64,000 nt of DNA, from assembly GCA_038087875.1 (NCBI GenBank), contig CM075989.1, forward strand, positions 16,618,001 to 16,682,000, read 5' to 3'. The position numbers were made by a program, and so were the translations under genes. The notes under the pieces are model-generated. The model was given only the letters and a program-made list of their open reading frames with translations, made no database searches and was not told the origin of the DNA. The DNA is from Malacoraja senta (Eukaryota). The number at the start of each line of letters is the position of its first letter. Within the stretch, counting starts at the first letter, position 1. Below, piece after piece: positions 1 to 64,000 of this stretch.

Positions 1-35
1 TTTAACTGTCCCAGTTTTGAGATCCAGAATACGAC
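1..35 (-). CDS. ARNT2: ARNT2 next PAS-A exon, partial (G-RILDLKTGTVK...), truncated by the window edge
   Basis: Acceptor aacatag| at 36, then GT CGT ATT CTG GAT CTC AAA ACT GGG ACA GTT AAA. Phase 1 matches the previous exon. The intron 36-31305 is about 31.3 kb. Confidence 0.95.
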
Positions 36-462
36 CTATGTTTGAAGAGGAAACAAAATAGATTATGGAAAATTACCTCCAGAGCTGTTAATTCTGGAAG
101 CCCAGACTATGGGCTGAGATAAGGTTACATACAACAAATGGTGCAGATGCATCAACAATAATTGCAATAATTTGCATTCATGTAGAACCATTAAGATAGT
201 AACATGTCCCAAGGTTTTGTCACAGGCTTTATCAGAAACAAAAACAAGATAAAGGAATGATTTAAGGACAAGATGGGCCTAATTGGATTGGAATTTTACA
301 TTCATCTGGATACAATATTGCATTTAGCAATTTGAAATCATTTTCTTCGTTTTTTTAGATGCTGGGTGTTAGTCCCAATATTGCCAGTGTCAACCTCCTG
401 TTAATTCATTTTTTGTAGCTTTACCTGTCTATTCTCATCCCCATTTGCCCTCAATTTTACTT

Positions 463-1203
463 ATAGAGTCATGGAGTGATACAGCATGGAAACAGGGTCT
501 TTGGCCCAGCTTGCCCACACCGGCCAACATGTCCCAGCTACACTAGTCCCACCTGCCTGCGTTTGGTCAAAATCCCCCCAAACCTGTCCTATCCTTGTAC
601 CTGCCTACCTGTTTCTTAAACGTTGGGATAATCCCAGCCTCAACTACCTCCTCTGGTAGCTTGTTCCATATATCCACCACCCTTTGTGTGAAAAAGTTAC
701 TCCTCAAATTCCTGTTAAATCTTTTCCCCTTCACCTTAAACCTATGTCCTCTGGTCCTTCGATTCACCTACTCTGGGCAAGAGACTCTGTGCATCTACAT
801 AATCTATTCCTCTCATAATTTTATACACCTCTATTTGATCACCCCTCATCCTCCTGCGCTCCAGGGAATAGTCGCAGCCTACTCAACCTATAGCTCAGTC
901 CCTGTAATCCTGGCAACATCTTCGTAAATCTTCTCCGTACCCTTTCCAGCTTGACATCTTTCCTATAACATGGTGCCCAGAACTGAACACAAAACTCTAA
1001 ATGCGGTCCCACTAACGTCTTATACAACTACAACATGACCTCCCAACTTCTATACTCAATACTCTGACTGATGAAGGCCAATGTGCCAAAAGCCTTTTTG
1101 ACCACCTTATCTACCTGCGACTCGACCTTCAAGGGACCATGCACCTGCGCTCTTAGATCTCTCTGCTCTGCAACACTCCCCAGAGACCGACCATTCACTG
1201 CGT
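463..1203 (-). mobile_element. 5'-truncated CR1 LINE 3' fragment
   Basis: ORF pieces RTRGH...FFTQRVV..WNKLP and PHLEFCVQFWAP, with a CR1-type 3' tail. Confidence 0.9.
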
Positions 1204-1719
1204 ATTGTTTACTCCTTCACATGATATGAGCGTTGATAATGAGGTCATGAATATTGCCAGTGTCTACGATATGAGACGATAAAACTTTATTCATCCCTGG
1301 AGGGAAATTGGTCTATGCCATTTCTGATGATAAATCGAGTAACGATGGCAACGAGAGATGTTCTTCATTTAAGACATTCAAATGGGTTTTTACAGCAATC
1401 TGGTGCTTCATGGTCGATCTTACTGATGCATGCAATTCATATGAGATTTATTTCACGTTTTCATTTAACTTCCTCGGCTTCCATTGAACCACAAAAGATT
1501 CACGGAAACCATTTGAACCCAACTCTCTATTGGAGTAATCCAAATAGTCCTACTCCACCATCCATTCACTAAAGTCCAACAATATATGAAAATCAAAAGA
1601 ACCACGAGTGCTTTAAATTTAAAATAAAAACAGTTGAAGACGGAAACATTAACTCAGTTTCCCTTCCAATAGAAGAGTATTTCCAGCATTTTCTACCCAA
1701 CAATTTGTGTTTTCTAAAG

Positions 1720-2390
1720 AACTTATTCAGGTCTTTTTTCAATGTCTTCACTGAAGTCTCAACAACTCCCTTCTATTCACTTGTGGCAAGGAAATATTTT
1801 GCTCAAGCTACATTAGACTCTTTTGCAAATCACCTTCTGGTCAATGTTTTTCTACTGCAAACTGTTTCACTCTTCATTCACATCCTTCAAAACTTTAAAT
1901 ACCATTATCAAATTTATGCGCACCATCCTGTATTCCAAACAGGACATCAGATTCTCCAGTCTACTCGCATATCTAAAATTACCTGCTCCTGAAATCATAT
2001 GCTCTAAGGTGGTCGCATCTTTCCTAATATATAGTCCAGAATTGGACACAATTCATGCAATCAAAAAAGTGATCTACAAAAGTTCAGCATGACTTGCTTC
2101 CTCCTGTACTCTGTGCCTCTGTTTATGAAGCCAAGGATCCTGTATGATCCTTCAATCATTTTCTCAGCTTGCCCAGCCACTTTCAATAATTCATGCACAA
2201 TGACATCTGGAATACTCTGCTCTGATACCCCTTTTGAGACAATTCCCACTAGCATATATTGTCTCTTCTCATTTTGCTCACCAAATTAAATTTCACCTGC
2301 TATATATGCTTTCCATCGGCCTCTCTATTTCCTCTTGGTTTTCTGCTGCTTGTTCACATTTCACTACAATTATAAGTTTTGAATCATCTG
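1720..2390 (-). mobile_element. Old CR1-like LINE fragment
   Basis: Degenerate ILGFINRGTEYR and LEYRMVRINLIMVFKVLK peptides. Confidence 0.7.
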
Positions 2391-3890
2391 ACTCCACAAT
2401 TTGAGATTTGTAACATGTGGTTAAAGTGCACATTGTCAGATTTCAATAAAGGCCATTTTTATACAATTTGGTTTCACCATGTAGAAATTACAACTGTGTT
2501 TACACATAGTCCCCCCCATTTCAGGGCACCATAATGATTGGGACACATGGCTTCACGGGTGTTTGTAATTGCTCAGGTGTGTTTAAATGCCTCCTTAATG
2601 CAGGTATAAGAGAGCTCTCAGCACTAGTCTTTCCTCCAGTCTTTCCATCACCTTTGGAAACTTTTATTGCTGTTTATCAACATGAGGACCAAAGTTGTGC
2701 CAATGAAAGTCAAAGATGTCATTATGAGACTGAGAAACAATAATAAAACTGTTAAGAGACATCAGCCAAACCTTAGGCTTACCAAAATCAACTGTTTGGA
2801 ACATCATTAAAAAAAGAGAGCACTGGTGAGCTTACTAATCGCAAAGTGACTGGCAGGACAAGGGAAACCTCCACAGCTGATGACAGAAGAATTCTCTCTA
2901 TAATAAAGAAAAATCCCCAAACACCTGTCCGACAGATCAGAAACACTCTTCAGGTGTGGATTTGTCAATGACCACTGTCCGCAAAAGATTTCATGAACAG
3001 AAATACAGAGGCAACACTGCAAGATGCAAACCACTGCTTGGCCGTAAAAATAGGATGGCCAGGTTACAGTTTGCCAAGTAGTACTTAAAAGAGCAACCAC
3101 AATTCTGGAAAAAGGTATTGTGGACAGATGAGACAAAGAATAACTTATATCAGAGTGATGGCAAGAGCAAAATATGGAGGAGAGAAGGAACTGCCCAAGA
3201 TCCAAAACATACCACCTCATCTGTGAAACACGTTGATGGAGGCGTTATGGCCTGGGCATGTATGGCTGCTGAAGGTACTGGGTCGCTTATCTTCATTGAT
3301 GATACAATTGATGATGGTCGTAGCATAATGAATTCTGAAGTGTATAGACACATCCTATCTGCTCAAGTTCAAACAAATGCCTCAAAACTCATTGGCCGGC
3401 AGTTCATTCTACAGCAAGACAATAATCCCAAACATACTGCTGAAGCAACAAAGGAGTTTTTCAAAGCTATAAAATGGTAAATTCTTGAGTGGCCAAGTCA
3501 ATCACCCGATCTGAACCCAATTGAGCATGCCTTTTATTTGCTGAAGAGAAAACTGAAGGGGTCTAGCCCCCAAAACAAGCATAAGCAAAAGATGGCTGCA
3601 ATACAGGATATGCAACAAAATACTAAACATGACTACTTTCATTTACATGACATTGCTGTGGCCCAAACATTATGTGGCCCTGAAATGGGGGAACAATGTA
3701 TAAACTGTAATTTCTATGCTGTAATTTATATATGGTGAAACCAAAATGTATACAAATGGCCTTTAATAAAATCTGACAATGTGTACTTTAACCATGTGAT
3801 TTTTCTTTCTATTAAAAATCTCAAATTGTGAAGTACCGAGGCGAATAAAAAAATGATGGGTTTTTGTCCCAAACAATATGGAGGGCACTG
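2391..3890 (+). mobile_element. Tc1/mariner (DD34E) DNA transposon, decayed, left TIR truncated
   Basis: WTDETK, QQDNNPKHT, WPSQSPDLNPIE with stops and frameshifts. The right TIR ends ...GGAGGGCACTG at 3890. Confidence 0.92.
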
Positions 3891-4434
3891 CAAATTATTT
3901 CCAAAAGTCCAAGCCCATATGCTATGCACATCATTTTCTCTTTTCTGATCAAATTACATTTCCATTTCCCAGCCAGGTCTTGAATTGTCAGCTTCCCTTC
4001 CACACAACACTTTGACATTTTGCAGTGTCTATCAGTCCTCAAGTCTATCAAGTTTTGATACATCAGTAGATTATCAGATTTACATAGAATGTTACAGATT
4101 TAGAGGGTATATTAGCCTACAGGGCATAATGAAGAATATAGTCTAGCAACTTGGCATACTGGAGATGTGATAAACCTCTCATCAGTATTTGGCAGTGTCA
4201 TGGGATGAGAGGTTTGTGAGCAAACAGCATTGCTTCTAAAAGCAGCAACAGGATGATTCCTCATGTGAAGGTCCCTGCACATTCTGTATCAGACTCACCA
4301 GCGGTTCACAGCCAATCCTTTATGTGCCTGATTCAATACCAAATGCCCATTCTAACTTGCACTGTACTGTTTAATAACATTTTGACTAGATTCATCAGGA
4401 AGAGATACATGAGTTGGTATAGGAGTTACTGAAT

Positions 4435-4882
4435 ACTTTTACTCCCCCTCCCATTCCCATAGTGACCTTTCTGTCCTGGGCCTCCTTCACTGTCAGAGTG
4501 AGGCCAAATGCAAAATGGAGGAAGAGCACCTCATATTTTGCTTGGGCAGCTTACAACCCAATGGTATGAATATTGAGTTCTCTAACTTCAAGTAACCCTT
4601 GCTATCCCTCTCTCCCCCACCCTAGTTCTCCTTCTAGTTTCACTGTCCTCCTGGTTAATCGTCGTCACCTTCCCCTCATCCAACAATGATGCATTGTACA
4701 TTTTCTTGTTCAGTCTGCTTTGATCTGTTCTTTTCACACCTGACATGTTCTTTGTACCCTTCTATACCTTGTTTCCCTATCCCCTGACTCGCAGTCTGAA
4801 GAAGGGTCTTGACCCGAAACAATACCCATTCCTTCTCTCCAGAGATGCTGCTGAGTTACTCCAGCAATTAGTGTCTATCTAC
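4435..4882 (+). mobile_element. Penelope-like element 3' fragment (GIY-YIG C-terminus plus pseudo-LTR with hammerhead-like core)
   Basis: Reads SHSDLSVLGLLHCQSEAKCKMEEEHLIFCLGSLQPNGMNIEF. CTGAAGAAGGGTCTTGACCCGAAAC at 4796. Confidence 0.8.
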
Positions 4883-5026
4883 AGGAGTTGGTCGCCAGGT
4901 TATGCATGATGCTTTGGGAAGAACTGCCTCTGTGAGTTCCTGAGGCATTCAACACCTATTTCCAATGGCACTCTTTCGGTTGCTGCTGTATTTATTTAGG
5001 CCAGCTTGGTGCAGATAAGAGTAGAT

Positions 5027-5995
5027 TAATGAATTGGACGAGGGAATTGAATGCAACATCTCCAAGTTTGCGGATGACACGAAGCTGGGGGGCAGTGTTA
5101 GCTGTGAGGAGGGTGCTAGGAGGCTGCAAGATGACTTGGATAGGCTGGGGGAGTGGGCAAATGCATGGCAGATGCAGTATAATGTGGATAAATGTGAGGT
5201 TATCCACTTTGGTGGCAAAAACAGGAAAGTAGACTATTACCTGAATGGTGGCCGATTATAAAAAGGGGAGATGCAACGAGACCTGGGTGTCATGTTACAC
5301 CAGTCATTGAAAGTAGGCATGCAGGTGCAGCAGGCAGTGAAGAAAGCGAATGGTATGTTAGCATTCATAGCAAAAGGATTTGAGTATAGGAGCAGGGAGG
5401 TTCTACTGCAGTTGTACAGGGTCTTGGTGAGACCACACCTGGAGTATTGCGTACAGTTTTGGTCTCCTAATCTGAGGAAGGACATTCTTGCCATAGAGGG
5501 AGTACAGAGAAGGTTCACCAGACTGATTCCTGGGATGTCAGGACTTTCATATGAAGAAAGACTGGATAGACTCGGCTTGTACTCGCTAGAATTTAGAAGA
5601 TTAAGGGGGGATCTTATAGAAACTTACAAAATTCTTAAGGGGTTGGACAGGCTAGATGCAGGAAGATTGTTCCGATGTTGGGGAAGTCCAGAACAAGGGG
5701 TCACAGTGTAAGGAGAAAGGGGAAATCTTTTAGGACTGAGATGAGAAAAACATTTTTTACACAGAGAGTGGTGAATCTCTGGAATTCTCTGCCACAGAAT
5801 GTAGTTGAGGCCAGTTCATTGGCTATATTTAAAAGGGAGTTAGATGTGGCCCTTGTGGCTAAAGGGATCAGGGGGTATGGAGAGAAAGCAGGTACAGGAT
5901 ACTGAGTTGGATGATCAGCCATGATCATATTGAATGGCGGTGCAGGCTCGAAGGGCCGAATGGCCTACTCCTGCACCTATTTTCTATGTTTCTAT
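5027..5995 (+). mobile_element. 5'-truncated CR1 LINE with TAGAT target-site duplication
   Basis: KFADDTKLGG, RPHLEYCVQFW, FFTQRVVNLWN, ttctatgt tail. TAGAT at 5022-5026 and 5996-6000. Confidence 0.93.
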
Positions 5996-6655
5996 TAGAT
6001 AGCAAACAGTACCTGTCAGGAATGGTTGGCAAACAACTTGGTGCTCTCTCTGTTGGAAAATAATGGGTGTCAATGCCTAGATTGCAATGTGATCTTACTA
6101 TCTTCCTTCCCTCCATGGCTCACTCAGAGCTGCAACATCAAAGTCATAAATCTGTCCATCTGGAGACACATTAAATATGACCTTAACCACACAGCAGCTT
6201 TAAAAGATACTAGACAAAGGGGGATCCGTTGGGTCCCATCCCCTCAGGAGCAACTAGTTAATTCAAAGAGCCAGTTCTTCAAATACTGAACTGAATCTGG
6301 AGGGTCCTGACCAGAAACATCAGTTGTCAATTTCCCTCCACAGATGCTGCCTGACCCGTTATGTTCTTCCAGCACTTTGTTTTTTTTTGTTCAAGATTCC
6401 AGCATCTAGTCTCGTGTCTTCAAAAAAACATGTTCACGGTGTAACATCGAAGACACAAGCAACTGCAGATGCTTAGGGATAGGTTCATCCCTTCCTGTTG
6501 TGTTACATTTAACTTCCCACCTTCCTTCTTGTCAGATTCCACCATTTGCACCATTGTCTTTTTCATCTCCAACCTTGGTTACTATCTCCAACTTCTCTCT
6601 TCCCTACTGTCTCGTCTGCCAATCAACCCCTTTCTCACCTGCATCCACCCATCAA

Positions 6656-6667
6656 TCTATATTTAAA

Positions 6668-6698
<31 letters not shown>

Positions 6699-7745
6699 TT
6701 CTGCCTGTGTGTGTTTCTGCCTGTCTTGTGGGTGCCAGCCTTCCTTTGATTCGTTGCTACACCAAAACCACACGCAGAAACGCAGAGATTTTTTCAATTT
6801 CGGTAGAGATTTCACTTTTCATTCCAAGTATCCACTACTGATTAAATTTCATTGTGTTTAGGTACACATTTTTAATAAAATCCTTCTCCCACCCCCCCCC
6901 CCCCAACAAAATCTCAAAATGTTAAAAGAAAAACAACAGCTCTCACCCATAGAATGTTGGTGAACGTTCCATCGTGTGATGTCACAATGCCCAATGCTCA
7001 CAGATGTCCAATCGGAATGGATCCATTTACATATGCCTTTGCAGCAGCCCAAGCCCCAGCCCCTCCCCCCCACCCCCGCAGCCTGTGTCGAAGCGCGTCA
7101 TCGCGTGTGTGGGAATAGAGAAATAGGATTGGGGGTGATGGGGAATGGGGAACAGATGGACTGTCCCTACCCTTCCCCCTTCCACTCTCCCTCCCCACTA
7201 TTTCCCCTCTCCCCCCCACCCCTCTCCCCCTCCCTCCACACTCTTCCGCTTCCCTCCCCTACCCCATCTCCCTCCTCCCCTCCCTCCCCCATACCTCTCC
7301 CCCTCCCCCATCCCTCTCTCCTCCCCTTCTCCATCTCCCTCTCCTCCCACCCCATCCTTCTCTCCCCCACCCCCTTCCCTCTCCCCCACCCCTTCCCTCT
7401 CTCCCCCACCCTCTCCCCTCTCTCCCCCACCCCTTCCCCCTCCATCCACACTCTTCCCCCTCTAGCCCCTACCCCTCTCTGCTCTCTCTTTGATTTTTAT
7501 CTTTTTCTCTGCCCTCTCTCTCTTCCACTCTGTCTGTGCACACTCTCTGCCCCCCCCCCCCAGACGCACCTGAGAGGTGAGGGCTATTCGTCAGTGGATA
7601 GGGTGGAGATGGGATAAAAGAAGCCAATTAATAAAATTAAGATAATATCAAGGGGTTTGATGAGTGTGTGTGTTTGTGGGTGCCAGATTCCCACCCCGCA
7701 ACCGTGTTTGGAGGAACAGACCCAACGGGTCTGCACTTTGTCTAG
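6656..7745 (+). mobile_element. Non-autonomous Helitron
   Basis: A|TC 5' end (TCTATATTTAAAAC). 3' hairpin CAGACCC-AAC-GGGTCTG (7717-7733) then CTAG|T. No TSD. Internal (TG)n and C-rich tracts. Confidence 0.82.
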
Positions 7746-9021
7746 TCACTCTTAAAACACAAAGTGCTTGAGTAACTCAGTGGGTCAGGCAGCATCCCTA
7801 GAGGACATGGATAGGTGGTGTTTCGGTTCTCCTCACCTCTTTCTATCTTCCCTCTACTCCATCAATCTGAAGAAAAGTCCCGGATAAAAACGTCACCTGT
7901 TCACTTCCTTCCACAGAAGCTGCCTTGCCCACTGAGTTTGGATACTGTAGCATTGACTGATACTTCAAAGCCAACAAAACCCACGGTATGGGACATTATG
8001 GCTCTGTACCTTTGTAAACACGTTGGGGAAGACAATAAATTAATGTTTCTGTTAATCGGCCCTTCTTGAAACCGCATGATGGAATCAGAGAAGGCCTTTA
8101 GTGGCCATCTCTTGTGTTGACACATCAGTCACTTAATACTCAGTTCAGGACATGTCTGTTTAGTCGATTAATACTCAGTCTGTTTGCATAATCAGGGAGT
8201 CATCCTTCAGCACTGTAATAAGAGGAATGTGTTTTGGATGTCTGGTATTTGATGCTCAGAATTCCTCAAACCAGCCACCATCAGTTGGGATGTGGTCCCA
8301 TTGTAAATATGTAATCCTGCAAAATTACCTGTCTACGCTCAATATTAAAGTAGGTAATTATAGTCACTGAAACTATAGTTAATCATTTATTGTCGTCTTT
8401 AGAAAGTATAAAACATCACTGTAGTGTCAGGAGGGGATAATTAGATTCTCCAGAAGACCTCTTTGTGTTGAGATTGAGATTAGTTTATTGTCATATGCAC
8501 CGGAGTGCAATGAAATTCCTTGTTCACATTAAGCTTACTGAGCAATGACAAATGCAATAATAACTACAACGATGAGTGCAAAACAGCAGAATGATGAAAG
8601 ATTGTAGTTCCATCAATAAAGACCTTTTGCATCTACAAGCTTCAGTCTCCAGTGGCTTAGTCACAGTCACACCACATACATCCCACATTCACCTCCATAT
8701 TAAAGCTTGGTCATTCTAAGGACATTAAGTAAATGATCACTCTCATTTCAAGAATAATAAACCCAGTCAATTAAATTTTGTTAATCTAGTTAGAAACAAA
8801 ACTGCACATTGCTGTTTTCTCATGACTGAGAAAAAAAATATCAACCCATTAATCTCTCAATTCCAATTACATTTCCATTCAGCTCCTCCACAACGCAATC
8901 TCATCTGGTGTTGAAATCGTCATCTTTGCCTTCTGCCATGTTCAAGCTCCAATAGTCCAAAACTCCCCTTGCTCCATAGTCCAAAACTCCCCTTATCTGT
9001 TTTTTTTAAGTTAATTTTTTT

Positions 9022-9330
9022 AGTTTAGAGATACAGGGTGGAAACAGGCCCTTCGGGCCACAGCGTCCACGCCGACCAGCGATCCCCGCACATTAATACT
9101 ATCCTACACCCACTAGGGACAATTTTTACATTTACCAAGCCAATTAACCTACAAACCTGTATGTCTTTGGTGTGTGGGAGGAAACCGAAGATCTCGGAGA
9201 AAACCCACGCAGGCTTACGGGGAGAACGTACAAATGCTGTACAGACAGCACCCGTAGTTGGGATTGAACCTGGGTCTCCAGCGCTGCATTCGCTGTAAGG
9301 CAGCAACTCTACCGCTGCGCCACCGTGATT
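9022..9330 (-). mobile_element. tRNA-derived V-SINE (HE1-like)
   Basis: Head GGTGGCGCAGCGGTAGAG (A box) and GGTTCAATCCC (B box), V-core gtgggttttctccg..ggtttcctcccac, CR1-like tail. Confidence 0.85.
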
Positions 9331-10149
9331 GCCGTGTTGAGATAGCATGCGCAACAAAGCTTTTCGGTACAGGTGACAATAATAATACACCTAAACCTCT
9401 CCATACCACACCGACCAATCTCCTGATAACACCGGTTGGTCTCCTCCTTTGACATGACATCCATTCTTCTATAATTATTCCTCTGTAAAATAATTTGTGA
9501 TGGTTTTCCAATTACTTGATCTAAATACAAAATGTTATCAGCAAATGTTAATGTACCTTCGGTAATACTATTACTTGTAGGTCCTAGACTTTCTCCATAG
9601 CCTGGGCATAATCTCAACATTTTCGATCAAGCATTTGCCTGCAAATCGCTGATGAGATGCTAATGAGGGGGGATATCCTGGGCCACAAAATTTTCAGTGG
9701 TATCGGGTACAAACTGCTACAAGTTAGAACAGATTCACCAACTTGTTTATTCAATAAACAGACCTTTGAACCTTTGAGTTGATTTACTTACTGGGTGGAC
9801 CAAGATTTTCAAAACCTTGCGTGAGGTTAAAAACAGAATGATAAGTAACTTAATGCAAAGTGCTCTTTAAATTCAGAAAAACAGAGACAGGATTTATACA
9901 AAAAACTTGTGATTAAAATACTTTTATTCACTGATGCATTCATAAACGGTAATTAATTAAAAATGATAAAAATGAAAACAATAAACAAGATAAATAGTTT
10001 TTTTGTCAATGCATGTGCTTCCATATGATGCGAGAAATTCTTCATTACCCGTGGTTTTTCAAAATAAGTGTAATTTTACCAAGTAATAATGGTCAAGTTT
10101 ATAAAGAGTTCTGCACTTTAGAACGCCTGGACCCAGCACATTACTGAAA

Positions 10150-10715
10150 TCATAAAGACTATCAACGACTTTCTTGAATGTTAACAGGTGTACAATAGGG
10201 AGCATATTGACTGGTTGCATCACAGCCTGGTTCAGCAACTCGAACGACCAAGAACAAAGGAGATTACAAAAAGTGGTAAACAATGACCGTTCCATCATGA
10301 GTACTGACCTCCCCACCATCTAAGGTATGTACAGGGGGTGCTTCTTCAGAATGTCAGCCAGCATTATCAAGGATCCACACAACCCTGGCCATGTTCTCAT
10401 TTCATTACTGCCATGGGGAAGGAGGTATAGGAGTCTGAAAACTGTGACCTCCTAGTTTAGGAACAGCTTCTTCCCAATAACCTACAAAGAGCAACTAAAC
10501 TTAGAACTACGAACTGTCTTGGTTGCAGTAGGCACTTGGGCTTTTGTTTTGTTTTGGCCTATTATTTGTTTTGGGCTATTCGTTTTGGGCTTTAAAAAAA
10601 AAAAAAAATTGTTCATAATGGTATATATTGAGTATTGTGTTTACAGATCTGTCATGCTGTGCAAATAAGAACATTGTTCTGTTTGCATACATATAACAAT
10701 TAAACATTTTTAATT
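10150..10715 (+). mobile_element. Rex1/Babar-like LINE 3' fragment
   Basis: Resembles the 3' ends at 48585-49215 (gagcatattgactggttgcatcac, aggaacagcttcttccc). Confidence 0.7.
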
Positions 10716-10814
10716 CTCTGTCCTGAAAGTTGCCTTGCCAATACTAATGCTCACATGATTAAAAACATCTTCCTCATCTACCCATCAGAATCAGTTCTGC
10801 TGTAAAAATCCATA

Positions 10815-11700
10815 CAGACACACCCCCACTTATGTAATAGGCCACTTAGGTAAACTCGCTCGCAATTACAAAGCCCACTGCTTTATTTCCGAATTGAGCA
10901 TCTAGGTAGCAGTGCGCTATTGCATATGCGGCCATTTCCGCAAGCCAGTCAGCTGTTCTTGTGGATGTTCCCACGTGGCCTCCGCTTCAGATCTCCCACA
11001 TGGTCTTCGCGTCGGAGCTCCTAGGTGGTCTACACAGTACGAATAGTAAATTTACACGCACGCAGTAGCACGTCCGTTTCCGACTAATGTAACATCTGAC
11101 TTATGTAAGAGTCCATGGGACGTAACCCTTCCATAAGGGTGCCACAGTGGCGAAGCGGTAGAGTTGCTACCTTAGTGTCAGAGACCAGGATTTGATTCTG
11201 TCTGTACGGAGTTAGTATATCCTCCCAGTAACAGCGTGGATTTCCTCCAATGGCTGTGCTCCAGTTTCCTCCCACAAAGGTGCAGCGGTAGAGTTGCTGC
11301 CTTAGAACTTCAGAGACCTGGGTTTAATCGTTATGAACGGTGCTGTCTGTATGGAATTTGATTCTTCTCCCCGTGATCGCGTGGGTTTTCTCCGAGTGCT
11401 CCGGTTTCCTCCCACATTCCAAAGACATACGGGTTTGTAGGTTAATTGTTTTTGCTAAATTGGTTCTAGTGTGTGTAGGATAATGTTAGTTTACTGGGAT
11501 AACTGGCCAGCATGGATTTGGTGGGCTGAAGGGCCGTTTCCTTGCTCTATCTCAAAACAAAAACTAAACTAAAATTGTAAAAATTGTCCCTTGTGTGTAG
11601 GATAGTGTTAGTGTATGGGGTTGGCTTGGACAGTGGGCTGAAGGGCCTGTTTCTGCACTGTACCTCTGCATCTGTATCTCTGCAATTAGGGGAGCATCTG
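10815..11700. mobile_element. Tigger/pogo-type MITE with a nested V-SINE cluster (11143-11675) in its right TIR
   Basis: TA|CAGACACACCCCCACTTATG left end. The right end gggacgtaacccttccataag...ggggagcatctg is split by tandem SINE head/body/tail pieces. Confidence 0.55.
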
Positions 11701-12820
11701 GTACTTGTGAATTCTTCATGAATTAGTTTCATCAGAACACCTTGGTGTTGTCTGCAGAATATCCTTCCACCAATATATACAATGCCCTGTAGTTTGCTAA
11801 TTTATCTTCGCAGCATTCCAAGTTTATGAAGTTTATCTTAGTAGTCTGATGGGATGGTGAATTATCAATGGATACCAGTAAAAACAAGACATGTAGGCCA
11901 GAATTTGATGCAATGGAGCAACTTGTGGTGTGCCCAGCTCTTGGACAACTTCCTTCACCTTTTGACTCAAACAATCTAGTTCTGTAACTTTCTTGAACCG
12001 GTAATACTGCAAAAAGGACAATGCTACATCTGGAACCCTGGCCAAAGATTGAACCGTGTTTATTTCCTGAACCAATTAGATACAGAGGTTAAGGAGGAAG
12101 TAGAACAATAGAGAAGGAAATTAGATGAATTAGATTGAAACCAAATTCAAAAAGAAAAATAATGGGGGAAAAACATGGATTAGGAAGAACCGGAAAAGAG
12201 AAAAGGAAGAGCAAGGGGAAAAAACTAAAACATTTAGCAAAGTAAATTTCAACAAAGAATTGCTAAAGAGAGAAATACCATACATATGTTAAACAACACA
12301 GATCATCCAAAAACTTCTGGCAATTCATAATCTATCGCGTTATTTTTTTCTTGCAATTAATTCTTGGTCAATTTACAGATCAATATCACTGCCTAATATT
12401 AAACTTGCCGTGACAGCAATTCTGGTGTAACGTATTTTACAGACTATTGTAAAATCACCACAATAGATCCATAAATATAAATAAGTTACATTAAAAATAC
12501 ACTCAAGGTTAAGATAGATAATTTAACTGCCCTCTTAATCCAGCTATGCAGAAAAACCACATACGTCTTCATCTCTACATTTTGTGCTTTTTAAATGAGT
12601 CTGCATTACCTTTTAAGTAAAGAAAATATGACCAAAAATGGACAATCCTGATATTTTTTTAAACGATCAACGAACTTCAGAATTATGGAGTTGTAGGATC
12701 ACACAGCACAGATTCAGACCCTTTAGTGCTCCATTAAGTACATGTTTCTACTGATATGAGGCAACAATATAATGAATGGATGAAATGCTGTATATGGCTT
12801 TCTCGCCTTCCCTCTTACAA

Positions 12821-12907
12821 GAGGTAATCAGAGTGCAGCGAGGTAATCAGAGTGCAGCGAGGTAATCAGAGTGCAGCGAGGTAATCAGAGTGCAGCGAGG
12901 TAATCAG
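12821..12907 (+). repeat. 19-bp tandem repeat GAGGTAATCAGAGTGCAGC x4.6 at the CR1 5' end
   Basis: Four identical units (12821-12896) plus an 11-nt partial. Confidence 0.95.
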
Positions 12908-13232
12908 TGGCAGTTGGAACGGAAGGGACGTCACGACCGCGGTGCCACAGGTGCCACAGGTGCGGCCCGGGCTGTCGCCGAGGGAGGAAGGACGGAGCCG
13001 CGGCTCGAGAGGCTAACAGAGCTAAGAGGTAGGCCACGCACTGCAAGGGAGCAGTGGACCAGACAGAAAGAGCGGACGGAATTACCACTAGACAGCCAAA
13101 CCAGTAGGTAATTTACGGCTGGGGTAAGTACTTTCCCATTTATAGGAGGTAGGATTATATAAATAAGGGGTGTTTTAATACAGTAATCCAGGTAGGGGAT
13201 TCTTAATAGGACCAGTTAATTACTTATATAAG

Positions 13233-14186
13233 ATGAGCGGCCAGGAGATGTGCCAATACTGTGAGATGTGGGAATTTGTCGACACCATTGATGTAGATGA
13301 TCCCTACAGCTGCAGTAAGTGTTTGAGGCTAGCGGAACTCGAGCTCCGCATTGATGAGCTGGAGACCCAACTTCATACGCTGCGGTGCATCAGGGAGGGG
13401 GAGTATTACCTGGATGTTTTGTGCCAGGGGATGGTCACACCGACCAGTTTAACTAATTCAGTAGTTAGTGAGCAGGGAAAGGAAGGTGTGGCCATAAGCG
13501 AGGCAGGTAGGGGGAACCAGGAGGAGATGCGGCAGGAGCCACAGCCCTTGTCCCTGACGAGCATGACCGAGGCTCTTACTCAATGTGAGGACGGGATCAG
13601 GGGCTGTGGGAGGGATGAGCAACCTGGCTGCAGCACCGTGGATCAGGGGGCCATTCAAGAGGGGGGAGTTAGAAGAAATGCCGTTGTGATAGGGGATAGT
13701 ATTATTCGGGGGGTAGATAAGGTTCTCTGCGGCCAGCAGAACATGTCCCGAAGGCTGTGTTGCCTACCCGGTGCTAAGGTTAAGGATATCTCTGCGATGC
13801 TGGAGAGAAATTTGCAGAGTGAGGGGGAGGATCCAGTGGTCGTGGTCCATGTGGGGACCAATGACATAGGAAGGACGAGGCAGGAGGATCTGCTGAACGA
13901 GTTTGAGCAGTTAGGGAATAAATTAAAAAGCAGAACCTCGAGGGTACTGATCTCCGGATTGCTACCTGAGCCACGGGCCAAATCGGCGAGGGTACGTAAA
14001 ATTAAAAAGCTGAATGCGTGGCTCAAAGACTGGTGTGGGAAAAATGGGTTTGGTTTCTTGGGCCACTGGCACCAGTACTGGGACAGGGGGGATCTGTTCT
14101 GTAAGGACGGACTTCACCTGAACGGTGCTGGGACTGGGGTCCTGGCAAATCATATAACTAGGGCAGTAGAGAGGTCTTTAAACTAA
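13233..14186 (+). CDS. CR1 ORF1: N-terminal CxxC..CxxC zinc finger and coiled coil plus SGNH esterase domain (317 aa)
   Basis: CQYC/CSKC, LELRIDELETQL heptads, GDS (VIGDSIIR), GTND and DGLH motifs. Confidence 0.93.
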   Translation: MSGQEMCQYCEMWEFVDTIDVDDPYSCSKCLRLAELELRIDELETQLHTLRCIREGEYYLDVLCQGMVTPTSLTNSVVSEQGKEGVAISEAGRGNQEEMRQEPQPLSLTSMTEALTQCEDGIRGCGRDEQPGCSTVDQGAIQEGGVRRNAVVIGDSIIRGVDKVLCGQQNMSRRLCCLPGAKVKDISAMLERNLQSEGEDPVVVVHVGTNDIGRTRQEDLLNEFEQLGNKLKSRTSRVLISGLLPEPRAKSARVRKIKKLNAWLKDWCGKNGFGFLGHWHQYWDRGDLFCKDGLHLNGAGTGVLANHITRAVERSLN

Positions 14187-14275
14187 GTAGCGGGGGGGAG
14201 GTATCAAGGGGGGTAATAAAGGCAGGGGTAGAGGAAATAGAGCAGGGTATCAGTGGGGAAACGGAAAATCAAAAT

Positions 14276-17170
14276 GTGACAGGAGGATCCAGAATGTGTG
14301 AAGATAAAGCTCTAGATGTAAAAGGGGCAAAAACAGAAAGGAAGGGTAGTAAAAATCATCTGAAAGTGCTGTATCTAAATGCACGGAGTATTCGAAATAA
14401 GATAAATGAATTAACGGTGCAATTAAGTATATATAGTTATGATATCGTGGCCATTACGGAGACATGGCTGCAAGGGGATCAGGATTGGGAGTTAAATATA
14501 GAGGGGTACTCGACAATTAGAAAAGATAGACAGGAAAGAAAGGGAGGAGGGGTGGCCCTTTTAATAAGGGAGGGAATAACGGCAATAGAGAGGAAGGATA
14601 TTGCGTTGAAGGATCAGGATAGTGAAACAGCTTGGGTACAGATAGAGAATAACAAGGGGAAAAAAACACTAGTGGGTGTAATTTATAGACCTCCAAATAG
14701 CTGTGACGCTGTTAGTCAGAACATAAATCTGCAAATAGTTGACGCATGTAAAAAGGGAACTGCTGTAATCATGGGGGACTTCAATTTTCATATTAATTGG
14801 GCAAACCAAACTGGGCAGGGTAGACTAGAGGAAGAGTTTATAGAATGTATTCGAGACGGGTTCCTAGAACAGTATGTCACAGAACCGACAAGGGGGGAGG
14901 CAATCTTGGATCTGGTCCTGTGTAATGAAGCAGGATTAATTAAAAATGTCATAGTTAGGGACTCGTTGGGAACAAGTGACCACAATATGGTCGAATTCCA
15001 TATTCAAATAGAAGGGGAGCAGGTTGAAACTCAGGCTAGGGTACTTAGTTTAAATAAGGGGGATTATGAAGGTATGAGGACTGAGCTGATCAAAGTTGAC
15101 TGGGATAGCAGACTCAAGAATAAGACGGTACATGAGCAGTGGTGTACGTTTAAGGATCTACTGTATAACCTTCAAGAAAAATTTATTCCTATGAAGAAAA
15201 AAAGGGGTAAGGGAAAGAACAGTCAGCCATGGCTCAGTAAAACTATAAAGGATAGTATTCGGCTGAAGGCAAGAGCATATAAGGTAGCCAGAGATAGTGG
15301 GAGGGTAGAGGATTGGGAAGCATTTAAAGGTCAGCAAAAAATAACTAAGAGATTAATCAAGACGGGGAAAATAGACTATGAAAGGAATTTAGCGAACAAC
15401 ATAAAAACTAATAGTAAGAGTTTTTATAGCTATATAAAAAGAAAAAGGGTGGCTAAGGTGAACGTTGGTCCATTGGAGGGTGAGACTGGAGAGTTGTTGG
15501 TGGGGAACATGGAAATGGCAAAGGCATTAAACGAGTATTTTGTATCAGTCTTCACCATAGAAGACACAAAAAATATTCCAACGCTGGATAAACAGGGGGC
15601 GGTAGGAATGGAGGAGCTAAATACTATTAAGATCACCAAGGAGGTGGTATTAGGGAAATTAATGAGACTGAAGGTGGATAAATCCCCTGGGCCTGATGGA
15701 TTACATCCAAGGGTCTTGAGGGAGATAGCGGTGGGGATTGTGGATGCATTGGTGATAATTTTCCAAAACTCCCTGGAGGCAGGAACGGTCCCAGTGGATT
15801 GGAAAATGGCCAATGTAACACCTATATTTAAAAAAGGAAGTAAACAGAAGGCGGGTAACTATAGACCGGTTAGTCTAACATCGGTGGTGGGTAAAATGTT
15901 AGAGACAATTATTAAAGAAACACTAACGGGGCACTTGGATAAACATGACTTCATCGGACAGAACCAGCATGGTTTTGTGAAGGGGAAGTCCTGTTTAACG
16001 AATCTGCTCGAATTCTTTGAGGAAGTAACAACCCGGGTGGATAAAGGGGAACCGGTGGATGTGGTATACTTGGACTTCCAAAAGGCTTTTGACAAGGTGC
16101 CACATAAGAGACTATTGCTAAAAATAAAAAAATATGGGATTGGGGGTAATATATTAGCATGGGTAGAGGATTGGCTAACAAATAGGAAGCAGAGAGTGGG
16201 GATAAATGGTTCATACTCGGGATGGCAACCGGTAACTAGCGGGGTTCCGCAAGGGTCGGTGCTGGGACCCCAGTTGTTCACAATTTATATAAATGATTTG
16301 GAGGAGGGAACCAAGTGTAATATATCAAAATTTGCGGACGATACAAAAATGGGAGGAAAAGTAGGGGATGAGGAGGATAGGAAGAGTCTGCAAAAGGATA
16401 TAGATAAGCTAGGTGAGTGGGCAACAACTTGGCAGATGAAATTTAATACTAATAAATGTGAAGTCATTCACTTTGGGAAAAAAAATGATAGGGCAAGTTA
16501 TTTTCTAAATGAGGTGGAGCTGCGTTGTAATGCAACGCAAAGGGATCTAGGGGTAGTAGTACATGAATCACTAAAAGTTAGTATGCAGGTGCAGCAAGCA
16601 ATCAGGAAGGCCAATGGAGTTTTGGCCTTTATTGCTAGGGGGGTTGAGTATAAAAACACGGAGGTCTTGCTGCAGCTGTACACAGTATTAGTGAGACCAC
16701 ATTTGGAATACTGTGTACAGTTCTGGGGTCCATACTTAAGAAAGGATGTACTGGCCCTGGAGGCAGTGCAGCGAAGGTTTACAAGATTAATTCCTGCAAT
16801 GAGGGGATTGACATATGAGGAAAGGTTAAGTAGGCTGGAACTCTACTCTTTGGAGTTTAGAAGAATGAGAGGCGATCTCATTGAAACATATAAGATCGTG
16901 AGGGGCCTTGATCGGGTGGATGCACCGAGGATGTTCCCAATGATTGGGGAAACTAGAACTAGGGGACATAGTTGTAGAATAAGGGGGGGCTCTTTTAAAA
17001 CTGAGATGAGGAAGAACTTCTTCACCCAGAGGGTGGTTAATTTATGGAATTCACTGCCCCAGGGAGCAGTGGAAGCAGAAACATTAAATATATTTAAGTC
17101 TAAAATAGATTGTTTTTTAGCTGCCAAGGGGATAAGGGGCTACGGGGAGAGGGCAGGGATATGGACCTAG
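14276..17170 (+). CDS. CR1 ORF2: APE endonuclease plus reverse transcriptase (964 aa, no internal stops)
   Basis: YLNARS, ITETW, GDFN, SDH (APE); KSPGPDG, YRPVSL, DFQKAFD, GVPQGSVLGP, FADD (RT). The frame is open upstream to 14162. The first ATG is at 14294. Confidence 0.97.
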   Translation: MTGGSRMCEDKALDVKGAKTERKGSKNHLKVLYLNARSIRNKINELTVQLSIYSYDIVAITETWLQGDQDWELNIEGYSTIRKDRQERKGGGVALLIREGITAIERKDIALKDQDSETAWVQIENNKGKKTLVGVIYRPPNSCDAVSQNINLQIVDACKKGTAVIMGDFNFHINWANQTGQGRLEEEFIECIRDGFLEQYVTEPTRGEAILDLVLCNEAGLIKNVIVRDSLGTSDHNMVEFHIQIEGEQVETQARVLSLNKGDYEGMRTELIKVDWDSRLKNKTVHEQWCTFKDLLYNLQEKFIPMKKKRGKGKNSQPWLSKTIKDSIRLKARAYKVARDSGRVEDWEAFKGQQKITKRLIKTGKIDYERNLANNIKTNSKSFYSYIKRKRVAKVNVGPLEGETGELLVGNMEMAKALNEYFVSVFTIEDTKNIPTLDKQGAVGMEELNTIKITKEVVLGKLMRLKVDKSPGPDGLHPRVLREIAVGIVDALVIIFQNSLEAGTVPVDWKMANVTPIFKKGSKQKAGNYRPVSLTSVVGKMLETIIKETLTGHLDKHDFIGQNQHGFVKGKSCLTNLLEFFEEVTTRVDKGEPVDVVYLDFQKAFDKVPHKRLLLKIKKYGIGGNILAWVEDWLTNRKQRVGINGSYSGWQPVTSGVPQGSVLGPQLFTIYINDLEEGTKCNISKFADDTKMGGKVGDEEDRKSLQKDIDKLGEWATTWQMKFNTNKCEVIHFGKKNDRASYFLNEVELRCNATQRDLGVVVHESLKVSMQVQQAIRKANGVLAFIARGVEYKNTEVLLQLYTVLVRPHLEYCVQFWGPYLRKDVLALEAVQRRFTRLIPAMRGLTYEERLSRLELYSLEFRRMRGDLIETYKIVRGLDRVDAPRMFPMIGETRTRGHSCRIRGGSFKTEMRKNFFTQRVVNLWNSLPQGAVEAETLNIFKSKIDCFLAAKGIRGYGERAGIWT

Positions 17171-18429
17171 GTATGGTTAGTATAGTAAGACCTGAGTGAT
17201 CTCCTGGACAAGTGTCGATCGCCTGGATTGGGGTCGGAGAGGAATTTCCCGGATTTTTTTCCCGAATTGGACCTGGGTTTTTATCCGTTTTTTTGCCTCC
17301 CCCAGGAGATCACGCGGTTCTTGGGGTGGAGAGGGGTGATAGCGGTATAAAGGGGAGGGTAGTGTCTTGTGTTCTGTGTCTTGTGTCTACTGTTTGTGGG
17401 TAAGGGTGTCTGTTTAGTGTTCAGCCATGAGCGAATGGCGGTGCGGGCTCGATGGGCCTGGTGGTCTACTCTCGCACCTACTTTCTATGTTTCTATGTTT
17501 CTATGTTTCTATGTACTATGGTGTATACAAAGTTTCAGGGAGCAATTAAGAAGGGAACCACACAGGAGACTACTGGGGGAGATGAAGGCGAGCATAATCA
17601 TGGACTGAAAACTGACTAGAAATGTGTAGATAAAAATTAACAATTTCCTGAACTGAATGAAAATGGCTAGTAATGACGGAGGAAAATCAAGTGAAAAAGA
17701 GGATTAAAAAAAAAAACAGGATGGCACAAAAATAATGAAAAAATGATCCTCCTTTCATTTGGAACTAAAGTGGAAGAGATTTATAATGGCATAACTAAAT
17801 TGTGTAACACAGTAAGATTCATATCAACTCACACTGTCTCTGTCCCAATTTGAAAAACAGCATTGAAAATTAATCCCATAATTAAATAAATGCATCAATA
17901 ATGCTTAAGAATTTCAATCCGAATCGACATCTTCACACGTGCAAAAATAAGTAGATTTGCTCAAATGACTGTTGCTCTACATTGGAATTTGTTGCAAAAT
18001 GGTCTTGGGTATGAAAACTATCCAATCACACAGTAATAAATAGGCTGATAGAGCAATGTTGACAAATCAAGCAAGAATAATGCAAGAGCACATGAGCTTA
18101 GATTCTTGTTTTAGGCACCCACTCTAGACAAGCTATTCATCTCCGGACAGACTGGTTTCTCGTCTGACTCCTGCTCAGCTGCATACAACACTGTTAATCA
18201 TCCAACATTGCTTTCGAAGAGATAAAACACAAAAAGGAATTATCAATTTGTCAGCCAGCTGACAACACCAAAGTCTCCTGCAGGAGCTTCCTGTGACATC
18301 ACTGGCAGCTTTCTCTAATGCTGTGACAGGGACACTTGAAAAACTTGCCAATTGGCACAAACAGACATAAGGAGCTTACTTTGACATGGAGGATGCAAGG
18401 ACTACCTTAATCGTGTCAATACCTACCAC

Positions 18430-19030
18430 CGGGTGGTGCCTGCTATGGCCGCCTCGTCAACAGTCTGTCTCGTCCCTGCCTTCTTTTGTTGTTTTTTAGA
18501 ATGTGTTAAATATATGTTTTAGTGTTCTTTAGCTTGTTTTATGTTGGGGGGGGGGTGAGGGTGTTGGGGGAAACTTTTTTAAATCTCTTACCTCAACGGA
18601 AATGCAATTATTTTCCGTATCGGATCTCCGTCCGCATCGTGGAGCTGGCGATCCCCGTCAGGGATCGACCTTGGAGCTCCAACCACGGGAGCCTGCAGAC
18701 TTTAACATCGTGGAGCTTGGTGTCTCTGGTTAGAGACAGACTTCAGGAGTTCTAGGCCACAGGAGCTTTGACCTCCCCGACGCGGGAGCTTCGATCGCCC
18801 TGACTGCAGAAGGTTCGACTGCCCTTATCACGGGAGAATAAAGAGGAAGAAGCTAATACTTTATTGCCTTCCATCACAGTGAGGAATGTGGGGAATCCGC
18901 TATGGTGAATGTTTATTAATTTTTATGTAGTTGTGTGTCTTGTTGCTTTTAAAAAAAAAGTATGGTTGTATGGTAATTTGAGTTTCAATGTACCTTAATT
19001 GGTACACATGACAATAAACTGAACCTTTGA
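18430..19030 (+). mobile_element. Non-autonomous retroposon-like repeat with internal ggagct..cg repeats and LINE-like tail
   Basis: CpG-rich internal imperfect repeats (ggagcttcgatcgccc). Ends ggtacacatgacaataaactgaacctttga. Family not identified. Confidence 0.5.
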
Positions 19031-20849
19031 CACCCAATTTCCCAGTCAAAAGCCAATGTGGCAAAATGAGACTATACTACAATACCTAGACCAATGACTG
19101 TGGTTCGAGACAACTGTTCAAAATCTTTTGGTCTGTGACTACTCAAGAATGGACCATGTACAGTTCAGCATCAGGCAGAGGCAAATTTGCAAGTTCAGCA
19201 TTGTGTTCTTCAGTGGAAAGATTTAGAAGATGTTCATGTATCTGTTAGTCCGGAAGTCAATAATAGTCCAAGGACCAGAACAGACAAGACCAGGTAAATC
19301 AAGACTGGCAGATTATTTCCCCAACGGACTTCAGTAATTTTATGATTTTTACGGTCACCATTATTAATACAATTTTTAATCCAAACATACTGAGTGAATT
19401 AAACTTTCCAAAGAGTCCTCTGAGATGTGAACATGAATCTAAATTATCAGTACAGCGCTCAAGATTGCTAGTCCAGTAACTTAACCACAAGCGTACAAAC
19501 CATAGTATTGCATTGTAAAGTATCGCATAAGATACTAGATTGAAGAATAGGCCTTCCAATAAGAGACCATTTTAAACTTATGCCTTACTCCATACAAGAT
19601 CATGTGCAGTTCCATTCATTGATCAACACTTCACACACTTTTAAAGACCATGTTCAGTTGTTTGAAAAGCTTTTTTATGCATCTCATCTACAAGAACTTA
19701 ATTTGGTCATGGGTATTACTCAAAATTTTTTACAGAAAATGAAGATGGATTTGTATTGCATCTGTTATGTCCAGAACATCCCAGTGTTTTACACCTTTGA
19801 AGTGGCTTTGAAGTGCAACCATTGTGGTAATCATGAAGACAGGGCAAACAATGTGCACACAATAAGCTCCTTTTAGCAATATGACTAAACAATTAGTATT
19901 TAGTTAAACTAAGTGGGGATAAATATTATGTTTAAGAAGGAACTGCAGATGCTGGAAAATCGAAGGAAGACAAAAAAGCTGGAGAAACTGTTTCTCCAGG
20001 GGATAAATATTAGCTCACTTTTCCCTCCCCTTTGAAATGGTGCTATGGGATCTTTTAAGAGTTATAGTAATAGTACAAAAAGGCTCTTCAGCCCAACTCG
20101 TCCATGCCCACCAAGATGCCCCATCCAAGCCAGTTACATTTGCCCGTTCCCAGCTTATTTCCCTCTGAACCTTTCTTATCCATGTACTGTCAAACATCTT
20201 TTGATTATTATTATTGTACCCGCCTCAAAACTAGTGCAGGTCTGAGAATTGGAGCTCTATGGAAGATCGTGCTAGCCCTTTAGTGTAACGAGAGCCAGCA
20301 GAGGCAGTGAAGATGCTGCCATTGTCTTAAGCCCCAAAAAAACTAGACCAGCAACGATGCTGATTACGTCCTTGTATATAGTGTTGTTGGATGAAAACTC
20401 CACAATTCTAAATGAAGCATATTTCTCAAGAAGGTAGATAACATGACTTGCTTAAGGGAAATATATTTGGAGTAAAGACCTCCTATAACAGTTTACATGA
20501 ATATACTGCTTTCAAATATTTTGTGAATGGATACATGAAGATTTAATCCTTGAAAGTTGCCTTAGATGTTGCAAAATAGAACTTAAAGAAGCATGGTTTG
20601 AAATATCCTTCCGAGAGGTTGAAAGATATAAAAACCAAAAAGCTGCTATGTTAGGGTCATGAACATTGGCTCATTCTAAAACCTGCAGAGGAAGCCCTCC
20701 ATAACCAAAAGATCGTCTCATTTTTTGTTTCTCCATTAAAAATGTATGAGATTTTTTTCAGATCTATTTTGAGCTATTAAATGTTAGGACCTGACCTCAG
20801 CACTTTTAGTCTGTACCTAAAACAGAAACAAAAAATGTGTGCAATTTGG

Positions 20850-21560
20850 GAGCCCGGCTACGATTTAAACCAGTTAAATCATTTTTTTTTAATTTAGTGA
20901 GATAGCAAAGGAATGCCTTAGATATTATTACAGAGGCTGTTTACAATGACAAGGAATTATATATTTTTGATTGCTCTGGTGGAACAAAAATAATTTTCCT
21001 TATTAAACCATTTTTTGGCTAAAGTTTAAAGACAAAACATTATTGCTCTGGTCATGACATTATCAGGCGTTCATCACTTGAACACCTCTTTTGACAGAGG
21101 GGGGGGGGTGGGGGGGAGAACAGCAAAATTTGACATTTATACTCCTTTTAAATTTGCCAAAAGTAGAGACTCCAATATGTAACATTGGTCATGGAACTGA
21201 AAAGGGAATCAAGTCTAAAATATTGTAAAGATATTTGTCAGAGATGAATGTACAGTGACTCACAAAGCTCTCACAGAATTATTACATCGAACACTGCAAG
21301 ACCTTAGACACAATTACAGATAAATGGGAGTATTACTTTAATTCTGGCTGGAGATATTCATCAAACGCTACCAGTAATTCCATGAGGTACTAATACAGAT
21401 TAATTGAAAGCTGTGTTAAAGCATCCTATATAAAGAACAATGTTAAACAATTGCACTTGAAAATTAATATGTAAGAGTATTTGGCAAGCGATCCATCTGT
21501 GAGAGTGCTTGCTTCAAATTTACTCAAATTTGGAAATGGGGAAATTAAACACAAAGACTC
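20850..21560 (+). pseudogene. Decayed Helitron RepHel PIF1-type helicase coding remnant
   Basis: With stops and frameshifts it reads QRNALDIITEAV..YIFDCSGGT(K), LAKV*RQNIIAL, ETPICNI, DECTVTHK..LHRTLQDLR, LAGDIHQTLPVIP, LKINM, LLKFGNG. Confidence 0.85.
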
Positions 21561-21759
21561 AGCAGGAATGATTTCAATGAAAAAATCTGGGCTGAATTAT
21601 GTGGTCCATGATTCATGATGCAAGCTCCCCGGGTCCCTATCATTTACTGTGGAAGTCCAGCCCTTTGAATTTATCTACGTCCGCCATTCCTCAGCCCAGT
21701 GGCTCAGTTGGGCCAGATCCCATTGTGATCGGAGATAATCTTCTTCACTGTCCACCATA

Positions 21760-22200
21760 CCACCAATTTTTGTGTGATCTAAAACGCATTACCCAAGCCA
21801 CCTACATTCGAATCCAAATCATTAATGTAAATAATAACAAACAGCAGTGGACCCAGCACCAATCCCCGTGGTACATAACTTGTTACAGACTCCAGTCTGA
21901 AAACAATCCTCTACCGCTACTTGCCTTTCTAACTTCAAGCCAATTTTGATTCCAAATGGCTAGTTTGTCATGGATCTGATGCAATATGATAGCCTTCCAG
22001 TCCAGCCTATCTTGCAGTAACTTGCCAAAAGTCTTGCTAAAGTCTATATAGACAATGTCTACTCCACAGTCCTCTTCAATTTTCTTGTTCACCTCTTCAA
22101 AAAACTATTTGGTGAGACACAATTTTCCACGCACAAAGCTATGCTGACTATCCCTAATTGGTCCTTACCTTTTCAAATCCCAGCAGATCCCTTCTCCCAA
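21760..22200 (-). mobile_element. CR1 RT fragment
   Basis: VDIVYIDFSKTFGKL and gtaacaagttatgtaccacgggga (GVPQG-like). Confidence 0.8.
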
Positions 22201-22204
22201 AACC

Positions 22205-23177
22205 TCAAAGAATTGGCAGCAGCCAAAAGGTCAAACAAAATTTGGGACTGTGGGAGCAGTGCTTCCTCGCGATCATAGGCAAGAGCATAGTGATCAGGTG
22301 CGAGGTGCTCCTGGTGTTGCTGTACATGCACAGGTATGGCTCATACCCCGCTCCTGTGCCTTGGCAATTGCTAGAGCCATCTTCCATTTTATCTGGCGAT
22401 CCAAGATCGTTATACACCTGTCTCCAGAGAATGGGTGATAAAGGCATTCCCAACATTATTCAGGCTGAAGATGGGTCCCAATCTAAAATGTCACCTATCC
22501 AAGCTCTCCACAGATGCTACCTGACCCGCCGAGACTCCAAACACTTTGTCCCTTTCTTAATAAACCCGCATCTTCCTGCCAGAATGTTCATGCACAGCCG
22601 AGTCTCGCTTCCAACGCATGCTTCTCACAAAACAGCTGTGATGTGGATGAGAAGGCAGACAATCTCTTTGACAATCTCTCTGAGCTGGCTGTCTGAGCTA
22701 GGGGCTTTCCCCAGAGAAAGCATCCGAGCAAGCCTTAAGTCCTACTAGAGGATCATAAATTCAGTGAAAGATGCACTTTGGTCTGCTCGAAACGTGATGA
22801 TTATTCAGTGTAACAAATTATCTGTAAGTGAATGCTGCTAACTGGCACATTCCAAGCTGCAGGAATATGTGCAGAGGAATACATTGATGCGCGGTACAGC
22901 CAAAGCAAAGGCATCGTAGGGTGGGACTACCACCCAAGGTCCTGTTGCCACAGGACTTTGAGGGGATGTGTTCAGTATATTGACCTCGTAAAGATTTGAA
23001 AGTATATTGTTCAGAGGCCATGAATGGCAATCATACTTCGTAAATTGAATTTATTAACTTGATGGCACTGAATGCATTGACTTTAAACACTAAGGGTCTA
23101 AAGAAAGATGTGCTGATTGTATTGTATTTCCCATATATATATTTTATGAATAAAGTTTATTTTTGAAATTAAAAAAA
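22205..23177 (+). mobile_element. Tx1/L1-clade LINE 3' fragment
   Basis: WEQCFLAIIGKSIVIRCEVLLVLLY..FHFIW motif. Ends aataaagtttattttgaaattaaaaaaa. Confidence 0.65.
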
Positions 23178-23249
23178 CATGCCCGAATTTTGTCAGTGAA
23201 TCAAAATTCAGTCATCTCCCCTGAAAAAAGAATAATCAAATCATTGACT

Positions 23250-23550
23250 TTTTGATGAGATGTGCAAAACAAGGTTTTTTTTACACAGAGGGCAGTTAGT
23301 GCCTGGAAAGTACTGGGGTTGGTGTTGGAGGCAGATGTGATAGTGGAATTTATACGGCTTTTAGATAGGCACATGGATAGGCAGGGAATGGAGGGAAATA
23401 GATCATATACTTTGAGTCCTGAAAGGCGCTATATAAATAAAATCTATTATTATTATTATTATATGTAGACAGATGAGATTAGGTTATTTTGGCATGATGT
23501 TTGACACAGACATTGTGGGCTGAAGGGCCCGTTTCTGTGCTGCACTGTCC
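23250..23550 (+). mobile_element. CR1 3' fragment
   Basis: FFTQRAVSAW..LDRHMD and gggctgaagggcc tail. Confidence 0.75.
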
Positions 23551-26500
23551 CGAGTGGTTGTGCTTGTCTCGCTTAAATTTCTGTTTACATTTAGTGAGCT
23601 TTTTTTTAAAAAACTAAAGTAGTCAACTTCTGGAAAAAAAAATTTCAAGTTGAAAGAATGAATTAGAACACATTATTTAGAAGATGAATAGCTAAGAACA
23701 GGATGTCTCCATCTCAAATTCTTTGACCCACAAAAGGCCAAATATTAAGAGTCAAAACAGGAAGTTCAGTTGAAACTTATAAATGAACAGTTGGCTGGTT
23801 CAAACAATAATCTCCAATAGGCTGCAGAGCAATGCAAAATAAATATTTTGGACTCCAAACAAAACATACAAGGAATCCGATGATTGATAAAGTTTCTTCT
23901 GCTTAGAGTCTATTGAAACTCTCAATGGACTTTAATTTAAATTAAATTAGAGAGACCATACGGAATAGAAGATGAACAGCCTCTGCTCAGAGGATAAGAA
24001 ACTAATCAAGAAGATTCAGAGCACTGACAAAGCTTAGGGTGGAACAGGTTTTACATTTTGCTTTGTATATTGCATTATACACTCAAAACTCTAAATATCA
24101 CTGGAAAAAATTAGGCGTACAAAATAAACACCTGCTTATTGAAAGCAATGCCCGATTTCAAAACAGCCATCTGTGAACAATTAAAAGAAGATTAAACCAT
24201 AATGTTGGGCACATGCTATGACTCACCACACAAAATAGATTAAAAGAATCCAAAGGCAAACTAAAGATGTGCATGCACAGCAAACCAAAGATAAACCACA
24301 AAATGTTGTTTTTAAGGCTCTGCTTATGGGCAAAAAATGGATTAATCAGCTAATCCAACTGATAATAAAAAAACATTTTAGATACTTTTTGCTCTCGTAG
24401 AAAATCTCAAGCTTTTCAATTTAGTAACACCTGAAAATATACTTGGACCTACTGTTCATAGCTACAGGAAACAGAAGTGTCATCATTTATGAAAAAGATT
24501 AACTTAATGCCAAAGTTAATCTTTCAAATCAAACAAATGCATAAAATAATTTATAGTAATAGGAACTCCTGTACACAACACTTGAAATCAATTAATAGCC
24601 TTATAAATTGTTTCACTTTCCAGAAAAACAGCTTATGGAAGGTACAATACTTTTCTCTCCCACACACAAAACTATAGATTTTAAAGGGTCTCGACCAGAA
24701 ATGTCAACCATTCCTGCTGCCTGTCGCGCTGAGTTACTCCAGCATTTTGTGTCTACCTATAGATTTTTAAAAAGTGCTCCTTCTTGCATATCTAAGCAAA
24801 TGTTATCATCATTTCTAACATAAGACTTTTACAAATACAATAGTGCAGCTGATTGAAAACTTGACTAGAAAAGTTCCTGGAATAGTGCAGTCTGAAGCTT
24901 GCGGTATATGACATTGCTTCACCAAACACCGAGTCATGCTGCATAGAAACATGTCAATAACCCATCTACACTAATCCCATACATCAGCACTTCTATACCT
25001 TGGCAGTCGACAGCTCGTCTAGATACTTCCACCACCCACTCAAGCATGCTGAACTCCAGAACCTCCTGGAAACACCTTATGCGCATAACGTTGAATTAAA
25101 GGCCTCAAGGCAGCACAACTGAAGGTTTACCACGTCTGCACCACACTAAGAAATCTATAATGGCAGGACACATGTCAATATACTGAAATTCAATTTCTTT
25201 CTCGGCATTGAATGGTAAATATTATCATACTATCAATATTTTTCTCCCATGTTTAGTTTTGAGGAACTTTCTAAGTTGTAGATTTGTTTGTAACTTGACG
25301 ACTTCAACAATTTAAGCCACATATAAAGATTGGTAGCCAACCTAAACTAAAGTCACTCTGCACAAATATTAGGGCCTTCATTTGCACGAAGATTGGTCAG
25401 TAAGCACACAGAACAAGTGTCAAAACATGCACCAAATCTTCTGTGATATTTTGCAGCCAAGTCAGGAACCGTGCAAGGATCCACTGGAGAGCTCTAAGAA
25501 GCTGTTTTTAATTCACTTTTCCAACATCTTAATGTGAAATCAAAAGGAAGACTATCTCTTTAAGACCAGAGAGCCATTGTCAAGCTGTGTTCACCACCTT
25601 CAACTGAATGTCTAACCCTTTTTCTAAAACAGAGGCCCCCGTTGCTGTACACCCTAGCAAGGAAAACATCAAATCTGTGTCTATCTTATCCAGTAGATGT
25701 TACAATATTACTATGCTACAATAACATCTTATTTTCCTAAACACAAAGGAGTATAGGCCTAGGCTGCTTAATCTCTCTTATGCCAAGAATCAAACTGTTG
25801 AACCTTTCTTCCCACCACAGATACATCCTTCATTGAGTGGGGAGACTAGACTTATACCCAATATTCCCGATGCAATCTCACCAGGGCTCTAAATAATTGG
25901 TGCAAGGTGTCTCTGCACACATACTCAAATCTTCTTTCTTGACCCGAAACATCGCCAATTCCTTCTCTCCATAGATGCTGCCTCACCCGCTGAGTTACTC
26001 CAGCATTTTGTGTCTACCTTCGATTTACCAGCAGTTCTGCAAACATTTCTCAAACATACACTTTGCCTTCCTAATTAGTTAATCAACATGCACATTAACT
26101 CGTGGTCCCTGTGAACATCAACACCTTTCAATAGCGCATGTCCTCACAGTTGTCCACATTTTGTTTCCATACTGTAGGTCTCTATGACTCGACAAGTCCT
26201 TCCAAAAATCATTTCTCCCTCCATCAGGCAGCATGCAGCAATACAAAGAGAAACAATTCATATAAACAATTCAAATGCCGAATCTTCCCATTCACAAATA
26301 TCATCAAGACTGCTAGAACTGGAATCATGATCTCCCAAGACTGCTTTGGGCATGAACCCACCACCCCCCATTCCGCAATACCAAAGAATCATACCGATTG
26401 AATGCTCAAGTCTCGAAGTTGCTGTTGATGGTTCAGTAACACAATATCAAAACAGCTGCTTCTTTGTTGAATCATTTATGATGGAAGAATTTACGCGTCA

Positions 26501-26934
26501 GCGAAAAAAACACTTGAATTTGTTGACCATAAAGGAGAGCCTGAAGTTGCAACATAAATTATAGATGTTATCAATAAGCATTAACTTGAAAATAAACCAG
26601 CGGCATTCACAGCAGACAAAGTAAAGTAAAATAATTCATATATATAGAAGTCTTTGGCCTGAACTGCAATGAACACAATTCTGGCAGACACAGAGTATTC
26701 TGATAAAGATCTTAGGATATATATTATTTGAATTGAAAGAGTGAAAATCTTTGAAAATACATTGGTCATGAACAAAATAAAATATAGTAGAATATAGTAA
26801 TCTGAGATAGCTATTTACTTTTCCACTTTTAAAGGCCATTAAAATCATATTACTTGTCAGAAGAAAGATGCCCTGCAATTCTTTGCAAAGTAAGATATCA
26901 AATTGAAAAGTTGTGGCTTACATTTATTCAAGCA

Positions 26935-27460
26935 TATACAACGAATGGGAGGGCTTTAGGAAGTATTGAGGAACAGGACCTTTATGTACAAGTGCAAACG
27001 TCCCTGATGGTAACAGCACAGGAAGATACGGTTGTGAAAATGGCATACATTTTCACATCTTCATTACTTGGGACATAAAAGCAAGAATACACAGGTCATG
27101 GAGTAACATTATAAAATACTGGTTAGATCACAGGTGAAGTACTGTGTGCATTTGTGATTGCCACATGATAGGAAGGTTGTAATTGCACAAGAAAGCGTGC
27201 AGAGGAGATTCACCAGAATCTTTTCAGTGATAGAGCCTTTCAGTTACGAGAAGAGGCTGATAGACTAGGGTTGTTGTTTCTTGGGGTGAAGGAAGCTGAG
27301 GAGGGACCCGCTGGAGGTATACAAAATTACACAGTGTATATTGTAGGGTGGAAACGTTTCCTCACATTCCGTAAGAGGTAAAAGGTTTAAGAGATTTGAG
27401 ATTTTACTTTTTTCACTCAGAGGGTGGTGGGAATCTGGAACATACTGGTGGTGGTGGATG
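26935..27460 (+). mobile_element. Old CR1 3' fragment
   Basis: gtgcagaggagattcaccaga and ttcactcagagggtggtgggaatctggaa. Confidence 0.7.
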
Positions 27461-27636
27461 CACTATATTAAAAGTCATGAGTGCTTAATTAGTTTAGTTT
27501 TGTTTATTACTTTTACGTGAACCAAGGTACAGAGAAAAACCTTTTCGTTTCATGCTATCCAGTCAATGAAAAGACTATGTATGAATGATTAATCAAACTG
27601 TCCACATTGTACAGATAAAGGGTATATCAGTTAGTG

Positions 27637-28474
27637 CAGGGGTCGGCAACCTCGTTCTGCATAGGGGCTGGGACACATGTCTGTGAGCGGATGGCGGGCC
27701 ACATCTATCACGTGTACACATGGATATCGCCCCGGATGACAGGCATCAAATCATGTTTCACATAGACCCCGCTCCTTCGAGGACTGCCCCCTAGTTACGG
27801 GCGCTCACAAACATGGCGCACCTACGGACCATTGCCTTGGCTCTGTCCTGAAGGCGGCGGCTCAAATACTCACACTCACTCGTCCCCAGCCTATTGACAA
27901 CCCCGATCCCAACAGTGCGTTTAAGAAAGAACTACAGATGCTGGAAAAATCGAAAGTAGACAAAAAGCTGGAGAACCTCATCGGGTGAGGCAACATCTGT
28001 GGAGCGAAGGAATAGGTGACCTTTCGGGTCGAAACCCTTCTTCAGACTGGTCTCAGACTCAGAGCGGTTCTGAAGAAGGGTCCCGACCCGAAACATCGCC
28101 TATTCCTTCACTCCGTAGATGCTGCCTCACCCGCTGAGTTTCTCCAGCTTTTTTATCTACCTCCGATCCCGACAGTGAAGCCCAGACGCAGAATGTACGC
28201 GGGCGTGCTGGCGGCTTTGTGCAGGAAGCGGTAAAGGCCAGAGCTTGGCGTTCCTCGGCTGCTCGCCGCTCCTCGGCTCTCCGCCATTGCGGCCGCCAGC
28301 ACAGGCCTCCTTGCGTCACCGCACGTGGGCGCCGCGGCCTCGGTTCCGGGAGGTACCGGAGACGAAGGAAGTCGGTGGGCCGGATAAATACGGGGGAAAA
28401 AAAACGCCTGTGGGCCGGATAATTTTGGGTTACGGACCGCATTCGGCCCGAGTGCCGTAGGTTGCTGACCCCTG
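27637..28474. mobile_element. hAT (Charlie-like) MITE with 16-bp TIRs and 8-bp TSD
   Basis: TIRs CAGGGGTCGGCAACCT / AGGTTGCTGACCCCTG. Flanks AGTTAGTG (27629-27636) and ATTTAGTG (28475-28482). Confidence 0.88.
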
Positions 28475-28499
28475 ATTTAGTGCAAGATAAAACTCAGAT

Positions 28500-29430
28500 G
28501 GAATTGTCAATGGAACAATTAAATTCTTACTACAGCTTTACAGGCCCATTAACACATCAATAATACAATAAGTTAGCAGTAATACTTGGTAACCTGACCA
28601 TAATAGTGTAAAACCGAAGGAAGTATGTAGTGCAACCAAACCAAAGTCCATAATAGATTGTTGCCGAGGTAGGGTTGTGGTTCAAGAACCTGATGGTTGC
28701 TGGGAAGAAGCTGTTTCTGAACCTGGACGTCACAGTTCTCACGCTCCGTACCTCCGTACCAGCAGTGAGATGAGAGCATAGCTAGTGTGGTGCGGCTTTT
28801 GATGATATTAGCTGTCTTTCTGAGCAGTCTTCTGTGAATCTCTTTGAAGGTGTAGAGGGGAATAAACGTGATAGGTTGGGAAATTTCTGCAGTCTCCTTC
28901 GGTCGAATTACCAAACCAGGCCATCATGCAACCAGTCAGTAACCTGAAGACGTTTAATAGAGCATTTGGCAACAATCAGAATCTCCTCAATCTTCTAAAG
29001 AAGTAGAGGTTTTGATGAGCGTGCTTTGTGATTGCATCAATGTGCCGGGCCCAAAAATTTCCGAGGAATGCATGCCCCGGAGAAGCTGATAACTCTCTCC
29101 ACTGCCATCCCATCAATGAAGACAGGCTATTGGATCCTTGGCTTTCCCTTAGTGAAGTCAACAATCAACTCCTTGGTCTTGTTAACGTTGAGAGTAAGAT
29201 TGTTCTAGTGCCGATCAGATTTATCAATCTCCCTCCTATACTCTGACTCATCGTTACCCATTATTTATCCAACAATGGTGGTAACATCGGTGAATTTAAA
29301 GATGGCATTGGAGTTGTGTCTGGCTATACAGTCATGAGTATAGCGAATAGAACAGGAGACTTGACATGTTTGTGTGTTGATAGTCATAGAGGAGGAGGTG
29401 TTGTTGCCAATTCATATTAATTCATGTCCA
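28500..29430 (-). mobile_element. Rex1/Babar-like LINE fragment
   Basis: HIDAITKHAHQNLYFFRRLRRF and RFRNSFFP peptides. Confidence 0.8.
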
Positions 29431-30174
29431 TTCATGAGGAAGTTGACTTGTAGCTCGTCAACCCAGGCAACAAACGAGGAAATGCCCCACAGTTTAAGCT
29501 CCACTGTTGAGTTCGCTGGCCAGATATCACCGAGAAAAACTAAGCCACTTGCTCTTTCAGAAGAGAAAATGGGGCACAGCAACCCTACCGAAGGGATTAA
29601 AGATATGAAAGGACTCTCCTTCCCTCACCCAGTTCAAATCTAAGCATCAAGGTCAAACTGTGCAAATGTGCCAAAAAACATCTTTCACGTCAGTCTACCA
29701 CATCAAAACAAATAATGACTTTAGTAAAATGTATACACATAACCTCTTGCAAACATAAAGTTTGAAAAAAATTAAGCCATTCAGATCATGCAAATACCAA
29801 TTTCTCATGTAATTTCAAAGCATTAGTCACATCTGTCCAATTTGTTACACATAATTTAATGCTCACCTTTTACCAATGAAAGAATAATGATCTAGACAAA
29901 AATGATCTTGCTTGAAAATTGATTCCTACATTAGAGTGCATTACAAAACAAACAAGAGACAAAAAGGAATCTCATTAATATGCAAAAATATGAATTCCTA
30001 CACTATAAGACAGAATTTTAAGTTATTGACTATAGTAACTGTACATCAATTAACTCGTCACATTTTAATGAGAAAATGCCCCGCAGACCCATTTCCCAAT
30101 TGTTAAGACTGAAATTGTGGCCTATTTGCCAATTTTTCCATCAAGTCTTGCTGCACAACAACAACAACTTATGC

Positions 30175-30620
30175 TTGCCTGAACCAACCTGATCTCCCGG
30201 TTGCTGGACACTTTTATTCTCCTTCCTATTCCTACACAGACCTTTCTGACCTCTGTCTCCTCCATTGTCAGAGTGAGACAAAACGCAAATTGGAGGAACA
30301 GCATCTCATATTTCGCTTGGGCAGCTTGCAGCCCAGTGGTATGAATATTGATTTCTCTCACTTCAGGTAGCCCCGGCATTCCCTCTCTCTCTATCCCTCC
30401 CCCACCCAAGTCGCACTAGCTTCTCTTTTTCACCCTACAACCCGTTTCCTTTATCATCGTTAGTTTTTTGCATATCTTTCATTCATCGTTCTTTATCTCT
30501 CCACATCACCGTCTATATCTCTCGTTTCCCTTATCCCTAACCAGTCTGAAGAAGGGTCTCGACCCAAAACGTCACCCATTCCTTCTCACCAGAGATGCTG
30601 CCTGTCCCATTGAGTTACTC
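30175..30620 (+). mobile_element. Penelope-like element 3' fragment (GIY-YIG C-terminus plus pseudo-LTR)
   Basis: Reads PDLPVAGHF...RKLEEQHLIFRLGSLQPSGMNIDFSHFR* (stop 30368-30370). Hammerhead-like core at 30546. Confidence 0.82.
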
Positions 30621-30750
30621 TATATGCTATACAGGTCTTGCCTGGCAATGTTGCTATGGCAACATATTTTACGTAAAATATCTTTGTGGGAAAATAAATG
30701 ACCTTGCTTGTGATGAATACAAAAAATCCAGATTCTCATCTGTTATTGCA

Positions 30751-30771
30751 GAGCGCCATCTGCTGGCGCTC
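30751..30771 (-). promoter_or_regulatory. Candidate CTCF binding site
   Basis: The minus strand reads GAGCGCCAGCAGATGGCGCTC, a close match to the CTCF core CCAGCAGRKGGCGC. Confidence 0.5.
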
Positions 30772-31305
30772 TTACAAATGGACATTTGCAGCCTTAAAAA
30801 GCCTTTGTGACATCTGGATTTCAATACAGTAATCACCCGTTTTCGATTACTGGACTTATTTACGGCATGTACGTATGACCAGGGTTGGGGAAACCGGCAA
30901 GTTGGATTTGCCAGTAGCTGTTCCAATTTTGCCATATCAAACCCAGGAAGAATATATTTATGTTAACACGTTGATGTCCATTTTGCGAATCCTATCAAGA
31001 GACATGCCTTCTGGATCCACCATTCAAAACCTCGTCATTAAAATCGTTACTGAAAGACCATGTGAAATAAGGGATGGATAATTAAAATGCAAATAATGTC
31101 ATTTTTAATTTTGAACATTCATTAGATTGGAAACCCAAATCAACTTCAGGAACAAAATACCAGCATTATCTATATCGTCAAGCTATTCTTTTGGCTGAAC
31201 GAAGGCTGACACTGATACTTGCTGGGACATAAGAATGTTTTAATAGTTATTTACTAATTATCAAAATGTCTTATGGGCTCAAATATACCCAGACAAACTG
31301 CTTAC

Positions 31306-31519
31306 CAGTCATTGAACTTTCTGATGTAGACAATTGCTCCCTGAGCTTGTCAATATCATCTGGATGAACTTGTTCATACAAAGTGCTTCCAAACCATTCA
31401 GCCTGTGGATAGTTTAAAACGGGTGTAACAGAGTCTGATACATAGATGACTCTTCCGGTCTCAGATGCAGCTACAAAAAGGAATCCATCTGCTGCCTCCA
31501 AAATAAGATGCTTCAATTC
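31306..31519 (-). CDS. ARNT2: ARNT2 PAS-A exon, 214 nt ([72 protein letters not shown])
   Basis: Inside ORF 31271-31540. Acceptor ctctttcaag|, donor G|gtaagc. ARNT PAS-A sequence. Confidence 0.97.
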
Positions 31520-34500
31520 CTTGAAAGAGAATGAAAGCAATATAAATATTAAGATAGTAAAATAACATATTCAACAATAATTGTTGATATCACATTTCCA
31601 GCATTTCTATGGTGACTTGTCAGAGAACTATCAATAACTTATTCTTGATTACAAAACTACAAAAGTTACTAGACTGATTCTTGGACCAAGAAAGTTAGTC
31701 CTTGAGGAGGGCTGACTTTCCTCATAAGAGACTATATTCTTTGAAGGTTGTATGATTGAGGAGCTTTCAAAGTACACTGGATACATTACAATGAGAAAAA
31801 AAAGAATTAACTAACCATTCTAAAAACATTATGAAAATCTAGCCAGCAACACAAGGGATAGTAAGAGTTTCTATAGATATTTAAAAGAGGTACAAAGGAA
31901 GAGTTAATCCTAAAGAGAGGGAATCTAGGTAAATGGTAATAATGGTAAAGGAGATATTTAAACTGATGTGCAGGAAAGAACTGCAGATGCTGGTTTACAC
32001 CAAAGATAGACACAAAATGCTGGAGTAACTCAGCGGGACGGGCAGCATCTTTGAAAAGACGGATTCGGTGATGTTTTGGGTCAAGACCCTCCTGCAGTAT
32101 GAGCGAAGATGTGGAGAGATAAATTCCAACAATAAAAAGTTCCCTTGGATAATCGAGAATAGTCACAAACAGATGAGCCATGACTATTACACCCAAATTA
32201 TTATTATAATCCTGATCATGACTGGGTACATTGTGTTTATATTTCCTTTGTTAGATATCACCTAACACCTGCTCAATTAGGCATATTTCTTTCTAATAAT
32301 ACCAATTAACTTCCCCCATGGGTATTGGTCTCAGCTTTCATGGTTGAAACACTCCGAAAAGTCCCAGTGCCCCTCTAATCTGAGGATCCCTTCTGTATCA
32401 TTTTTCACTCAACATTAGTATTTTACCATAACCCAATTATAGGCCAAATCCAGCGATTACTGACTTTGTGGCCCTTTTTAAAGTTGTAAAACTCTCAACT
32501 GCAGGGCCTTAATCATTTAAAATCTTTGTTTCCAAATGGACCACAACTTCTAATGGCTTGCCACATTCATTCACAAGAGTGTTAACTTTCCTTCTCGTCA
32601 CAGATGTTGTCTGACTTGTTAGGCATGTTCAACATTTTCTATTTGATTGCCAGAGCACATCAAAGTTATCTCTTCATGATCACATTAAAGAAATTGATTT
32701 CACTATTAAATAAATTACTGCATTTAATAACAGCATAATGGAAGTTAATTTTATTCAGCATCTAGCCTGTTGCTGGGCTATGGATGTTTCTTAACACAGC
32801 ATTCATCCTTTGGGATACCAGATACTAGTGGCTCCTCAATTTGATCACAGCTTTTTTCTTATAACTAATATTGATCAATACCTTTCTCCAATATTTTACT
32901 GCTCTTTCCTTTGTATTAAAACATAAAATCAACAGCTATGACACATTTTACAACATCTTTGAATTTGTGTTTATTTCCACAAGAAACAATTCATAATCAT
33001 CAAATTTAGGAAAGGTACAACAAATGAAATCTCACTATGGGATATGATTAACAAAGGTCACCCTCATGAAGAGTCCTATTTAACTGGACAGACAAATGCA
33101 AGATACTGTAATTGCTTAATTCTCATTAATTTCATAAAGAACAAATGCCCTGCTGTTTGAGTAGCTGCATAAGTCATGATCAAGGTGATATCAACCTGAT
33201 ATCGGGGTTCCCTGGGGTACTGCAAAGGCAGGTAAATGAGCACAGTGTCACATCAATCACCCCCGTTTGGTTTGTCGGATTCTGATGTAAGGCAGCAGAG
33301 TTCTAATTAGAAAAATCTGTTATTAGGCACTCCCAAAAATTATTTCCTTCAAACTTTCCCACACGTTAAAACAGTCCAGGGAATAACCTTACAGGACGAA
33401 AAGCATTTTTATTCTGCAGTTCTCATTCATGATAAGAATACAGAACATTAGAACTTCAGAAAACCACAAAAATCAAGATGGAATATAAATAGCTATCAAC
33501 AGGGAAAAGCTATTTTCAGGTCAGTTGCATGAGACTGCAGCTGGCTTCCCCCAGTATAGAGGATGACTACAAGACTCTGATTTAATCGCTCTATACAAAC
33601 TTTGTAGAAAAGCTGTGCTTTAGTACACTTTACTGGAATACTATGACCACGGTGCATAGTAGTGCGTACAGGGAAGAATCTGACCATGTCCTTACAGCTC
33701 TGCAACAACCTCTCAAAGGATGAAAACCCTGCATCCCAAAGTCTGCTATTTCCATAGTATCATAGCAACTCTTCCAATATCATGCTGAAAAGGTACGATG
33801 TGACTGGTTCATTCATTGGTGAAACAGAAATTATATGGCCACTTATAAAGTTCAGATCAAAGGAAATCAATTGGCCCAAAGTGTCTCTGTTGGTTGAAAG
33901 AGAGCGTCTCAATCCAATCCATCTGCCTCGAAGCTCAGCTCTTCAAATACTTATCCAAGTAATTTCAAAATCTTTAATCACTAGCACCTTTAAGGAAGTG
34001 AGATCAGATCACTACCATTCTCCAGATATTTTTTTTTCTCATCTCTTCTTTAATCCTTCCACTAATCACTTTAAGTCCACGAATTCTGTTTTTTCACGCC
34101 TCTGCTAGTTACTCTTTTTTTATTTCTTCTCTTGGGATCCTTCATAATTTTACACATCTCCAATCAGTCTCAACCTGACCTCTTCTTTTCAAAAGAAAAC
34201 AACCCCAGCTTATCGAATTATTTCTCAAAGCCAAAACTCCCCATTCTTGGCAACATCCTCATGAATATTATTACATCCTCTCCAGTTCAATACATCTTGA
34301 ACTGGTATAGTGGAGATTTTGGTTTGAGGAACAATTGGTGAGGACCAGAACTGTAGGTTAACCCATCTTAATCTTTCTGAAACACTGATCACATTGGTTT
34401 CTTCATTCTTCAAGGTCCTGAATCATATTATCAATTCATCACAAATCAGAAATAGAAAGTAAAAAATTTTGGCTGCAACTTATGAATTATACAAGACGGT

Positions 34501-34626
34501 CATGCAAGCTGGAAAATATATTAACTTGGCAGATGCTGATGATTAGAATCAAATCTGTGTAAAAAAAAGTCACTTCCTTCAGGAGTCACTGCTTAACATT
34601 TAATAACATTCCCAATCCTAACCAAC

Positions 34627-34840
34627 CTTCTCTGTTAGGAACGAAGGCTTATAGGCACCGTCAGTCGAAGTATTTCCTGTTCCCCTTAAAGACTTCATAT
34701 GAGAGACAGCCATGCGAAGAATCGTCAGTTTATCAGGTTTGCGTGCTAAAGCACTACATGTTGGTACCATGTCAGACAACTCTGTGATATAAGCAGTCAT
34801 CTTGTTTCGACGTCTTCTTTCAATTTCACTGTGATTCTCT
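34627..34840 (-). CDS. ARNT2: ARNT2 bHLH exon, 214 nt ([72 protein letters not shown])
   Basis: Inside ORF 34618-34914. Acceptor cacag|, donor AAG|gttggt. Canonical ARNT-family bHLH. Confidence 0.97.
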
Positions 34841-37435
34841 CTGTGGATTTTAACAATATTAATAGTATTGATAAACCATAAAAGAAAATAAAAGAAAATG
34901 AAAAAATAAAACAATTCAGTTACAATTGCCTTTAAATTAATCTCTGCAAGCCAAACATAGTTTAGGATTTCCTACCACTCCAGTGGGATGGTTATTGTGT
35001 GTAAAGTTAAAAATGCTAACGATTAAGAGAGTTGCAAAAAGTTAAATGAAGAGGACATCAAGTCTTCAAAATATAGATTAGAATTCAGACAAGATGTCTC
35101 TAACAGTTTGTTTCAGCCAAATTTGTCTGACATTTCAGTCATTATTCATTCCAATCAGAGTTGAGACATCTCAATTCACTGGAGTTCAACAGAGATTGTT
35201 GATGGGGTGACGTGGTGAAAATTTGCTCCCTTGGATCAGAAATTAACTAGAAACACATTGTAGGGCAGGCTTTATACTTAGTGAAAGAAAGCAGATCTTG
35301 GTCTGCCAATGGAATTTCAGTCAGAGAGTTTTCCCAATTGGAATTTGATGCATAAAGACATAAAATAAAGATCCCCTTTGCTTTTTGGGATATCTCAATC
35401 ATTTTTCCTTATTTTGGTCTATTGCAGGAAGGGTTTCAGTTGTTTCATAAAAGGATCTTAAATTGCTACTTTTGTTCAGTCAGACTAAATCCTGCAGAAT
35501 AAACCAGTTTCTTAATTTATCATCTGCTTTACCTAAAGCTTCATTAATTTCACCCACTGAGAGATGAAAGAAACAAAATTGTTGTAAATGCTGTTCAGGT
35601 TGGATGCTTGGTGTATGCTCTGAAATGGTTTCAGGGATCCCTTGCCAATTTAAACTTGGTGCAGGATAAAGATACCATTGATTCCACGCCATGCTAGTGG
35701 AGTTCAGAATACTTTGAACCAGCAAGGTAAATCCACCAGAACCAGATCAGGTAAATATAATGTACGAAGATTGCTGTTTGCTATGATTCCAGGCCGCAGA
35801 CTCTGAGCAGGCTCAGTAGATTCTGAGCCCTCCCTGTTTTGCCCTACATTATACTTATAGTCGGACAAGTTAACTGCAGAATATAAATGCCGCAAGGCCT
35901 ATCCACAACAACAAAAGTAACGTGCAATGAACCTGTGGGAATATCTATGATAGCTCCGAAATTTGTGACAGGTCATTAATTTGTTTTGCTCCAACATGAA
36001 AAATACTTCATAAAATTGTGTAACTAAATTTCAAAATATTAATGCATTCTAAAATAACATTGCTGTATTTCTTATTCATATTGTACTTACTTCATAATGC
36101 CTAATTCCCTATATAAATGAAGCATGTAAACAACATAATTTAAAAAAGCAAATAATTATTGATTTTCATAATTTTGCATAACATACATCAATTTTACAAA
36201 TATATTGACAAATATACTCCCCTCTTGCACTACACACTTTTCTATTTACTTTTTATTTTAATAACTAAATTTGACATACATTCTGGACTGAATGTTTACA
36301 TTTTATTTGTCTTCCTCCAAAATACATTCTAATACTATTTTGTTACATGCATGTGTTGATGTTAATCCCAAATGATTAATTTACATATAACAAGACTGCT
36401 TTCAGAACTATCGTTAGTGCACTGGATTGTCAAATTTGTTGTTGACTATATAAGCTAATTCAACAGATATATTTTGAATCCATTCAGCCACATATTTTGT
36501 GAGCATTTATTAAATCTATTTTTAGTAGATAATTACATTTAAAAAAATTAAAACAAATAGAGACTATTAAAAATGTATTTTTGGGCTGGGATTGAAACTA
36601 ATAGGAGTAAACATAAGACCACCATATAATATCACAACATTTCTCAAACAATTTCACTTGAACATATGCAAAGCAACGACCACTTGGTAGGCAGAAAGAT
36701 TTTGCACACAGCACAGCCCACAAAAACAGTAAAGGGATTGAAAATTAATCCAGTTTTAGTAGTATTTTTTAAAGCATCATTAAACATTTGTCAAAATATA
36801 TCTTTGCCTATTTAGTTCAAATAAATTTCATAATAAATATTTCTATACATTGTGAAAGATAGTAGAAGATATTCCATCTAAAAATCTAATTCAATGTTAA
36901 ACTCAGCCCCAATAGCAATTTACGCACTGATATTGCTCAGGGTACATTCTGACAAAAGCATCAATAATACCTAGAGTTTTCATTCCTTTATAAAAATATG
37001 GAGCAACATAAAACTAATTGCCGGCAGAACTCAGCAGGTCAAGCAACATCAGAAAAAGTCGTGACATAGACTCTCAACCCAAAATGTCAATTATCCCTTT
37101 GCCTCCAGAGATGCCTGACCCGCTGAGTTTCTCCAGTGGTTGGTTTTCTGCTCGTTTTCAACATCTCCAGTCTCTTATGTCTCCATTAAAAAACATAATC
37201 AGGTTCCAAAATAAAACAAATGTACAATTATATCTTGCAACATTTAACAGGCAACAACACTGTTCACTTAATAAATGGTAAACATGCAAACATGCCTATT
37301 TTTGTCACATACTAATATCATCATTATTTTAGATGAGAATTTTGCTATATATTTCTTATCTATAACAATTGTTGATATTGGCACAAAATTTAAGAACAGG
37401 TGATGTTACTTTGGTAGTTATTTGCTTTTTCCTAC

Positions 37436-37475
37436 CTGTGCAGTTTTTCTTGTCATCAACATTCTGTCATCTGAA
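37436..37475 (-). pseudogene. Degenerate or frameshifted 40-nt cassette exon homologous to the ARNT-family alternative exon before the bHLH
   Basis: ttttgcttccag|TTCAGATGACAGAATGTTGATGACAAGAAAAACTGCACAG|gtagga. With two small indels it reads SDD-QNVDDK-KLHR, similar to ARNT SDDEQSSADKERLAR, and lies in the equivalent intron. Confidence 0.65.
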
Positions 37476-39714
37476 CTGGAAGCAAAATCATCTCTGCTAA
37501 AGGGAACTAGTTGGCTTTGCCCGAGGAGGGCAAAGTGACACTAGCCCCAGCTCGTTACTAAACCCAATAGGGTTACTCCTACCTTGCATACTTTTCATCA
37601 TGGAGTCTGATCAGCATACCTATAAACAAAATGGGGATTCAATGCCATAGCAGCTCAAAACAGATCCATCCACACTGCATCATCCATATTTATCAATGCT
37701 GCTGGACAGCACGTAGCTGTGCAAAATGTTATAATTACTATTGAGAATTAGAAACCAATTTGAAGGATATCACAAAGAATGTTTCAAAAAAAGTCATATC
37801 CACTTCAAACTATCACTGGCAATTCAGGCATTTACTGTTCGTCATTAACTCTCCCGGACCAGAGCAGACAATTAAGATCAGGTAAAGTTTGTTTTCCTTA
37901 AAGGACATCCATTGTGGCTTTTTTATACACCAATTCAATAGTTTCATGATAATGATCAATGAAACATGCTCTTGATTTTTACATAAATATACTTGAATTG
38001 AAAATCTGCATTTAATTCTGACTCAACCCTCTGGATCAATAGTCCAGATATCTGGCTGCTAATGTATAACAATCAAAAGCCACCAAACCTATCGCACATC
38101 TTACAAAAACACAAGGTCCAGGCTCATGCCACAGTGTCCTGCATTTATACACTTGCTTTCAGTCAGTAATAGAAAAAGATAGGCAGTGATACGAGAGCAG
38201 TGTACTTGCTTGGCCAGAAATCAGGAAATAAATTGTAGGAAAGTCATAGGAAAAATTAAGCATAGTTGCATATGATAGGCACAAAAAAGCTGGAGTAACT
38301 CAACGGGACAGGCAGCATCTCTGGGGAGAAGGAATGGATGACGTTTCGGGTCGAGGTACGTGTAACTAAAGAAATTTTGGACCTGCGATACATTATTTAC
38401 TTAATGAGGCTTATGCTAGGAAAGTAAAGACAGAAAATCCGGAAAAATTCATCAAGTCATGCAGAACCTTGGAGAAAGGAACCGACTCAACATTTCGGGT
38501 CAAAGACCCTTCATCAGAACTGGGAAAAGATTTCAGATTTCCAGCATCTGCAGTTTTTCTTATTTGCATCTTATTCTAGAGTAGATCCAGTTAACTACAC
38601 ATAAGTAGTCATGACGATTCAGTAAATGTCACTTACTTAGATTTTTATAGCCTTCAGAAAGAAAAGAAAATTCACTTAGAAATTCAAAAATGCAGAGATA
38701 GAATACGTCTGAATTTTACACGGATTTATTTATTCATTTAAATGGGCTAATATAATTTATTCACTTTCCTTATATTAGAAGTTACAAGATGTAAATATTG
38801 TAGAAGAATATTCAACTTCCAATGAAGTCTCTTCTAAAGTTTCAAAAGACAAATTGTGTAACACAACATTCCATCTTTGCTTCATATTCATCACATGCAA
38901 CCCTTCCATATCATCTGAAGAATGGACAGCTACAATTTATATCTTATTTCTCAGCTTCCTCTTGTAATCCAATACCACTCTCCCCACCATCCATTCTAAT
39001 ATCAAGATGAATCTTCTGCCTCAATACTGGAAAAACTGAACCAAAAATGTGTGTTTCAAGGGTTAATTCCACCGTCCTCTCCACTGCTCATACCTGGCCC
39101 AGAGGAATGGCACGATTCCATCAACTTGAGCTAGGTTATCACACCTTCACACCAAGAAAGCCTTGGAAGTGTTTAAAGGAAGGTTCCTTAAACTAATCGT
39201 TGGGACAGGAGAATTTTCTAAAGAAACTCGAGTAGGAAAAACTATGGGCTTTTAAAAAGATTTCACTGAAAGCTATAAAGTTCTTGGAACCTTGGTAGAG
39301 TTGATGTAGAGAGGCTGTTTCACTTGCATTAGTGTCTAAAATAATGAGATGTGCTTAGAATAAATGTAAAACCATTATGTATGACATTAAGTAAACAGAT
39401 GGCAGAGTGGGAGAGGGGGGGCTGGACAGACACTCAGGCAGCCGGTCAGGCAGCAGACGGATAGGATTAAAATCCAAGACAACATTGCAAAACAATTTCA
39501 AGGCCAGCTAACATCACCACCAAACATAGAACAGTACAGTACTAGAACAGACACTTCCACCCACAATGTCTGTGCCTAACATGATGCCAGTAAAAACATG
39601 TGCCTGGAAAACCCCTTTAAACAGTGTCCCTCCCATCTCAGAGCTATGCCATCTAGTCTTTGACATTTCTGTCTACAATATCTACGCCTCTCATAATTTT
39701 ATATACTTCTTTCA

Positions 39715-40045
39715 GGGCAGCACAGTGCACAGCGGTAGAGCTGCTGCCTTACAGCGCCAGAGACACGGGTTCAATCCTGACTATTGGTGCTGTCTGCGCA
39801 GAGATTGTATGTTCTCCCTGTGACTGCATGGAATTTCTTCAGGTGCTCCAGTTTCTTCCCACATTCCTTAGACGTGCAAGTTTGTAGGTTTAATGGCTAC
39901 TGCAAATTGCCCCTAGTATGTAGGATGCAGAAGTAGGATAACATAGAACTAGTATATGGGTTATCGCTGGGCGGTGTGGACTTCGTGGGCAAGAGTGTGG
40001 CCTCCGTGGGCAAGAGGGCGTATTTCCACGATGCATCCCAAAACA
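39715..40045 (+). mobile_element. V-SINE (HE1-like)
   Basis: cagcggtagagctgctgccttacagcgcc..gggttcaatcctgact head and V-core. Confidence 0.8.
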
Positions 40046-40264
40046 CTAAAGGGTCCCCCAACCTCCGGCTTTACAGAGAAAATAAGCCAAGTTTGTCCAA
40101 CCTCTCCTTAAAACTAATACCCTCTAATCCAAGCAGCATTCTGGTAAAGATTATCACTGCACCAGAGGTTTGTTAAAATATACTGTGTGCACACTGCTAC
40201 TCAAGTCTCTATTATCCCCTTTGAGAAAGTCTCCCCTTTGAAAATGTCATACGAAAACAACTTT

Positions 40265-40555
40265 TAGTTAACAGATACAGCGTGAAAACAGGCCTTTCGG
40301 CCCACCGAGTCCATGCCAACCAACAATCACCCTGTACACTACTTCTATGCTAAACTCTAGGGACAATTTACAGAAGCATATTAACCTACAAGCCTGCACG
40401 TCTTTGGAGTGTGGGAGGAAACCGGAGGATCCGGAGAAAATCCACGCAGTCACAGGAAGGTGGTGCAAACTCTGCAGACAGCATCCGAGGACAGGGTTAA
40501 ACCCGGGTCTTTGGCGCTGTAAGGCAGCACCTCTACCGCTGTGCCACTGTGCTAC
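40265..40555 (-). mobile_element. V-SINE (HE1-like), inverted relative to the preceding copy
   Basis: Reverse complement of the same head, core and tail. Confidence 0.82.
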
Positions 40556-41379
40556 CCGCTATATGCACTAGATTTTACAGTAATTGCAGTACTTTAGCAG
40601 CATTTCAAAAATGTGTTAAATTCTAGATTTTACAGGTTACTTTGTTCAATAATGCTGCCGCAATGTACTTTGATATATTTTATCTATATTAAAATTCCAT
40701 TTCAATGCAAATTATTAGTTCCCTTTAGAAGTATGCCCTTCTCCAATGACTCATTGCTCAAGAGAACAATAACTGTCAAATCACTCCGTTTCCAAAAGCC
40801 TCAAAAATATTTTTCTGTAACAAAACACCTCATACTTCTCTTCCCTCATTCATTTGTCACACAACAAATTGTGCAACGTCTCACTGCATATTGGTTTATT
40901 TAGTTAGGTTGGCCATGACTATCACTCAGTACAAAGAACTGAAAAATAAAAGACTGCAGATACTGAAAATCTGAAATAAAAACAGGAAATTCAAGAAACA
41001 CTCAGCGGGTCAGACGGCATCTGTGAAAAGAGAACAGGGTTAATGTTTTGGGTTGAAATTCTTCATTAGAATTTGGAAAGTGAGAAAACATGTTAATTTT
41101 AAATAACAGAGATTTATGCAACTTAAAATTAATATGTTTTCTCATTTTCCCAGTTCTAATGAAGAATCTTCAACCTGAAAGTTTAACTCTGTTTCTCTTC
41201 CATAGATGCTGCCATAACCAGCACAACATCTTCTATTTTGTTACTGTAAAAACACAATATCTACCATTTTTAATCAAATACTATGAAAGGTACACGTTGT
41301 GCTCAGACATGCAGCTTCACGTTTTATGACATACCCTATCCAATTAGCAATCAAAGTCCTATACTCCCAAATAACTCAC

Positions 41380-41427
41380 CTTGAAAATTTGCTAGGCCCT
41401 TCTCCATCTTCATCGTCAAAATCCAGT
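41380..41427 (-). CDS. ARNT2: ARNT2 48-nt coding exon (G-LDFDDEDGEGPSKFS-R)
   Basis: Acceptor ttttccttag|, donor AG|gtgagt. The peptide matches ARNT2 (M/L)DFDDEDGEGPSKFSR. Phase 2-2. Confidence 0.95.
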
Positions 41428-42778
41428 CTAAGGAAAAACACACTTGAATCAAAAATTTCATTGCATTTAAGCACAGAATACAGCAAAGCCTTGTAAAATG
41501 TTGAATCAGATTACAGTAAGATGAATAGAATGTTTTTTTCATACATTATGCACTTAGCACCTTCTACTGTTTTCATCATAAAATTTCACTCATGCTGGGA
41601 TAAATACAAGCTATGATACTTGAAGCTAAGTTAGCAGTGATATTTGACAGTTCAAAACCATGAAACATGTCAGAACACTGCAAAAATAAATAAATAGAAA
41701 TAACATCAGATTTATTAGTACAGAGCTAATTATAGCTAAGTAGCTTTTATGTAATTTAACAACAAAGAACTGCAGATGCTGGTTTTCAAAAAAAAGGCAG
41801 TGTGCTGAAGTAACTCAGTCGGTCAGACAGCATCACTGGAGAATATGGATGGGTAACATTTCTGATCGGGATCGTTTTTCAAACCTTTATGTAACTATGT
41901 TGGAGGACTCATAAAATAACATCAATGCCATGCTATAAATTGAGCCAAGGTCGAAGGGTATAAAATAAACTTAGGTTCAATCGTTTATAAACAGATATAC
42001 TGCTTTTTTCAGAAGATCACTGTTTATCAGCTGAGTTTAGGACAATGTACAACAAAAAAACCCCACAATGCTGCTTTTAATCTTAAGCACCAAATCCAAC
42101 CCCCTTGCCCCAAAAACGCGACCATGATTTATGTTCATCTGCTCGCACCTTGCAATGACACATTTGGAAAACAGGTTGATTTACAAAAGACATATAATAG
42201 TTGCTTCATCAAAGGTTACTAAGGAAATGAAAAGCTCTAAGAGCAAGATGAATTGTTATGGATAAAAAAATTGGCTGGCTCACAGTAAACTGAAAGTAGG
42301 CATATATTAGTCTTTTACTGGTTTGCAACATGTAATGATTGGTGTGCCAGATGGATCGGTCCTGGGTTCTCAGTTTATAACGATTCATATGGTTTTGGAT
42401 ATGTGTGAGCACACCAGTGTGAGTGAGATTTAGTGGGCTAAGATCTGGAAAAAAATTGTCAAAAATTACAATTACATTGAAAAATAAAGCATCTGACACT
42501 CTCAGGACTTTAGTGATGCTGGATTGGCAGATATTCTGTACTATTGGATGTTAGTTATTTGTTAAAACATTACACAATTTTGATTCACTTTTTATAAAGT
42601 TTCGTTCAGACCGAAAGGTCTGAATGACAATAAAGGAATCTATCTATCTATCTATCTATCTATAAAGTTGTTCCACAAAAGTGAAAAACATTTCCAGAGA
42701 ACCAAGTGAATTTAGAGACGTAGAAAATTAAAACTGGTGAATTTTAAACATTCACAAGAAATTGAGACCCAATACATA

Positions 42779-44373
42779 CAGTGCCCTCCATAATTATTTG
42801 CCTCTGTACTCCACAATTTGAGATTTGTAATAGAAAAAAATCACATGTGGCTAAAGTATACATTGCACATTTTAATAAAGGCCATTTTTATACATTTTGG
42901 TTTCACCATGTAGAAATTACAGCAGTGTTTATGCATAGTCCCCCCCATTTCAGGGCACCATAATGTTTGGAACACAGCAATGTCATGTAAATGTTTAGTA
43001 TTTTATTGCATGTCCTTTGCATGCAATGACTGCTTGAAGTCTGCGATTCATGGACATCACCAGTTGCTGGGTGTCTTCTCTGGTGATGCTCTGCCAGGCC
43101 TGTATTGCAGCCATCTTTAGCTTATGCTTGCTTTGAGGGCTAGTCCCCTTGAGTTTTCTCTTCAGCATAATAAAGGCATGCTCAATTGGGTTAAGATCGG
43201 GTGATTGACTTGGCCACTCAAGAATTGACCATTTTTTAGCTTTGAAAAACTCCTTTGTTGCTTTAGCAGTAAGTTTGGGATCATTGTCTTGCTGTAGAAT
43301 GAACAGCCGGCCAATGAGTTTTGAGGCATTTGTTTGAACTTGAGCAGATAGGATGTGTCTATACACTTTAGAATTCATTATGCTACTACCATCAGCAGTT
43401 GTATCATCAATGACGATAAGTGAGCCAGTTCCTTCAGCAGCCATACATGCCCAAGCCATTACACCCCCACCACCGTGTTTCACAAATGAAGTGATATGCT
43501 TTGGATCTTGGGCAGTTCCTTCTCTCCTCCGTACTTTGCTCTTGCCATTACTCTGATATGTTAGTCTTCATCTCCTCAAGACATTTTTCCAGAACTGTGG
43601 TTGCTCTTTTAAGTACTTCTTGGCAAACTGTAATCTGGCCATCTTATTTTTGTGGCTAACCAGTGGTTTGCCTCTTGCAGTGTTGCCTCTGTATTTCTGT
43701 TCATGAAGTCTTCTGCGGACAGTGGTCATTGACAAATCCACACCCGACTCCTGAAGAGTGTTTCTGATCTGTCGGACAGGTGTTTGGGGATATTTCTTTA
43801 TTATAGGGAGAATTCTTCTGTCATCAGCTGTGGAGGTCTTCCTTGGCCTGCCAGTCCCTTTGCGATTAGTAAACTCACCAATGCTCTCTTTCTTCTTAAT
43901 GATGTTCCAAACAATTGATTTTGGTGAGCCTAAGGTTTGGCTGATGTCTTTAACAATTTTATTATTGTTTCTCATAATGGCTTATTTGACTTAATTGGCA
44001 CAACTCCACTCCTAATGTTGATAAATAGCAATAAAAGTTTCCAATGTTGATGAAAAGACTGGAGGAAAGACGAGGTGCTGAGAGCACTCTTATACCTGCA
44101 TTAAGGAGGCATTTAAACACACCTGAGCAATTACAAACACCCATGAAGCCATGTGTCCCAAACATTATGGTGCCCTGAAATGGGGGGACTATGTATAAAC
44201 ACAGCTGTAATTTCCTCATGGTGAAACCAAAATGTATAAAAATTGCCTTTATTAAAATCTGACAATGTGCACCTTAACCACATTTGATTTTTTCTATTAT
44301 AAATCTCAAATTGTGGAGTACAAAGGCAAATAAAGAAATGATGGGTCTGTCCCAACCATTATGGAGGGCACTA
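42779..44373 (-). mobile_element. Near full-length Tc1 (DD34E) transposon with long IR/DR-type TIRs, transposase disrupted
   Basis: TA|CAGTGCCCTCCATAAT ... ATTATGGAGGGCACTA|TA. TIRs about 200 bp with internal ccataatgtttgg(g/a)acac repeats. ORFs 43568-43975 (HTH) and 42995-43483 (QQD-34 aa-E). Confidence 0.95.
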
Positions 44374-44394
44374 TATAAAAGGAGCAAGAAAGTA

Positions 44395-44670
44395 GGGGCC
44401 TGGTTAGTTTGTAAGCTTGGGAAAGAGAGCCCTGGTAAGTTTAAAGGGAGCACAGGAAATGGGGCAGGAGAGTTCAAAAGGAGTATGGAAAACAGGGCAT
44501 TCATAAGTTCAAAGAGAGCGTGGGAAACAGTGACTTGGTTAATTTAAAAGGACTGCTGGAAACAGCATCCCTGTAAATTAAATGGACCACTGGTAACTGT
44601 GCCCCTGTAAATTTAAGGAGAGCGTGGGAAACAGAACCATGGTGAGTTTAAAAGGAAGATGTGAAATGGG
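44395..44670 (+). repeat. Degenerate tandem repeat of about 34 bp (GGAAACAG..CTGGTAAGTTTAAAGGGAG), about 8 units
   Basis: Recurrent gg(g)aaacag ... g(t/a)(a/g)a(g/a)tt(t/c)aaa(a/g)gga periodicity. Confidence 0.65.
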
Positions 44671-46743
44671 GGATAGAAGGCCAAGGACTGGTTCATGGTA
44701 TAAGATAAGAGGCAACCTGATGGTTAGCATGGAGATGGAGGACCATGCACCATCTTCAGAACTGCCATTCTCTTATGCTCCAATTGCAACCATGTAACCT
44801 CTAATAAAAGAGGCAACATTGATCCCCAAGAAAATCCATTTAGTTGATCTCTACATGATCTGTTGTGTAATAGCACCTTGATCAGATAGTACTGTCAGTC
44901 TGGTTGAATGCCGCAACATCCACGATACATGATGCTTTCACCAAGAGGTAGTAGGAGGACAGCCAATTTAGGTTCTGCTGATCACTCCCAGAAGAAACTC
45001 TTCATGTTATTTTTAGCTAATAGATGTAAATAATCACACATCATCAGGACTAATGGAAACACTCAGATGGGCAGCAACTGGGGAAAGAGAAATATTTAAC
45101 ATTTCCAATTGAAGACACTTCATTAGGTCTTTAATCTGAAACATTAACTCCGATTCTCTTTCCACAGCTGTTGTCTGATCTCCTGTGTGCTTTTATCATT
45201 TTCTTTTTTATTTCATATCTGGAGTATTTTTTGATTTTCTTTTATCAGGATTAATGTTAAAATTACTTGAACCAATTATTATTTCACTAAATTCCTATTA
45301 CTTAATGCAAAAAAAAAAGAAACGCTCTGATCATTGACAGAAAGCTGCCCTACAAAACCATAACCGTCTCCAAAATCTGAACCTATCATAATTGGTCTGC
45401 TCAGAAAGTCACATACTTGTGGTCACTTTAGATGGATCTGAAAATCAATGTGTACATCATAAGAGACCTCAAAAGATCTGATGTTTAGAAGAGTGATTTG
45501 CATTTTGATAAGGGAGGCGGTGAATGTGTCAAGTGATTCCCCATCTGATAGAAGCAAGAAGCATTCTTGAGCTTAGAGGAGATCTAGTACCTCTACTCTC
45601 ATGCTTCAAATTCATTTTCTCCAGAATGCACTAGTACTGCCGTGGGTAAATTCAGGTCAAAAATGGGTGCAGCGGTGAACCATTCTGCCATTCCAGCTCT
45701 ATGAACCATTCAACAGCATCACGACTGGGGAGACTTTCCTTCTCCCCTGACTCTCAGTCTGAAGAAGGGTCTTGACTCAAAACTTCACCTATTGCTTTTC
45801 TCCAGAGATGCTTTCTGACCCGCTGAGTTACTCCAGCATTTTGTGTCTATCTAACTCAAATATATGCTCATACACGTTTCCCATATGCCTTAGTGAATAT
45901 CAGTTTCAGTCTTGAACATATAACTGAGAATTCATTGTCCCTTGACACAAAAAGAGTTCCGCGCTCTGTGTGAAACAATTCATTCTCACCACAATCCTAA
46001 AGATCTTATCCTCAGGCCATATATCCCAGTTCTGAAGTCTGCTGCAAAGTAGAACATCCATCCTGTCAGAATATATAATGGCCAATTAAGATCGCTCATT
46101 GTTCTAAAATCCAAAAAGCATTAACTAATCTGATTCAATCTCTCTCACCATCCTAATTGACCGTCTCCGGTACGGGGTTGGTATTGATGGCACTGCCCTG
46201 AGCTGGTTCATCTCCTACCTCAAAGACAGGAGTTTCTCTACAAACATAGGCAACACTTTCTCCTCCCCAGCTAGCCTTTGCTGCGGGGTTCCACAAGGCT
46301 CCATCCTAGGCCCCATTCTCTTCTCCCTGTATATGCTCCCCTTAGGCCAAGCCATTCAAAGGCATGGCATTTCCTTCCACTGCTATGCAGACGATACACA
46401 GCTCTATCTCCCCCTGAAACCCAACAACCAATCAAATCTACTCAGCCTTATACACTGCCTCGAGGATATAAAGTGTTGGATGGCCCAGAACTTCCTCCAA
46501 CTAAACGAGAGCAAGTCTGAGGTCATCCTACTCGGCCCCTCGGATTCCATCAAAACAATAGCAGGCAGCCTTGGAAGCCTTACCCCCTTACTCAAAACTC
46601 ACATCAAAAACCTTGGCATGATATTTGACTCCGCGTTGAAGTTTGACAAACAAATCAATGTTGTGGTAAAAGCTAGCTTCTTCCAGCTTCGCACGATAGC
46701 TAAAATAAAAATATTCCTCCAATTTGACGACCTTGAAAAGATC

Positions 46744-46890
46744 TTCTGCTTCTTCTTCTTCTTTCGTGTGGCGTGCACAGCCTAAAGTTGTTACACAACT
46801 TGTTCTATTTGATCTTCCGTTTGTGCACGTCGAGTTGATTGCATTAGTCGAAATAGGGCGGACCACGTGAAGATTGCAATCTTCCACCCC
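46744..46890 (-). mobile_element. Short retroposon with 5' HDV-like ribozyme fold and (GAA)n tail
   Basis: Flanked by cttgaaaagatc (46732-46743) and gttgaaaatatc (46891-46902). Removing it restores the L2 frame DDLEKI-IHSFISSRLD. Confidence 0.85.
46837..46890 (-). ncRNA. Minimal HDV/CPEB3-like self-cleaving ribozyme candidate
   Basis: P1 GGGGTGG/CCGCCCT, P2 GATTGCA/TGCAATC, P3 ATC/GGT, L3 TTCACGT, tiny P4, J4/2 C-TAA. Confidence 0.75.
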
Positions 46891-48584
46891 GTTGAAAATA
46901 TCATCCACTCATTTATCTCCTCCCGCCTTGATTACTGCAACTCCCTTTACACTGGCATCAGCCAATCATCCCTGTCCCGCCTGCAATTGGTCCAAAACGC
47001 CGCAGCGAGACTTCTGACTGGCACCCGAAAAAGGGATCACATCACCCCGATTCTGGCCTCTCTCCACTGGCTCCCAGTGCGGTTCAGAATCACTTTCAAG
47101 CTTCTCCTTTATGTATACAAAGCCCTTAACGGGCTTGCCTCCACCTACAGCAAAAATCTGCTAACCTACCATTCTACCTCCAGGTCCCTCAGGTCGGCTG
47201 ACTTGGGGTTACTGACGATACCGCGGTCCAGGCATAATCTCAGGGGCGACCCCGCTTTTGCAGTTGCAGCACCTAGACTATGGAACAGCATCCCTCTTCC
47301 CATCAGAACTGCCCCCTCCATCAACTCTTTTAAGTCTGGACTAAAAACTTATTTCTACTCACAAGCATTTCTTGAGGTCCTCGGAGGGAGCGCTGTATGT
47401 ATGTATTGTTAGATCTATGTACCACTGTTTGTAGAACGTTAATACCTGCACTGTTGTTAAGCACTTTGGTCAACGAGAGTTGTTTTTAAATGTGCTAAGG
47501 AAATAAAATTGACTTGACTTGACAGGAAAATCTCACACCCAAAGAATCAAAATGGAACTTCTAAGGCAAGGAAATCTGTCTTCAGATAAGGAAACTAAGA
47601 GCACTAAAAATATTCCAGATATGGTATGTTTGCAGTTCTGCAAAGTTGTAGCACAAGTTCTTTACTCTTAATTGATTACAACAGTGCAATAAAACACATA
47701 ATAGATGTGTTTACTGCTTCCTATATGTGTTATAAAACTCCTTGGACAGCATCTTCCAAACCCATGACCTCTGCCAACCAGGTCAGGGGCAGCAAAATCC
47801 AAGGAACATAATCAACTGGAAATTGCCCTCCATGCCACACACCATACTGGCTTGGAAATATATCGCTGTTTCTTCAACGCCGCTGGGACAAATTTCTGAA
47901 AATCTCTCCCTAACACCCTTGTGGGTATACCAACACCTCGAGGACTACCGTGGTTCACAAAGACAGCTCACTACTATCTTCCCAAGGACAATTAAGAATG
48001 GGCGATTAAATACTCGCTCAGTCCTCATCCCTTGAATGAATAAAAATAAAATTGTTTCATTTACCAGTTATTCCAGATCCTTTTGCAGGACGACATTTAC
48101 TTGTGCTTTGCCGTGTAATAAATGCTCTATTTTACTATATTATCACGATGAAGAATCTCACATATTTGCTCCATCTGCTGCCCCTTTATTCTCTCACAAT
48201 CCATTTCCTGTCTTAGACTCTGATGCTGCTCAGAAATCACGTCTAGCATTAATATGATGCCAATATTGTATCCCACTTTTCAGCCCATGCCAGAATGTTG
48301 TCTAGGTCTTGGTGCACAGACTGCTTTATTTTCTGAGAAGTTACGAATGGAATTAAGCATAGTGCAAAGATTAGCAATACAAAAACATACAACTTTTAAG
48401 ATGGAATGAGGGACATTGATGAAGCAGCAAACGATATGCGGGCCTAGGACATTGTCCTGAGGAGCTTCGACAGTGACCTCCTGGGGCTGGGATGATTGAT
48501 CTCCAAAGACCTCCTTTGTGTAAGGTATGTCTCTAACTATTAAAGTGTTTACTTTTTGATGTCCATTGACTTCAGTTTTACCAT

Positions 48585-50280
48585 ATATATACACACATAA
48601 ATAAACAGATAAAGTGCAATAGGCTGTTATAGTTCAGAGTTTGTTTGATGACGAGTTTAATAGCCTGATGGCTGTGGGGAAGAAGCTGTTCATGAACCTG
48701 GATATACCAGATTTCAGGCTCCTGTACATTCTGCCTGATGGCAGCGGAGAGATGAGTGTGCGGCCAGGATGGTGTGGGTCCTTGATGCTGGCAGCCTTTT
48801 TGAGGCAGCGATTGCGATAGATCCTTTCGATGGTGGGGAGGTCAGAGCCGATGATGGACTGGGCAACGTTCTGCATTCTTTTCCGCTCCTGGATGCTCAA
48901 GCTGCCGAACCAATCCACGATGCAATCAGTCAGCATGCTCTCTACTGTGCACCTGTAGAAGTTCCAGAGAGTCCTCTTTGACATACTGACTCTCTGTAAT
49001 CTTCTCAGGAAGTAGAGGCGCTGATGTGCTTTCTTTATGATTGCATCAATGTGCTGGGACCAGGAAAGATCTTCTGAAATATGCACACCCAGGAATTTGA
49101 AGTTCTTGACCCTTTCCACCATCGTCCCGTTCATATAAACGGGATTGTGGATCCCTATCCTACCTCTTCCAAAGTCGACATTCAGTTCCTTGGTTTTGCT
49201 CTTGTTGAGAGCCAAGTTATTGTGCTGGCACCATTGGTCAATCGGTCGATCTCACTTCTATACTCTGACTCATCACCATCAGTGATTCGTCCCACAACAG
49301 TGGTGTTGTCGGCGCACTTGATGATGGAGTTCGCACTCTGTCTGGCTACGCAGTTGTGAGTGTAGAGTGAGTAAAGTAGGGGGCTGAGCACGCAGCCTTG
49401 AGGTGCTCCCGTGTTGATTGTTATCGAGGATCACACATTTCCACCAATATGGACAGACTGTGGTCTGTGGATGAGGAAGTCGAGGATCCAATTGCAGAGG
49501 GATGCGCAGAGACCCAGATCTGAGAGCTTGGTAACCAGCTTGGAGGGGATGATCGTATTAAACACTGAGCTGTAGTCAATGAATAACAGCCTGACATACG
49601 AGTTTTTGTTGTCCAAGTGGTCCAGAGCGGAGTGGAGAGCCAGTGAGATCGCATCCACCGTTGATCTGTTGTGGCGGTAAGCGAACTGCAGTGGGTCGAG
49701 GTTCTTGTCGAGGTAGGAGTTGATATGCGCCATAATCAACCTCTCAAAGCACTTCATCACCACAGACGTTAGTACCACTGGTCGATAGTCATTGAGGCAC
49801 ATCACCTTGCTTTTCTTGGGCATTGGTATTATTGATGCTCTTTTAAAGCAGATGGTAACCTCAGACCTCAGAAGTGAGAGGTTGAAAATGTCTGTAAAGA
49901 CTGCAGCCAGCTGGTCCACACAGGTTTTTAGAACACGACCGGGTATGCCATCAGGTCCAGGCGCTTTCCGAGGGTTCACCCTCCTGAAGGATCTTCTGAC
50001 ATCGGCCTCTGTGACTGTGACTGAAATACCATCACCGCGAATGGGGGCTCGGTAAGGCACATTAGTGTTCTTCCTATCAAACCGTGCATAAAACGCATTG
50101 AGCTCGTCAGGGAGTGATGCTTCGCTGACAATTGAGCTGCCTCCTGATTTCGCCTTGTAGGACGTGATGGCATTCAAGCCCTGCCACAGTTGCCAAACAT
50201 CCGTCTCATCCTCCAGCTTGGTGCAGAAGTCCCTTTTGGCCATTTTGATGGCCTTACCAAGGTCGTATCTGGACTTGATG
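48585..50280 (-). mobile_element. Rex1/Babar-clade LINE, 5'-truncated, RT region with few lesions
   Basis: RKAPGPDGIP, NDYRPV, LDPLQFAYR, LFIDYSS, K(C)ADNTTVVG, KFLGVHI, NSFFP. Confidence 0.92.
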
Positions 50281-50929
50281 AATTGATAAATCAGTGATTC
50301 ACAACTAAACACACTAAGATCACTCTGAACACCAACACGTTTCAATCTTTCACCATTAAATATTGTGCCTTTTTTTTTAATTTCACTGAATTGGATGATC
50401 TCACATTTTTTTAATCGTCATGTTGTCAACCACTTACCCTGTAAAGCCTCTCTGCATCTTCTGGTGAAGTTGAGTCAGGAAAGGACACGTACATATGAAT
50501 GCCAAAATCCCGATACTGACACCTCTCACACACCAGTTTTCAAGTATTAAGTTGCAGTTTTCTAATCTACAAACTAGAAAATAACAAGCAACTACCATTG
50601 ATCATCAATTTTGCCTTTACTTGTCCACATCACCACAAGGAATAATTCAGCAGCGGCCTGAAAGAACAGATAAAATGCACCAGTGGAGCAGAGAAGGTGC
50701 TCTTGACAACCAACTGTACAGAGTTCAGGAGATGTATGACAAAAGAGATTCTGTAAACTGTAATCTCAGTTTTATAGCCATATCATATATCATGATTCCC
50801 AGGATACTGCATTTAAATTAATTTTAAATGTTGTCCATTTGGTGAAAATGTGCAATTTGCCATTTTGGAAGGAAAAATTAAGTCAAACATCTAACTAATA
50901 AATCTAATTAATCAAAGATTTCAGAGCTC

Positions 50930-52190
50930 GTCACACAGAGGCTCTGGGTGTCTGGATGCAGAATTTGTAAAGGCCAGTATTCAGGTACAACAAGTAATTG
51001 GGAAGGTAAGGAAAATTAATTGTTTAGTGCAAAGGCAACAAATACAAAGGTAGAGAGATTATACATATGGAGTATTTTGTACACTACTCATCTCCTATTT
51101 TAGCAAAGCATATTAATGCATTGAAAAGTTTATGACTAATATCTGGAAAGAGCAGGTTGTTTAATGAGGAAGTAATGGGCAGCCTGGGTTTACAGAAGGC
51201 CGCTCCAGCGTGCTGCGTAGCTGAAGGTCGCCTAGGTACACAGCTGACATTAGGCCTGGCTCGCCCATTGCAGAACTGGTAACCCTGGTAGAGAGGGAAA
51301 CCGCCAAGTCCGGCCCCTGCTCGCATCGTGGACCGGAGAGGAGGGAGTCGGGGTTGGACAGGGACAGAGGACTAGTAAACAGACCTAGGGAGGTGGTCCA
51401 GTGCAGTCTGACAGTGGAGTGCGCCACTGGAGGCCCTGCAGCAGCCTGACACTCAACTGGAATGGGAGCTGCTCCAACAAGCCTAGCACGCGGACCGGAG
51501 GCGGCCTGCAGCAGCACAGAGCAGTGGAGCAGCGGTGGAGGACATCAACGGCCACATTTGGCCAGGCCGAACCACGAAAACAGGTTTTCATGATCACGTT
51601 AAGAACACTACACCTTTCACAAGGGGGACTTGAAAATTGTGCCAAAACTGCCGATTCTCTATCCTGTCTAAGTACACTACGACTATACACTTGTACTTGT
51701 AATTCTGAGATGCTTATCTAAAATGTATGTAAGTGCTTATGTATAGTGATAGTTGTACTGAACTGTATACAAAAATGAATTTCACTGTGCCTCGGCACAA
51801 GTGACAAATAAAGTACTATTTAACCATTGTACCTGTTGAAGTTTGGATGAATGTGAAAGAATTTGATTGAAATTCATCAGATCCTGAGAGAGGAAAAGCA
51901 AATTTTCCTTTTTTGGAAAAATCTAGAACTAGCAATCATTGTTTATTAAAAACCGGAGAACAGGGTTTCTCTCTGAGGATCATGAGTCGTTAGAACTCAT
52001 TCTCAAACCGTAGTAGTAAGTGTTTTGAATGTTCTGAAGGTAGTGGTAAATAGTTACTTGGAAAGCAAGGAAGTGAAGGATTACTGTGGGCAGACAGGAA
52101 TGTAGTAGAATTTAGGTTCCAATCAAATCAGCCATTAGCATTAAATGGCAGAGCACGCTCAAGGGAACATGTGGTCTACCATACACCTGC
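50930..52190 (+). mobile_element. Old CR1 3' fragment carrying a GC-rich nested insertion (about 51165-51830)
   Basis: caagtaattgggaagg, ggagtattttgtac, aatctagaactag, atcagccatt..aatggcagagca CR1 motifs on both sides. The insertion ends gtgacaaataaagtac. Confidence 0.55.
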
Positions 52191-52829
52191 TCCATCCATT
52201 CATCTGTAAATTACCTTTAAAATTCACCTGCGTTTTCATGTTTATCCTTTGATTTCTTGAACAATTTTGACTTCCAAATTCCATTTGATGTTCCTTACCC
52301 AAGAGATTTAGTTGAAGAAAATACACGTTAAGGAATATAACATCTGCACTTTCATTCTGTGGCATTACTCGATTCCAATAGAATTGTGCGTGGGAAGAGC
52401 TTCCGTACCAAGGATTACTAACATAGATCAAGAAATCACACCTTATCTCCATCATTCTACATTAAATATTCAGTTCAACTATTACAGAAAAATCAGATCT
52501 TCTAGTTAATTGTTTCAGATTTCCAGCACTTAGTACATTCCATTGGCAATTTTGGATACCGATTCTGCTTCCCCCACTTGTACCTACTTCTAAAGACCTT
52601 TTAACATCATACAGCATAGGAAGCAATAGCAGCATAGGAAAAGGCTTTTCAGTCAACTGCATCTGTGCAGTCATCAAGCATCTCTGCTGAGTATTTTTTT
52701 TTCTCATTATCTATCTGTTCTGCAACTTTGACCCAACTAATGCTTTATATATTTTGTATATGTTTCATATGCACCATAACACCCCCACCATTCCATTCCT
52801 ATAATCCTATGTTCTGGCTAATAGCAGTA

Positions 52830-53830
52830 CATATTCAGCATGGCTATTCAACCTGTGTTACTGCTTCCAGAGATTCTCCTTCAGTACCCTCTAAACACTC
52901 TACCCTTATCTTAAACCAACATCCTCTGGTTTTAGAGGATGCTCTGGGGATGCGTTTCCAGCTATGTAACCTATCTCTGCTCTTCATAATTTTGTATAAC
53001 TCCAGCAGGTTCTCCCTGAATCTTCTTGCTCCGAAGAAATCAAACATAGCGTATCCAAATAAATGCAACTCCATCCCAGGCAAACATCCTAGTAAATCAC
53101 CTTTGCGCCCTCTCTAGCGAAATTACATCCTTCCTATAGCTTGGCAATCAATACATACACAATACTCATATTGTGACTTAACTAGTGTTTTTTTTTTTTA
53201 AGTTGTACCTTTACCTCCCTGCTTATAATGTATACCCAATTAATTAAGTCAACTATTCCACAAGTCTTTTTCACCATCTTATCCATGCTGCCACATCAGG
53301 GATTGTTGAACTTGCAAACGAAGGTCCATTTGTACGATCCAATAACTGATAATTAAAAGCATATGTCCTCCCCAAAGTCACCTCACACTTCTCAGGATTA
53401 AATTCCATCTGCCACTGCTATGTCCTATCACCACTGTCTTGTAACCCTCCTCACTATTAACCCCACCAATCAATTTGTGCATCAAATCTATCAATCATAC
53501 ATCCTTCAACTAAATTTTTAATGTACAACAAACACCACAGGTCCCAACATTGGAACCTTGTGACCAGACATGTACCACAAGGATAAATCATAAAAAAAAC
53601 ATAACTGTCCACTGTCTCTTCCAATGCCTCCTATACCAAGAACATTTTGTATTCAATTTCCCCTGAATCTTAATCTAACCTTTTGGACCAGTTGCCTGTA
53701 TGGAACAGCAACAGGATGAAGCAGTAGCAAATGTTCCGAGGTGGGACTTTATCAAAGGCCGCACGGAAGTCCACAAGGACTATATCAATCACACTGGTGT
53801 CAAAGTTACTTAAGGTTGTTAAGGGTTGAC
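52830..53830 (-). mobile_element. Old CR1 fragment
   Basis: RRFRENLLELYKIMK..KTRG peptide. Degenerate RT pieces to about 53830. Confidence 0.65.
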
Positions 53831-54089
53831 AATCAAGCAGCCTGCTTCACCCTGATGATACCAAGCTTTCCAATTTCTTGGCACTGCAACACCAGGTAAA
53901 AGATCCCTCTAGAGCAGTGCTCATCTTCCTTTCCCCCTCCCCTATTTAAATATTGCTTTCTTCCTCCCAACAACTTTCGCCCAGAAAACAGGGGGAGGGG
54001 AGTCACCCAGCTATCAGAGGAGGAGGAGGAGGGTCCCCTAGAGAGTAAGGGGAATGTGGTGAGTGTGGGGGGTTCAGGGGTGTCACCCA

Positions 54090-54490
54090 GCGTCTCCCCA
54101 GGATGGGGGGCGTCTCCCCGGGGTGGGGTGGGGGCGTCTCCCCGGTGGTCCGTATCGCCCAGCCCAGCCCCGCCCGATGGCCGGCCTCGCCGGTCACAAT
54201 GAGCAGCGAGCGTGAGGTGGAAACCGCGCCGGCGCCGAAGCTGCAGCTCTTACCCCGACCGTCGCTTCCCTCCGCGGGCAGGCACCGCTCCTATCACCCT
54301 CAACTGCCCGGGGCCTGGTGTGGGCGGGTTGCTCGGGGCTGTCAGAGGCAGAGCCACCGGGTCGGGCACGTCTGAGCTCATCCCCGCGGCCATGAACAGC
54401 GCGCCCCTCACTGCCACTGCGCACGCGCCGCTCGTGCGGCGACGGGAGCGCGCAGGCGCATTACACGGATCCCCCCTCTGGCTGGGCCTG
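54090..54490 (-). promoter_or_regulatory. CpG island, probable ARNT2 promoter/5' region with NRF1-like motifs
   Basis: Dense CpG stretch around the ATG exon. TGCGCACGCGC (54418-54428) and GCGCAGGCGCA (54450-54460) resemble the NRF1 consensus. Confidence 0.7.
54254..54393 (-). CDS. ARNT2: ARNT2 first visible coding exon (MAAGMSSDVPDPVALP...VPARGGKRRS-G)
   Basis: ATG at 54393-54391 in a CpG-rich island. Encodes PARGGKRRSG, the ARNT2 N-terminal NLS-like motif. Ends GG|gtaag (phase 2), in frame with the next exon. Start codon assignment is inferred. Confidence 0.85.
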
Positions 54491-54940
54491 ACCCCCTTCC
54501 CTGTCACCCCCTTCCCTGTCACCCCCTTCACTCTCTTCCCTGTCACCCCCTTCGTCACCCCATCCCTGTCACCCCCTTCACTCTCTTCCCTGTCACCCCC
54601 TTCATCACCCCATCCCTGTCACCCCCATCCCTGTCACCCCCTTTCCTCTCTTCACCCCGATCCCCGTCACCCCCTTCACTCTCTTCCCTGTCACCCCTTC
54701 ATCCCCTTTCCCTAACGTCTCCTTCACCTCCTTTCCATCCCCTTCCCTAGCTTTCCCTATCGTCCCCTTCACTCTCTTCATCCCCTTCACCCCTTCCCCT
54801 GTCACCCCCTTCCCCTGTCACCCCTTTCCCTTCACCCCTTCCCTATCAGCCTCCCTGTCTGCTGTTCCCACACACTGTCCCCCTCTCTCACCCTTCTATC
54901 TATCCCTTCCTCTCTATCAGCCTCCCTGTCCCCTGCTCCG
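54490..54940. repeat. C-rich minisatellite (CCCTTCCCTGTCACCCC-like units)
   Basis: Many imperfect tandem copies of ccctgtcacccc. G-run-rich on the minus strand. Confidence 0.9.
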
Positions 54941-55098
54941 CCACATTGTCCTAATGATGGTAACGTTGGAGGAAGGAGATGATGTGATGAAAATTTCAAG
55001 TTTACATCTAGCCAGTCAGTACCCTGTGTCCATTTGTAAAATGAGCATAATTATAGCTTAATCTAATTTATAAGGTTGCTTTTTTTGATGGATATATT

Positions 55099-56395
55099 TA
55101 GAGTCAGAGAATGATAGTGTGGAAACAGGCCCTTCGGCCCAACATGTCCCATCTACACTAGTCCCACCTGCCTGCGCTTGGTCTATATCCCTCCAAACCT
55201 GTCCTATCCATGTACCTGGCTAACTGTTTCTTAAACGATGGGATAGTCCCAGCCTCAACTACCTCCTCTGGTTCAATACACCCACCACCCTTTGTGTGAA
55301 AAAGTTACCCCTCAGATTCCTATTAAATCTTTTCCCCTTCAACTTGAGCCTGTGTCCTCTGGTCCTCGATTTCCCTACTCTGGGCAAGAGACTCTGTGCA
55401 GCTACCTGATGTATTCCTCTCATGATTTTGTATACCTTTATAAGATCACCCCTCATCCTCCTGCGCTCCAAGAATAGAGACACCCCCCAACTCAACCTCT
55501 CCCTATAGCTCACACCCTCTAGTCCTGGCAGCATCCTCATAAATATTTTCTGAACTCTTTCAAGCTTGACAATATCTTTCCTATAACATGGTGCCCAGAC
55601 TGAACACAATATTCTAAATGCGGTCTCACCATCATCTTATACAACGGCAACATGACCTCCCAACTTGTATACTCAACACTGACTGATAAAAGCCTTATTG
55701 ACCAGCTTATCTACCTGCAACTCGATCTTCAAGGAACCATGCGCCTGCACTCCTAGATCGCTCTGCTCTACAACACTCCCCAGAGGCCTACCATTTATTG
55801 TGTAGGTCCTGCCCTTGTTAGACGTCCCAAATGCAACACCTCACACTTCTCTGTATTAAATTCCATCAACCATTCCTCAGCCCACCTGGCCAATCGATCC
55901 AGACCCTGCTGCAATCTTTCACAACCATCTTCACTATCTGCAAAACCACTCACTTTTGTATCATCAGCAAACTTGCTAATCTTACCCTGTATGTTCTCAT
56001 CCAAATCATTGATGTAGATGACAAACAGTAACGGGCCCAGCACCGAACCCTGAGGCACACCACTAGTCACAGGCCTCCAGTCCGAGAAGCAACCTTCCAC
56101 CATCACCCTCTGCTTCCTTCCATGGAACCAATTTGCTATCCATTCAGCTATCTCTCCTTGGATCCCATGCGATCTAACCTTCCAGAGCAGCCTACCATGC
56201 GGAAACTTGTCGAATGCCTTACTGAAATCCATGTACACAACATCTACAGCTCTGCCCTCATCGACCTTTTTGGTCACGTCTTCCAAAAACTCAATCAGAT
56301 TTGTGAGACACGACCTCCCACGTACAAAACCATGCTGTCTATCCCTAATCAGCCCTTGCCCATCCAAATGCCTGTATAACCTATCCCTCAGAATA
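55099..56395 (-). mobile_element. 5'-truncated CR1 LINE upstream of ARNT2
   Basis: QHGFVRGRSCLTNL, DFSKAFD, GVPQGSVLGP, KFADD, RTRGH. Same subfamily tail as 463-1203. Confidence 0.93.
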
Positions 56396-57109
56396 TTGTG
56401 GATTGATTTGCTCGGTTTGATTGCGAATAACATTTAAGGGAATTCAGAGACACAATGCACAAAATAGAGTATCACAAAAGGTGCTAGGTAAATGTATATC
56501 GTTCATTAAATAGCCATTTTAACGACTGAAACATAGTTGGAGTATATTTGAGAAGCATCTTTTATATTTGTAATGTTGCATCTTATTTTACAAGGCATGC
56601 TTTTCCTTCCCCATTAACGTTGACTTACCAATAAATGACAATTTTCTACCAGATTAATTATTCATAACAAAATGCTTTTCCTGAAGGAATCAAGTAATGC
56701 GTGTTTTCTGGAAGTGAACAAAGTGCAAAATAATTACATTCTAAACCTTGTTTTCAGATTGAATGTGTACCTTAACTTTGGTTGTGTTGCTGTTCAATAT
56801 ACCACCTGATCAGTGTGAACATCTTAGGACTCTGAAAGTGGAAAAGCACAATGGCAGGATTTAGCAGAGGCACAGTTAAAAGTAGCATGTTTATGTCAAT
56901 GTAATTTGTAAATTGGAGGAGCCATTTTTCATTTCATTTGGAAGTGCAAGATAGAACATGTCTGATGGGTCACGATGCACAAGTCCCCAGGCAATGGGGG
57001 AAATAAGTGTACCCAACATTAACCTTGTCTTGAAGACCACCTTTGTATGTGGCTGCATAAGCTGGACATAAAACCGAAGTATGCAACCACTATCACCACA
57101 TGTCTACAC

Positions 57110-57412
57110 AGTTTAGAGTGGCAGCTTGGAAACTGGCCCTTCGGCCCACTGAGTCTACGTCCACCAATGATCACACTAGTTATATGTTAATCCACTATCC
57201 TTACACATTATGGGCAATTTACAGAGGACAATTAACCTACAAACCCGCACATCTTTTGGATGTGGGAGGTAAACAGAGCACCCTGAGAAAACCCACGCGA
57301 TCACAGGGAGAACAGGTAAACTCCACACAAATAGCACCCGAGGTCAGGATCAAACCCGGTTCTCTGGTGCTGTGAGGCAGCAACTCTACCAGTTTTGCGA
57401 CTGCTGCCACAC
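57110..57412 (-). mobile_element. V-SINE (HE1-like)
   Basis: ggtagagttgctgcctcacagc head and V-core. Confidence 0.78.
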
Positions 57413-57419
57413 TGTGTAC

Positions 57420-58365
57420 CTCTTTGTGGGGACAAATGTTCCACCTGCCAGTGGTGTTGCTAAGGATGGGCCTGGCCTTGTTGCCATATAATGTTCCATT
57501 CAGTTGGATATTGGAGCACAAGCTGATCTTTGAGAAGAAGTCTATAGGAAGTCAACACAGAACATCCTATAGGCTTTATGGGAGAATGACACAAAGTAAG
57601 CTGTGGGATGGTTTCCCAAGCAGACTGGCAAAACCATCTGGCAGAATGCCTCTGCCAGAACTTGCCAACAAGCACCAAGAACTCACCTGACTGACAGTGA
57701 TCGAGGCACTCTCCATCATATCCTTCCTGCACTGTCAGAGTCTCAGTCCCAACACTTGCTGCCCTCACGATGGCCCTGCTGAGAACGAGATATTTGCATG
57801 CCTCTTTGTGGACTGTCCATTTGCAAAGAAGGTCTGGAAAAGGATGCAAGGGTCCATGTTAGGATTCGTCATGAGCAGCCGGGTAATCTGCTCTCTGATC
57901 TGCATGTACTCTCTGATCTATGACCTGTCTGCAGGGATGCAAACCAAGACAAACATCGGGTACAGCTGGAAAGTCTGTCCAAAACATTGACCTTCAGTAC
58001 AACAAGATGGGAATTTTGCTGACTGTCCATTTCATGCTGCAGAAATACATGCTAAGGAATGCACTGAAGCCTAGTGCAGCCAATGCAAAGGCTTTGTGGG
58101 AAAGGACTGCAGTCTAAGGTCCTTCTGCCACCAGATATTGAGGGGCCAGAAGGTTCTCAAACACTTGAATTTTGCACCATCCCAGGAGGTCACATGAGAA
58201 GCAATGGTGCTCTGTCTACAAAATGGGCGAATATTACAAATACAATGAAATGCTAACACTATTAATGAATAGTCTGAACGTCACTCTAAATTTAGTGAAA
58301 GTCATGCACTTTTTTTGCACTTGCATCATTTTTTATGGATAAAACTTACCTTTGAAGTAAAATAA
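57420..58365 (+). mobile_element. Tx1/L1-clade LINE 3' fragment
   Basis: LFVDCPFAKKVW CCHC-like motif. Similar to 22205-23177. Confidence 0.6.
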
Positions 58366-61131
58366 GTTGAAAATTGAAGGACTTTTTCTTGCATTGAAAT
58401 GGGGACCAACTATCTGATAGCTGATGTCTCAACTTTTATTCTGGTGTATGCAGGAGTCACCCAACATTGAGAGTGCCACAGTGAAAGCTTGGCTGGTTGC
58501 TTTGCAAATTCTGCAAGTTCTGACTGCTGCTGTCACAGCTCAGTATGCTTGCAAGGTGTTCTGGCACTCCAGCAATGTATCCTGGAACAGTTTACTGGAT
58601 TGATAATGTGCTGCACCAAGGAAATGCCAATCACTCAGGTGAACAGAAATCTGCTGTCCACTATGAGGACGGGAGCATTCGTGATCTCACCGCTGCTACT
58701 CTGCTGGAGGCCTTGCTTTATAGTCAACGATCTGCCCAGATTGCCAGTGAGAGGAGTCTATCTCAGGTTAGGATTTCCAGGTCCTAACTTGATATTCAGT
58801 ACAGACTGCATTCTGTGATGAAAGTCAGTGCCTTCCACTGGCTACACACCATTGTTCCGTGCCCTGGGATAGACCAATTCAATCAGGCAAACCAGGTGGG
58901 AGAGACGGTTTAGTCGCCGACTATCCGACCATGGAGCAGGTAGCACAGGATTACATGGTACCCGTGGCGGAGGGAACTCCCCCGACCTGACCTGAACTTA
59001 TTGCTGTGGACCATAACATCTAATTGTTCACCCTTCATCACCAAGGTCCAATTTAAATGTAAAGCAGGATCTTTGATTGATTCCCAGCACTGATCCCTGT
59101 GATACCTCACTTTGGTGGTGGATGTATGGAATGAGCTGCCAAACGAGGTCATTGGAGCAGGTATATTAAAACATTTAAGAAGCATTTGGACAAATGCATG
59201 GATAGGAAAGCTTTAGAGGGCTATGGGCCAAACATTATTCCCTTTATCCTGTATCTGTACACTGTGTACATTTATAATCATGTATAGTCTTTTCGTTGAC
59301 TGGATAGCATGCAACATAATAGCTTTTCACTGTACCTCGGTACACGTGACAATAAACTAAACTAAACGTGGGCAGGTAGGACTAGTGTAGATTGGGCATC
59401 TTGGTCGACATGGGCAAGAAGAGCTGAAGGGCCTGTTTCCGTGCTCTATGACTTTACATTTTCTCACATTGTGCCCCAAATGCCACATTTTGTTGTCCAT
59501 TCGCCTAATCCATGATTATTTCTCTGTAAACTCCTCACGATATACATTGTAAATGGTTGTATTCCCAGCACTGATCCCTGTGATACGTCACTCGTTACAG
59601 GTTGCTAACTTTGCAGGTTATGTTTCTGTACACATAGCAAAAATGAATCCGTCGGTTATGAAAAATTCCTGAACAAAATTTTTTGATCATTAATTCTGCT
59701 TTTATTTCATTAATAATCATTAAATATAATAAAGTGTCAGTTTCAGCCAGTACATTTACCTCAAGTCATTGTAGTCAGAGTGAAATACTTCATGACATGA
59801 ATGATTGAGCAAAGATCAATATTGGTCACGCATGGTCTAAAAATTGCCTTAGTGCAGATCAGCAGTCTCCTCTTAAGTGTTTATGCTTGAAAGCTGTTCT
59901 GACTCATTTGCTGTTCTTTTAACCTTTTGCTGCTTCCTAAAGAAATTTTATTCTGTGCATCTCTAATTGGGCTCTGTTTCAAACATTAGCAGGGAAAGAT
60001 ATATAACAGCTCGACCCTGCATGTAATTCAATAAAATCATGGCTGATGTAATCTTTGACCTCAAGTCCATTATCCTGGTTAATTTCTGTAACATTGAATT
60101 CCCCCCCTATTCTAAAATTTACCTCAGCTTTGAATACCTTTAATAATTCCACATCCACAGCTATAAGGATAGAGAATTCCATAAACTCACAGCCCTCTGA
60201 GGAAACAATTTCCTCCCCATCTCCATCTTGAATGCCTTCATCCAGAGAAACATCCATCCATTTCTCCTGTTAAGCTTTTTCAGAATCTGACCATGAGGTC
60301 ACCTTCCACTCTTCTAAACTCCTGAGAGTGCTGCACCCATTGTTTGATCCTTTATCATAAGATAACAGTCTCATGCCAGTAATCAACTTGATGAACCTTA
60401 ACTTCTCTCAATCATGAACTATAACTGTCTACAGCAGTCCAATTATACTCTTGCCAGAGAACTGTTAGGTTTTAGCAATACTGGCTTACTGTTACTTCAA
60501 CCCTCTCATAATGAAGGTCAACATTCGATTCCCCTTCTTCATTTTTTGCTATACCTCCAAGCAACCTCTTTGCATTTCTTGTCTGAGAACACCCTGATCT
60601 CTTTTAACATTAATGTTTAATAGTCCCACACCATTTAAGTTTTTTTTTTTCTTCCTACCAAAGTAGATTAAATCTTAGTTCCCCACATTATTTAACCTAT
60701 TAAATAAATTGCCTTGATTTCTTCTAAAGTCCCATTAATTTAACGATGCTTTCAAATTAAGATTGGACAACACCCTGTTACAGTATATACTGAAAAATGA
60801 ATAAGTAGATTATTTAGATAACAACAAATAAAGCAGTGAAATGGCCTAATGTGAATGCTGACCTGGAAAAATAGTTGAATTTAAATTCTTCTTCCAATAA
60901 ATAAAGATCTGGCAGATCTTCCAGTAAATAAAGATCTGGATTATTCCTGTTGAAGACACATTATGGTCAAGTCACATTTTTGTAGGAGTGATCTCAGAAG
61001 ACCTCAACATCTAAATTTCATGATAGCAGCTGCTGTCAACACATGCATTTGTATGTTACATGGATAGCACATCTAAGGGAGTGGTCACCTCATAGCTTAT
61101 GTTTTCAGGCAGAGAGAGAGAATGGACCAGT

Positions 61132-61297
61132 CTTCTACTTGCGAATGAAACATAAACCAAAGGAATAGTTAGATCTCAAGCCGGGTGTTGAGCAGCCAGT
61201 TTGTTGTCTCTGCGTCAATGTCTGCCAGGCCCTGAGCTCCATTTGGTGGGTGGTAGAGCGGGCACCCAGAGATGACATGGTTGGCTGTCTGTTGTTC
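61132..61297 (-). mobile_element. 5'-truncated Ingi/Vingi-like LINE 3' end with 9-bp TSD
   Basis: EQQTANHVISGCPLYHPPNG..WLLNTRLEI* C-terminus, tail cattcgcaagtagaag. TGGACCAGT at 61123-61131 and 61298-61306. Confidence 0.65.
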
Positions 61298-64000
61298 TGG
61301 ACCAGTAATCACCTCAGAGTGCTCAGAGTGCTCAAGAAGACAATGGCCCCTCGGGGTGGGGGTCACAGCCAAAGTCAAGAGCATGGAACCACGTGTGCTC
61401 CGTTAAAATTGAATGGGAGAGCTACAGTAATGGATTTGATCTTTAGGATAGATAAGAATTTACATAACAACAAAGAAAGAAATTGATTTAAAAGTAGATC
61501 TCAAAGACAATTGTGATTGCTTCTGGATAAATTACAAACAAGATGTGTTACATCACTGTTGGACTTGCTCCAAAGTCCATGTGGTTTACTGTGCTGGTGG
61601 GGAGTGCTCAAACTGTCTTAGTGAGGGGATGGGCTGTTTCATGAAGGAGAGACACAAAATCAGATATGCAAAGCATGATGCTGTTAAATGAGCCTGCATT
61701 GTGGAGGATTAACTTTGGAAGACTGTGGAGACTGGGAGAGAAAAAAAGGGAAACTATTTTTGGCAGAATTTAATTGTTCATCATTTAATGCAAGGAGTCG
61801 AGGGAATAAAGGCAGTGAACTGAGGGCATTTAGTGAGATATGATCAGAGCTGAACATTCTTGGTTACAAGCTTTTTGCTGAGATATGTCTGAGGGATGAT
61901 GAGGGTTGGTGGTGAAATAGGAGGCAGCATTGCAATGTAGGTTAAAGAAAATGCCATTTGCGAGGAAGGACAAAATACTAGAAACACCAAGTCCGATACA
62001 TTTTCTCCTTTACTTTCTTTTTGCCAAGACCACAAGGGCCAACATTGTTTGAAAGGCTCCTCTCATCTCAGCTGTGGTCTGAACTTCAGTTTCTCATTAA
62101 CCTCTACTCAAGAAGAGGAAGCTGTTTCAATCTTAATAACAATGAAGTTCCTCACATTCATGGGGAAATAGGGAGGGGGGCTTTAGGAAGTCAATTCAAA
62201 CACAGAAAAGAAGCTGGGTGGAGGTGATCTTGCAACACCGATCAGTTTTGCACTTGAAAGAGGTTCCAAGCGTTTTGTGATGTCTGTCAAAACTGATAGA
62301 GACTTGCTGAATTATATCCGTTCAATTCTGCCTCCTAGAGGGAATGGCCGAGCTGCGAATAGTTTGTTTCAGTCCAGAATGGAAGAAGTAAAGGGTGGGG
62401 TTGGGCAGATCAGTAGCCAAAGTAAGAGTCTGAATTGCAGTTGACTTATATAGAAGAAATGAGGTGACACAGGATGGGAGGATATGAATAAAAACGGAAT
62501 AAAAGGATCCAAAATGGTCTTAACTTAATTGATGGCAGTAGCTAGGCCACAAAAGATGACAAGATCACAGGAATGGCCTTCAATTTTTAAAAGGGGAAAT
62601 TTGTATGGATGAAATGATTCACACAGGATAGGAAAGCAATAAACCATGATGAATGAAGTGGTGTGATGAATTGAGATGAAGTTTCAATTCACTGTGCTCT
62701 CTGTGTAATGATTTATAAATCATTGCAATATGCCTGAGAATAATTGCAATTAAAAGAACATAAAATTGACTCTTCCCCGCAGCTTTCAAATAATGAACTT
62801 TGTTTTGTGATTAATCTCACTCTTTATGATAGGGGTTAGAATTTCACTGACCATAGCATTGGGGTTTCAATTATGAAGGCAAAGGCCAGTAAAACAAGTG
62901 CTATTCCTGTCTTAATTAGCACAGTGCCTCATTTGCTCAATGTCTCTGTCCTTCATCACTTAAGTTAACTCCCCAGATCAACAGCACATTCTGAGAAATG
63001 TTATTATTCTGGTTACTCCCACTTGCTTGTTCTTGATCCCAGACCTTGCAGGCTATAGCTCTTCACACACTCCTCTCCGCACGTTTAAAGGTCTGTTTCT
63101 GCCTCTACCATCATTACAGCCTTTAAACTCCAGCCCCCCACTGCATTTCTGGTGAAACAGATATTAATTCAAATATCCCCCACCCCACAATCCTACAACT
63201 AATCCACGTCTGGATGTGAATCCTTCAATCCATGTCATTGAACATTCTACCAAGAAAAAATAGGACCTTTCTGTTTCCTGTGACAAGGCACATTGATTAA
63301 ATCTCCACTTGATCTCCTTTGCTTCATAAAAAAAGCTCTAGTCCAGAGATTACCTTAATTGTCCTGTTCATGCAACAACCATGCAAATATTCTCTACTTA
63401 ATAGATCAGAGGGAAATTTACATGCAAATTCTGCCTCTAAATGAAGAAAATCCTATTCAAATATACGAGAAAAGCATAGGCACAAATTCTTCCTCACGAT
63501 TTCCGACCTAGTTGTTGCAGAACATGCCTCACTGCCTCAGACTGTCACCCATTGCTCTACATCTTGCCCTCACTCCTTACCCACTGATTTCTGCCTTAGA
63601 TTGCCACCCACCCACCACTGCCCAATGCCGTATGCTGCAACCCCCACCCGCATTCACAGATTTGAGAAATACAGAACAGAAAAAGTTGACCGTGTTTGCC
63701 TGCTATCAGAAAACAAGCACCCAGCCATTCCATGCCCATGTGGCTTACAGTCCTGGCTGCATCAAGAGCATTGAACCTTTCTGATGATGATTCCTTGACC
63801 TGAAGCACTTCCTAGGGTTCCTTGCCAAGCTGCTGCACATTTCCATGAGCTGTTTCTGCCCAAAGATATTAGAGGAGCTCCTCTAGTATCTTTGTTTCCG
63901 CCTTACACGTGTCCTGTCCTCTCCTCCCGCTGTTTTTGGCCACAAAACGATAAAGGTCCAAAAGCGAAAAATGAACTTGATCAACATTTCAGATTTTATT

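Follow-up and report, generated by a model that had tools for sequence, protein, structure and literature searches.

Results

A full-length CR1 element with two intact reading frames

The window, by which we mean the whole 64,000-nt stretch of DNA that was analyzed, contains a CR1-type LINE. CR1 is a very common vertebrate jumping gene. The features of this element, given as window positions and all on the forward strand, are the following.

12821..17514, +, CR1-type LINE, full-length, young, both frames intact (5' end approximate)
12821..12907, +, 5' array, 4.6 tandem copies of a 19-nt unit
13233..14186, +, ORF1, 317 aa, C terminus ...RSLN-stop
14162..17170, +, ORF2 frame, -1 relative to ORF1, stop-free, 1002 aa
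14177..14183, +, slippery heptamer U_UUA_AAC in the terminal codons of ORF1
14183..14359, +, low-complexity linker in the -1 frame, between slip site and first endonuclease motif
14184..14186, +, termination codon of ORF1 (TAA), adjoining the 3' end of the heptamer; sister families use TAA, TAG or TGA
14192..14228, +, G-rich tract beginning 8 nt past the heptamer, a candidate 3' stimulator
14294..14296, +, earliest in-frame ATG in ORF2 (codon 45 of the open frame), not common to other families
17171..17514, +, 3' UTR, ending in (TTTCTATG) x 4.1

As in described CR1 elements, there are two ORFs, with the same order of domains in ORF1, an APE-RT ORF2 and an 8-nt tandem tail. ORF1 encodes a CX2C-X16-CX2C zinc-finger-like motif, a long helix, a disordered linker and an SGNH esterase (13686-14132; Pfam PF13472, E 1e-13), and it matches PDB 4C1B (E 2e-28). 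The AlphaFold model of ORF1 has a pTM of 0.55, and in it Leu316 terminates the last esterase helix. A leucine placed in that helix could matter to the fold, which is a point against the frameshift reading proposed below. ORF2 encodes an APE endonuclease (first motif at 14360, Pfam match at 14429-14983) and a reverse transcriptase (RT; 15836-16483), with matches to PF03372, PF14529 and PF00078. This combination of a Cys motif, long helix and SGNH esterase in ORF1 with APE and RT in ORF2 is that of the esterase-type CR1 elements. The tail consists of short tandem 8-mers with no poly(A), which we take to be a mark of CR1. The genome holds 1,303 candidate copies, and the 40 that were scored are each ~100% identical over 701 nt; copies start at varying points of the 5' array (five loci shown). 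Homologues of ORF1 come from sharks, rays, a chimaera, a teleost, Xenopus, turtles and lizards.

ORF1 ends on a conserved slippery heptamer

The last codons of ORF1 read TCT TTA AAC TAA, so TTTAAAC (14177-14183) lies in the correct X_XXY_YYZ register immediately before the stop, and the -1 frame is that of ORF2, which is open throughout its 1002 codons, both as the preliminary description had claimed. The fusion that it proposed is likewise reproduced by computation, 317 + 995 = 1312 aa with the junction ...RSLN-LSSGGEV. Since the window has two further TTTAAAC-stop strings, both without a G-run behind them (31957, + strand; 15054, - strand), the heptamer by itself is not rare; what counts is its position and its conservation.

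That the heptamer should be kept in sister families was borne out on a genome-wide scale, with the heptamer and a stop present at ~9,000 ORF1 ends from several families. A pattern of His-Leu-Asn codons, 53 nt and TTTAAAC-TRR has 9,021 genome matches vs 11 for a reversed control, and the exact TTTAAAC is found in 9,021 of the 9,977 sites with any coding of Leu-Asn-stop (controls 345 and 11), counts that are not independent because the families are related and some linkers are held in common. A further family, retrieved by a heptamer-free pattern, also carries TTTAAAC. When 10 family representatives are compared, most of them first retrieved by a heptamer-containing pattern, the codon before TTA specifies six different residues and ends in T in 10/10, the Leu codon is TTA and the Asn codon AAC throughout, and all other codons of the 24-codon block vary. 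The site is thus conserved beyond amino-acid need, its codons being fixed and not just its residues. From the codon use of the element, a U-ending codon followed by TTA and AAC would be expected by chance in ~2/100 lineages.

The protein homologues display the same trend. A Leu-Asn C terminus is found in 51/82 ORF1 homologues, from cartilaginous fish, a teleost, a frog, turtles and lizards, with the stop 25 to 39 residues past the catalytic motif depending on the group. The residue before LN is one without a U-ending codon (E, K, Q, M or W) in 1/51, vs 27/51 and 21/51 at the two preceding positions. Some distant ORF1s end in QGN (nine), SGN (one) or SKN (one), which, read from protein only, fit the slippery heptamers G_GGA_AAC and A_AAA_AAC. 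A review (PMC5009743) names four heptamers as the most shifty, and these two and U_UUA_AAC are three of them. Neither LN, GN nor KN is present in 38 of the 98 distant ORF1s with a usable end. The viral contigs yielded no CR1 ORF1 and no DNA for the QGN- or SKN-ending elements, and 22 prokaryotic matches to the pattern were attributed to chance. Judged from these comparisons, the junction signal is a trait of a whole clade and not of one element.

The -1 frame is kept open and has no common start codon

We then considered where ORF2 could start. The linker between slip site and endonuclease varies by family in sequence and length, as do the stop codon and the spacer; the slip-to-endonuclease distances, of 99, 153, 180, 183, 186, 234, 252 and 315/318 nt, are nevertheless all multiples of three. 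The -1 frame has no stop between the end of ORF1 and the endonuclease in 26 of the 29 copies in which the endonuclease motif was found, so that the early stops that would have spoken against a fusion are largely missing. In 11 representatives selected as intact-looking copies, the 288 codons that precede the first Met contain 0 stops, compared with 19 and 20 when the other frames are read.

ATG 14294, which had been put forward as a possible independent start, is not kept. The first Met falls at codon 3, 4, 9, 22, 23, 25, 35, 39 or 63 in these representatives, or there is none before the endonuclease; an AUG precedes the endonuclease in 9/11. In one family, which numbers at least 1,659 copies, the 51-codon linker lacks any in-frame AUG before the endonuclease in 23/23 copies read. 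In the window copy, ATG, CTG, GTG, TTG and ACG are all missing between five codons 5' of the site and 15 codons 3' of it. In 7/14 representatives, the -1 frame closes 1-5 codons 5' of the heptamer, and no start codon is held in common; overlapping Phe-Lys-Leu coding from an upstream ORF2 start was rejected on these grounds.

An AUG overlapping or adjoining the ORF1 stop is absent from the window and from 9/11 representatives, the exceptions being L137 and L062. The former belongs to a family with a UAAUG stop-start overlap, seen in three of the four fetched copies with a stop (L136, L137 and L140); in contig L062, an AUG lies 2 nt past the ORF1 stop. The UAAUG family, the L062 AUG and the 38/98 distant ORF1s described above all count against a frameshift reading.

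RNA reads from a related organism carry a fixed in-frame 3-nt deletion 5' of ATG 14294 (19/19, 13/13 and 105/105 reads). In three RNA runs of this relative, no splice joint was seen at the junction, and the reads do not pile up there as at a start, at low depth and with both strands covered. A search of sequencing runs listed no RNA run as a holder. A search for longer proteins, which might have revealed natural single-ORF fusion families, gave 10 matches; two of them (P0083 and P0089) run from the esterase into the endonuclease and were read as mutated copies.

A conserved G-run follows the heptamer

Downstream of the heptamer, after an 8-nt spacer, all five G tracts of the preliminary description are found: G7 (14192-14198), GG (14200-14201), G6 (14208-14213), GG (14221-14222) and G4 (14225-14228). 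The conserved core is a run of G5-7, usually followed after 1-2 nt by a second G run. A run of G5 or more is present in 38/42 junctions and starts 7-10 nt past the heptamer in 37 of them, and the tract is the top-ranking G4Hunter window of the element. The G-quadruplex stimulator suggested earlier is a mere possibility, with a G-run that is conserved but a two-tier fold at best in most families: a quadruplex is predicted at the site in 7/13 representatives (six two-tier, one three-tier) and none in the window copy (ViennaRNA).

Efficient -1 frameshifting usually has a 3' hairpin, pseudoknot or long-range partner. No 3' hairpin beyond shuffles was found here (fold z-scores -0.64, 1.48 and 0.39), neither a hairpin nor a pseudoknot close behind the site is supported, including an H-type pseudoknot like that of coronaviruses, and an Rfam search gave no match. 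Purines predominate in the downstream strand, for which the families have no C-rich partner in common. While the G-run of the window has a good pairing partner near 17295 in the 3' UTR, this partner is absent from the 3' UTRs of other families (seven of the eight fetched 3' regions contained a CR1 end), and long-range pairing was rejected as a general mechanism. Likewise, a 13-nt stretch perfectly complementary to the slip site (15042-15054) is carried by 0/12 representatives of other families. This lack of a conserved 3' hairpin, pseudoknot or long-range partner is a further point against frameshifting.

Discussion

Since ORF1 ends on a slippery signal and ORF2 has no common start codon, the RT is probably made by -1 slippage. 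Our preferred explanation, which we regard as highly probable, is that ORF2 of esterase-type CR1 elements is produced by programmed -1 ribosomal frameshifting, giving here a 1,312-aa ORF1-ORF2 fusion; we infer the slippage, the fusion protein and the role of the G-run from the anatomy and conservation of the junction. Most ribosomes would terminate directly behind U_UUA_AAC, yielding ORF1p of 317 aa in this element. A minority would pause with the Leu and Asn tRNAs on UUA AAC; the tRNAs would then slip back by one base to pair with UUU AAA, and decoding would resume at CUA. The product would be a zinc-finger/esterase-linker-endonuclease-RT fusion akin to retroviral Gag-Pol. The pause probably comes from the G-run 7-10 nt downstream, without a classical pseudoknot, and the G-run may act as a G-quadruplex, through a bound protein or by contact in the mRNA entry channel, perhaps aided by the adjacent stop codon.

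The lack of an AUG alone would be no proof of frameshifting, because L1 ORF2 is made without needing its AUG, as noted in part of PMC5009743. Termination-reinitiation, as proposed for L1 and SART1, would have ribosomes remain on the RNA after ORF1 and begin again in the -1 frame close to the stop or right at it, using an AUG where one is present and otherwise any codon, with the heptamer and G-run serving as a reinitiation signal and ORF2p being a separate protein. It fits a stop that always directly follows the heptamer, it equally predicts a -1 frame open from the stop onward, and it has precedents in the SART1 overlap, which is the UAAUG seen in one family (in the relevant part of PMC3894237), and in AUG-independent initiation, the model favored for L1 ORF2 in a passage of PMC5009743. 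However, it leaves unexplained the exact X_XXY_YYZ register, wobble T included, and the apparent switch to other slippery heptamers. Moreover, other families have Asp, Glu, Asn, Ser, Gly or Lys at the codon that is ATG in the UAAUG family, the window site is devoid of the AUG-like codons listed above, and we regard reinitiation as unlikely.

We give still less weight to the possibility that Leu-Asn is a protein-level motif of the ORF1p C terminus, in which case the heptamer would be incidental and ORF2 would have an AUG start of its own (14294), reached through reinitiation, through leaky scanning or from a shorter RNA. The modeled position of Leu316 at the end of the last helix and the AUG before the endonuclease in most representatives would suit it, but the fixation extends from residues to codons, a large family does without an AUG, the frame is kept open 5' of the AUG, and the RNA reads of the relative, sparse as they are, have no start pile-up at the junction. 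Joining at the RNA level, by splicing or by polymerase slippage near the heptamer or G-run, could draw on the slippage-prone nature of G-runs, which are longer in single copies (L039 and L046), and on P0083 and P0089, in which both frames are read through as one. Against this, the differences listed for the three RNA runs include no joint and no inserted base near 14177-14230, a base inserted in the G-run would lie 3' of the ORF1 stop and cannot join the frames, and the read-through proteins are single records with LN-ending sisters (P0088). This explanation, or a DNA or RNA element unrelated to decoding, is extremely improbable.

How does frameshifting in CR1 compare with known systems? LINEs are generally held to yield two separate proteins. 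Our literature search, which did not reach the founding CR1 papers, found no report of a CR1 frameshift: the CR1 literature that it covered describes two separate ORFs, with the word frameshift absent or used just for broken copies, and the supplements searched contained neither the junction sequence nor that word. In the portions of PMC5009743 concerned, coronavirus ORF1a/1b and retroviral gag-pol share with CR1 the U_UUA_AAC heptamer and its register, a downstream ORF in -1, a structural protein upstream of a polymerase and a conserved element 7-10 nt 3'. In contrast to these, CR1 has no conserved pseudoknot or hairpin that we could find, its zero-frame stop is immediate, and it is a non-LTR retrotransposon, with no protease that could cleave the fusion. 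TRE5-A and TRE3-A of Dictyostelium are APE-type non-LTR elements whose ORF2 is said to need a -1 frameshift, but they belong to another lineage with another ORF1 type, and the statement is that of a figure legend in PMC5911963, which names no slippery site and reports no test. Stimulators without intra-mRNA pairing are on record in the same portions of PMC5009743, in Semliki Forest virus TF, in PRRSV (CCCANCUCC with PCBP/nsp1beta) and as synthetic G-quadruplexes. Like the CR1 tract, they are short primary-sequence motifs ~7-11 nt 3' of the shift site; the CR1 motif differs in being a G-run, and no natural G-quadruplex stimulator was known as of this 2016 review, in the part consulted. L1 and SART1 resemble CR1 in having a LINE second ORF expressed at a low level from a bicistronic RNA, with an AUG that is not always needed, and differ in a separate ORF2p, in the inter-ORF spacer of L1 and in that the sections concerned mention no slippery heptamer in either (PMC5009743, PMC3894237).

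A bolder reading, which we put forward tentatively and with somewhat less than even confidence, is that an ancient LINE branch produces its RT within a Gag-Pol-like fusion of ORF1p and ORF2p through -1 frameshifting, has exchanged one canonical slippery heptamer for another in the course of evolution, and relies on a structure-free G-run for stimulation. This branch would take in the repeat that dominates in cartilaginous fish, reptiles and birds, together with some invertebrate relatives. Its G-run might be the first G-quadruplex stimulator to be found in nature, or else a switch that sets the ORF1p:ORF2p ratio when bound by protein, either a host G-run binder or ORF1p itself.

The mode of translation of LINE ORF2 is termed an open question in part of PMC3894237. 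If frameshifting is indeed the answer for CR1, its particle would be built in retroviral style, with the enzyme tied at a fixed ratio to the structural, possibly membrane-binding ORF1 protein, and the real start of ORF2p would shift. An intact genomic copy would then be recognized by its heptamer and open linker rather than by an AUG, builders of CR1 assays would learn which parts to keep, and the junction would offer a short natural cassette for testing a pseudoknot-free stimulator.

A Young CR1 Element with a Slippery Heptamer at the End of ORF1

The window contains a full-length LINE, listed here together with fragments from elsewhere in the window: nine of LINE RT, all decayed, and one of a DDE transposase.

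Repeat features of the window
12821-17514, + strand: full-length LINE, with both ORFs, 5′ array and 3′ tail present
5′ end of LINE 12821-17514: 19-nt tandem array
13233-14186: ORF1, 317 aa
14162-17170: ORF2, frame open
3′ end of LINE 12821-17514: 3′ tail (TTTCTATG)4
549-1204, - strand: decayed LINE RT fragment
2046-2285, - strand: decayed LINE RT fragment
5025-5893, + strand: decayed LINE RT fragment
21666-22158, - strand: decayed LINE RT fragment
27071-27447, + strand: decayed LINE RT fragment
42266-42424, + strand: decayed LINE RT fragment
46168-46704, + strand: decayed LINE RT fragment
49221-50141, - strand: decayed LINE RT fragment
55164-56409, - strand: decayed LINE RT fragment
42995-43567, - strand: DDE transposase fragment

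In ORF1 of this LINE, an SGNH esterase follows a Cys motif and a long helix, and ORF2 carries APE and RT domains, a layout that is the one given for vertebrate CR1 with a type IVB ORF1 in PMC4120745. The coordinates in the preliminary description, which placed the heptamer U_UUA_AAC at 14177-14183 directly before the ORF1 stop, were all borne out on re-checking. The family is very young, with 1,303 candidate copies and an identity of ~100% among the 40 scored, and the junction is the same in 30/30 fetched loci (the window itself being one of them). The closest named ORF1 homologues come from rays and sharks, which makes a cartilaginous fish the probable host. The 3′ UTR of this family holds ~200 nt (17190-17400) that are extra relative to the fetched 3′ UTRs of other families and have no Rfam match. 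The slip site and spacer (14177-14189) are matched over 13 nt by their exact reverse complement within ORF2 (15042-15054), 865 nt farther downstream; no such sequence was found in the representatives of other families.

Conservation of the Heptamer within the Genome

Identical copies test nothing, and we therefore compared other CR1 families. The pattern of His-Leu-Asn codons, 53 nt and TTTAAAC-TRR occurs 9,021 times in the genome (control, 11), and 9,977 times when any Leu-Asn codons are allowed at the ORF1 end (control, 345). The esterase-motif anchor GLHLN, with the ORF1 end unconstrained, gives 13,018 matches (control, 1,882), and 8,360 anchors are followed by the unaltered heptamer at precisely the same spacing (control, 1), the last two patterns differing slightly at their ends. 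The heptamer is thus conserved in sister CR1 copies. Judged by eye among 100 GLHLN matches listed, it is present in ~65 of ~78 CR1-type rows, the remainder showing small scattered changes instead. A family with another esterase motif, found with a pattern containing no heptamer, ends in GAT TTA AAC TAA.

The last 24 ORF1 codons of 10 family representatives are variable everywhere but the end. The residue before Leu is of six kinds, with T at the third codon position throughout; Leu is TTA and Asn is AAC without exception; and the stop that follows is TAA, TAG or TGA. Since most of these 10 were originally found via a pattern containing the heptamer, the weight lies on the unbiased genome counts. 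The codon two before TTA (14172-14174 in the window) ends in G in 10/10 representatives and not in the metagenome locus L062, possibly an upstream context effect.

Conservation in Other Animals and Distant Relatives

Leu-Asn forms the C-terminal end of 51/82 ORF1 homologues and, where matched, almost always lies 26 residues from where DGLH begins. Those with names come from rays, sharks, Paramormyrops, Xenopus, turtles and lizards, and a Callorhinchus record has LNY at its end. Of the remaining 31, many are fragmentary, derive from spliced gene models or are distant proteins. A residue without any U-ending codon stands directly before Leu-Asn in 1/51, one place earlier in 27/51 and two places earlier in 21/51. 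In metagenome contigs, scanned with an ORF1 pattern blind to the junction, 17 of 36 loci match ORF1 by tblastn and seven extend to its end, five with TTTAAAC and two with substitutions; the -1 frame continues from the heptamer into the endonuclease in three (L062, L063 and L082). The seven presumably resemble bird CR1. A look-alike, TTTAAACTRA, lies near the 3′ end of amniote CR1 ORF2, where it is read in frame as FKL, out of slippery register (PMC4316615, supplement file 2).

Among the best 150 matches of a profile search, 98 carry the catalytic motif and terminate 20-45 residues beyond it; these end in LN (50), GN (9), KN (1) or otherwise (38). GN is preceded by Gln in nine and Ser in one (which adds one GN record outside the motif filter), and KN by Ser. 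As read from protein sequence, QGN/SGN and SKN ends fit G_GGA_AAC and A_AAA_AAC, both of which PMC5009743 counts, like U_UUA_AAC, as being among the most shifty heptamers. A quick tree of the esterase domain minus its tail (87 rows, SH-aLRT support only) places the LN ends in three well-supported groups, one including a Lamellibrachia protein, and the GN and KN ends together in a fourth, for which we infer from the proteins a switch among slippery heptamers. Two other groups have none of these ends, one of them carrying the DGLHP motif, as in the zebrafish ZfL2-1 esterase (PDB 4C1B). Five proteins near the GN group (P0130, P0169, P0191, P0197 and P0227, the last outside the tree) have FF or GF(L) 1-4 residues before the stop, which, seen as protein, could reflect U-rich slippery sites.

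An Open -1 Frame without a Conserved Start Codon

We tabulated 42 junctions, in 29 of which the endonuclease start is recognizable; the motif is absent in 13, mostly through decay. In 26/29, the distance from slip site to endonuclease is a multiple of three and the -1 frame has no stops, as the preliminary description had it for the window, with 3-13 stops in each other frame; the other three are copies with indels. These distances span 99-318 nt. Across 11 representatives, picked as intact-looking and including two pairs with linker sequence in common, the 288 codons upstream of the first Met contain 0 stops in this frame vs 19 and 20 in the other two. On the 5′ side of the heptamer, the -1 frame closes within 1-5 codons in 7/14 representatives and is open for 18-90 codons in the others, and no start codon common to the 14 was found there.

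The ATG at 14294, considered earlier as an independent ORF2 start, is not conserved: the first Met differs or is absent in other families. In a family of at least 1,659 copies with a 153-nt linker (its search pattern set linker length, not openness), the linker is open and devoid of in-frame AUG in 23/23 copies read, from 100 listed; three of the 23 have a Met within the first 100 codons, each elsewhere inside the endonuclease. In RNA reads of a related organism, which say nothing on autonomous transcription, an in-frame deletion of 3 nt is fixed upstream of the ATG, and the junction shows neither a splice joint nor a pile-up of starts among the differences listed (low depth, both strands).

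Some linkers are chimeric, two families being joined in frame. At the L031-L060 and L135-L140 junctions, ORF2 linker halves are common to several families and the ORF1 ends differ, which suggests that CR1 families have repeatedly recombined within the linker without losing the frame. One family (L126; L143, positions 424 and 519) has a second TTTAAAC-TAA and G-run ~95 nt beyond the first, which seems to be the remnant of a junction from another family retained in a chimeric linker.

A Candidate Stimulator Downstream

A run of at least five G follows the heptamer in 38/42 junctions, starting 7-10 nt downstream in 37. Within each element, it ranks with the 30-nt windows richest in G (top 0.1-6%, a G5 run being required for choosing the site). 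Gly codons account for part of the run, GGG making up 49% of them here. The G-tract proposed earlier is thus a conserved sequence element and a candidate stimulator. The quadruplex proposed with it is predicted, mostly two-tier, in 7/13 representatives and not in the window copy. No local stem beyond shuffles was found in the window, nor a pairing partner common to CR1 families. Stimulators without intra-mRNA pairing are described for Semliki Forest virus and PRRSV in PMC5009743.

Frameshifting and Its Alternatives

The slippery site at the ORF1-ORF2 junction is real, and sequence comparison supports the frameshift reading well: CR1 most probably makes an ORF1p-ORF2p fusion, which tandem tRNA slippage at U_UUA_AAC would produce at low level. 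The main alternative, that ORF2 is made by termination-reinitiation, is unlikely. It accounts for the open -1 frame, and the stop that always abuts the heptamer, the UAAUG of one CR1 family and the L1 precedent of an ORF2 without need of AUG all count for it, but it does not explain why the wobble T and the codons are fixed or why the heptamer has apparently switched. A protein-level ORF1 C-terminal motif combined with an ordinary AUG start for ORF2 fits poorly and is highly improbable; joining of ORF1 and ORF2 at the RNA level, also a poor fit, is slightly more improbable still.

Full-text literature searches found no paper that proposes a frameshift for CR1. None appears in the available parts of PMC11835228, PMC3905857, PMC4120745, PMC4255032, PMC2734521, PMC4316615, PMC3894237 and PMC8665684, and CR1 is not mentioned in that of the frameshift review PMC5009743. 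There is an appreciable, if lesser, chance that Haas 1997/2001, Kajikawa 1997, Kapitonov and Jurka 2003, Wicker 2005, Alisch 2006 or the Repbase/Dfam notes already remarked on the slip site. PMC5911963 attributes a -1 frameshift to Dictyostelium TRE5-A and TRE3-A. The CR1 junction would represent a known type of recoding in an unexpected setting, with an unusual candidate stimulator, and is directly testable.

What the first reader, a model, noticed from the sequence alone, without database searches (positions are those of the whole stretch)
46744..46890. 147-nt retroposon whose 5' end is exactly a minimal HDV/CPEB3-like ribozyme
Seen on the minus strand from the first base after the TSD: GGGGTGG AA GATTGCA ATC TTCACGT GGT CCGCCCT A TTTCGA C TAA TGCAATC. 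This gives P1 (7 bp opening with G-U), a perfect 7-bp P2, P3, a nearly absent P4 and a candidate catalytic C at 46847. About 90 nt follow, ending in a (GAA)n tail, with a 12-bp imperfect TSD and no Pol III A/B boxes. Established: the L3 loop UUCACGU is that of the mammalian CPEB3 ribozyme, and HDV-like ribozymes process the 5' ends of R2 and ingi/L1Tc retrotransposons. Inference: a promoterless SINE-like family that excises itself from host transcripts. It is in the ARNT2 sense orientation, so it could cut the pre-mRNA intron. This copy may be impaired: A rather than G at the P1.1 position (46854), and a competing palindrome GAAGATTGCAATCTTC.
Basis: partly seen in the sequence, partly recalled or inferred. 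Interest (0 to 1): 0.88.

Follow-up and report, generated by a model that had tools for sequence, protein, structure and literature searches.

The report
Ribozyme-headed mini-retroposon from a Vingi-like LINE
This is one slightly damaged copy of a short jumping element, present in thousands of copies, made of the two ends of a larger retrotransposon, and its first 54 bases fit the fold of a very small self-cutting RNA related to the mammalian CPEB3 ribozyme.

Summary
Window 46890-46744 (-) is a 147-nt retroposon with a 12-bp target duplication, inserted in an L2 fragment inside an ARNT-family intron. A 23-nt piece of its head has 9,627 genome matches at up to 2 mismatches (control 0). Of 30 copies picked by their tail, 25 start at G1 and none extends further. 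The family carries G at 46854 and a perfect P3, so this copy is probably impaired.

It is not a free-standing SINE. I found its parent, a decayed ~3.1-kb APE-RT LINE of Vingi type. The element is that LINE's first ~80 nt, a 13-nt junction and the LINE's last ~35 nt plus (GAA)n: a short internally deleted element, like NARTc, RIME or the R2 SIDEs. Across nine lineages in this genome the HDV fold is 98% paired, with compensatory changes in 12 of 18 pairs and an invariant candidate catalytic C. Two sister LINEs score 59.7 bits on Rfam's mammalian CPEB3 model; this element has no Rfam hit. Cleavage and the lack of a promoter are untested. New: a P4-less HDV-like core in a vertebrate retroposon, and a lead that CPEB3's ribozyme is a Vingi relic.

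The parts
46891..46902 (-). Target-site duplication, 5' copy (10 of 12 identical to the 3' copy)
   Evidence: the empty site skips 159 nt in 4 of 4 runs
46837..46890 (-). 54-nt P4-less HDV/CPEB3-type ribozyme fold, inherited from the 5' end of the parent LINE; predicted cleavage just 5' of G46890
46869..46884 (-). Palindrome created by the rare T at 46873 (family has C); competes with P2 and P3 in this copy
46854..46854 (-). P1.1 position: A here, G in the family, so the C22-G37 pair is lost
46844..46847 (-). J4/2 with the candidate catalytic C at 46847; this C and the last A are invariant in 9 lineages
46812..46836 (-). Rest of the segment shared with the parent LINE's 5' UTR
46799..46811 (-). 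13-nt junction that begins with a repeat of the preceding 8 nt of the C-type/LINE sequence; marks the internal deletion
   Evidence: sequence comparison, (origin by duplication is inferred)
46765..46798 (-). 3' end of the parent LINE: last codons of the ORF, stop codon and 3' UTR
46744..46764 (-). (GAA)n tail, as on the Vingi-type LINEs of this genome
46732..46743 (-). Target-site duplication, 3' copy
46129..47412 (+). Host: reverse-transcriptase-region fragment of another LINE (L2 type, label recalled), split by the insertion
   Evidence: open frames 46129-46785 and 46813-47412; empty-site joints
34636..34840 (-). bHLH exon of an ARNT-family gene, downstream of the element and in the same sense
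54254..54393 (-). Candidate upstream coding exon of the same gene, ending at a GT donor; places the element in an intron, sense orientation
   Evidence: likeness to the ARNT2 N-terminus is recalled, not tested

Best explanation
The element is a short internally deleted derivative (SIDE, bipartite non-autonomous LINE) of a Vingi-type LINE. Shown: it is built from the LINE's 5' ~80 nt and 3' ~35 nt, and it spread by target-primed reverse transcription (duplicated targets, repeat tail) to roughly 10,000 copies in at least three subfamilies. Inferred: a copy lying in any read-through transcript folds its first 54 nt into a P4-less HDV-type double pseudoknot and cuts itself just before G1. That gives a uniform 5' end, and a Vingi protein supplied in trans recognises the 3' end and inserts the RNA. 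The window copy has lost the P1.1 pair and gained a competing hairpin, so it is probably slow or dead.
For: Parent: L288/L289 carries element nt 9-80 directly before an endonuclease frame. It matches a C-type copy at 69 of 72 nt (46 of 46 in the ribozyme part) and the window copy at 64 of 72. Its frames hit PF14529 and PF00078 and are 36% identical to the sister LINE protein P0001. Tail: 9 of the 25 non-self LINE ORF-end hits that fall in the range listed have the exact 30-nt tail motif 6 nt downstream; the other 14 non-self hits lie outside the listed range. A second LINE copy has the ribozyme core exactly where predicted (C1:12508313-12508335). Fold: 9 lineages, 18 pairs, 98.1% paired against 71.8% shuffled, 12 pairs with two-sided change, covariation 0.77 against 0.22, slid controls 33-46%. 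5' end: 25 of 30 tail-selected loci start at G1, 5 are 5'-truncated (two of these one duplicated locus), none shares upstream sequence. Loose ends pile up at 46890 with unrelated flanks in 3 of 4 runs among the rows shown. Differences between subfamilies A, B and C in the ribozyme fall at J1/2, at a U-A to U-G pair and at the second J4/2 base. Precedent: NARTc and R2 SIDE ribozymes cleave in vitro (PMC3383444, PMC3414825; passages read), and P4-less minimal ribozymes cleave (PMC10879173; passages read).
Against: No cleavage assay and no RNA 5'-end data: the runs laid were contigs whose RNA status is only guessed. No Rfam hit for the element or for the parent's 5' end (L288). Within the element's own family there is no two-sided compensatory change; the covariation comes from sister families, which are related and were partly chosen by a shared motif. 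The one parent copy read lacks nt 1-8 and is frameshifted, and its tail is cut by another insertion. At least 4 of the 100 listed hits are short copies, not LINEs. No reverse-transcriptase tree was built, so 'Vingi' rests on architecture and on likeness to printed Vingi 5' ends.
Confidence: 0.76

Rival explanations
1. Same LINE-derived element, but the 5' 80 nt act mainly as an internal Pol II promoter that starts at G1. The fold is kept for 5' protection or protein recognition, and cleavage is secondary or absent.
For: In the related Ingi clade the first 77 nt of L1Tc and NARTc are an internal promoter as well as a ribozyme (PMC3383444, passages). Dispersed insertion is compatible with an own promoter. 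A precise G1 start is predicted by both models.
Against: The candidate catalytic C, the U20/G25 bases, C22-G37 and the last J4/2 A are kept across 9 lineages while helix sequences turn over. That pattern is expected from selection on catalysis, not on a DNA promoter.
Confidence: 0.15
2. The P4-less core is a degenerate, non-catalytic remnant of a full Vingi ribozyme. The sharp 5' end reflects where reverse transcription stops or how the template is captured.
For: No Rfam hit. Only five or six bases stand where P4 should be, and folding energy gives no signal.
Against: The parent LINE, which was once autonomous, has the same short core. A second, separate short family D has an equally short P4 region with a compensated P2. 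Natural P4-less ribozymes are active.
Confidence: 0.07
3. A new class of SINE whose head is an independently acquired ribozyme, with no LINE parent for the 5' part.
For: Seven end-anchored pattern searches did not reveal a parent.
Against: A protein-led search then found a LINE that shares both ends.
Confidence: 0.02

Closest known systems
NARTc / RIME (non-autonomous derivatives of L1Tc and ingi, trypanosomes)
   Same: Short element made of the 5' ~77 nt and 3' ~30 nt of an Ingi-group LINE, with an HDV-like ribozyme that cuts before +1 (PMC3383444 passages; PMC4035085 part 1 of 7).
   Different: Vertebrate host, 147 against 263 nt, (GAA)n tail, a ribozyme without P4, about 10,000 copies; promoter activity unknown here.
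R2 SIDEs and R2/R1 hybrid SIDEs (Drosophila)
   Same: Internally deleted non-LTR elements that keep a self-cleaving HDV-like 5' end and the 3' recognition end (PMC3414825 passages).
   Different: Those are rDNA site-specific, low copy and carry a large ribozyme; this one is dispersed, high copy and derives from an APE-type LINE.
Non-autonomous Vingi derivatives (Vingi-1_EE family) and SINEs with Vingi 5' parts
   Same: Vingi is one of four clades reported to give bipartite non-autonomous LINEs (PMC5786205 passages). The printed 5' ends of Vingi-2_Gav, Vingi-4_Crp, Vingi-2_SPur and Vingi-1_BF have the same layout (its supplement).
   Different: [quoted passage not shown] The original Vingi paper could not be read.
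Mammalian CPEB3 ribozyme (RF00622)
   Same: Same L3, single C-G P1.1 followed by U, same segment lengths. Sister LINE families V1 and V2 score 59.7 bits against a gathering score of 35.
   Different: The element lacks P4, has different P1/P2/P3 sequences and has no RF00622 hit. CPEB3 is a conserved intronic ribozyme, not a mobile family.
Minimal HDV-like and theta ribozymes
   Same: No P4 helix, about 55 nt (PMC10879173 passages).
   Different: That paper found nearly 99% of them in phages and reports 12 bacterial hits in a search that included human, mouse and protist genomes. Here the core heads a vertebrate retroposon.

Membership tests
HDV-like ribozyme | Nested double pseudoknot P1, P2, P3, P1.1 | tested here: met
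   98.1% paired and 12 of 18 pairs compensatory across 9 lineages; in the window copy itself P1.1 is broken
HDV-like ribozyme | Core nucleotides: G-U first pair, U20 and G25, C22-G37, catalytic C and last A in J4/2 | tested here: met
   invariant columns; core described in PMC4836649 passages
HDV-like ribozyme | Mg2+-dependent self-cleavage 5' of G1, lost on C-to-U change | not testable with these tools
   needs an in vitro assay
CPEB3 ribozyme (RF00622) | Score at or above the gathering threshold of 35 bits | tested here: not met
   no hit for the window or the parent 5' end L288; met by sister LINEs L188 and L197 at 59.7 bits
Minimal (P4-less) HDV-like ribozymes | P4 absent or reduced to a few bases with the rest of the fold intact | tested here: met
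   6 nt between P1.1 and the catalytic C, against 19-41 or more in the long-P4 LINE families
SIDE / bipartite non-autonomous LINE | 5' part homologous to the 5' end of an autonomous LINE | tested here: met
   nt 1-8 are missing in the one parent copy read
SIDE / bipartite non-autonomous LINE | 3' part homologous to the 3' end of the same LINE | tested here: met
   (9 of 25 listed ORF-end hits abut the exact tail motif)
SIDE / bipartite non-autonomous LINE | Multicopy, target duplications, too short to encode the protein | tested here: met
Vingi clade (parent) | Compact single-ORF APE+RT LINE without RNase H | tested here: met
   about 3.1 kb; Pfam finds endonuclease and RT only in P0001 and in four frames of L289; definition from PMC13708176 passages. 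The parent copy is frameshifted, so a single ORF is inferred from sister family V1 (open frames of 1008 and 1014 aa)
Vingi clade (parent) | Placement in an RT phylogeny with named Vingi elements | not tested
   no named Vingi proteins were held, and the script machine was lost
Classical SINE | Head derived from tRNA, 5S or 7SL RNA with a Pol III promoter | tested here: not met
   no tRNA, no Rfam hit; the head is a LINE 5' end. No dedicated A/B-box scan was run

The most novel reading that the evidence does not exclude
Vingi-type LINEs as a clade carry CPEB3-type ribozymes at their 5' ends. In this genome at least two lineages shrank that ribozyme to an active ~54-nt P4-less core and spawned promoterless mini-retroposons, so thousands of working self-cleavers sit in a vertebrate genome, some cutting host pre-mRNA. 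The mammalian CPEB3 ribozyme would then be the domesticated 5' end of one ancient Vingi insertion.
Probability: 0.45. Interest if true: 0.82.

Novelty: new variant of a known kind. Interest (0 to 1): 0.6.

Why it matters
Minimal P4-less HDV-like ribozymes were described mostly from phages, with origin and function called open (PMC10879173). Here one heads a vertebrate retroposon family and its parent LINE, which gives it a clear job, and thousands of natural variants are available to test. The family shows the minimum a Vingi-type template needs in cis, about 80 nt of 5' end and 35 nt of 3' end; this bears on Vingi-based gene-insertion systems that use native UTRs (PMC13708176). Sister LINEs passing the 'mammalian CPEB3' model at 59.7 bits make the origin of the human CPEB3 ribozyme directly testable. 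The general design, a ribozyme-headed internally deleted LINE, is already known.

Tried and rejected
Rfam scan of the window stretch: 0 hits. Pseudoknot-free folding: no signal over shuffles. End-anchored patterns meant to exclude short copies returned mutated, truncated or segmentally duplicated short copies where I read them; the loci were judged from the match rows only. They missed the parent because the junction lay elsewhere than assumed. The recurrent variant followed was one insertion inside a segmental duplication. Two of five rows in the alignment were given in the wrong orientation, and that alignment was not used. tRNA origin: none. Earlier findings of this scan: nothing. Papers not held: Ruminski 2011, Webb 2009 and Kojima 2011, so I cannot exclude that they already describe Vingi-borne ribozymes under other names. 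No repeat library (Repbase, Dfam) was searchable, so the family may already be catalogued there.

Full report
1. Observation. All described segments are present at the stated coordinates on the minus strand. The element sits in a LINE reverse-transcriptase fragment on the plus strand whose frames flank it (the L2 label is recalled). Contigs of 4 of 4 public runs contain the empty form, skipping 159 nt, which equals 147 nt plus a 12-nt duplication. The surrounding gene is of the ARNT family and on the same strand. Its bHLH exon at 34840-34636 is nearer ARNT than ARNT2 among solved structures, and a candidate upstream exon lies at 54393-54254. The genome is a 1.94-Gb assembly; it is a vertebrate by the ARNT exon, and a cartilaginous fish is my guess from recalled repeat types, not tested.

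2. The family. A DNA search gave 1,942 first-look candidates; all 40 scored hits begin at query base 1, at 96-100% identity. Exact counts are 488 for a 45-nt A-type ribozyme stretch, 549 for a 35-nt A-type tail and 695 for a 37-nt C-type head. A 23-nt core has 9,627 matches at up to 2 mismatches. Reversed-pattern controls were 0 in all four. I saw three subfamilies, A, B and C; the window copy is type A. Among 30 loci chosen only by their tail, 25 start at G1, 5 are 5'-truncated (two of these are one duplicated locus) and none shares upstream sequence. The window copy differs from family A at four positions. Two lie in the ribozyme. At 46854, 28 of the 29 other loci have G, as does over 99% of depth in each run. 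At 46873, 28 of 29 have C. With T at 46873 the minimum-energy fold replaces P3 by the palindromic hairpin, whereas A, B and C copies fold P1 plus P3.

3. The fold. Rfam does not detect the element, and folding energy is unremarkable, as expected for a pseudoknot without P4. A relaxed L3/P1 motif gave 62 hits against 19 control. These included an autonomous ~3.1-kb APE+RT LINE (V1), a second LINE family (V2) and a second short family (D, about 165 nt with a GAA tail), each starting with the same layout. A protein search with V1's endonuclease region (150 of 664 candidates scored) led to further LINE families; several of the 5' regions read carry such a fold and several show none. Aligning one representative each of nine lineages (A, B, C, D, V1, V2, V5, V6, V7) and naming the HDV structure gave 98.1% of 162 cells paired against 71.8% shuffled. 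Twelve of 18 pairs show two-sided change, covariation is 0.77 against 0.22, and slid controls pair at 33-46%. The candidate catalytic C and the last J4/2 A are invariant. The rows are related, hand-picked and partly found by a shared motif; families that fit the layout less neatly (V3, V4, L275, L280, L283) were left out of this count. A model from six of the nine, without A, B and C, finds the window copy as the only significant hit in 64 kb (33.8 bits). It scores A 44.0, B 38.8, C 38.7 and the parent 36.5 bits, and it also finds the five left-out families at 17.8-31 bits. V1 and V2 score 59.7 bits on Rfam's mammalian CPEB3 model, gathering score 35; of the other seven sources in that call, two had sub-threshold ribozyme hits and five, including the parent's 5' end, had none.

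4. The parent. One of 20 short upstream regions read (L288) carries the C-type ribozyme in front of an endonuclease frame. The 3.8-kb locus L289 shows element nt 9-80, then a separate 5' UTR, endonuclease, RT and a C-terminal cysteine/histidine motif, 36% identical to V1 in the RT-containing frame. It is frameshifted and lacks nt 1-8. It matches a C copy at 69 of 72 nt and the window copy at 64 of 72. Its 5' region has 33 genome matches at 86-96% apart from itself, and its ORF end has 484 candidates, the best 40 at 93-95% apart from itself. The ORF's last codons continue into the element's tail sequence. A LINE-type junction motif has 152 exact matches (control 0), and 9 of the 25 non-self ORF-end hits within the listed range have it exactly 6 nt downstream; 14 further hits lay outside the listed range. 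At least 4 of the 100 listed matches are short copies, so 152 is not a LINE count. A second LINE copy has the ribozyme core at the predicted place. The element is therefore the LINE's 5' ~80 nt, a 13-nt junction, its 3' ~35 nt and (GAA)n. The short P4 was inherited from the LINE, not created by the deletion.

5. Mechanism. Shown: LINE-derived bipartite structure, retrotransposition signatures, a precise G1 start and a conserved HDV fold. Inferred from established HDV-like chemistry and from the NARTc and R2 SIDE precedents: self-cleavage before G1 frees the RNA from read-through transcripts, and a Vingi protein acts in trans on the 3' end. The parent's copies look decayed, while V1 still has open frames of 1008 and 1014 aa. 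Subfamily A's two tail changes relative to B and C both move it toward V1's tail, so V1 may be its present driver; this is an inference only. My odds: LINE-derived bipartite origin 0.95, family core catalytic 0.8, this copy strongly impaired 0.8, and no promoter of its own about 0.5.

6. Comparison with what is known. Ribozyme-headed internally deleted LINEs are described: NARTc and RIME (PMC3383444, passages; PMC4035085, part 1 of 7) and R2 SIDEs (PMC3414825, passages). Vingi is named among the clades that make bipartite elements but not among those with ribozymes in the passage read (PMC5786205), although its supplement prints Vingi 5' ends with the CPEB3 layout (part 11 of 15 and search hits seen). 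A review notes that LINEs and non-autonomous SINEs of diverse metazoans use hammerhead or HDV-like ribozymes (PMC6765202, passages). P4-less ribozymes are active and were found almost only in phages (PMC10879173, passages). SIDEs are called rare in PMC6740152 (passages). Ten full-text searches listed no paper whose title or abstract describes this family, a Vingi ribozyme or a Vingi origin of CPEB3; most listed papers were seen as listings only. 'Vingi' with 'ribozyme' gave 6 papers, two of which I read in passages, with no such link. PMC10919898 and PMC5753468 (passages) make none either. Three key papers were not held, and repeat libraries, patents and bioRxiv supplements were not searchable, so absence from print is not established.

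7. Verdict. Real, and well supported as a new variant of a known kind. Interest 0.6: the element type is known, but a P4-less core at about 10,000 copies in a vertebrate and the CPEB3-Vingi link are specific and testable.

Noticed in passing
L188:203-275 (+) and L197:4448-4525 (-): 5' ends of two Vingi-type LINE families pass Rfam's mammalian CPEB3 ribozyme model at 59.7 bits (gathering score 35). Printed Vingi 5' ends of crocodilians, sea urchin and lancelet have the same layout. Suggests the CPEB3 ribozyme descends from a Vingi insertion.
   Followed up: partly
L157, L164-L169, L171, L172, L174-L176, L179-L181, L183, L185, L198, L199, L202: A second short family (D, about 165 nt, GAA tail) with a separate P4-less ribozyme. 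Most copies show four Gs after a variable base, so the first P1 pair may come from the target or the first G is lost on insertion. Parent not found.
   Followed up: partly
G000:C4:35488967 (-) and C8:936966 (-); loci L242, L245: V1 copies with open frames of 1008 and 1014 aa. Both have tandem repeats of a ~24-nt piece of the ribozyme at their 5' junction, as from repeated template jumps.
   Followed up: no
L257-L263, L264, L265, L267, L271, L275, L278, L279, L280, L283: At least six further endonuclease-coding LINE families in this genome start with HDV-like folds of different P4 length and L3 sequence.
   Followed up: partly
G000:C1:12507564-12508654, C4872:311976-312649, C1:120995423-120996465: The parent LINE's 5' part on one strand lies next to its 3' part on the other, the arrangement expected of twin-priming inversions. 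One contig of run X5 shows a similar inverted join at window 46882. Coordinates only.
   Followed up: no
L048:1396-1674: An A-type copy inserted in opposite orientation into the 3' part of a B-type copy, which orders A after B at this locus.
   Followed up: yes
window 46765-46829 (-): In family A the 5'-UTR-derived and 3'-UTR-derived parts pair in an 8-bp stem enclosing a 7-bp hairpin (centroid). This may have guided the deletion or shape the template.
   Followed up: no
L091-L095, L097, L098: One B-type copy multiplied inside a segmental duplication with ~77-nt tandem repeats, mostly on small contigs.
   Followed up: partly
window 14162-17170 (+), with an upstream frame at 13179-14186: A full-length LINE with an open 1002-aa endonuclease/RT frame and an upstream 335-aa frame, CR1-like by recall, probably young.
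   Followed up: no
window 42995-43981 (-) and 3082-3480 (+): Tc1-like transposase remnants (label recalled).
   Followed up: no
runs X1-X16: The A-type stretch is held in full by runs under five organism labels. Related species, relabelled samples or horizontal transfer cannot be told apart here.
   Followed up: partly
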